Virus record (IMG/VR): IMGVR_UViG_3300045988_154301
Location: 1-37,533 of that record
From: a virus
Direction: 5' to 3' (one strand)
Length of the DNA: 37,533 bases
Below the pieces are notes generated by a model that had not been told where the DNA came from, made no database searches, and saw only the letters and a list, made by a program, of their open reading frames with translations. Below are positions 1 through 37,533 of this stretch, one piece after another. Position 1 is the first letter of the stretch, and every line of letters begins with the position of its first letter. Both the position numbers and the translations under genes were made by a program.

Positions 1-18
1 TTCCTTCCACCCCTGCCA
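1..18 (+). tRNA. 3' fragment of a host tRNA gene, probably tRNA-Trp; the rest lies left of the window
   Basis: It reads as T-loop end TT, T-stem 3' strand CCTTC, acceptor 3' strand CACCCCT, discriminator G and encoded CCA. From memory, the ending ..CCCCTGCCA with G73 and an implied A1-U72 pair matches bacterial tRNA-Trp. Confidence 0.5.
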
Positions 19-25
19 ATAAAAA
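1..25 (+). repeat. attL core, a direct repeat identical to 37509..37533
   Basis: TTCCTTCCACCCCTGCCAATAAAAA occurs at 1..25 and 37509..37533. The repeat may extend beyond the window edges. Confidence 0.85.
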
Positions 26-33
26 ATATGGTC

Positions 34-72
34 GCTCTAGAATGCAGATATATTAAGCACTCTAGAGCTTTT
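34..72. terminator. Hairpin between the tRNA end and the integrase 3' end, a possible bidirectional terminator
   Basis: GCTCTAGA (34..41) pairs with TCTAGAGC (61..68) and is followed by TTTT. The loop is long at 19 nt. Confidence 0.4.
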
Positions 73-90
73 ATATAGGTACAGATTTTT

Positions 91-118
91 GATTGTACCT
101 ATATTTGTACCCATATTT
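91..118 (+). repeat. Tandem 12-bp repeats (GATTGTACCTAT, ATTTGTACCCAT, ATTT); candidate integrase arm-type sites
   Basis: The same 12-mer, ATTTGTACCCAT, is repeated three times at 37331..37366 next to attR. An inverted GGTACA lies at 79..84. Confidence 0.6.
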
Positions 119-1251
119 CAAAAATTTAAGTTCATTTTAGACATGTAATCTTGGGCAATTTCTATATCGCTATTTTGATAATATTCAGTCATATTAACAC
201 TACTGTGCCCAAGTAAAGTTTTAGCTATTTTGTCAGGTACGTTACTTTTCATTAAAAAAGTTGCAAAATATCTACGCAAGTCATGTATTCTTATGTTAGG
301 GTTTATATTATTTTTTTCTTTAAAAGATTTCCAGCGTCTATCTATTATATTAGATGGAATACAATTACCTTTCGAATTTATAAATAACAAATTATGCTCT
401 TTGGCAAATTCGGGATTTATTAATCTTATTTTTCTTATTTCATTATTGTGAAATATTATATATTTTTTTAATTCTACTACAACTTGGTCCATAAGTGGAA
501 TACATCTTTTACTATCATTGGTTTTTAATACCTCTGTTATATAATATCCTTTACCTTTTTCAAAAGCTACTTGTTGTTTTACTTTTAAAAGCTTATTTTT
601 CAAATCAATATTTTTAGTATCGAGACCAAGCACTTCACCTAATCTTAGGCCAACACTACTAGCGATAAAAACAATCATATACAGTTGATAATCTTCTTTT
701 TTTAAAGTTTCACAAATATTTTTTAGTAAGTTATCTTTTACATGTACATGTTTTATTTTCTCTTGTTTAGGTAATTCAATAAAATCCATATAATTAGACT
801 TAATGATATGTTTTTTATATAAATATCTTACAAAACAACTAAAACAACGATTTATTCTTACAATAGATTTTTTACCATTCTTTTTAATTATATCATTATA
901 TAGTTTTTGTATAACATCATCATTTAAATCTTTAATTTTTATATTCAAAATTGGCTTTAAATGACATTTTTTAATACTTCTATAATCATTTTTTGTGTCT
1001 TCATTGCAATTAGTTTTATTGTTTAACCATATATCAAATTCCTTATCTATTGTATTATTAATTCTATCATTATTATTAGATTGAGTAAGTAGTGAATAAG
1101 GGTCAAATTCTATTTTTTTAATTAGTTCTTTTAATTTATCATTACATGCTTTTTTATTTTTATCATATACATAATTATACTTTTTTTCATAATTATTGTA
1201 TACAACACCACACCATCTATCTTTATGTTTTTTTATATGTCCTTTTAACAT
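118..1251 (-). CDS. int: Tyrosine recombinase / phage integrase
   Basis: The C-terminal motifs HDLRRYFATFL and LLGHSSVNMTEYY are typical of tyrosine recombinases. An SD GGAG lies 8 nt upstream of the ATG at 1251; the track start at 1284 lies upstream of that SD. The gene is adjacent to att. Confidence 0.9.
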   Translation of the reverse strand: MLKGHIKKHKDRWCGVVYNNYEKKYNYVYDKNKKACNDKLKELIKKIEFDPYSLLTQSNNNDRINNTIDKEFDIWLNNKTNCNEDTKNDYRSIKKCHLKPILNIKIKDLNDDVIQKLYNDIIKKNGKKSIVRINRCFSCFVRYLYKKHIIKSNYMDFIELPKQEKIKHVHVKDNLLKNICETLKKEDYQLYMIVFIASSVGLRLGEVLGLDTKNIDLKNKLLKVKQQVAFEKGKGYYITEVLKTNDSKRCIPLMDQVVVELKKYIIFHNNEIRKIRLINPEFAKEHNLLFINSKGNCIPSNIIDRRWKSFKEKNNINPNIRIHDLRRYFATFLMKSNVPDKIAKTLLGHSSVNMTEYYQNSDIEIAQDYMSKMNLNF

Positions 1252-1303
1252 TTTATCATCTCCTTTTATCTTTTGTAGTAGCACACTTAAATTATTTAAA
1301 GTG

Positions 1304-1729
1304 TTAGATCACCTCCTTAAGTTTATCTTCATATAAGTTATAAGCTTTTTCTACAAATTCAACAGTTATACCCAATTCATCGGCTATTTCAAATTTATTC
1401 ATATTTTGCATTAAAAATGATTTTAATGCTTTTTCTGGTATAATTTGATTAGCTAACCATTTGAAAGCTTTAAATTCATTTTTAGAACGTATAAGCATAT
1501 TATAATAATCATTGCAAAATGGTAGAGAAGGAGTAACACCTACTTTATAATGTGAAATTTCTTCAGCTAGTGTCATTTTTTCATTAACTCCATAAAGTTT
1601 ATTATCTAATAAAATATAATCTTCATTATCTATTTTCATATATAAACCATTTGATTTTTTTAATTTATTAGTATATGAAATATTAATATTTTCTTTATCT
1701 GCATAATTATATAAAGAATCTTTTGTCAT
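1304..1729 (-). CDS. ImmA/IrrE-like protein with a degenerate metal motif
   Basis: The layout resembles small clostridial ImmA/IrrE-family proteins: LAEEISHY where HExxH is expected, and a C-terminal ELGITVEFVEKAY helix. AAGGAGGA lies 7 nt upstream of the ATG at 1729; the track start at 1753 is a TTG upstream of the SD. Confidence 0.5.
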   Translation of the reverse strand: MTKDSLYNYADKENINISYTNKLKKSNGLYMKIDNEDYILLDNKLYGVNEKMTLAEEISHYKVGVTPSLPFCNDYYNMLIRSKNEFKAFKWLANQIIPEKALKSFLMQNMNKFEIADELGITVEFVEKAYNLYEDKLKEVI

Positions 1730-1779
1730 TTGTAAATCCTCCTTTGTAAACAAATGTTTGTTTTGAAAAGTTATATATT

Positions 1780-1802
1780 AGCACTACCTATTTTGTAGTG
1801 CT
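1780..1802. other. 8-bp stem hairpin between the MazF-like gene and the ImmA-like gene
   Basis: AGCACTAC (1780..1787) pairs with GTAGTGCT (1795..1802). There is no clean T-run on the minus strand. Confidence 0.3.
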
Positions 1803-1809
1803 TTTATCT

Positions 1810-2193
1810 TTAGTTAACTTGTCCATTATTAATATAAAGATTTAATGTTGCTAATATATCACATTTAATGTTATCAGTCATTTTTCCAATGTATTTATTG
1901 CATAAAGATTTTGGGATAAATTGAATGGCTCTCATGCGAATATAAGATTCTTTTTCCAATCTATTTATTTCATCAGGTTTTATCAAAATGTCTAGACAAT
2001 GATGCTGTAATGTTTGACTTGAGAGTGGAGCAATTAATATTACATCTTCCTTTTTATCAAAATTAAAGTTAGAATGTTCTATTACTACAACAACCCTTTC
2101 ATTATGATATTTTCTAAATAAATTATTAGGAAATTTTATTTTCTCATCAGGTACTCTCCAAATAGCACCCATTTGGTATTTTTTGTTATCCAT
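1810..2193 (-). CDS. PemK/MazF-like type II toxin
   Basis: The motif order matches the MazF/PemK fold: GAIWRV, then ERVVVVIEH, then VILIAPLSSQ, then LDILIKP, then ESYIRMRAIQFIPKSLCNKYIGKMTD. It overlaps the upstream small ORF by 8 nt. Confidence 0.6.
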   Translation of the reverse strand: MDNKKYQMGAIWRVPDEKIKFPNNLFRKYHNERVVVVIEHSNFNFDKKEDVILIAPLSSQTLQHHCLDILIKPDEINRLEKESYIRMRAIQFIPKSLCNKYIGKMTDNIKCDILATLNLYINNGQVN

Positions 2194-2350
2194 TATTTCT
2201 TATATCTGCAAAAGACTTTATTAAATTTTTTAAGTATTTATTGTAGCCTTTTGTCGTCCCTTGTTTTATTCTTTCTTGTAAACGTTTTTGAGCAGCTTTC
2301 ATATCTTCATTAGTTGGAACAAAAACATCTTCATCATATTTTTTTGGCAT
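2186..2350 (-). CDS. Small protein (54 aa), candidate antitoxin partner of the MazF-like toxin
   Basis: The ATG at 2350 is preceded by GGTGA. The 3' end overlaps the toxin start (2186..2193). The protein is charged and helical: MPKKYDEDVFVPTNEDMKAAQKRLQERIKQG. Confidence 0.45.
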   Translation of the reverse strand: MPKKYDEDVFVPTNEDMKAAQKRLQERIKQGTTKGYNKYLKNLIKSFADIRNNG

Positions 2351-2473
2351 ATTATCACCTATATTTCTATTACAAGTATTATATGCTTTTTTTTGATTTT
2401 TTACAACATTATCTAAAACAATATATTGGACATATTCATATTGAGGAGATACAGTTGAATTAAACATTGAACA

Positions 2474-2788
2474 TCACTCCTTTTTAAAGTTTTCTAAATC
2501 TTTTTTATAATTATCATAAGTATATTGTAGATTATTAATTAATTCTGGAATACGTTCTATAGGCAATATAATTCCAGTTTTATATTTTTTTAAAAAAGTA
2601 TTATCATCATCATATTGTCTTAATATTAATTTGCCATTTTCATCAGTTTCAGCTTCTGATGGGAATTTTGCAGATGTATCAACAAAAATAATTCTTGCAT
2701 GATCATTTATGTTAGTTGAAATTAAATCATCTGCAAATACTTCTTTGTAATCCTTATCTATTTCATAAATAAATTTTTGCTTTTTCAT
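2474..2788 (-). CDS. Hypothetical protein downstream of the repressor
   Basis: A 104-aa ORF with SD AAAGGAGA 7 nt upstream of its ATG. It is co-directional with the repressor. Confidence 0.7.
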   Translation of the reverse strand: MKKQKFIYEIDKDYKEVFADDLISTNINDHARIIFVDTSAKFPSEAETDENGKLILRQYDDDNTFLKKYKTGIILPIERIPELINNLQYTYDNYKKDLENFKKE

Positions 2789-2808
2789 AACATTATCTCC
2801 TTTTTTTA

Positions 2809-3138
2809 TTATTTCTTTTTATTCCTAACCATTTTAATAAAATCGTTTATAAATTTCTTTTCATCATCATCCATATCAGATATATCAAGACCATCTTTCA
2901 TACTTGCTGCGATTTGTATTGGTTCATTAAGCATGTCAGGTATATCTGTACGACCTAGTAAATAGTCGGTAGTAACATTAAAATATTCAGCTATTTTACT
3001 AGTAGTTTTTAAATCAGGCTCATTAATTTCTTTTTCATATTTATAAACAGTTTGTGGAGCAACGCCTAAATATTTTGCTAGTTCTTCTTGAGTAATTTGT
3101 TTTATTTCTCTTAATTCTTTGATTTTTTTACCTATCAT
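2809..3138 (-). CDS. CI-like XRE-family HTH repressor
   Basis: The N-terminus carries the HTH IKELREIKQITQEELAKYLGVAPQTVYKYEKE. The ATG at 3138 is preceded by AGGTGA; the track start at 3147 is a GTG inside the SD. It is divergent from the cro-like gene. Confidence 0.88.
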   Translation of the reverse strand: MIGKKIKELREIKQITQEELAKYLGVAPQTVYKYEKEINEPDLKTTSKIAEYFNVTTDYLLGRTDIPDMLNEPIQIAASMKDGLDISDMDDDEKKFINDFIKMVRNKKK

Positions 3139-3177
3139 AATAATCACCTAAAAAATTTTAAAAAATTATTTATTAAT

Positions 3178-3206
3178 ATTATAACATAACCAAAACGGTT
3201 AGTAAA
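3178..3206 (-). promoter_or_regulatory. Candidate repressor (leftward) promoter
   Basis: On the minus strand, TTTACT (3206..3201), a 17-nt spacer and TATAAT (3183..3178). The -35 overlaps operator copy 1. Confidence 0.5.
3187..3201. promoter_or_regulatory. Operator copy 1 (TAACCAAAACGGTTA)
   Basis: A 15-bp palindrome of the type TAACCG-N3-CGGTTA; one of four copies. Confidence 0.7.
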
Positions 3207-3212
3207 CATAAA

Positions 3213-3227
3213 TAACCGAAACGGTTA
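3213..3227. promoter_or_regulatory. Operator copy 2 (TAACCGAAACGGTTA)
   Basis: A perfect 6+3+6 palindrome between the divergent promoters. Confidence 0.7.
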
Positions 3228-3245
3228 AAATTTCCAAAAAAAGTA

Positions 3246-3274
3246 TTGACAACTAACTAATTTGGTTGTATAAT
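3246..3274 (+). promoter_or_regulatory. Early rightward promoter
   Basis: TTGACA (3246..3251), a 17-nt spacer and TATAAT (3269..3274); a consensus sigma-A type promoter. Confidence 0.8.
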
Positions 3275-3288
3275 AACCGTAACGGTTA
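3274..3288. promoter_or_regulatory. Operator copy 3 (TAACCGTAACGGTTA)
   Basis: The palindrome overlaps the last base of the -10 and the expected transcription start of the rightward promoter. Confidence 0.7.
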
Positions 3289-3303
3289 GCAAGGAGGTGC
3301 AAT

Positions 3304-3498
3304 ATGCTAAATAATTTAAAAGAATATAGAAAAAGAAATAACATTAAAGTGTCTGATATACTAAAAGTAATGAACACAAAGTATCCTATAACTTATTATA
3401 GAAAGGAAAATGGAGAAAGAAATTTTACTGCTGAAGAAGTTATTGTACTTTCTAATACTTTTAATATACCAAAGGAATTTTTTTTAAACAATAAATAA
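3304..3498 (+). CDS. Cro-like small HTH protein
   Basis: A 64-aa protein with SD AAGGAGGTG. It is the first gene of the rightward operon and has an HTH-like segment, NIKVSDILKVMNTKYPITYYRKENG. Confidence 0.7.
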   Translation: MLNNLKEYRKRNNIKVSDILKVMNTKYPITYYRKENGERNFTAEEVIVLSNTFNIPKEFFLNNK

Positions 3499-3510
3499 CC
3501 GAAACGGTTA
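3496..3510. promoter_or_regulatory. Operator copy 4 (TAACCGAAACGGTTA)
   Basis: It is identical to copy 2 and overlaps the stop codon of the cro-like gene. Confidence 0.6.
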
Positions 3511-3540
3511 AAAGTAACATAGAAAAGAGGTGAATAAAAA

Positions 3541-3771
3541 ATGGAAAATGACATTATTAATTTAGAAGAAATGTGTAAGATTTTAGATAAATCTCCAAAT
3601 ACAGTAAGAGATTATGCAAAGAAGAAAAAGATACCTGCAAGAAAAGTATTTGATGAGTGGTATAGTAGTAAGTTGGCTTTAAGCATGTTTGTTGCAGGTT
3701 ATAATCCAGAAGAAATCTACGAAAAAATTGCAGAAAAAGTATTAAAAAAATCAGTTGAATTATTTATATAA
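3541..3771 (+). CDS. Excisionase-type / MerR-like HTH DNA-binding protein
   Basis: LEEMCKILDKSPNTVRDYAKKKKIPARKV resembles the excisionase-family HTH. SD GAGGTGA. Confidence 0.6.
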   Translation: MENDIINLEEMCKILDKSPNTVRDYAKKKKIPARKVFDEWYSSKLALSMFVAGYNPEEIYEKIAEKVLKKSVELFI

Positions 3772-3792
3772 AATTTTAAGGAGGTGAGATAT

Positions 3793-3981
3793 ATGTACAA
3801 TTATCTAATAAGTAACAGAGAATTAATATTTGCAATACTAATAGCAAGTATAAGAGCAGTAGCAATTGCTTTTACATTTGCTGGAATAGTACAAACTGTA
3901 ATATATCAGATTACAAAAAAGATATTTGGTAAAGGTTACAGTATTTACAATGAAATAGAAAAATTTGTATTAGAGGGGTAG
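3793..3981 (+). CDS. Small membrane protein
   Basis: The ATG at 3793 follows AAGGAGGTG; the track start at 3784 is the GTG inside the SD. There is one hydrophobic segment, LIFAILIASIRAVAIAFTFAGIV. Confidence 0.6.
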   Translation: MYNYLISNRELIFAILIASIRAVAIAFTFAGIVQTVIYQITKKIFGKGYSIYNEIEKFVLEG

Positions 3982-3989
3982 GTGATAAA

Positions 3990-4274
3990 GTGATAACTAA
4001 GGAAACAAGAGCAGAGAGTAATTTAAAAGTGAAAAGAAAAATAAGATATTCACAAATAATAAATGAATTAGAAAAAGTTTATCCTAAAGGTTTATCTGTT
4101 AGGGAATTAATGAATAATTTAAATTTTAATGAAAGAAATTATATAGCACCAAGGTGTACAGAATTAAAAGATAAAGGAAAAATAGAAGAAATAGGTAAAA
4201 CTTACGACTACATTACAAATAGAGAAATTACAGTATATAGATTAGTAAAGGAAGAGGTGAAAAGTAATGTTTGA
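3990..4274 (+). CDS. Winged-helix-like DNA-binding protein
   Basis: GTG start after AGGTGA. The segment GLSVRELMNNL..YIAPRCTELKDKGKIEE resembles a MarR-type winged helix. Confidence 0.5.
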   Translation: MITKETRAESNLKVKRKIRYSQIINELEKVYPKGLSVRELMNNLNFNERNYIAPRCTELKDKGKIEEIGKTYDYITNREITVYRLVKEEVKSNV

Positions 4275-4479
4275 TTATTTAAAGAGTAAAGCTAAATTAC
4301 ACAAAGAAAAGAAAATGTTAATAGAAGAAAATTTAAAACTACAAGAACATATAAAAGCATCAAGAAAATACGAAAAATTTTTAGCAGATGAATTATTTAG
4401 ATATAAAGATGAAGTATATATCTTAAAACAAAAATTAGAAGCTACTACCGTGGAAAGTAAAACAGCTTCTAACATATAA
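4267..4479 (+). CDS. Hypothetical coiled-coil protein
   Basis: A 70-aa ORF with SD GAGGTGA. It overlaps the previous gene by 8 nt. Confidence 0.65.
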   Translation: MFDYLKSKAKLHKEKKMLIEENLKLQEHIKASRKYEKFLADELFRYKDEVYILKQKLEATTVESKTASNI

Positions 4480-4538
4480 ATATCAATTTGAAAAATACTT
4501 ATATTTATATTATATCACATATGTCAAGGGAGGTTGAA

Positions 4539-4988
4539 ATGAAAGATAGTTTTATTTTGTATTTAGAACAAAAAGAAATATTTGAAACTCTATCTGATAA
4601 CGAAGCAGGAAAACTTATAAAAGCTATATTTGAATATGAAAGCACAGGACAATCTCCTAAGCTAAGTAAGACTTTAAATTTAGTTTTTATACCTATAAAA
4701 AATGCATTAGATAGAAATAAAGAAAAATATCAAAAAGTAGTAGAAAGAAATAAAAAAAATATACGTAAAAGATGGAATAAAGAAAATACCAAAAGTACCA
4801 GTGGTAAAAATGGTATACAAAAAAATACCAAAAATACCGATAATGAACATGATAATGATAATGATAATGATAATGAACGTGATAGTGATAGTGTAAATGA
4901 TAATGATAGTGTAAGTGATAGTGATGTGCAAGCAAACAAAGAAAAAGTGTACACATTTTTGAAAGGATTTGGTAATTATGACAGTTAA
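4539..4988 (+). CDS. Conserved phage early protein (replisome-organizer N-terminal / DUF6291-like) with an acidic DN/DS-rich tail
   Basis: The ATG at 4539 follows AGGGAGG. The N-terminus, FILYLEQKEIFETLSDNEAGKLIKAIFEY, is typical of that family. The C-terminus is low complexity. Confidence 0.55.
   Translation: MKDSFILYLEQKEIFETLSDNEAGKLIKAIFEYESTGQSPKLSKTLNLVFIPIKNALDRNKEKYQKVVERNKKNIRKRWNKENTKSTSGKNGIQKNTKNTDNEHDNDNDNDNERDSDSVNDNDSVSDSDVQANKEKVYTFLKGFGNYDS
4839..4925 (+). repeat. In-frame GATAAT/GATAGT hexanucleotide repeat tract
   Basis: GATAAT x4 (4851..4874) is followed by GATAGT/GATAAT units. Together they encode DNDNDNDNERDSDSVNDNDSVSDSD. Confidence 0.8.
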
Positions 4989-5086
4989 ACAATATATTAA
5001 ACATTTAGCAATTATAACTAAAAAAACTTGTGATAAATATGATTTACCTACAAGTATAGATTTAAAAAAATATAGAGGTGAAGAGT

Positions 5087-5320
5087 ATGAAATGGACTAA
5101 TGGAGAACTAGTTGAAATATATGCAAATGCATACGACAACATACAATTAGCAATTGATGAACTAAATGAAGTTGATGAATATAAAGAAATATTAGAAACA
5201 CTAAAAGAAGCAAAAAGCGAGTTAGAAGAAACAGCTGAAAAGTATATGCAAGCTTTTAATAGAGAATGTGAAACTGAATTGGAGTATCAAAATTTAGAAT
5301 ATGAGAGGAGTAAAATATAA
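5087..5320 (+). CDS. Hypothetical acidic protein
   Basis: The ATG at 5087 follows AGAGGTG; the track start at 5078 is the GTG in the SD. Confidence 0.65.
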   Translation: MKWTNGELVEIYANAYDNIQLAIDELNEVDEYKEILETLKEAKSELEETAEKYMQAFNRECETELEYQNLEYERSKI

Positions 5321-5820
5321 TGAAAAATTTAAGTTTATATAATATAACAAATAGTTTTATAACATTATTTGAAAAAGCAGAACAAGGAGAACTAACAAAA
5401 GAAGAGATAGAAGAACAAGGCAAAGATTTAGCAATCTCTTTAAAAAATAAGAGTACAAGTATTATAGGATATGTAAGAAATTTAGACTTAACAAGCGAAG
5501 CTATAAAAAATGAAATTGATAGATTAACAACTATGAAAAAAGCTATTGATAATAAAAGCGCAAAATTTAAAGAATATGTAAAACAAAATATGGAAGAATT
5601 AGAGTTACAAAAAATTGATACTGAACTTGGAACTTTATCTATTGCTAAAAATCCAGCTAGTGTAGAAATATATGATGAAAGTATGATTGCTGATGAATAC
5701 AAGAAAGAAAAAGTAACTGTAACAATAGATAAAACAGCTATTAAAAATGCAATTAAAGAAGGAAAAGAAGTCGAAGGTGCTAGGCTTGTTGAAGATAAGA
5801 CAAGCCTAAGGATAAAGTAG
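5320..5820 (+). CDS. Siphovirus Gp157-family protein
   Basis: An N-terminal coiled coil is followed by the C-terminal segment GTLSIAKNPASVEIYDESMI..IKNAIKEGKEVEGARLVEDKTSLRIK, typical of Gp157. It sits upstream of Erf. Confidence 0.65.
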   Translation: MKNLSLYNITNSFITLFEKAEQGELTKEEIEEQGKDLAISLKNKSTSIIGYVRNLDLTSEAIKNEIDRLTTMKKAIDNKSAKFKEYVKQNMEELELQKIDTELGTLSIAKNPASVEIYDESMIADEYKKEKVTVTIDKTAIKNAIKEGKEVEGARLVEDKTSLRIK

Positions 5821-5828
5821 GTGAAAAT

Positions 5829-6482
5829 ATGAACATATATGAAAAGATGTTAAATATAACTAACGAAATAGCAAGTGTAAACAAAAACTTGACAGTTGGA
5901 GAAGGAAAAAGTAAGTACAAAGCAGTTGGAGAAGCTGATGTTTTAAAAGCAGTAAAAGAATTAGAATTTAAACATAAAGTATATAGTTATCCAGTTAACA
6001 GAGAAATAATTGAAAGTACTATGTATACAACAAGTAATCAATATGGTGAAAAAAATAATATTTTTAGTAGAATAAAAACAACATATAGATTTGTAAATGT
6101 TGAAAATCCTGATGAATATATAGAAATAATATCTTATGCAGAAGGAATTGACACACAAGATAAAGGAGCAGGTAAGGCGATGACTTATTCTGATAAATAT
6201 GCATTGATGAAAGCTTATAAAATTATCACTGGAGAGGATCCTGATCAAAATCCAAGTCAAGAGGAAAAAGTTACAAACAAGACTTATACAAAACAAAAAC
6301 AGGAAAAAATACAAGACGAATTAGTGTCTGATGTGCAAGCAAAAGGTATATATAAAGCACTTATAAAAAAATTACAAACAAATGAAGAAGTAGTTAAATT
6401 TTTAATGGATAACTACAGCATAGAAAATACAAGCAAATTAATGAAAAGTCAATATGCAGAGATAGTGAGAAAATTTAAATAA
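5829..6482 (+). CDS. erf: ERF-family single-strand annealing recombinase
   Basis: NIYEKMLNITNEI..KYKAVGEADVLKAVKE and GAGKAMTYSDKYALMKAYKIITGEDPD match ERF hallmarks. Confidence 0.75.
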   Translation: MNIYEKMLNITNEIASVNKNLTVGEGKSKYKAVGEADVLKAVKELEFKHKVYSYPVNREIIESTMYTTSNQYGEKNNIFSRIKTTYRFVNVENPDEYIEIISYAEGIDTQDKGAGKAMTYSDKYALMKAYKIITGEDPDQNPSQEEKVTNKTYTKQKQEKIQDELVSDVQAKGIYKALIKKLQTNEEVVKFLMDNYSIENTSKLMKSQYAEIVRKFK

Positions 6483-6545
6483 AAAAACGGCACTTTTATA
6501 CGTAGCAACATAGTATGAGAGTGCTTGTATTTTAAAGGAGGAAAT

Positions 6546-7013
6546 ATGGAACAATTTCAAAAATTATATATGTTTAATCCATTTACAATAGAAAATGCAG
6601 ATAGTCAATCTATAGGAATAACATACGCAAGTTTACAAGAAAAGCTAAACAAAGAAACAGATACACCATACCAAATAGCTCAGAATATTGAAATATATGC
6701 AAATATGAATTTCTTATTAGGTGAAATGATTGCAAGAATACAAAGAGAATATGACTTACTAAAAACTGAAATAAGTATAACAGAGAATAAACAAGTATAC
6801 ATGCAAAGAAAACAGTGGCAAGAAACGAATACGGAAAAAGCACCAGCTATGAGTTACTTTGAAGCGATGGCAAAAGAATATGTAAAAGAAGATAGTAAAA
6901 AATTAGCAGAATTAGGTTCTAAATTATTTAGATTTAAAAAAGCATATGAAAGTATAGAAGGAAAACAGAACGCTTTAAAAAAGAAAATAGAAGCTATAAA
7001 GTACGAAATATAA
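6546..7013 (+). CDS. Hypothetical protein of the recombination module
   Basis: The ATG at 6546 follows AAAGGAGG; the track start at 6525 lies upstream of the SD. Confidence 0.65.
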   Translation: MEQFQKLYMFNPFTIENADSQSIGITYASLQEKLNKETDTPYQIAQNIEIYANMNFLLGEMIARIQREYDLLKTEISITENKQVYMQRKQWQETNTEKAPAMSYFEAMAKEYVKEDSKKLAELGSKLFRFKKAYESIEGKQNALKKKIEAIKYEI

Positions 7014-7019
7014 GGAGAT

Positions 7020-7436
7020 GTGGAAATAGTGGATACCAGTATGTTAGCATTTCCAAAACCAAAAGATAAAAAGAAAGTAAAAAAAGATACAAAATGTATC
7101 AAAAATGAGAAAAACACTCGAAAAAATAGAAAAAGTTGTTCAAAAAAGGAAGAATTTTGTATAATGCCAAAAAGTAATCTTTATTCGACGACAAGATTTA
7201 ATGGAAGTGAAAGGCATGAAGTTTTTGAAGGCCGAACAGGAAATAGAGATAAATCTATAGAAGACGGATTAGTTATATTTTTAACACCTGAAATGCACAG
7301 AACTAGTTCCAAAGCAATTCATAAAGATTATGAATTTTGGAATAAGGTAAAAGAAATAGCAGAAAAAAGATGGTGTAAATATTATAAAAAAAATAAAAAA
7401 GATTTTAAAGACAGATATGGAAAAAATTATTTATAG
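7020..7436 (+). CDS. Conserved phage protein with a basic N-terminus (LAFPKPK) and an ERHEVF..LTPEMH..AIH motif, possibly NinG/HNH-like
   Basis: A long ORF with an ambiguous start (GTG 7020 or 7029, or ATG 7041). It contains two in-frame CGA codons (7119, 7233) read as Arg within conserved context. Confidence 0.55.
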   Translation: MEIVDTSMLAFPKPKDKKKVKKDTKCIKNEKNTRKNRKSCSKKEEFCIMPKSNLYSTTRFNGSERHEVFEGRTGNRDKSIEDGLVIFLTPEMHRTSSKAIHKDYEFWNKVKEIAEKRWCKYYKKNKKDFKDRYGKNYL

Positions 7437-7445
7437 GAGGAACAA

Positions 7446-7913
7446 ATGAAAATATTAGGTTTAGATACTTCTACTACAAGTACAGGATATGCAGTTCTGG
7501 ATAATGATAAATTGATTAGCTATGGAACTATAAAAACGCCCAAAAAAGCCGATTTAATTGATAAAATCATCTACATAGAAGAACATATAAAGCAAATTAT
7601 AAAAGCTAAAGAGGTAGAATTTATAGTTATAGAAGATTTAGCGATGACAAGAAGTGCAGCAACAACTAAAGCGTTGTCTGGATTGTTATACGATTTGCTT
7701 GTAGAATTTAGGAAAAGAGAAATTTTGGTTGTAACAGTAAGACCTAGTGAATGGCGTAAAGTGTGTGGAATAAAAGGTAAATGCAGGAAAGAGTTAAAAG
7801 AAAATGCAATACAACATGTTAAAAATGTTTATAACATTAATGTAAATGACGATGAAGCAGATAGCATTTGTATTGCAGAATTTGGAAATAGTTTAGAGGT
7901 AGAATATGATTGA
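7446..7913 (+). CDS. RuvC-like Holliday junction resolvase
   Basis: MKILGLDTSTTSTGYAVLD, IVIEDLAM and EADSICIAEFG place the acidic catalytic residues as in phage RuvC-family resolvases. Confidence 0.8.
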   Translation: MKILGLDTSTTSTGYAVLDNDKLISYGTIKTPKKADLIDKIIYIEEHIKQIIKAKEVEFIVIEDLAMTRSAATTKALSGLLYDLLVEFRKREILVVTVRPSEWRKVCGIKGKCRKELKENAIQHVKNVYNINVNDDEADSICIAEFGNSLEVEYD

Positions 7914-8037
7914 GAAAAAATTAATAAAAGAATATGAAAAATATAATTTATATGGAATATATAAAAATAAAAAATTATTATATAAAACTTGCGAAAGTAA
8001 TATAAAAGATTGTTATAAAAAAGGAGAAATTAAGTGA
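7906..8037 (+). CDS. Small ORF (43 aa), hypothetical
   Basis: It is not in the ORF track because it is under 60 aa. The ATG at 7906 follows GAGGTAG and overlaps the resolvase stop. Sequence: MIEKKLIKEYEKYNLYGIYKNKKLLYKTCESNIKDCYKKGEIK. Confidence 0.4.
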   Translation: MIEKKLIKEYEKYNLYGIYKNKKLLYKTCESNIKDCYKKGEIK

Positions 8038-8094
8038 TGAAAAAAGTAAAAGGAATTGAATTAATAAGAGCAGTGAACTCTTTAGGAGGAAAAG

Positions 8095-8448
8095 ATGAGT
8101 AAAATTGAAGTTGGAGAATATATGAGAACTGATAATGGAGAAATACATAAAGTACTAGATACTGAAAAAGGAAGTATAAAAATAAAATCTCAATATAAAG
8201 AATGGATAGGTTTATGTTGCATAAAGAAACATAGCAAACAACTAATAGACTTAATCGAAGTTGGAGACATAGTAAATGGAATGGAAGTATTAGATATACA
8301 TAAGCCAAGAGATTTATGGGAACCAATAGAAATAAGAGTTGATAGTAGATATACAAATTTTATTTTAGCAGAAGACATACAAACAATACTAACAAAAGAA
8401 AGTTATATGGCTAATTGCTATAAAAAAGTAGGAGGAGAAGATGAATAG
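8095..8448 (+). CDS. Hypothetical protein
   Basis: A 117-aa ORF with SD AGGAGG. Confidence 0.7.
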   Translation: MSKIEVGEYMRTDNGEIHKVLDTEKGSIKIKSQYKEWIGLCCIKKHSKQLIDLIEVGDIVNGMEVLDIHKPRDLWEPIEIRVDSRYTNFILAEDIQTILTKESYMANCYKKVGGEDE

Positions 8449-9022
8449 AGATATAAAAGAAAATTGGGTAATATATAAAGAATTTCCTAAATATGGAGTT
8501 AACAAATTTGGGCAAGTATGTTCATTTGATTACAATCATACAGGAAAATTGAAGATAATAAAACAATATAAAGACAGAGATGGATATAAGTATGTATTTC
8601 TTATTGTAAATAATAAAAGATATAAGAGATTAGTTCATAGAATGATACTTACGACATTTATACCGAACTTAGAAAACAAGCCTCAAGTAAATCATATAAA
8701 TGGCACTAGAGATGATAATAGATTAGAAAATCTTGAATGGTGTACTGCTAAGGAAAATGTAATTCATTCTTATAAAATAAATAATAAAAAAACTAGCGAT
8801 TTATCAAGAAAAAAAGCTAGCGAAAGATTTTCTAAAACAAATAATCCTAAAGCTAAAATTACACAAACAATAGCAGAAAATATAAGAAGAGATAGAAAAA
8901 GAGGTTGTTTATTAAAAGAAATATCTAAAAAATATAATTTATCTATTTCGCAATGTAGCTGTATATCTAGAAACAAATTTTGGAATATATATGATAATCT
9001 AGAGTTATTAGGAGGAGAATAG
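8441..9022 (+). CDS. HNH homing endonuclease (NUMOD4-like N-terminus plus HNH_3-like core)
   Basis: WVIYKEFPKYGVNKFGQV is followed by VHRMILTTF..QVNHINGTRDDNRLENLEWCTAKENV. Confidence 0.8.
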   Translation: MNRDIKENWVIYKEFPKYGVNKFGQVCSFDYNHTGKLKIIKQYKDRDGYKYVFLIVNNKRYKRLVHRMILTTFIPNLENKPQVNHINGTRDDNRLENLEWCTAKENVIHSYKINNKKTSDLSRKKASERFSKTNNPKAKITQTIAENIRRDRKRGCLLKEISKKYNLSISQCSCISRNKFWNIYDNLELLGGE

Positions 9023-9024
9023 AT

Positions 9025-9414
9025 ATGTTAAAAATATATGATTTGAATAAATTAAAAATAACATCAATAACAGCAGTTATACATTTTAATTATGAAGATA
9101 AAAGCTATTTTATTCATACTAATAATGAAAGCACTACAAATACAACTTTATATGAAGGAAGAACAAAATTTAAAAATGAGCCACTAAAAAGTTGTTTGGG
9201 ATACATACCAAATTTAATAAAATATAAATATAACAAAAAAACATTAAGCTCAATAGATAAGAGGAATTTTGTAAAACAATTGTATAAAGCAGAACTAATA
9301 GATACGTATGATGAAATAAAAATTGAGGTTAAAAGAGAAAGAGAAGAATATAATCAAATATTGAAACAAATAGAACAACTAAATCAACGACTAATAGAAA
9401 TAAAAAATAGTTAG
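9025..9414 (+). CDS. Hypothetical protein
   Basis: A 129-aa ORF with SD AGGAGGAG. It has an in-frame CGA at 9388. Confidence 0.7.
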   Translation: MLKIYDLNKLKITSITAVIHFNYEDKSYFIHTNNESTTNTTLYEGRTKFKNEPLKSCLGYIPNLIKYKYNKKTLSSIDKRNFVKQLYKAELIDTYDEIKIEVKREREEYNQILKQIEQLNQRLIEIKNS

Positions 9415-9435
9415 TGGTAAAGGAGTAAATAAGAT

Positions 9436-9720
9436 ATGGAAGAAAAATACATAAATAAAATATTAAATTTTTCAGATGAAAATATATGTCCTGAAAAGGA
9501 ATTAATTATAAGTAAAGAACAAGCAAAGAAAATTATTAAAGAATTACGAAAAGATTACACACCAAATGCAATAATAGAATTAAAAATTGCAGAATACAAA
9601 GAAAGAAAAGCAAAATGTAATGATATAGAAACTAAAATCAGATTAGATGTGAAAATAAGAGCATATGAAGAACTACTAGAAGGGAGAAAAGAAAAGGAAT
9701 GCAAGGAATGTGAGGTGTAG
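9436..9720 (+). CDS. Hypothetical protein
   Basis: A 94-aa ORF with SD AAAGGAG. Confidence 0.7.
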   Translation: MEEKYINKILNFSDENICPEKELIISKEQAKKIIKELRKDYTPNAIIELKIAEYKERKAKCNDIETKIRLDVKIRAYEELLEGRKEKECKECEV

Positions 9721-9722
9721 TT

Positions 9723-10163
9723 ATGGAAGAAGATAAATTGAGTAAGGCAATAGATTTATTGATAAGTGAAGTAAAAATATACGACCAATATTATTGTTTA
9801 GCAACTTCACAAGCTTTAAAAACTGTTTTAAATGAATTAGATAGACTACAAAAAGAAAATGAACAGCTTCATAAATTCATATTAGAAGGAATAACAATTG
9901 AAAATAGCCCGTTTCAAAATTATCAACTTGATATTTTAAGGGAAAATTTTATTCCAATTTGGAGAATAAAAAATTTAATAAAAGAGCTAAAACAAGATGA
10001 TATAAATATGACTAGAAAATATAAAGAAAAAAAGAATATTACAGGAGAATTATTGGGTATTGATAAAGTAAGAGTAAGAGCTTACAGAGAAAAGACAAGA
10101 GAAATTAATGAGAAATTACATAAAATATTAATAGAAACAACAGAAACAAAGGGGGAAAAATAA
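9723..10163 (+). CDS. Hypothetical coiled-coil protein
   Basis: A 146-aa ORF with SD GAGGTG. Confidence 0.7.
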   Translation: MEEDKLSKAIDLLISEVKIYDQYYCLATSQALKTVLNELDRLQKENEQLHKFILEGITIENSPFQNYQLDILRENFIPIWRIKNLIKELKQDDINMTRKYKEKKNITGELLGIDKVRVRAYREKTREINEKLHKILIETTETKGEK

Positions 10164-10164
10164 T

Positions 10165-10605
10165 ATGTTAATAATTATAATTTTAATTTTACTAATTTTA
10201 ATGATAGTAGGAATTATATTAGATTGCGATGGAGGTTTTGTACTAACAATAAGTGCTTTTGCGTGTGGTGTAATTGCAGTAATAGCTTTAATGGTTTGTC
10301 TTTTAAATTATCCATTTGGAATTGAAAAAAAATTACAAATGTATGAAGAAGAAAATTTAAATATTGAAGCGAAAGTTAAAGAAACCGTGCAAGCATATAT
10401 GAATTACGAAAGAGATATATATACCAATTTAGTAGAAAGTGCAAATTTAGAAACTTTACTAATAAAATATCCTGAACTTAATTCGAACGAATTAGTAAAA
10501 GCACAAATAGAAACATATAGAGAAAATTCTAATAAAATAAAAGAATTAAAAGAAGCAAATATAATAAAACCAACTTTAGCGTGGTGGCTTTATTTTGGTA
10601 AATAA
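10165..10605 (+). CDS. Membrane protein (two N-terminal TM segments)
   Basis: The N-terminus LIIIILILLILMIVGIILD..ISAFACGVIAVIALMVCLL is hydrophobic. SD AGGGGGA. Confidence 0.7.
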   Translation: MLIIIILILLILMIVGIILDCDGGFVLTISAFACGVIAVIALMVCLLNYPFGIEKKLQMYEEENLNIEAKVKETVQAYMNYERDIYTNLVESANLETLLIKYPELNSNELVKAQIETYRENSNKIKELKEANIIKPTLAWWLYFGK

Positions 10606-10618
10606 AGGGGGAATAAAA

Positions 10619-10792
10619 ATGGCAAGCGTAACACAATGTGATGCATGCGGTAATATAGTTAAACATGAAAATAGTAAACGTGTTAGAATTTATGATATTG
10701 ATAAAAGTGAAAATTTATGCGACCGTTTATTAAATAAAGATATATGTTTAAACTGTTATGAAAAAATGAAGAAGTTTTTTAAAGATAGATAG
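10619..10792 (+). CDS. Small CxxC...CxxC zinc-ribbon-like protein
   Basis: The ATG at 10619 follows AAGGGGGA. It contains CDACG and CLNC pairs. Confidence 0.6.
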   Translation: MASVTQCDACGNIVKHENSKRVRIYDIDKSENLCDRLLNKDICLNCYEKMKKFFKDR

Positions 10793-10805
10793 AGGTGAAT
10801 AATAT

Positions 10806-11048
10806 ATGAATAAATACATTTATATAATATCAGTATTAATTATATTTACAATACTAAGTATTATAAGTTCAGTAGCAGATAAAAAGAAAATTGATTATGT
10901 AGCAAATGAATATAAAAATTTACAAGAAGAAAAGACAAGCTTACTAAAAGAAATAAAAGATTTAAAAGAAGAAAATAACGCTTTTAGAAGTGTAATAGAC
11001 ACTTACAATATACCAAACAATTTAGATACTAGATTTGAAGTTGAATAA
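10806..11048 (+). CDS. Small membrane-anchored coiled-coil protein
   Basis: An N-terminal TM segment, YIYIISVLIIFTILSIISSV, is followed by a coiled coil. SD AGAGGTGA. Confidence 0.65.
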   Translation: MNKYIYIISVLIIFTILSIISSVADKKKIDYVANEYKNLQEEKTSLLKEIKDLKEENNAFRSVIDTYNIPNNLDTRFEVE

Positions 11049-11066
11049 AAAAATGGAGGTAGGTAT

Positions 11067-11507
11067 ATGGAAATTAAAGAAGAATTAGAGAATTATAATA
11101 ATTATTTGGCTGAAATAAAAGCCAAAAAATATAGTATTAAAAAACTTGAATTGGAAGAAGTTACAATTTCTGGAAGTAATTTTAGCATAAATGGAGATAT
11201 AAAACCAAAAGGATATATGAGTTCTAATGTAGAAAAGAAAGTAATAGATAATACTGATAAAATAAATAGATTTAAAAAAGAAATAGAGAAATTACAAGCT
11301 AAAATTGAAATGATAGAAGGATTTATAAATATATTAAATGATGATCATAGAAGAGTTATTGAATTAAGATATAAATATAATAAATCAGATTTGCAAATAT
11401 CTAAAATAATTAATTTAACAAAGAGAGCAGTTAACAAAAGAGCAAATATAGCATTAAAAATATTAGAAAAACAGTATAATAATAAAGTTTACCTAAAAAG
11501 TACCTAA
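11067..11507 (+). CDS. ArpU/RinA-like late-gene transcriptional regulator (sigma region-4-like HTH)
   Basis: The C-terminal segment RRVIELRYKYNKSDLQISKIINLTKRAVNKRANIALKILE resembles sigma region 4. It is the last gene before the packaging module. Confidence 0.65.
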   Translation: MEIKEELENYNNYLAEIKAKKYSIKKLELEEVTISGSNFSINGDIKPKGYMSSNVEKKVIDNTDKINRFKKEIEKLQAKIEMIEGFINILNDDHRRVIELRYKYNKSDLQISKIINLTKRAVNKRANIALKILEKQYNNKVYLKST

Positions 11508-11525
11508 AGTGTTCCTAACAAAAGC

Positions 11526-11555
11526 TTGAAATTAAGTATTTAAGCATGCTATAAT
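11526..11555 (+). promoter_or_regulatory. Promoter P1 in the gene-free island
   Basis: TTGAAA (11526..11531), an 18-nt spacer, an extended -10 TGc and TATAAT (11550..11555). Confidence 0.6.
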
Positions 11556-11561
11556 ATATAA

Positions 11562-11785
11562 TAGCAGAAGGTATCGGATATGCCTTTCGCTGGAAATTAA
11601 CGTTGAGTAAGAATAGACTAGTAACTGACTTACTTTTCAATTCTCTCTTAATTGTCAAAAAAATAAAGACGATTGGTTTTAGACTTGAGAGAATTGCTAT
11701 TTTGAATGCAAACAAGGGAAACCTTAGTTTTTTTATAATCAACCTCTTATATAGCACTATCTATTATGGTAGTGCTATTATTATT
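11562..11785 (+). ncRNA. Candidate structured noncoding RNA (unclassified)
   Basis: It lies downstream of P1. Hairpins: 11574..11592; 11606..11611 with 11629..11634; a 10-bp stem CAATTCTCTC (11638..11647) with GAGAGAATTG (11687..11696); a GAAA-tetraloop hairpin plus T7 at 11714..11734; and the stem ATAGCACTA/TAGTGCTAT at 11751..11778. The overlapping ORFs are not protein-like. Confidence 0.4.
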
Positions 11786-11837
11786 CATACAAATTTCATG
11801 AGGTGTCAAACAATTTTCACAAGATTACATACAACAC

Positions 11838-11866
11838 TTGACAATGTATATCACTAATGTTATAAT
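11838..11866 (+). promoter_or_regulatory. Promoter P2, perfect consensus
   Basis: TTGACA (11838..11843), a 17-nt spacer and TATAAT (11861..11866). Confidence 0.75.
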
Positions 11867-11872
11867 GTAAGT

Positions 11873-12011
11873 ACAATAAGAAAACAATTTATGTAATCTT
11901 ATTGAACCATGACAAACTGGTTCCTTGCCGTTTGTCGCCTTGTAGTAAATAAAATTGTGCTATAATATTATCGAGAGAGTGAGCTTGGAATAATCACTTT
12001 CTCTTTTTTTT
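11873..12011 (+). ncRNA. Candidate sRNA of about 140 nt, a proposed trans-acting antitoxin for the 20-aa toxin
   Basis: It runs from P2 to an intrinsic terminator: GAGAGAGTGA (11973..11982) pairs with TCACTTTCTC (11994..12003), followed by T8. It contains a possible H-type pseudoknot (AACCA/TGGTT and GACAAAC/GTTTGTC). Two blocks, 11944..11957 and 11962..11972, are identical to 12121..12134 and 12143..12153, so they are complementary to the toxin mRNA start region. Confidence 0.5.
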
Positions 12012-12044
12012 ATTCATAATTTATAATAAAATGAGTAAAATAAT

Positions 12045-12071
12045 AATGACCTAACTTGGAATTAGGTCATT
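12045..12071. terminator. 10-bp hairpin, the likely terminator of the minus-strand toxin mRNA (possibly bidirectional)
   Basis: AATGACCTAA (12045..12054) pairs with TTAGGTCATT (12062..12071). On the minus strand it is followed by ATTATTTTAC. Confidence 0.6.
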
Positions 12072-12081
12072 TTGCGAAGAA

Positions 12082-12144
12082 CTATTTTAACAAAACTTTT
12101 GCAAGAATTGTTAAAACAACAGTAAATAAAATTGCTTCAGCCAT
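12082..12144 (-). CDS. Type I toxin candidate, a 20-aa hydrophobic peptide (MAEAILFTVVLTILAKVLLK)
   Basis: It is not in the ORF track. A strong SD, AAAGGTGGTGA, ends 6 nt before the ATG at 12144. It has its own promoter and terminator. Confidence 0.55.
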   Translation of the reverse strand: MAEAILFTVVLTILAKVLLK

Positions 12145-12179
12145 AATATTATCACCACCTTTCTATGATGGCTAATAAT

Positions 12180-12209
12180 ATTATAACACTTGCTAATATA
12201 GCAAGTCAA
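12180..12209 (-). promoter_or_regulatory. Promoter of the toxin gene, with a palindrome in the spacer
   Basis: On the minus strand, TTGACT (12209..12204), an 18-nt spacer and TATAAT (12185..12180). The spacer contains the 8-3-8 palindrome ACTTGCTA-ATA-TAGCAAGT (12188..12206). Confidence 0.65.
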
Positions 12210-12236
12210 CAAAATCAGACAATAAAAAAATACAAT

Positions 12237-12262
12237 GTAGTCCAAGATTGGGCTACTTTTTT
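12237..12262 (+). terminator. Intrinsic terminator just upstream of the late operon
   Basis: GTAGTCC pairs with GGGCTAC (7 bp including one G-U) and is followed by T6. Confidence 0.6.
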
Positions 12263-12307
12263 AATGCTTATTTATGAGCAAATGAGTAATAAAAAGGTAG
12301 TGATACT

Positions 12308-12478
12308 ATGACAAAAGAAGAATATCGAAATTATCTGTGTAAACATTGTATAAGATACAATTGTAAAGAAAATATATGTGAATTAGATAAAGATACATAC
12401 AAAGTATATAAATGTACTGAATATGTATCTATTTTTATGTGCAATAAAAGAAATTGTAGAGAGTGTGGGAGATGTTAA
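12308..12478 (+). CDS. Small Cys-rich protein (56 aa, 10 Cys)
   Basis: It is not in the ORF track. The ATG at 12308 follows AAAAGGTAGTGA. Sequence: MTKEEYRNYLCKHCIRYNCKENICELDKDTYKVYKCTEYVSIFMCNKRNCRECGRC. Its stop overlaps the next start (TAATG). Confidence 0.55.
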   Translation: MTKEEYRNYLCKHCIRYNCKENICELDKDTYKVYKCTEYVSIFMCNKRNCRECGRC

Positions 12479-12873
12479 TGAAATTCGAGATAAACAATAC
12501 GATATGGACGATCGAAAAAGTTGATGAAGCAACAATTAATAATGAAATGAAATCAGATGGAACACTAGGAGTAACAATATTTAAAAATCAAAAAATAATG
12601 TTGCTAAAAGACCAAGCAAATATAATTAAGACTTTAAAACACGAACTAACTCATGTGTGGTTGTATGAGTATGGACATAATCAAAATGACAATAAGACAT
12701 TTACATACGAAGATGTATGCGAAATTGTGGCGAGTTTACATGATTTTATAAGTGAAGTAGTAGAACAATATAAAGAACAAAATCAATCTTATATAGAAAG
12801 ATTAAAGAAAAATCACAAAGATGATTATATAGATGCAATAAGATATGCCGTACAGTCACCAAAAGGAGAATGA
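12478..12873 (+). CDS. HExxH metallopeptidase-like protein (SprT-like)
   Basis: LKHELTHVWLYEYGH carries the zinc motif. The ATG at 12478 is coupled to the upstream stop; the track start at 12463 is a GTG. Confidence 0.6.
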   Translation: MKFEINNTIWTIEKVDEATINNEMKSDGTLGVTIFKNQKIMLLKDQANIIKTLKHELTHVWLYEYGHNQNDNKTFTYEDVCEIVASLHDFISEVVEQYKEQNQSYIERLKKNHKDDYIDAIRYAVQSPKGE

Positions 12874-12875
12874 AA

Positions 12876-13154
12876 ATGTATTTAAAAGTAAAAGCAAAGA
12901 AAATAAAAAATTTGAGTGTAAAAATAGTTCAAGCCAAAAATAATTTGGTTGTAAGTATATTAAATAAAAAAGGATATGAATGTGATAGTTCACAAATAAG
13001 TCAAATAAAAGCAAATAGAAAATTAAATTCAGAACAGAAAAAAGTAATATTAGAAAATCAAAACGAGAAAGTATCAAAAATTGGAAGTTACTATGTATGG
13101 GAAGCAGATGTTATGGTAAAGATAGTAGACAAAGTAACAGGAAAAGAGGCATAA
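12876..13154 (+). CDS. Hypothetical protein
   Basis: The ATG at 12876 lies 7 nt after GGAG; an ATG at 12870 is also possible. Confidence 0.6.
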   Translation: MYLKVKAKKIKNLSVKIVQAKNNLVVSILNKKGYECDSSQISQIKANRKLNSEQKKVILENQNEKVSKIGSYYVWEADVMVKIVDKVTGKEA

Positions 13155-13158
13155 GACT

Positions 13159-13278
13159 ATGTGGAACATATTTTTAGGAATAATATTAAGTTGTATAGGA
13201 GTAATAGCAATAGCATTTACTCTTTTTATTTTTGTTACAATAATAGATGTAATGATAAAACAATTTAAAAGAAAATAA
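13159..13278 (+). CDS. Small membrane peptide (39 aa)
   Basis: It is not in the ORF track. Sequence: MWNIFLGIILSCIGVIAIAFTLFIFVTIIDVMIKQFKRK. A GAGG lies 9 nt upstream. Confidence 0.4.
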   Translation: MWNIFLGIILSCIGVIAIAFTLFIFVTIIDVMIKQFKRK

Positions 13279-13299
13279 AGGAAAGAGAGGTAATCTTAT

Positions 13300-13845
13300 A
13301 TGACAGATGCACAAAAAAGATTTTGCGATGAGTATTTAATAGACCTTAATGCAACAAGAGCATATAAGGTTGCTTATCCTAATTGTAAAAAAGATGAAAC
13401 AGCAAGAGCAAATGGAAGTAGACTGCTAACAAAAGCTAACATTCAAATATATGTAGCAGATAAAATTAAAGAACGAGAACAAAGAACAGAAATAACACAG
13501 GATATGGTAATAAAAGAATTAGCCAAAATAGCATTTTTAGATATAAGAAAATTATATACAGAAAATGGACAATTAAAAAATATAGCAGACATAGATAGTG
13601 ATACAGCAGGAGCAATATCACAACTAGAAACTTTAGAAGAGTATGAGGGGTATGGAGATGACAGAGAAAAAATAGGTGATACACAAAAAGTAAAACTATT
13701 AGACAAAACAAAAGCTCTTGAACTGTTAGGAAGGCATTTAGGAATATTTAATGACAAAATAGATTTAAATGTTAAAGAAAAAGAAGAAAAGAAAAATGCT
13801 ATATCAGATATATTAAATCAAATGCAAAGTGCAGATGATGTGTAA
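13300..13845 (+). CDS. terS: Terminase small subunit (Terminase_2 / P27-type)
   Basis: The N-terminus MTDAQKRFCDEYLIDLNATRAYKVAYPNCKKDETARANGSRLL is the classic TerS signature. Confidence 0.85.
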   Translation: MTDAQKRFCDEYLIDLNATRAYKVAYPNCKKDETARANGSRLLTKANIQIYVADKIKEREQRTEITQDMVIKELAKIAFLDIRKLYTENGQLKNIADIDSDTAGAISQLETLEEYEGYGDDREKIGDTQKVKLLDKTKALELLGRHLGIFNDKIDLNVKEKEEKKNAISDILNQMQSADDV

Positions 13846-15197
13846 TGTTAAAATTAAGTCAAAAATATAAAGAGTTCTTAAAAACAAAATGCAAGAGAGA
13901 GTTTTTAGAAGGAACAACTGCAGCAGGAAAAACAACAGTAGGAATATTCAAGTTTATGTGTATGGTTGCTAATTCTGATAAAAAGTATCATATTATTGCA
14001 GGTGATGATGTAGGAACAGTAGAGAAAAATGTAATAAACTCTGAAAATGGTTTACTGGAACAATTTGAAGATATAGCAGAGTATTGGCCAAAAGGAAAAG
14101 ATAAAATAAGATTACCACATATAAGATATGATACAAACAAAGGTGAAAAGATAATATATGTATGTGGTTATGGTGATAAAAAAAGATGGAAAAAAGTCCT
14201 AGGTGGACAAGTTGGCTGTGTATATCTTGATGAAGTAAATTTAGCAGATATGGAGTTTATGAGAGAAGTTACACATAGATGTAAATACATGATGACAACA
14301 TCAAACCCAGATGATCCATCATTAGATATTTATAAAGAATTTATAAATAAAAGTAGACCAATAGCCAAGTATGAAAAAGACTATCCAACAGAATTACTAA
14401 AAGAACTAAAAGAACCACATGTGTTAGGATGGGTACATTGGTATTTTACATTTTATGATAATGCAGCATTAACCAAGGAAGATATACAAGAAAAAATAGA
14501 TGCAACACCAATTGGAACTAAGATGTATAAAAATAAAATACAAGGACTAAGAGGAAAAGCAACAGGACTATGCTTTAATTTACAACCTAAAAACATAATA
14601 ACAGTAGAAGAAGCAAAGAAAATGAAATTCAAACTATTTTCTATTGGTTGTGATACATCATATTCAAAAGAAAGCCACGATAAGGTAACATTAGAGGGTA
14701 TAGGCATAACAGCAGATAATAAATGTGTTTTATTAAAAGAAAAAACATTTAATAATAGAGATAGAACAATACCATTTGCACCATCAGATGTGGTTCAATG
14801 GATTGTTGAATTTATGGAAGAGTTCAAAAATGAATGGGGATTTGCAAGAACTTGTTTTATAGATAATGCAGACCAAGGAACAATAATGGAAGCAAACAAA
14901 GCAAAAAGGCAAAATGCATTAGTATATAATTTTGAAAATGCATGGAAAAAAACAAAAATAATCACTAGAGTTCAACTACAAGAAAGTTGGTTGAATACTG
15001 GTGATTTTTTAATTGTTGAAACTTGCAAAGACTATATAGATGAATGTAATAAATATTCATTTGATGAAGATAATCAGCCAGAAGATGGCAACGACCACTC
15101 AATAAATGGTTGCCAATATGCTTGGTTACCACATAAAAAGAAAATTGGTAATTGGGAAGTAATAAAAAAATTGATTAAAGATGAAAGTGAGGAATAA
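13845..15197 (+). CDS. terL: Terminase large subunit (PBSX/XtmB-like)
   Basis: Walker A-like GTTAAGKTT and Walker B-like VYLDEVN are present, and the C-terminal region has acidic nuclease motifs. It is coupled to terS (TAATG). Confidence 0.85.
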   Translation: MLKLSQKYKEFLKTKCKREFLEGTTAAGKTTVGIFKFMCMVANSDKKYHIIAGDDVGTVEKNVINSENGLLEQFEDIAEYWPKGKDKIRLPHIRYDTNKGEKIIYVCGYGDKKRWKKVLGGQVGCVYLDEVNLADMEFMREVTHRCKYMMTTSNPDDPSLDIYKEFINKSRPIAKYEKDYPTELLKELKEPHVLGWVHWYFTFYDNAALTKEDIQEKIDATPIGTKMYKNKIQGLRGKATGLCFNLQPKNIITVEEAKKMKFKLFSIGCDTSYSKESHDKVTLEGIGITADNKCVLLKEKTFNNRDRTIPFAPSDVVQWIVEFMEEFKNEWGFARTCFIDNADQGTIMEANKAKRQNALVYNFENAWKKTKIITRVQLQESWLNTGDFLIVETCKDYIDECNKYSFDEDNQPEDGNDHSINGCQYAWLPHKKKIGNWEVIKKLIKDESEE

Positions 15198-15201
15198 AAA
15201 A

Positions 15202-15495
15202 ATGAAAGTAATGATTAGTCAGCCTATGAGAGGCAAAAGCAATAAACAAATAAGGCAGGAAAGAGCTGAACTAGTACAAAAGTTAGAAAATAAAGGATAT
15301 GAAGTTGTAGATACAGTTTTTGAAGAAGCACCAGCAGATGAGGATGTTGCAATTTATATGTTATCTCAATCAATAAGATATATAGGAAAAGTGGATGGAA
15401 TTGTCTTTATGAAAGGTTGGGAAAATGCAAGAGGTTGTAAAATAGAATACTATGTAGCTCAATATTATCACAAATTTATAGCAATGGAGGAATAA
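15202..15495 (+). CDS. DUF4406-like (nucleoside 2-deoxyribosyltransferase-fold) protein
   Basis: The pattern MKVMISQPMRGKSN...VDGIVFMKGWENARGCKIEYYVAQ matches the DUF4406 layout. The ATG at 15202 follows GTGAGGA. Confidence 0.55.
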   Translation: MKVMISQPMRGKSNKQIRQERAELVQKLENKGYEVVDTVFEEAPADEDVAIYMLSQSIRYIGKVDGIVFMKGWENARGCKIEYYVAQYYHKFIAMEE

Positions 15496-15499
15496 AAAT

Positions 15500-15757
15500 A
15501 TGGGAAGTAAAGAATTTATAGAAAAGTGCAAAGAAATAGTAAAACAATATGCAATAGAACATTTAGATAAAAGTGATAATATTCCAGAATTTGATGTATG
15601 GTATTGCAAAACATTACAAAATCATAAAGCGTTATTAAGTACAACATTATTTGATGGTATGTATTATGAATGTACATATAATGGAGATAAAAAAGAATTA
15701 TACTTTGATGCATATAAAAAGTTTGAAAATAAATGTATAAGAATGGAGGAAAAATAA
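15500..15757 (+). CDS. Small conserved phage protein, function unknown
   Basis: An 85-aa ORF with SD TGGAGGA. It contains the motif CKTLQNHKALLSTTLFDGMYYECTYNGDKKELYFDAYKK. Confidence 0.65.
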   Translation: MGSKEFIEKCKEIVKQYAIEHLDKSDNIPEFDVWYCKTLQNHKALLSTTLFDGMYYECTYNGDKKELYFDAYKKFENKCIRMEEK

Positions 15758-15759
15758 TT

Positions 15760-16143
15760 ATGGCATTAGATAGAGTTTTTAGTACACCTACAATAACAGT
15801 AGATCAAAATAAATATGACGAGTTAATTATTATAAAAGATAGATATAAACAATTAATACAAAAAGATAAAAAGGAATTATTTGATTTTGGACAAGCAATT
15901 AAATATTTAAAAGATGGAAAAAGAGTACAAAGACAAGGTTGGAATGGAAAAAATCAATATATAGAATTAGCAACTAATATTAGTTATAAAAATACTAATA
16001 ATGAAACGATAAATGCAGAACATGAAGCAATAGGAAATAAAGCAATAGCATTTGTAGGAACATCAGGTGTTCAATTAGGCTGGTTAGCAAGTCAGGCAGA
16101 TATGCTTGCAGAAGATTGGAGATTAGTAGAGTTAGGAGAATAA
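15760..16143 (+). CDS. DUF2829-family protein (Tad2-like candidate anti-Thoeris sponge)
   Basis: FDFGQAIKYLKDGKRVQRQGWNGKNQYIEL and GWLASQADMLAEDWRLVE match the DUF2829 signature. The ATG at 15760 follows GGAGGA. Confidence 0.65.
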   Translation: MALDRVFSTPTITVDQNKYDELIIIKDRYKQLIQKDKKELFDFGQAIKYLKDGKRVQRQGWNGKNQYIELATNISYKNTNNETINAEHEAIGNKAIAFVGTSGVQLGWLASQADMLAEDWRLVELGE

Positions 16144-16144
16144 C

Positions 16145-17617
16145 ATGGGAACAGTCAACGATAAAATTAAAAATGTAATACGAAATTGGTTAGAAATACA
16201 ACCAAGCGTAGGAGATACAATAACGATACAAGAAACGAATACATTTGAAGGAAACTGTTTTAGAAATTTATTATGGTATAGAGGAGACGCATCAGAATTA
16301 CATCAATACTACACTCAAACAGACGACTTAATGGGAAATGCAAAATTTTGGGCAGCACAAAGTACAACTGGTATAAATATTAGAAAAATACATACTGGGT
16401 TACCTGCTATGATAGTTGATATGTTAGCAGATATAATTGTTGATAGTTTTAATAAAATAGAAGTTAAAGGAAACAACGAAGCACAAACAAATTGGGAAGA
16501 AATAGCAAAAGAAAATGACTTCAAAGAAACATTAAAACAAGCAATAATTGATGTATTTGTGCAATGTGATGGTGCTTTTAAAATAAGTTATGACACAGAT
16601 ATAAGTAAATATCCTATAATAGAGTTTTACTCTGGACAAGATGTCGACTATGAATATACAAGAGGAAGAATAACAGGAATAAACTTTAAAAATAAATACC
16701 ATAAAAAAGATGCTTGCTATACTTTGTTTGAAAAATACTCAAAAAATGGAATAAAATATGAACTATACAAAAATGACCGATTAATGGATAATTACAGAGC
16801 CATTCCAGAAACAGCAGATTTAAAAGAACCAAGAGACACAAATTTTATGTTGGCTGTACCTATGATGTTTAATAAATCAAAGAAATATAAAGGCAGAGGA
16901 CAAAGTATATTAGAGAAAAAATTGGATGCGTTCGATAGTTTTGACGAAGTGTGGAGTAAATGGATAGATGCATTAAGAGATAATAGAACAATAACATATA
17001 TTCCAGAAGATTTAATTCCGACAGACGACAATGGCAATTTATTAAAGCCCAATACATTTGATAACAGATATGCAAAAACAGGCAGTTCATCAACAGAAAC
17101 AGAAAGTAGCAAGATAACAAGAGAAAAGGGAGATTTTGATTACGAGGGTATGTTACAGTCATATATAACAGCATTAGATTTGTGTTTACAAGGTTTAATA
17201 AGCCCATCAACATTAGGAATAGATGTAAAAAAATTAGACAATGCAGATGCACAAAGAGAAAAAGAAAAAGCAACACAATATACAAGAGGAAAAGTAATAG
17301 ATGTATTGGAAAAAGTTATTCCTAAGTTAGTTGAAATATGTTTAAAAACATATGATAAAGCACAGAAAAAAACAGCAGGTAAATATGAAGCAACGGTAGA
17401 TTTTAAAGAATATGCTAATCCAAGTTTTGAAGCAACAGTAGAAACAGTTTCAAAGGCTAGACCAGGACAAAATGTAATGAGCATTGAAAAGACGGTAGAC
17501 ACAATGTACGGTGATAGTTTAACGAAAGAAGAAAAAGAAGAAGAAGTAAAAAGACTAAAAGAAGAAGCGGGAATAATTGAAAAAGAAGAACCTAATATAA
17601 TGAACTTACTTGAGTAG
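16145..17617 (+). CDS. Portal protein (SPP1 gp6-like)
   Basis: A 490-aa ORF in the position after the terminase, with an acidic C-terminus typical of portals. SD AGGAGA. Confidence 0.8.
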   Translation: MGTVNDKIKNVIRNWLEIQPSVGDTITIQETNTFEGNCFRNLLWYRGDASELHQYYTQTDDLMGNAKFWAAQSTTGINIRKIHTGLPAMIVDMLADIIVDSFNKIEVKGNNEAQTNWEEIAKENDFKETLKQAIIDVFVQCDGAFKISYDTDISKYPIIEFYSGQDVDYEYTRGRITGINFKNKYHKKDACYTLFEKYSKNGIKYELYKNDRLMDNYRAIPETADLKEPRDTNFMLAVPMMFNKSKKYKGRGQSILEKKLDAFDSFDEVWSKWIDALRDNRTITYIPEDLIPTDDNGNLLKPNTFDNRYAKTGSSSTETESSKITREKGDFDYEGMLQSYITALDLCLQGLISPSTLGIDVKKLDNADAQREKEKATQYTRGKVIDVLEKVIPKLVEICLKTYDKAQKKTAGKYEATVDFKEYANPSFEATVETVSKARPGQNVMSIEKTVDTMYGDSLTKEEKEEEVKRLKEEAGIIEKEEPNIMNLLE

Positions 17618-17625
17618 GTGATTAA

Positions 17626-19119
17626 ATGCAAGATGAATACGATATAAAAAAAATAATGGAAGAAATAGAAATGCAATTAATTGCTTCTATGAAAAGAACA
17701 TTGTGGAGTCATAAAGAAGATGAAAAAGCAAAAGGATTTGATTGGCCACAGTGGCAAGCACTGAAAATAAAACAATTTGAAGATTATAAAAAGGCAAATA
17801 AGGAAATATTTAATAATAATACTAAAAATTTAAATAAGAATATATATAAAAATATAAAAGAACAATTTAAAGAGGGAGCAAGTAAAACAAAAAAAAGTGC
17901 TTTAAAAGCCGGAGTAATAAAAAAGGATGATTTTAAACTTGGTGGTTCGTTTTTTGGGTTAAATGATAGGAAATTAAATGCATTAATAAAAAGTACAAAA
18001 TCAGATATAAAAGATGTAAAATATGCAACTTTAAGAATGGCTAATGATCAGTATAGACAAATAATATACAAGGCACAAGTATTTGCTAATACCGGCGCTG
18101 GAACTGTAAAGCAAGCCATCGACATGGCAAGCAATGATTTTCTAAAAAGAGGATTCAATTGTATTGAATATAAAAATGGTAGCAGGCATAATATAGCTGA
18201 TTATTGTGATATGGCGATTAGAACAGCAAATAAAAGAGCTAACCTAATGGGCGAAGGTGAAATGCGTAAAAAATTAGGTAATTCGTTAGTATATATATCA
18301 AAACACGGAGGTGCTTGTGGTAAGTGTACGCCATGGGAAGGCAGAGTATATATAGATGATGTATGGTCTGGTGGAAAAGAAAATGATGGAAAATATCCGT
18401 TGTTAAGTACTGCAATAGCTGGAGGTTTATTTCACCCTAGGTGTCATCATGGTGCTAGTACATATTACGAAGGTATAAATGACGAACCAGAAGAAGTGAC
18501 TCAAGCAAAAGAACATCATAATGAAGAAGATAAATATACTCAATATATACAACAAAGACAGAAACAATATCAAAGATTAGCAACAGGAAGTTTATTGACT
18601 GAAAATGTATTAAATTATCAAAATAAAGTAAATGAATTGCAAAATCAAATAGAAAGTAGTAAAATAAGTCTAACAGACGATGAACAATACGCAATAAATC
18701 AATATATTAGTTCTGAAAGTTATAAAATAAATGAAATACTAAGAAACAATCTTAAACTGAATAATAATCAAAAGAATATAATTAAGCATTTAGATAAGGC
18801 ATTAAATAAATGCAAAAACTATAACGGGAAGATAGTTAGAGTTTTAGATATAACAGATAGTAAAAAATTAAAAGAATTTATAGAACTGAATAAACTTAAT
18901 AAGTTAATAATATTTAATGAATATTTATCTTTTTCAAATAAATCTAATTATAATGAAAATGCTAATGTAATAATATATATTGTATCAAGTAAAGCAAAAG
19001 ATTTAAGAAAATTTAATCCAGATGAATCTGAAATATTATATCCAAGAAATAGTAGATTTATTGTTGAAAACATAAAGAAAATAAATGATAAATATTATTT
19101 GCTATGGAGGGAAATTTAA
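17626..19119 (+). CDS. Head morphogenesis protein (SPP1 gp7 / Mu F-like) fused to a C-terminal ADP-ribosyltransferase domain
   Basis: The gp7 core reads ..CGKCTPWEGRVY..GGLFHPRCHH... The C-terminal 150 aa carry C3-like ART motifs: YAINQY..YKINEILRNN, IVRVL (Arg), LSFSN (the STS position) and DESEILYPRNSRFIV (ExE). Confidence 0.7.
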   Translation: MQDEYDIKKIMEEIEMQLIASMKRTLWSHKEDEKAKGFDWPQWQALKIKQFEDYKKANKEIFNNNTKNLNKNIYKNIKEQFKEGASKTKKSALKAGVIKKDDFKLGGSFFGLNDRKLNALIKSTKSDIKDVKYATLRMANDQYRQIIYKAQVFANTGAGTVKQAIDMASNDFLKRGFNCIEYKNGSRHNIADYCDMAIRTANKRANLMGEGEMRKKLGNSLVYISKHGGACGKCTPWEGRVYIDDVWSGGKENDGKYPLLSTAIAGGLFHPRCHHGASTYYEGINDEPEEVTQAKEHHNEEDKYTQYIQQRQKQYQRLATGSLLTENVLNYQNKVNELQNQIESSKISLTDDEQYAINQYISSESYKINEILRNNLKLNNNQKNIIKHLDKALNKCKNYNGKIVRVLDITDSKKLKEFIELNKLNKLIIFNEYLSFSNKSNYNENANVIIYIVSSKAKDLRKFNPDESEILYPRNSRFIVENIKKINDKYYLLWREI

Positions 19120-19268
19120 TGGAGAATCCTAGATGGATAAATGAAATACCTAAACCAATTCCAATTAACGAGAAAGTTGAAATAACAGATGAAATGAAAA
19201 AAGAGGCCAGGGAGTTCTCAAATGCAGTTGAAAATGGGAAAATTGATGAATGGTTTAACAAGAAATAA
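19119..19268 (+). CDS. Small ORF (49 aa) translationally coupled to the ART fusion gene
   Basis: It is not in the ORF track. A TAATG overlap occurs at 19117..19121. Sequence: MENPRWINEIPKPIPINEKVEITDEMKKEAREFSNAVENGKIDEWFNKK. Confidence 0.45.
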   Translation: MENPRWINEIPKPIPINEKVEITDEMKKEAREFSNAVENGKIDEWFNKK

Positions 19269-19351
19269 GTTTTTATATTAATCGACAAAAATCGACAACA
19301 TATTATAAGAAAATATTGTATAATTTTTATAGTATAAGGAGATGATGTGTT

Positions 19352-19690
19352 ATGGATACAAAATTTTGCAAACACTGTGGTGAAAAAATACCAGCAGATG
19401 CAATAATATGTACTAAATGTGGTAGACAAGTGGAAGAATTAAAACAAGAAAGACAAAATATAGTAATTAATAATAGTAATGTTAATAATAATGTAAATCA
19501 GGCGGCAGGAAAAGCAAAAAACAAATGGGTATCTTTAGTATTGTGTATTTTCACAGTGTGCGGACACAAATTTTATGAAGGAAAAATTGGAATGGGAATA
19601 ATATATTTATTCACAGGAGGATTATTTGGAATAGGGTGGTTAATAGATATAATATCATTATTATTTAAGCCAAATCCATATTATGTATAA
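19352..19690 (+). CDS. Zinc-ribbon plus TM2-domain membrane protein (moron)
   Basis: An N-terminal CKHCG..CTKCG zinc ribbon is followed by the C-terminal TM2-like segment GHKFYEGKIGMGIIYLFTGGLFGIGWLIDIISL. SD AAGGAGA, with terminators downstream. Confidence 0.7.
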   Translation: MDTKFCKHCGEKIPADAIICTKCGRQVEELKQERQNIVINNSNVNNNVNQAAGKAKNKWVSLVLCIFTVCGHKFYEGKIGMGIIYLFTGGLFGIGWLIDIISLLFKPNPYYV

Positions 19691-19695
19691 AATTT

Positions 19696-19726
19696 AAGTG
19701 CTTACAGAGATGTAAGTGCTTTTTTA
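19696..19726 (+). terminator. Intrinsic terminator after the TM2 gene
   Basis: An 11-bp stem (AAGTGCTTACA with TGTAAGTGCTT, two G-U pairs), a GAGA loop and a T-run. Confidence 0.6.
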
Positions 19727-19729
19727 TAT

Positions 19730-19803
19730 GCAAATTTAGTGTAATGGTAGCACAACAGTCTCCAAAACTGTTAGTAATAGTTCAAATCTATTAATTTGTG
19801 CCA
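19730..19803 (+). tRNA. trnW: Phage-encoded tRNA-Trp (anticodon CCA)
   Basis: It folds by hand into a cloverleaf: acceptor GCAAATT/AATTTGT (G1-U72), D arm GTGT-AATGGTA-GCAC, anticodon arm ACAGT-CTCCAAA-ACTGT, variable loop TAGT, T arm AATAG-TTCAAAT-CTATT, discriminator G and encoded CCA. Total length is 74 nt. Confidence 0.85.
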
Positions 19804-19804
19804 T

Positions 19805-19834
19805 AAAGAGTTAGAGAAAACTAGCTCTTTTTTT
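19805..19834 (+). terminator. Intrinsic terminator after the tRNA
   Basis: AAAGAGTTAG pairs with CTAGCTCTTT (10 bp, one G-U), followed by T-run. Confidence 0.7.
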
Positions 19835-19901
19835 ATGCCTCAAAACATGTTCTGGGGCTAATCAGATCAGCATGGGGGAATTTTCCAAGGAGGTACAAAA
19901 T

Positions 19902-20510
19902 ATGGAAAATGTAAAAGAAGAAAACGTAGATACTCAGACTACGGCAGGTAACGATGTTCAAAAAACTAATGAACAGGAAAAAACTGAAAAAAAAGGCGAG
20001 GGGGAGAAAACTAAAAAGGTAGCACAAAAAAGTGATGATGGCTCAATAGTTTTCAAAAATCAGGATGAGTTAGACGGATTTATTAGAAGAATGTATGCGA
20101 AAGGTGCTGAAAAAGCAGAACAAGGTGCAACTTCTAAACAAGTTCAAGAAGCTCAAAATAAGCAAGAGGATAAAGGACAAGAAGAACAAAAAGAGACTGC
20201 TCAAACAGACTATACTGACAAAGTAGCACTTGCTATGGCCAAAGCTGGTGTAGATGTCAAAAAAGTTGAAAGAGCAGCAAGATTAGTTGATATGTCAAAA
20301 GTTCTAGAAAACGGTGTATTAGATGCTAAAAAACTAGAAGACGAAATCAACGCAGTAATTTCTGAATTTCCTGAGTTAAAAATAGCAAAGGAAGAAGAAA
20401 AAGAAGAAAAAGGATTTAAGTTCGGAGCAACACAAAGTAACTCTGACGAAAATCAAAAAAACAAAAAGCCTGTAGCCACAAAAAGATGGAACAGGTTTAA
20501 TTCATTTTAG
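19902..20510 (+). CDS. Capsid scaffolding protein
   Basis: The ATG at 19902 follows AAGGAGG. The protein is acidic, E/K-rich and helical, and lies immediately upstream of the major capsid gene. Confidence 0.7.
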   Translation: MENVKEENVDTQTTAGNDVQKTNEQEKTEKKGEGEKTKKVAQKSDDGSIVFKNQDELDGFIRRMYAKGAEKAEQGATSKQVQEAQNKQEDKGQEEQKETAQTDYTDKVALAMAKAGVDVKKVERAARLVDMSKVLENGVLDAKKLEDEINAVISEFPELKIAKEEEKEEKGFKFGATQSNSDENQKNKKPVATKRWNRFNSF

Positions 20511-20523
20511 GAGGTAATTAATT

Positions 20524-21501
20524 ATGGCAAATTCATTGAATTATGCAGAGGTTTGGCTTCCAGACCTATTAGAAATAATGGAGCAAGATAGTTTAACATC
20601 ACCATTTATAACATCAAACGTTAAATGGGTAGGTGCTAAAACATTTCATTTTACACAAATGAAGACAAGTGGTTATAAATCACATAATAGAAATGGTGGA
20701 TGGAATAAAGGTAGTTATGAACAAAATGATGTACCTTATACAGTTACACATGATAGAGATATTGAATTTTTAGTAGATGTAGCAGATGTTGATGAAACAA
20801 ATCAAACAGCATCAATAAAAAATATATCTAAAACATTCCATAAAACTCAACAAGTTCCAGAGATGGACGCATATTTCTTTTCAAAAGTAGCAAGTGAAGC
20901 ACAAAAATTAACAGGGTATCATAGTTCTACAGCTGAATCAGAGTGGACAAAAGCAAATGTATTTACAAAATTAAAAGGTATGCTTAGTGCTGGAAAATTA
21001 AGAAGATATGTAAAAAATGGTTCATTAATTTGTTATGTTAGAAGTTTTATTATGGATTTATTAGAACAATCTACAGACTTCACAAGAAAAATAGAAATGA
21101 CACAAATAGCAGAAGGTGGAATTGGTATTGAAACAAGAATAACAGATATTGATGGTGTAACTATTATGGAAGTTATAGATGATGAAAGATTTTATGATAA
21201 ATTCGATTTTACAGATGGATTTGAACCAGTAGAAAAAGTAACAGCTGATCCAGGCAAAGGAATAGAAGCTGTAACAGGTTCTCATAAAATAAATGTATTA
21301 ATCGCATCTCTTGAAACTGTAAAAACAGTTCCTAAAATATCTAACATATATTATTTTGCACCTGGTTCACATACAGAAGGTGATGGCTATTTATATCAAG
21401 ACCACTCATTATCTGATACATTTGTTTTCCCAAACGGAAAAGATAATAAAATTGATAGTATATATGTTGATGTTGATACAACTGAATATGCTGGAGAATA
21501 G
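20524..21501 (+). CDS. Major capsid protein
   Basis: A 325-aa ORF with SD AGGAGG, called from its position after the scaffold gene and its size. Confidence 0.75.
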   Translation: MANSLNYAEVWLPDLLEIMEQDSLTSPFITSNVKWVGAKTFHFTQMKTSGYKSHNRNGGWNKGSYEQNDVPYTVTHDRDIEFLVDVADVDETNQTASIKNISKTFHKTQQVPEMDAYFFSKVASEAQKLTGYHSSTAESEWTKANVFTKLKGMLSAGKLRRYVKNGSLICYVRSFIMDLLEQSTDFTRKIEMTQIAEGGIGIETRITDIDGVTIMEVIDDERFYDKFDFTDGFEPVEKVTADPGKGIEAVTGSHKINVLIASLETVKTVPKISNIYYFAPGSHTEGDGYLYQDHSLSDTFVFPNGKDNKIDSIYVDVDTTEYAGE

Positions 21502-21510
21502 GAGGTCACA

Positions 21511-21780
21511 ATGTCTAAAATAAAAATAGTAAAAGATAATGTATTATTGTCTATCGAAGAGGAAGAATTAGCACAATATGAGGCAAGAGGATATTCTAAA
21601 TTAGGAGCTACTAAAAAAGTGGCTCCTAAAGATTTAGAAAAAAAATTAAAGAAATTTGCAAAAGTTAATGAAGAATTAACAGCGAAAATAACAAAAGTTG
21701 AAGAAGAAAAGACAGAGTTAGTAAAAGTTAATGAAGAATTAACAGCGAAAATTGCAGAGTTAGAAAAGAAAGTAAAATAA
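21511..21780 (+). CDS. Small coiled-coil head-associated protein with an internal VNEELTAKI duplication
   Basis: An 89-aa ORF with SD AGGAGG. The sequence GTTAATGAAGAATTAACAGCGAAAAT occurs twice (21664.. and 21727..). Confidence 0.65.
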   Translation: MSKIKIVKDNVLLSIEEEELAQYEARGYSKLGATKKVAPKDLEKKLKKFAKVNEELTAKITKVEEEKTELVKVNEELTAKIAELEKKVK

Positions 21781-21792
21781 GAGGTGTTGCAC

Positions 21793-22170
21793 ATGATAAA
21801 TGTTTATGCAACAACTAATGATTATTTCAAATATGGAAATAACATATTTGAAAACGGGGAAAATATAGAAAAATATTTAGAATTAGCTTCTATAGATATT
21901 AATAAAGCTACGTTAACAAGAATAGAAAGAAGAGGGTTTGATAATTTAACAAATCAGCAAAAAGATTTAATAATCAAAGCAACTTGTATTCAAGCGGATT
22001 ATATAAAAGAAGAGGGCACATACGATGATGAAAGCATATCTAGTTATTCGATAGGTGGAGACTTAACTATAAATGAAACTGAATCACAAGATATGGCTGA
22101 TAAATTAAAAATATCAAAAGTGGCTTTTTCTTATTTAAAAAGAACAGGGCTAACGCCAAGAATAATATGA
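21793..22170 (+). CDS. Head-tail connector (gp6-like)
   Basis: The ATG at 21793 follows AAGAGGTG. Called from position and size within the connector module. Confidence 0.6.
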   Translation: MINVYATTNDYFKYGNNIFENGENIEKYLELASIDINKATLTRIERRGFDNLTNQQKDLIIKATCIQADYIKEEGTYDDESISSYSIGGDLTINETESQDMADKLKISKVAFSYLKRTGLTPRII

Positions 22171-22514
22171 TAAAAAAATTAAATCCAAAACATTTAAAAA
22201 GATTATTAAATAATGAATGCGATGTAGTTATATATCAAGAAGGCTTATCAGAAGATGGTGAGCCTTTAGCTTCTTTAAACTTAAAAAAACAAAAATGTAG
22301 ATTTGTTGAAATAACAAAAATTATAATAAGTTCAGATGGAAAGAAAATACAGCTTGTAGGAAAAGTAATATTGCTAGGAGATATAGCACCGAATATAAAG
22401 AAGATAAGTGGTGGACAAGTAATAATAAATGAAATAGAATATGAAATTTATCAAGCAAGTAGACCAAGAAATCCGGATGGAACAGTTCATCATACGACAT
22501 TGGAGTTGATGTAA
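22167..22514 (+). CDS. Head closure / head-tail adaptor protein
   Basis: A 115-aa ORF with an ATGA overlap with the previous gene. Confidence 0.55.
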   Translation: MIKKLNPKHLKRLLNNECDVVIYQEGLSEDGEPLASLNLKKQKCRFVEITKIIISSDGKKIQLVGKVILLGDIAPNIKKISGGQVIINEIEYEIYQASRPRNPDGTVHHTTLELM

Positions 22515-22515
22515 T

Positions 22516-22878
22516 ATGAAGATAACATATAATACTAAAAATATTAGTAGAATAAATCAAAATGCTAGATTAGCTTTAATTGATACATCTGAAGCGATAA
22601 AAACTGATATAATTCAAAGCCAAACGATGCCATTCGACACTGGAACAATGCAAAATGATAGTACTTTCACAGATACAAAAAGTAATAAAAAAAATTGTGT
22701 TAAAATCGTAGTTGATACGCCTTACGCAAGAAAAGTTTATTTTGATCCTGAATTGCATATAAAAAGAGTTAAAAATCCTAATGCAAAACAGTATTATTTT
22801 GATGATTATATTAATGGAATCAAGAAAGATTTACCAATAAAATATTTTAAACAAATGTTAAAAAGGAGAAATGGATAA
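22516..22878 (+). CDS. HK97 gp10-like tail-head joining protein
   Basis: ALIDTSEAIKTDIIQSQTMPFDTGTMQNDSTF resembles the gp10 family. Confidence 0.55.
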   Translation: MKITYNTKNISRINQNARLALIDTSEAIKTDIIQSQTMPFDTGTMQNDSTFTDTKSNKKNCVKIVVDTPYARKVYFDPELHIKRVKNPNAKQYYFDDYINGIKKDLPIKYFKQMLKRRNG

Positions 22879-23291
22879 TGATAGCAAGAATTAGTGTATC
22901 TAAAATAAGAGATTATTTAAAAACTATTATTACAGATTGCCCAAAATGGTATATAGGCCAAATGGATGAAAATCAAGATAAAGCAATTGCCTTATATGCT
23001 AATCGTAGACAATTAGAAGATAATTCTAAATATAAAAAGTTGAAAAGTTATGGAATATTACCAGTTACATTACTGTTAAGATGGACTAAAAATTATAATA
23101 TGGCTGAAACAATGGCCAATAAAATTTATGAACTACTAGATTGTAGTTCTTTTTTTATTGATGATTATAATTGCTCAATTGAGTGCTTATATAATGGCCC
23201 TATTGATTTAGGAGCCGATGAAAACAATGTTTATAAGTTTTCAATAGAATTTAATTTATTATATAGAAAGGGTGAAAATAATGGCAACTAA
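22878..23291 (+). CDS. Tail completion protein
   Basis: A 137-aa ORF coupled to its neighbours, immediately upstream of the major tail gene. Confidence 0.5.
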   Translation: MIARISVSKIRDYLKTIITDCPKWYIGQMDENQDKAIALYANRRQLEDNSKYKKLKSYGILPVTLLLRWTKNYNMAETMANKIYELLDCSSFFIDDYNCSIECLYNGPIDLGADENNVYKFSIEFNLLYRKGENNGN

Positions 23292-23721
23292 AACAGGAGT
23301 ATATCCAGTGTATGAAAACCAATTTCAAGTTGGAACTAGTAAAGAGGCATTAAAAGATATAGCAGATATGGAAAGCTTCTCAGTAAAATTAGATAACGGA
23401 GTAGAAGAATGGAATCCACTAGATCAAAAAGGATGGGTTAGAAGATTAATGACTTCTAAATCTGTTACTATTTCTATTTCAGGGAAAAGAAATTTTGGAG
23501 ATGCTGGAAATGATTATGTAGCAGGATTAGCATTAAAAAATGGAAGAGATGTTGAAGGATGTTTACAATGGACATTTCCAGATGGAGCAAAATTAGTATT
23601 CGAAAATGCAATATTTAATATAACAAACTGGGGAGCTGGAAAATCAACAGAAGTTATTCCGCTAGAATTTGATGTAATGTCAAATGGAAAACCAACATAT
23701 ACAGAAGCAGTGGGAGGATAA
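23281..23721 (+). CDS. Major tail protein
   Basis: The ATG at 23281 follows AAGGGTGA. It is 146 aa, is followed by a strong terminator-like hairpin, and lies upstream of the chaperone/tape measure pair. Confidence 0.7.
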   Translation: MATKTGVYPVYENQFQVGTSKEALKDIADMESFSVKLDNGVEEWNPLDQKGWVRRLMTSKSVTISISGKRNFGDAGNDYVAGLALKNGRDVEGCLQWTFPDGAKLVFENAIFNITNWGAGKSTEVIPLEFDVMSNGKPTYTEAVGG

Positions 23722-23723
23722 AG

Positions 23724-23753
23724 AGAGTAGGTTTAAACCTACTCTTTATTTTA
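23724..23753 (+). terminator. Hairpin after the major tail gene, a partial terminator typical of this position
   Basis: AGAGTAGGT pairs with ACCTACTCT (9 bp), followed by TTATTTTAT. Confidence 0.6.
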
Positions 23754-23772
23754 TATTTAGGAGGAATTTAAA

Positions 23773-37533: not shown

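Follow-up and report, generated by a model that had tools for sequence, protein, structure and literature searches.

[quoted passage not shown] A TA-like cassette that recalls these systems is described here in an island (11515-12307) of a 37,533-nt viral DNA (IMG/VR record IMGVR_UViG_3300045988_154301; the whole stretch is hereafter the window), whose source is a prophage of gut Clostridium type. As in par and the Fst/Ldr type I TA family, the promoters of the antitoxin-like small RNA (sRNA) and of the toxin-like gene (P2 on the plus strand and P3 on the minus strand) converge, direct repeats (11944-11972 versus 12121-12153) span the translation initiation region of the toxin, and the first contact of the two RNAs is predicted to occur via complementary terminator loops. 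Moreover, the peptide is small and hydrophobic with a charged C-terminus, and a 5' stem-loop may hide the Shine-Dalgarno sequence (SD), according to predicted folds that depend on the assumed start. Unlike par, in which a single bidirectional terminator is shared, the cassette has two (11973-12011 on the plus strand and 12071-12045 on the minus strand) about 33 nt apart, with loops whose complementarity is maintained in the form of a second direct repeat; the recognition stretch of its sRNA (about 140 nt) is placed in the 3' half, whereas RNA II measures about 40 nt; one conserved antitoxin 5' stem-loop is common to five different toxin alleles; and the peptides, of 20-30 aa, have neither a PXXXG motif nor a Pfam (Fst_toxin) match. 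With the phiCD630-1/-2 systems the cassette shares a prophage location in low-G+C gut clostridia and a small hydrophobic toxin with (predicted) RNA silencing, but their toxins have 34-47 aa and no sequence similarity to the cassette peptides, and only the cassette is placed in a late-operon leader. The cassette would add to this group a type I TA-like family of uncultured phages of gut clostridia, built differently but following the par principle.

The second term of comparison is the Ltr group (RinA, LtrC, ArpU), late activators of Gram-positive phages that act at terS promoters (PMC3152322, PMC3753634) and recognize 7-nt repeats located immediately beyond their own gene, with no cross-reaction (PMC3753634). 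The regulator gene of the window (11067..11507) resembles them in the sigma-70 region-4-like C-terminus of its product, in its position immediately 5' of the presumed late promoter P1, in the three 7-nt direct repeats at or just distal to its end, and in the co-variation of repeats and regulator among phages; it departs from them in a weak family match and in the 750 nt of non-coding leader, containing RNA cargo, TA cassette and terminators, that separate P1 from the first late ORF. The arrangement is also similar to lambda Q/PR'/6S RNA/tR', since the regulator gene abuts a strong promoter, a short RNA is predicted to end at terminators before the late genes and, as at PR', a -10-like hexamer lies next to the -10 element. 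Unlike at PR', this hexamer is found at about -5 to +1 and not in the initially transcribed region, and the regulator has no Q homology; the likeness is one of architecture as read from the sequence.

ROOL is a giant RNA that forms cages and whose function is not known. It constitutes the Rfam family RF03087 (PMC5737381, PMC12286853), and the ROOL loci of sister phages occupy the same slot, with the same promoter and leader, 3' element and terminator-like hairpin T4, there together with two tRNAs, whereas the P1 RNA of the window measures about 220 nt and gives no match with the ROOL model.

A probable leader and an insertion in related phages

With a probability of about 0.7, the island is composed of the 5' leader of the late operon and of an inserted 487-bp type I TA-like cassette (Table 1). 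The comparison covered 20 related slot haplotypes, or 21 counting the window, and all the relatives are metagenomic. In eight of them (L081, L086, L088-L090, L103, L106, and L110), position 11748 is joined straight to 12236, and the conserved leader 3' element and T4 are 35-38 nt apart where the cassette is missing and 523-693 nt apart where it is present. The slot architecture is kept in the 21 haplotypes, and the type of RNA cargo assorts independently of the cassette allele, L106 carrying the cargo of the window and no cassette. Sister phages hold in the same slot either ROOL RNA (310-314 bits) with two tRNAs or an RNA of about 450 nt.

Table 1. Position and main properties of the features of the island
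Feature	Position	Strand	Properties
Heptamers TACCTAA/TACCTAA/TTCCTAA	11490, 11501, 11512 (span 11490..11518)	+	three direct repeats, 11-nt period
Putative late-operon leader module	11490-11748 and 12236-12307	+	delimited by slot comparison
P1, putative late promoter	11526..11562	+	TTGAAA-18-TATAAT (11550-11555), TG-extended, 11/12
P1 RNA 5' leader	11562..11601	+	hairpin 11562-11592 (predicted fold); motif GGAAATTAAC 11592-11601
"Short cargo" RNA	11602..11697	+	hairpin AGTAAG/CTTACT, then long bipartite hairpin (predicted fold)
Conserved leader 3' element	11698..11748	+	core CAAGGGAAACCTTAG 11713-11727, then T-run; in 21/21 haplotypes whatever the cargo
Inserted cassette (moron), TA-like pair	11749..12235		missing from 8/21 haplotypes
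T1, cassette left edge	11751..11778	+	11-bp hairpin, -15.2 kcal/mol; tail U-rich but interrupted
Minus-strand promoter-like site	11809..11780	-	TTGACA-18-AATAAT, 11/12
P2, sRNA promoter	11838..11866	+	perfect consensus 12/12, TG-extended
Antitoxin-like sRNA, ~140 nt	11872..12011	+	fold -38.5 kcal/mol, z -5.08
Toxin mRNA terminator	12071..12045	-	-12.9 kcal/mol, z -6.4; apex UUCCAAG (plus-strand CTTGGAA 12055-12061)
Toxin-like ORF MAEAILFTVVLTILAKVLLK	12144..12082	-	20 aa + stop, GRAVY 1.90
Predicted target site on toxin mRNA	12121..12153	-	mRNA nt 23-55, spans AUG 12144-12142
P3, toxin promoter	12209..12180	-	TTGACT-18-TATAAT, 11/12, TG-extended
T4, terminator-like hairpin	12237..12262	+	GTAGTCC-loop-GGGCTAC + T6; -11.1 kcal/mol; 45 nt 5' of first late gene
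First late gene, start	12263..12310	+	conserved 5' UTR, SD AAAAAGGTAGTGA, ATG 12308

The sequence-only reading had regarded the island as a single terminator array with small regulatory transcripts. This unity is lost in the comparison, as three of the four hairpins that it listed (11751, 11973, and 12045) and two of its three promoters (P2 and P3) belong to the insertion, and the division into leader and cassette implies that most terminators serve the transcription units of the cassette itself. The 20-codon ORF that it had set aside is the key coding element of the cassette as a candidate toxin; its statement that the island otherwise lacks protein-like ORFs is essentially correct, and two ORFs called mechanically, of 80 aa (minus strand) and 84 aa (plus strand), were rejected because each of them spans the cassette junction at 11749 and is interrupted in relatives. 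The plus-strand purine skew typical of the flanking genes collapses over the island. In the INPHARED phages, blastn found no match to the island and only tRNA matches to the ROOL slot of the sister phages, and none of the slot motifs is present at the 77 other viral loci that have the downstream SprT-like gene in common with the window.

Regulator, putative late promoter, and leader RNA

The regulator appears to be RinA-like, as had been proposed, and sigma-region-4-like, according to its matches to phrog_36 (8e-18), to Sigma70_r4 and, below the curated cutoff of 31.9, to TIGR01636 (1.3e-5, 25.4 bits); the match to PF04545 (1.7e-4) is also under the cutoff, a PDB sequence search returned nothing useful, and an exact look-up of the protein found no record. 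The heptamers, which overlap the 3' end of the regulator gene (the stop codon ends at 11507), form the only such triple (at least 19 of 21 matches) in the window and, by analogy with the Ltr systems, are putative binding sites for the RinA/Ltr-like regulator. Phages with other regulator types have weaker repeats in the same place (TTGATAG twice plus TTGAACC, or ACCCGAA/TCCCAGT/TCCCACT): the sequence upstream of the -10 element changes with the regulator type, and the stretch that begins with the -10 and ends with the late ATG is common to all. One base 3' of the P1 -10 lies a second TATAAT (11557-11562), and this tandem motif is kept in all related slots in the form TATAATaTATAATagc or TATAATtagTATAGTga, with a -35 that is poor in the relatives, where the extended -10 alone is retained. 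In the cassette-free slots, the P1 homologues are the sole plus-strand promoters. Given its strong sigma-A look in the window (5/6 at the -35), P1 could be constitutive and merely drive a terminated non-coding RNA operon.

The first RNA had been described as highly structured, and its fold (229 nt, -57.5 kcal/mol, z -3.95) bears this out. The motif GGAAATTAAC is found in every related slot. In the bipartite hairpin of the short cargo, a 10-bp stem (11638-11647/11687-11696) is predicted to enclose an inner stem (11648-56/11668-76). This cargo is common to seven haplotypes, whether the cassette is present or not, and all the 145 pair cells examined for covariation stay paired, with one compensatory and three wobble changes in five sequences, too few for significance. 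In line with the earlier statement that the first RNA could not be assigned to a known family, Rfam gave no family at threshold for it or for the island. The window was searched at gathering thresholds and the island (11400-12450) with E values up to 10; apart from noise, the sole match is a tRNA-Trp elsewhere in the window. The ROOL covariance model found nothing in the window, even under the permissive limit used for 11400-12450 (E up to 10).

The hairpin of the conserved 3' element is weak (-5.6 kcal/mol, z -1.2), and the element may serve as a weak terminator or as a processing site. In T4, the stems and the T6 are invariant across all haplotypes and the loop varies in sequence and in length (5-6 nt); since the stems never vary, the hairpin carries no covariation support. 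A protein-binding palindrome or a promoter was considered for T4 and is less likely, because the loop changes length between invariant stems and T6 and because the region is identical under any regulator type. No promoter-like site occurs in 12257-12308, as had been noted for the interval after the last hairpin, and inspection by eye found neither a pairing of GGAAATTAAC with the 3' element nor an antiterminator alternative to T4.

In the proposed mechanism, the regulator would bind the heptamers, which lie at the 3' end of the gene that encodes it, and would activate P1, whose transcript would run through the conserved leader, the variable RNA cargo (in the window, a double hairpin of about 100 nt), the 3' element, and T4 before the first late gene. 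The late genes have no other promoter and would therefore be served by polymerase initiating at P1 and continuing beyond T4, through either leaky termination or a terminator-resistant polymerase; in the phage of the window, T1 and the sRNA terminator would have to be crossed as well. Late transcription very probably begins at P1 with hairpins to cross, and read-through or antitermination from P1 is a reasonable inference. This architecture raises the question of how a Gram-positive phage gets its late transcription past the one to four intrinsic terminators of the leader. Moreover, it places ROOL directly 3' of a presumed RinA-type late promoter and 5' of the packaging genes, together with tRNAs, a position that predicts the timing and manner of ROOL production.

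A more far-reaching reading, which is tentative and on balance doubtful, takes the leader for a dedicated, terminator-bounded RNA-cargo slot in which the regulator or the leader RNA makes the P1 polymerase terminator-resistant, and which the cassette exploits, its toxin being silenced by late read-through. If so, ROOL, its tRNAs, and the ~450-nt RNA would be "late-leader RNAs" produced as packaging sets in, the 220-nt RNA of the window would be their minimal version, and the system would represent the equivalent, in a Gram-positive phage, of lambda Q/PR'/6S or HK022 put.

The toxin-like gene and its antitoxin-like RNA

The predicted start of P3 transcription (about 12173) gives a 5' UTR of 29 nt, in which a strong SD (AAAGGTGGTGA, plus-strand 12152-12162) precedes the ATG by 7 nt. 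The proline-free, hydrophobic peptide of 20 residues is a predicted membrane-type toxin candidate, and the relatives encode four further unrelated minus-strand hydrophobic peptides of 20-30 aa in the same position. The five alleles have strong SDs, GRAVY values of 0.87-1.90, and mostly basic C-termini, each ORF has its own promoter and terminator, and none of the peptides matches a toxin family in Pfam and NCBIfam (E up to 10 or 1). In the predicted folds of the five toxin mRNAs, the 5' end pairs with the SD or the AUG, with a probability of an unpaired SD of 0.04-0.67; both results depend on the assumed start. At the opposite edge, T1 travels with the cassette (it is half-deleted in L015 and L084) and is predicted to end the ~220-nt P1 RNA and to insulate the cassette.

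P2 is kept in all five cassette variants and, with its 12/12 score, is stronger than the toxin promoter P3 (11/12). The sRNA that it would produce, which matches no Rfam family, is organized into a conserved 5' stem-loop (to about 11910), a variable second hairpin, the toxin-recognition stretch 11944-11972, and a terminator (stem 11973-82/11994-12003, loop 11983-93 with CTTGGAA at 11984-90, and U8 at 12004-11). The recognition stretch is repeated directly in the DNA at the target site 12121-12153, where AGTAAATAAAATTG is exact and GC(T/C)ATAATATTATC contains one G-U-compatible change.

In every allele, the sRNA copies the start-codon region of its own toxin. The scores of local complementarity between sRNA and toxin mRNA are 39, 32, 28, 36, and 26 for the cognate pairs and at most 27 for the others; the cognate tops every row, and in the L098 column one non-cognate score of 27 equals or exceeds the cognate 26. 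Among 120 permutations, the cognate diagonal ranks first; the paired stretch is located on, or just 3' of, the toxin start codon. The terminator loops behave in the same way, with 7, 8, 7, 8, and 6 complementary nt in the cognate pairs (7 nt in the window) and at most 4 nt in the non-cognate ones. This covariation counts five alleles, because the cassettes are nearly identical within each allele. RNAduplex on the full-length RNAs showed no cognate preference and was dropped in favour of local alignment and loop analysis, since AT-rich sequences give long spurious duplexes that make it uninformative. Two generic traits of a type I TA are found here, namely a small hydrophobic ORF with its own ribosome-binding site and an adjacent RNA gene whose predicted transcript is complementary to the toxin mRNA, in each of the five alleles, both at the translation initiation region and at the terminator loop.

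According to the proposed mechanism, P3 would produce an mRNA of about 130 nt for the 20-aa hydrophobic peptide and the stronger, convergent P2 the sRNA of about 140 nt; the two RNAs would make their first contact through the complementary terminator loops CUUGGAA/UUCCAAG and then pair over about 30 nt across the SD-proximal region, the AUG, and the first codons of the toxin, thereby blocking translation. Late transcription from P1, antisense through the toxin gene, would silence the toxin in lytic growth. From the anatomy and the covariation observed in the alleles, we infer that the cassette likely serves prophage addiction/stabilisation, or defence. The five natural toxin/antitoxin allele pairs, in which kissing loop and start-codon cover are swapped together, offer a ready-made test of specificity and could serve as a template in the design of orthogonal RNA regulators.

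Alternatively, the same RNA logic may control a peptide unrelated to addiction, i.e., a modulator of lysis timing or of the holin, or an effector of superinfection exclusion or abortive infection, repressed by the sRNA until needed. Such a role would suit hydrophobic peptides of 20-30 aa with no family assignment, encoded inside the late leader where late read-through shifts the sense/antisense balance, but it is improbable: the five unrelated sequences are interchangeable at the site, so that a generic membrane-damaging toxin fits better than the binding of a specific partner, and late transcription is antisense to the peptide gene, which argues against a late (lysis) function.

Promoter and terminator content of the island

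Slightly less probable still is the model of the sequence-only reading, in which the island is one regulatory region with constitutive promoters and short terminated RNAs, the RinA-like protein acts as an antiterminator in the manner of lambda Q/PR'/6S RNA/tR', and no TA is present. It accounts for a regulator gene placed directly 5' of a strong promoter that has an extended -10 and a neighbouring -10-like hexamer, for the predicted termination of the ~220-nt RNA, and for the promoter-free interval between a conserved terminator and the first late gene. However, the core late switch cannot consist of the two promoters and three hairpins on the insertion, which many related phages lack; the model leaves unexplained the five-fold co-variation of sRNA and small ORF; and the regulator shows no Q-family similarity among its Pfam, NCBIfam, PHROG, and PDB sequence matches. 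The antitermination component of the model, from P1 to T4, may be true alongside the leader-plus-cassette reading.

The promoters claimed by that reading, two on the plus strand and one on the minus strand, are real, with P1, P2, and P3 scoring 11/12, 12/12, and 11/12 and all TG-extended. Sites with at least 11/12 sigma-A matches number eight across the 37.5 kb, and the island holds four of them, against a mean of 0.09 (maximum 2) in 500 dinucleotide shuffles of the island; under a looser criterion (at least 9/12), there is no enrichment, with 24 promoter-like sites versus 23 expected. The four terminator-like hairpins at 11751, 11973, 12045, and 12237 also hold up. The terminator scan called three of them (+11751..11778, +12237..12256, and -12071..12045), which fold with z-scores of -4.2 to -6.4, and missed the fourth (11973..12003 plus U8, -13.6 kcal/mol) because its loop has 11 nt. 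Within the 3 kb scanned, four terminators were found versus 0.4 expected, and the island itself contains four or five hairpins. The reading of the island as an AT-rich recombination joint with functionless promoter-like hexamers and hairpins, for which the G+C content of the genome (about 25%) and the unenriched loose sites speak, is effectively refuted by these near-consensus promoter and terminator counts, by the predicted RNAs of the island folding far below shuffles (z -3.8 to -5.1), by the cognate-specific complementarity at two sites in five alleles, and by the slot architecture shared by 21 haplotypes.

Lastly, the fourth near-consensus site, the minus-strand promoter-like sequence at 11809..11780, was absent from the earlier list; RNA from it would be antisense to the leader, and its -10 element is deleted in L015 and L084.

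Architecture of the island and of its slot

The window represents a temperate phage or prophage of AT-rich DNA, with an early/replication block among its landmarks. At the DNA level it is closest to viral and metagenomic contigs from the human gut, to a 'Clostridium sp. CAG:465' scaffold and to an uncultured Clostridium MAG. The island between the late regulator and the packaging-side genes (11515-12307) has no match among the INPHARED sequenced phages, and the purine skew of the coding strand collapses across it. By sequence the island is ordinary in kind, namely a predicted type I toxin-antitoxin (TA) pair, carried as a phage moron within the leader of a late operon. It is unusually informative in that it stands for a new candidate par-like TA family of which five alleles co-vary, connects a probable RinA-type late promoter with ROOL and tRNA cargo, and poses a concrete question on terminator read-through in a Gram-positive phage.

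All the promoters and hairpins that the sequence-only reading had located in the island are present at the coordinates it gave, and its interpretation is supported in part. The island is a mosaic, with 11749..12235 inserted. Sites with at least 11/12 promoter matches number four in the island and eight in the whole 37.5 kb, with a shuffle mean of 0.09 for the island; across 10500..13500, 4 terminator-like sites were observed against 0.4 expected from shuffles, and 24 promoter-like sites at ≥9/12 against 23 expected. The 11973 hairpin, with its 11-nt loop and U8, is an extra terminator overlooked by the terminator scan. The three predicted RNAs of the island out-fold shuffled controls (z -3.95, -5.08 and -3.81), and in the Rfam scans of window and island no part of the island reached a family threshold.

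Relatives gathered through the downstream SprT-like gene, conserved DNA words and the exact first late protein provided 21 distinct haplotypes of the slot, i.e., the regulator-to-late-gene intergenic region. Since 11748 abuts 12236 directly in eight of them, 11749..12235 is, on this comparison, an insertion. The backbone order is constant and comprises nine parts, starting with a regulator gene of at least four different types. Cassette allele and cargo type assort independently.

Features of the window, of the slot and of related loci (L numbers)
Feature	Position or carrier	Strand	Detail
Integrase	118..1284	-	
Regulator	11067..11507		146 aa
P1, promoter	11526..11555	+	
Cassette	11749..12235		
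T1, left-edge hairpin	11751..11778	+	
P2, sRNA promoter	11838..11866	+	perfect consensus
Toxin terminator	12071..12045	-	
P3, toxin promoter	12209..12180	-	
T4, hairpin	12237..12262	+	
Small late genes	from 12308		
terS	13300		
terL	13845		
Slot part 2			type-specific sequence after regulator gene
Slot part 3			TG-extended -10 and second -10-like hexamer
Slot part 4			leader motif GGAAATTAAC
Slot part 5			cargo, variable
Slot part 6			conserved 3' element, core CAAGGGAAACCTTAG
Slot part 7			cassette, optional
Slot part 8			T4, GTAGTCC-loop-GGGCTAC and T6
Slot part 9			SD, then first late gene
Toxin allele	window, L095		MAEAILFTVVLTILAKVLLK, 20 aa
Toxin allele	L087 type		MTEFTDFIVAITGLLTIIYTIIVFFSNKLK, 30 aa
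Toxin allele	L084		MVENIILIVVLIFFIRELKH, 20 aa
Toxin allele	L093		MFLFIVFVNAITDFINAISNFISIIRKHK, 29 aa
Toxin allele	L098 type		MEDVTTLLNAVAYVLCSLAILIKAIKKRY, 29 aa
ROOL	L088:815-1388	-	RF03087
ROOL	L090:2371-2944	-	RF03087

The SprT-like zinc-metallopeptidase gene (12463-12873, plus strand, HELTH motif), just 3' of the island, is common to at least 80 viral contigs (L001-L080); slot motifs occur in only 3 of these, and the region upstream of the gene is therefore, judging by these contigs, a recombination hotspot.

The cassette as a probable par-like toxin-antitoxin pair

On the minus strand, P3 precedes a strong SD, a 20-codon ORF and the toxin terminator; on the plus strand, P2 leads to a predicted RNA of ~140 nt ending at the 11973 hairpin. 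Relatives retain P2 and ~40 nt at the start of the sRNA, and the remaining sRNA and the entire toxin gene are swapped jointly, with five toxin/sRNA alleles including that of the window. All five peptides are strongly hydrophobic, and none matched Pfam or NCBIfam.

Two independent lines of sequence co-variation connect each sRNA with the toxin mRNA of the same allele. First, the start-codon region of each toxin recurs as a DNA direct repeat in the cognate sRNA, just 5' of the sRNA terminator (in the window, 11944-11972 versus 12121-12153, the latter covering nt 23-55 of the mRNA, whose AUG lies at nt 32); local alignment scores the cognate pairs at 39, 32, 28, 36 and 26 and the non-cognate pairs at no more than 27, every cognate score is the maximum of its row, and the cognate diagonal is the best of the 120 permutations of the five alleles. 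Second, in each allele the apex of the sRNA terminator is perfectly complementary to that of its toxin mRNA terminator over 6-8 nt (CUUGGAA, UUUGCCGA, GGGCAAA, GUUGGCGC and CUGGGA), against at most 4 nt for non-cognate pairs. Moreover, the toxin mRNA 5' ends are predicted to fold onto the SD or the AUG.

In the par locus of pAD1, promoters converge, direct repeats span the initiation region, terminator loops kiss and a 5' stem-loop is present (PMC7472228). The cassette shares this regulatory logic and would work like par, but it is placed outside the Fst family because its terminators are separate and its toxins are not Fst-like. Stabilisation of clostridial prophages by type I TA modules is known (PMC7699646).

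A fourth near-consensus promoter-like site of the island (11780-11809, minus strand, TTGACA-18-AATAAT) lies in the conserved left arm of the cassette, with its -10 deleted in L015/L084; its RNA would be antisense to the late leader.

The probable late promoter and the RNA cargo

Three heptamers (TACCTAA, TACCTAA and TTCCTAA, with 11-nt spacing) straddle the 3' end of the regulator gene, a triple that occurs nowhere else in the window. The regulator itself has a phrog_36 'transcriptional regulator' match at 8e-18, and matches below cutoff to the RinA family TIGR01636 (1.3e-5) and to sigma-70 region 4. RinA, LtrC and ArpU recognise sets of three 7-nt repeats located just beyond their own genes and do not cross-react (PMC3753634). 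Phages with other regulator types carry different repeats at the same place, and the sequence from the -10 onward is common to all, as is the T4-to-late-ATG region; in cassette-free relatives, the P1 homologues (extended -10, poor -35) are the only plus-strand promoters. From this regulator-linked variation upstream of shared sequence, the lack of another plus-strand promoter in cassette-free relatives and the Ltr precedent, we infer that P1 is the regulator-dependent late promoter. The first transcript of 220 nt described in the sequence-only reading would be the late leader in its terminated form. Tandem -10-like hexamers at 11550-11562 (TATAATaTATAATagc or TATAATtagTATAGTga) are kept across all haplotypes and regulator types, with a possible role as alternative -10 elements or as a sigma-dependent pause element.

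In sister phages, ROOL RNA (RF03087, 310-314 bits; also in L101, L102, L108 and L111) and then two tRNAs occupy the exact place of the short P1 RNA of the window, after the regulator-adjacent promoter/leader, before the conserved 3' element and T4, and ahead of the late genes. The alternative cargo is a non-coding, G+C-richer sequence of ~450 nt (e.g., L086:~4090-4540, minus strand; also L001/L081, L087, L095, L103, L107, L110 and L112), which fills the ROOL slot in at least six haplotypes. It has no gathering match in Rfam, only a weak one to manA RNA (E 0.011, 19.5 bits). Folded as a single sequence it does no better than shuffles (z -0.98), and it is a candidate for a phage RNA not described before. 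The window cargo is a predicted double hairpin of ~100 nt, whose few substitutions all keep pairing (one compensatory, three wobble; five sequences, too few to prove structure). Elsewhere, a tRNA-Trp gene (CCA anticodon, 67.7 bits; 19730-19803, plus strand) lies in the morphogenesis block between ORFs 19352..19690 and 19872..20510.

Probable passage of late transcription through the terminators

The late genes lack their own promoter and lie behind T4 in every haplotype, so that P1 polymerase must, by our inference from sequence, read through to them; in the window, they are also behind T1 and the sRNA terminator. Leaky termination, lambda-Q-like antitermination by the regulator, for which no Q homology was found, and put-like antitermination by the leader RNA are possibilities that sequence alone cannot separate. 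In T4 the stems are invariant, the loop varies in length and sequence, and T6 follows, a pattern that fits an RNA hairpin or terminator better than a palindrome bound by protein. Late transcription across the cassette would be antisense to the toxin gene.

A near-copy of the T1 hairpin (AGCACTAC-CTATTTT-GTAGTGCT and TTTT; 1779-1807, plus strand) lies between the minus-strand ORFs 1304..1753 and 1810..2193 of the lysogeny-side block, terminator-like and plus-oriented within a minus-strand gene region. Lastly, four near-consensus sigma-A promoters lie outside the island, at 3246-3274 (+), 36919-36947 (-), 36995-37024 (+) and 23287..23258 (-), the first of them at the lysogeny/early boundary, and the second and third diverging from each other near the right end.

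What the first reader, a model, noticed from the sequence alone, without database searches (positions are those of the whole stretch)
11873..12209. A type I toxin-antitoxin candidate whose antitoxin appears to be a trans-encoded sRNA derived from a decayed toxin copy
On the minus strand, a consensus-like promoter, a strong SD (AAAGGTGGTGA) and a 20-codon ORF (MAEAILFTVVLTILAKVLLK, 12144..12082) are followed by a 10-bp terminator hairpin. About 170 nt upstream on the plus strand, the consensus-promoter sRNA (11873..12011) contains two blocks, 11944..11957 and 11962..11972. These are identical to the plus strand at 12121..12134 and 12143..12153, so they are perfectly complementary to the toxin mRNA across codons 4-8 and across the SD-spacer-AUG region. 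On the minus strand the sRNA locus reads like a toxin 5' region with ATG changed to ATA and a 4-nt deletion. This suggests the antitoxin evolved from a duplicated toxin gene. Comparable divergent or limited-complementarity arrangements are known for tisB/istR-1 and zor/orz.
Basis: partly seen in the sequence, partly recalled or inferred. Interest (0 to 1): 0.7.

Follow-up and report, generated by a model that had tools for sequence, protein, structure and literature searches.

The report
Phage toxin–antitoxin RNA cassette, par-like
A gut-bacterium prophage carries a tiny membrane-peptide gene facing a small RNA gene; the two RNAs can pair at three short sites, and four sequence versions of this cassette in related phages each match only their own partner, so this looks like a real, undescribed RNA-controlled toxin–antitoxin module.

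Summary
A near-consensus promoter, SD, 20-codon hydrophobic ORF (12144..12082, -) and terminator face a promoter-to-terminator sRNA (11873..12011, +). The sRNA carries two blocks identical to the plus strand over the ORF's start region. The two genes are convergent, not divergent.

CTTGGAAT sits in the apical loops of both terminators (11984-11991 and 12055-12062).

Related human-gut phage contigs hold four different cassettes (A-D) at the same site, between conserved flanks. Each has its own peptide (20, 30, 20 and 29 aa). Each sRNA matches only its own toxin, at the start region (duplex -26 to -33 kcal/mol cognate, -7 to -17.5 non-cognate) and at the terminator loops (6-8 nt cognate, 4 nt or fewer non-cognate).

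All four mRNAs are predicted to hide their SD in a 5' hairpin. This is the regulatory logic of the enterococcal par (Fst/RNA II) system. However, the peptides lack the Fst PXXXG motif, match no Pfam or NCBIfam model, and the two terminators are separate.

Nothing matches in Rfam, phage records or plasmid records. Expression and toxicity remain untested. I read it as a new variant of type I toxin-antitoxin systems. The 'decayed toxin copy' origin is plausible but unproven.

The parts
11838..11866 (+). sRNA promoter: TTGACA, 17-nt spacer, TATAAT, with TG extension
   Evidence: scores it 12/12. It is conserved in all related loci.
11873..12011 (+). Candidate antitoxin sRNA, about 139 nt, with four hairpins
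   Evidence: MFE -37.8 kcal/mol, z -5.9, 0/200 shuffles fold as well. No Rfam match.
11874..11904 (+). sRNA 5' hairpin 1, constant across cassette types A-E
   Evidence: Conservation with B-type loci ends at 11910.
11911..12173 (.). Exchangeable cassette: the sRNA 3' two-thirds plus the whole toxin transcription unit. It is replaced by unrelated sequence in B-type loci, between conserved flanks.
   Evidence: alignments stop at 11910 and resume at 12174.
11944..11957 (+). DR1 in the sRNA, complementary to toxin codons 4-8
   Evidence: 14/14 identity; duplex.
11959..11972 (+). DR2 in the sRNA, complementary to spacer + AUG + GC, with one G-U wobble at the G of the AUG
11973..12011 (+). sRNA intrinsic terminator: 10-bp stem, 11-nt loop, T8
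   Evidence: The stem shows compensatory changes between cassette types.
11984..11991 (+). DR3 in the sRNA terminator loop (CUUGGAAU)
12045..12071 (-). Toxin mRNA intrinsic terminator
   Evidence: (I13).
12055..12062 (-). DR3' at the apex of the toxin terminator (AUUCCAAG), complementary to the sRNA terminator loop
   Evidence: Cognate-only match of 8 nt; non-cognate 4 nt or fewer.
12082..12144 (-). 20-codon ORF MAEAILFTVVLTILAKVLLK (candidate toxin), stop codon included
   Evidence: It is the only intergenic ORF in the window that combines an SD with a hydrophobic small peptide. L093 encodes the same peptide with a different stop codon.
12121..12134 (-). DR1' in the toxin mRNA (codons 4-8)
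12140..12153 (-). DR2' in the toxin mRNA (spacer, AUG, first bases of codon 2)
12152..12162 (-). Shine-Dalgarno AAAGGUGGUGA
   Evidence: The TCACCnCCTTT scaffold is conserved in cassettes A, C and D.
12154..12172 (-). Predicted 5' hairpin of the toxin mRNA, pairing GCCAUC with GGUGGU and so sequestering the SD
   Evidence: Analogous hairpins are predicted in cassettes B, C and D.
12180..12209 (-). Toxin promoter: TTGACT, 18-nt spacer, TATAAT, with TG extension
   Evidence: scores it 11/12.
12237..12256 (+). Conserved plus-strand terminator marking the right edge of the cargo site, ahead of the late/packaging operon
   Evidence: It is found in 11 viral contigs.

Best explanation
This is a type I toxin-antitoxin-like module carried as a moron in a temperate phage of a low-GC human-gut Firmicute.

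A strong constitutive promoter on the minus strand makes a roughly 135-nt mRNA. This mRNA encodes a 20-aa membrane-type peptide with an acidic N-terminus, an 11-residue hydrophobic core and a basic C-terminus. A still stronger convergent promoter makes a roughly 139-nt sRNA that ends about 33 nt before the toxin's terminator. The two RNAs therefore do not overlap and act in trans.

Inferred mechanism, in three steps:
1. The nascent toxin mRNA hides its SD in a 5' hairpin.
2. The sRNA docks through a loop-loop contact between the two terminator hairpins (CUUGGAAU with AUUCCAAG).
3. The single-stranded recognition segment just 5' of the sRNA terminator zips onto spacer-AUG-GC (14 bp including one G-U) and codons 4-8 (14 bp). 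This blocks ribosome loading and may mark the mRNA for decay.

If the prophage or the sRNA supply is lost, the peptide would be made and would damage the membrane, giving prophage maintenance or abortive defence.

What is shown and what is inferred. Shown: the sequence anatomy, the predicted structures, and cognate-specific complementarity at two independent sites in four cassette variants. Inferred: transcription, order of events, toxicity and biological role.
For: Anatomy and more-than-chance repeats.

RNA structure. The sRNA is strongly structured (z -5.9). The toxin mRNA has z -3.9 and a 5' hairpin that sequesters the SD; cassettes B-D are predicted to have the same feature.

Four cassettes. 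Fifteen loci share the sRNA 5' hairpin pattern: 6 viral, 1 genome and 8 metagenome. Besides A, they carry cassettes B, C and D at the same site, encoding MTEFTDFIVAITGLLTIIYTIIVFFSNKLK, MVENIILIVVLIFFIRELKH and MEDVTTLLNAVAYVLCSLAILIKAIKKRY. All four peptides follow the pattern acidic N-terminus, hydrophobic core, basic C-terminus.

Cognate specificity, four measures:
- Local alignment score: 41/33/32/26 on the diagonal against 23 or less off it.
- Recognition segment against TIR duplex: -31.0/-26.2/-33.2/-26.0 kcal/mol against -7.1 to -17.5; shuffles reaching the observed value 0, 0, 0 and 1 of 1000.
- Terminator-apex complementarity: 8/8/7/6 nt against 4 or fewer; 13, 19, 236 and 179 of 20000 shuffles reached it.
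- Full-length cofold ddG: -25.2/-15.1/-31.3/-17.8 against -2.2 to -13.3.

Shared scaffold. Cassettes A, C and D align on a common scaffold, while the recognition blocks, loops and terminator stems change in parallel.

Known precedent. The par logic consists of convergent promoters, DRa/DRb over the initiation site, interaction starting at the terminator loops, and a 5'-SL over the SD (PMC7472228).
Against: - There are no expression, toxicity or binding data.
- The peptides are too short for the homology tools and match no Pfam or NCBIfam model.
- All variants come from one group of related gut phages. A, C and D share a scaffold, so the four cases are not fully independent.
- In A, B and D part of the loop-complementary segment lies in the predicted upper stem.
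- The toxin terminator's T-run is interrupted, so some read-through into the sRNA gene is possible. That would make the pair partly cis-antisense.
- An sRNA-only variant (E, in L082/L096) exists with no toxin within about 12 kb, so the sRNA scaffold may have another role.
- The stable 5' hairpin is unusual for the labile antitoxin that post-segregational killing would require.
Confidence: 0.72

Rival explanations
1. The two convergent RNAs are a real interacting pair, but the small ORF is not a toxin. It could be a benign phage membrane peptide, for example one involved in superinfection exclusion or lysis timing, with translation tuned by the sRNA. Alternatively the 'mRNA' could be a non-coding sponge or decoy for an sRNA whose main targets lie elsewhere.
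For: An sRNA-only variant E exists without any toxin cassette. The sRNA 5' hairpin is constant whatever the cassette. No toxin family is matched.
Against: All four cassettes keep a strong SD, an ATG and an uninterrupted ORF with the same acidic-hydrophobic-basic layout, even where the nucleotide sequences are not alignable. In every cassette the pairing is centred on the AUG and first codons, and the SD is hidden in a 5' hairpin. This tight, multilayered repression is typical of toxic products. Size and composition match known type I toxins; the 18-19-aa Ibs peptides are my own recollection, not a tool result.
Confidence: 0.15
2. The pair works mainly as a cis-antisense system. The toxin transcript or the sRNA reads through its weak terminator into the partner gene, producing long perfect duplexes that RNase III cleaves. 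On this reading the short repeats are remnants of a duplication with little function.
For: The toxin terminator's T-run is interrupted (AUUAUUAUUUU). The hairpin at 12045-12071 could terminate in either direction. Known clostridial and Bacillus type I systems rely on 3' overlap (PMC6563280).
Against: The sRNA terminator is strong, with a 10-bp stem and T8. The repeats and the loop matches co-vary with the toxin in four cassettes and sit exactly on the AUG and the terminator apices. A remnant would not be expected to do this. Mismatches at the AUG in A and D are G-U-compatible.
Confidence: 0.08
3. Chance: an AT-rich intergenic region with fortuitous repeats, promoter-like hexamers and a spurious short ORF.
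For: The count of promoter-like sites in the region equals the shuffle expectation (18 found against 17.5 expected). ATAATATTAT is a low-complexity palindrome. CTTGGAAT occurring twice in 37.5 kb is not in itself surprising.
Against: The two promoters are the best and the joint second-best hits in the region, at 12/12 and 11/12 with TG. Terminator-like sites number 4 against 0.3 expected. Alignment and duplex scores beat 1000 shuffles. The same three-site complementarity recurs with different sequences in four cassettes.
Confidence: 0.03

Closest known systems
par of Enterococcus faecalis pAD1 (Fst toxin mRNA RNA I with antitoxin RNA II) and par-like loci (Fst-Sm/srSm, Lpt/RNA II, SprA1/SprA1AS)
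   Same: Both have convergent promoters. Both have two direct DNA repeats transcribed in opposite directions, giving complementarity over the toxin's initiation region. Both have complementary terminator stem-loop apices suited to a kissing start, and a 5' stem-loop that sequesters the SD. Both encode a small hydrophobic peptide and occur in Firmicute mobile elements (PMC7472228).
   Different: None of the four peptides has the PXXXG(C) motif, any proline, or a Pfam/NCBIfam Fst hit. Two of the peptides are only 20 aa. The RNAs do not share a bidirectional terminator: there are two separate hairpins with different stems, about 33 nt apart, and only the loops match. The sRNA is about 140 nt with extra 5' hairpins, against about 40 nt for RNA II as given in PMC7472228.
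tisB/istR-1, zor/orz, shoB/ohsC, dinQ/agrB of E. coli
   Same: The antitoxin does not overlap the toxin and acts through limited complementarity of roughly 14-20 nt. The toxins are small hydrophobic peptides.
   Different: According to my own knowledge, those pairs are divergently transcribed, occur in Gram-negative chromosomes, and mostly target a standby or 5' UTR site. Here the genes are convergent, the AUG and early codons are targeted directly, and a terminator-loop contact is added.
Clostridioides difficile prophage type I systems (e.g. CD0977.1-RCd11, CD0956.2-RCd10)
   Same: These are type I modules located on prophages of a low-GC gut Firmicute. A role in stabilising mobile elements has been shown for them (PMC7699646 abstract; PMC6563280).
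   Different: The characterised toxins are 50-53 aa. Their antitoxins are long cis-antisense RNAs that overlap the toxin's 3' part, and the proposed mechanism is RNA degradation. There is no sequence similarity.
Ibs/Sib of E. coli
   Same: The toxins are comparably tiny hydrophobic peptides of 18-19 aa (my own knowledge).
   Different: Sib is fully overlapping antisense RNA, and the host clade is Gram-negative.

Membership tests
Type I toxin-antitoxin systems (general) | A small hydrophobic peptide ORF with its own promoter, RBS and terminator | tested here: met
   The same holds in cassettes B-D.
Type I toxin-antitoxin systems (general) | An adjacent sRNA gene whose transcript is complementary to the toxin mRNA | tested here: met
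   Complementarity is cognate-specific in four cassettes.
Type I toxin-antitoxin systems (general) | The peptide is toxic when expressed, and the sRNA prevents its synthesis | not testable with these tools
   This needs induction and rescue experiments.
Type I toxin-antitoxin systems (general) | Both RNAs are actually transcribed | not testable with these tools
   Only promoter and terminator predictions are available, together with their conservation.
par / Fst-RNA II family | The toxin belongs to the Fst/Ldr superfamily: a hydrophobic domain with an essential PXXXG motif (PMC7472228) | tested here: not met
   None of the four peptides contains a proline. There is no Pfam or NCBIfam hit even at E up to 10.
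par / Fst-RNA II family | [quoted passage not shown] | tested here: met
par / Fst-RNA II family | A shared bidirectional intrinsic terminator that gives fully complementary 3' stem-loops | tested here: not met
   There are two separate terminators (11973-12011 and 12071-12045) with unrelated stems. Only 6-8 nt at the apices are complementary.
par / Fst-RNA II family | An intramolecular 5' stem-loop in the toxin mRNA that sequesters the SD | tested here: inconclusive
   It is predicted by MFE folding in all four cassettes. The TSS is inferred, and there is no structure probing.
Divergent trans-type systems (tisB/istR-1, zor/orz) | Toxin and antitoxin are transcribed divergently from adjacent promoters | tested here: not met
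   The promoters at 11838-11866 (+) and 12209-12180 (-) face each other.
Any Rfam sRNA/antitoxin family | A covariance-model match at the gathering score | tested here: not met
   The best hit in the region has E 0.34, far below gathering.

The most novel reading that the evidence does not exclude
The site is a plug-and-play hot spot for type I TA cassettes. A promoter-less cassette, made of the sRNA targeting domain, both terminators with matched loops, and the toxin transcription unit, is swapped by recombination between two fixed convergent promoters and a constant sRNA 5' 'handle'. Related phages thereby carry mutually non-cross-reacting toxin/antitoxin specificities. The toxin-less sRNA variant (E) would serve as an orphan antitoxin or anti-SD RNA in competition between phages. 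The 20-aa peptides would be among the smallest Gram-positive type I toxins.
Probability: 0.25. Interest if true: 0.75.

Novelty: new variant of a known kind. Interest (0 to 1): 0.58.

Why it matters
If confirmed, this adds an undescribed toxin/sRNA family to the type I TA repertoire. It comes from uncultured or poorly studied human-gut Firmicute phages, where such systems are almost invisible to annotation: the ORFs are 20-30 codons and no model exists.

It would also show that the three-site par strategy can operate with non-Fst toxins and without any physical overlap of the genes. That strategy combines a terminator-loop kiss, repeats over the start site, and a self-sequestered SD.

The four natural cassettes form a ready-made specificity-swap series for testing how short dispersed complementarity gives orthogonal RNA control. 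They also bear on whether such modules stabilise prophages or mediate exclusion between phages.

Tried and rejected
Searches that found nothing:
- Rfam at gathering score and at E up to 10: nothing in the region.
- INPHARED phages, near, distant and tblastn with two of the peptides (A and B): no match.
- PLSDB plasmids, distant mode: no match.
- Exact or degenerate DNA patterns for the toxin TIR, the ORF and sRNA hairpin 2 in IMG/VR: no match.
- Exact-protein look-ups for the two flanking genes: not on record.
- The four peptide strings in the paper library: none found.

Tools that could not be applied:
- The search for homologous proteins refuses queries under 40 aa.
- The peptides from other loci cannot be submitted to the representative search or to structure prediction.

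Analyses that did not discriminate:
- Full-length RNAduplex is not discriminating in this AT-rich RNA. I replaced it with segment duplexes and cofold.
- A lax local alignment suggested collinear similarity between sRNA and toxin gene over about 100 nt in B and C. The first 70 nt are no better than shuffles, so I rejected the idea that the whole sRNA is a decayed toxin gene.
- A wobble-bias statistic on that lax alignment was not robust and I dropped it.

Other ideas rejected:
- I looked for a target of the orphan sRNA E within about 12 kb and found none.
- A short plus-strand ORF inside the sRNA (MTNWFLAVCRLVVNKIVL) has no SD and is absent in B, C and E, so I rejected it as coding.
- YUNR U-turn motifs occur in one loop of each pair, but they are too frequent by chance to count as evidence.

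Full report
CONTEXT

The window has 24-32% GC and is a temperate siphovirus-like prophage. It encodes an integrase (118-1284, -), a small protein carrying sigma-70 region 4 (11067-11507), an SprT-like protein (12478-12873), the small terminase (13300-13845) and the large terminase (13845-15197). The large terminase is at most about 52% identical to proteins of Streptococcus, Enterococcus and Clostridium phages. The finding lies in the 800-nt gap between the sigma-like gene and the late/packaging operon.

OBSERVATION

- The minus strand has a TTGACT-18-TATAAT promoter with TG extension at 12209-12180 (11/12).
- It is followed by the SD AAAGGTGGTGA, a 7-nt spacer and the ORF MAEAILFTVVLTILAKVLLK at 12144..12082.
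- The toxin terminator hairpin is at 12071-12045.
- The plus strand has a perfect extended-10 promoter at 11838-11866 (12/12).
- From it runs a roughly 139-nt RNA that ends in a 10-bp hairpin plus T8 at 11973-12011.
- This RNA folds into four hairpins (MFE -37.8 kcal/mol, z = -5.9).
- The two repeats are exact: 11944-11957 equals 12121-12134 (14/14), and 11959-11972 matches 12140-12153 (13/14).
- The one difference places an sRNA U opposite the G of the AUG, which is a G-U pair.
- The alignment score of 41 exceeds all 1000 dinucleotide shuffles, whose maximum was 33.

One correction is needed. The two genes are convergent and, if both terminators work, do not overlap: 12012-12044 lies between them.

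1. CTTGGAAT occurs only twice in the window, at 11984-11991 and 12055-12062. These positions are the apical loop of the sRNA terminator and the apex of the toxin terminator. The two terminator loops are therefore complementary over 8 nt.
2. The 5' end of the toxin mRNA is predicted to pair GCCAUC with GGUGGU, which hides the SD.

COMPARATIVE EVIDENCE

How the relatives were found. Neither the cassette nor its parts match INPHARED phages, PLSDB plasmids or Rfam. Relatives of the flanking genes, however, exist in IMG/VR human-gut contigs. A pattern taken from the sRNA's 5' hairpin retrieved 6 viral loci, 1 genome locus (Clostridium sp. CAG:465) and 8 metagenome loci.

Cassette boundaries. In B-type loci, similarity to the window stops at 11910 and resumes at 12174. 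The left boundary lies after sRNA hairpin 1; the right boundary lies at the toxin -10/TSS.

Cassette types. Four different cassettes lie between these flanks:
- A: the window and L093, with the same 20-aa peptide.
- B: MTEFTDFIVAITGLLTIIYTIIVFFSNKLK.
- C: MVENIILIVVLIFFIRELKH.
- D: MEDVTTLLNAVAYVLCSLAILIKAIKKRY.
- E: a fifth arrangement that has the sRNA but no toxin.

All four peptides have an acidic N-terminus, a hydrophobic core and a basic C-terminus. A and C are both 20 aa and share 7 identical positions.

Cognate-only complementarity. Each sRNA is complementary only to its own toxin mRNA, at two independent places. Values are given in the order A/B/C/D.

| Measure | Cognate (diagonal) | Non-cognate | Shuffles reaching observed |
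|---|---|---|---|
| 45 nt 5' of sRNA terminator against TIR (-15..+33), duplex kcal/mol | -31.0 / -26.2 / -33.2 / -26.0 | -7.1 to -17.5 | 0, 0, 0, 1 of 1000 |
| Terminator apex complementarity, nt | 8 / 8 / 7 / 6 | 4 or fewer | 13, 19, 236, 179 of 20000 |
| Full-length cofold ddG, kcal/mol | -25.2 / -15.1 / -31.3 / -17.8 | -2.2 to -13.3 | not run |

In every cassette the TIR duplex spans the AUG. The cofold calculation charges for opening internal structure. Its predicted intermolecular helix is always the recognition segment on spacer, AUG and early codons.

Shared scaffold. Cassettes A, C and D align on a common scaffold: the sRNA promoter and hairpin 1, the T-runs, the base of the toxin terminator, the SD (TCACCnCCTTT) and the -10 box (TGTTATAAT). 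The recognition blocks, the loops and both terminator stems change in parallel between them. This is covariation at homologous positions.

5' hairpins. All four toxin mRNAs are predicted to sequester their SD in a 5' hairpin. This is especially strong in B, where AUCCUUUUUUCUCU pairs with AGAAGGGAGGAU.

MECHANISM

The best-supported model is a type I TA-like module that is regulated as par is. According to the Fst/Ldr review (PMC7472228):
- par RNA I and RNA II come from convergent promoters;
- they cross the direct repeats DRa and DRb, whose pairing sequesters the initiation site;
- they start their interaction at the loops of the terminator stem-loops;
- they use a 5' stem-loop to hold the SD until the antitoxin has bound.

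The present locus has an analogue of each element. Three steps are inferred rather than shown: the order of events (kiss first, then zipping), the translational block, and any RNase III/Y involvement. Toxicity of the peptide is inferred from its size, composition and layered repression. The biological role is also inferred, by analogy with the C. difficile prophage systems; it could be prophage maintenance by post-segregational killing, or abortive or exclusion defence (PMC7699646, PMC6563280).

MEMBERSHIP

This is not an Fst/par family member:
- None of the four peptides has the essential PXXXG motif, or any proline.
- None matches any Pfam or NCBIfam model.
- The terminators are separate hairpins, not one bidirectional terminator.

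It is also not like the known clostridial systems. Those have toxins of 50-53 aa and long 3'-overlapping antisense RNAs. It therefore works like par without belonging to that family.

ORIGIN CLAIM

The idea that the antitoxin derives from a decayed toxin copy is only weakly testable.
- Similarity between the sRNA and the toxin gene is limited to about 33 nt in A and about 50 nt in C.
- The first 70 nt of every sRNA are no more similar to the toxin gene than shuffles are.
- The third repeat (the terminator loop) lies 3' of DR1-DR2 in the sRNA but 5' of them on the same DNA strand at the toxin. A single tandem duplication does not explain this.
- A short duplication origin for DR1-DR2 remains plausible, as it does for par's DRa/DRb.

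RIVALS

- Chance is excluded by the comparative data.
- A non-toxic membrane peptide, or a sponge role for the 'mRNA', remains possible at about 0.15. The toxin-less variant E shows that the sRNA scaffold can exist alone.
- A read-through, cis-antisense mechanism is possible at about 0.08. It does not explain the co-varying short sites.

CAVEATS

All variants come from one related set of gut phages, and the TSSs are inferred from -10 boxes. In A, B and D part of the loop-complementary segment lies in the predicted upper stem. There are no transcript or phenotype data.

VERDICT

I classify the locus as a new variant of a known kind, and I rate interest as moderate to fairly high because of three features:
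- three-site, cognate-specific covariation;
- very small toxins;
- a cassette polymorphism between fixed convergent promoters.

Noticed in passing
L102 815-1388 and L104 2371-2944 (equivalent to the window gap 11508-12256): In related phages the same intergenic site, just upstream of the conserved terminator GTAGTCC-N4-6-GGGCTAC-T6, carries a ROOL RNA (RF03087, 314 and 310 bits) plus two tRNAs instead of the TA cassette. The site is therefore a cargo hot spot for non-coding genes.
   Followed up: partly
L101 about 4050-4780 (minus strand); L100 1-580 of its reverse complement: A third kind of cargo occupies the same site: an unannotated stretch of about 500 nt that is richer in GC and looks structured. 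It has only a weak manA-like Rfam hit (19.5 bits, E 0.012, below gathering). It may be an undescribed large ncRNA.
   Followed up: partly
window 11526-11790 (+): A second promoter-to-terminator unit lies upstream of the sRNA. Its promoter is TTGAAA-18-TATAAT with TG at 11526-11555, and its terminator is at 11751-11778. The roughly 229-nt RNA folds with z -3.95 and has no Rfam match. Its 3' motif, CAAGGGAAACCTTAGTTTT, is shared with the ends of the ROOL-type and unknown cargos in L100-L104.
   Followed up: partly
L082 950-1095, L096 (reverse strand) and L088: An orphan sRNA (type E) has the same 5' hairpin and terminator style but no toxin cassette. It contains UAUCACCUCCUUUC, which is nearly perfectly complementary to the SD regions of the A- and D-type toxins (GAAAGGUGGUGAUA). 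No target was found within about 12 kb.
   Followed up: partly
window 13159-13278 (+): A 39-aa single-TM peptide ORF (MWNIFLGIILSCIGVIAIAFTLFIFVTIIDVMIKQFKRK) lies immediately upstream of the small terminase gene. A homologue in L075 (MFEIFLGIILGCLGVLAIAFTLFVLIAIIDTTRKQIKKK) lies upstream of the SprT-like gene instead.
   Followed up: no
window 19730-19800 (+): A phage-encoded tRNA (67.7 bits) sits inside the structural-gene region.
   Followed up: no
window 11825-11887 (-) and the L083/L028 equivalent: A hydrophobic ORF runs antisense to the sRNA promoter and 5' end. It is MFSYCTYIITLVIYIVKCCM in the window and extends to 34 aa with an SD-like GAAAGGAATGA in cassette C. It is probably a by-product of the palindromic hairpins, but I did not exclude a real function.
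   Followed up: no
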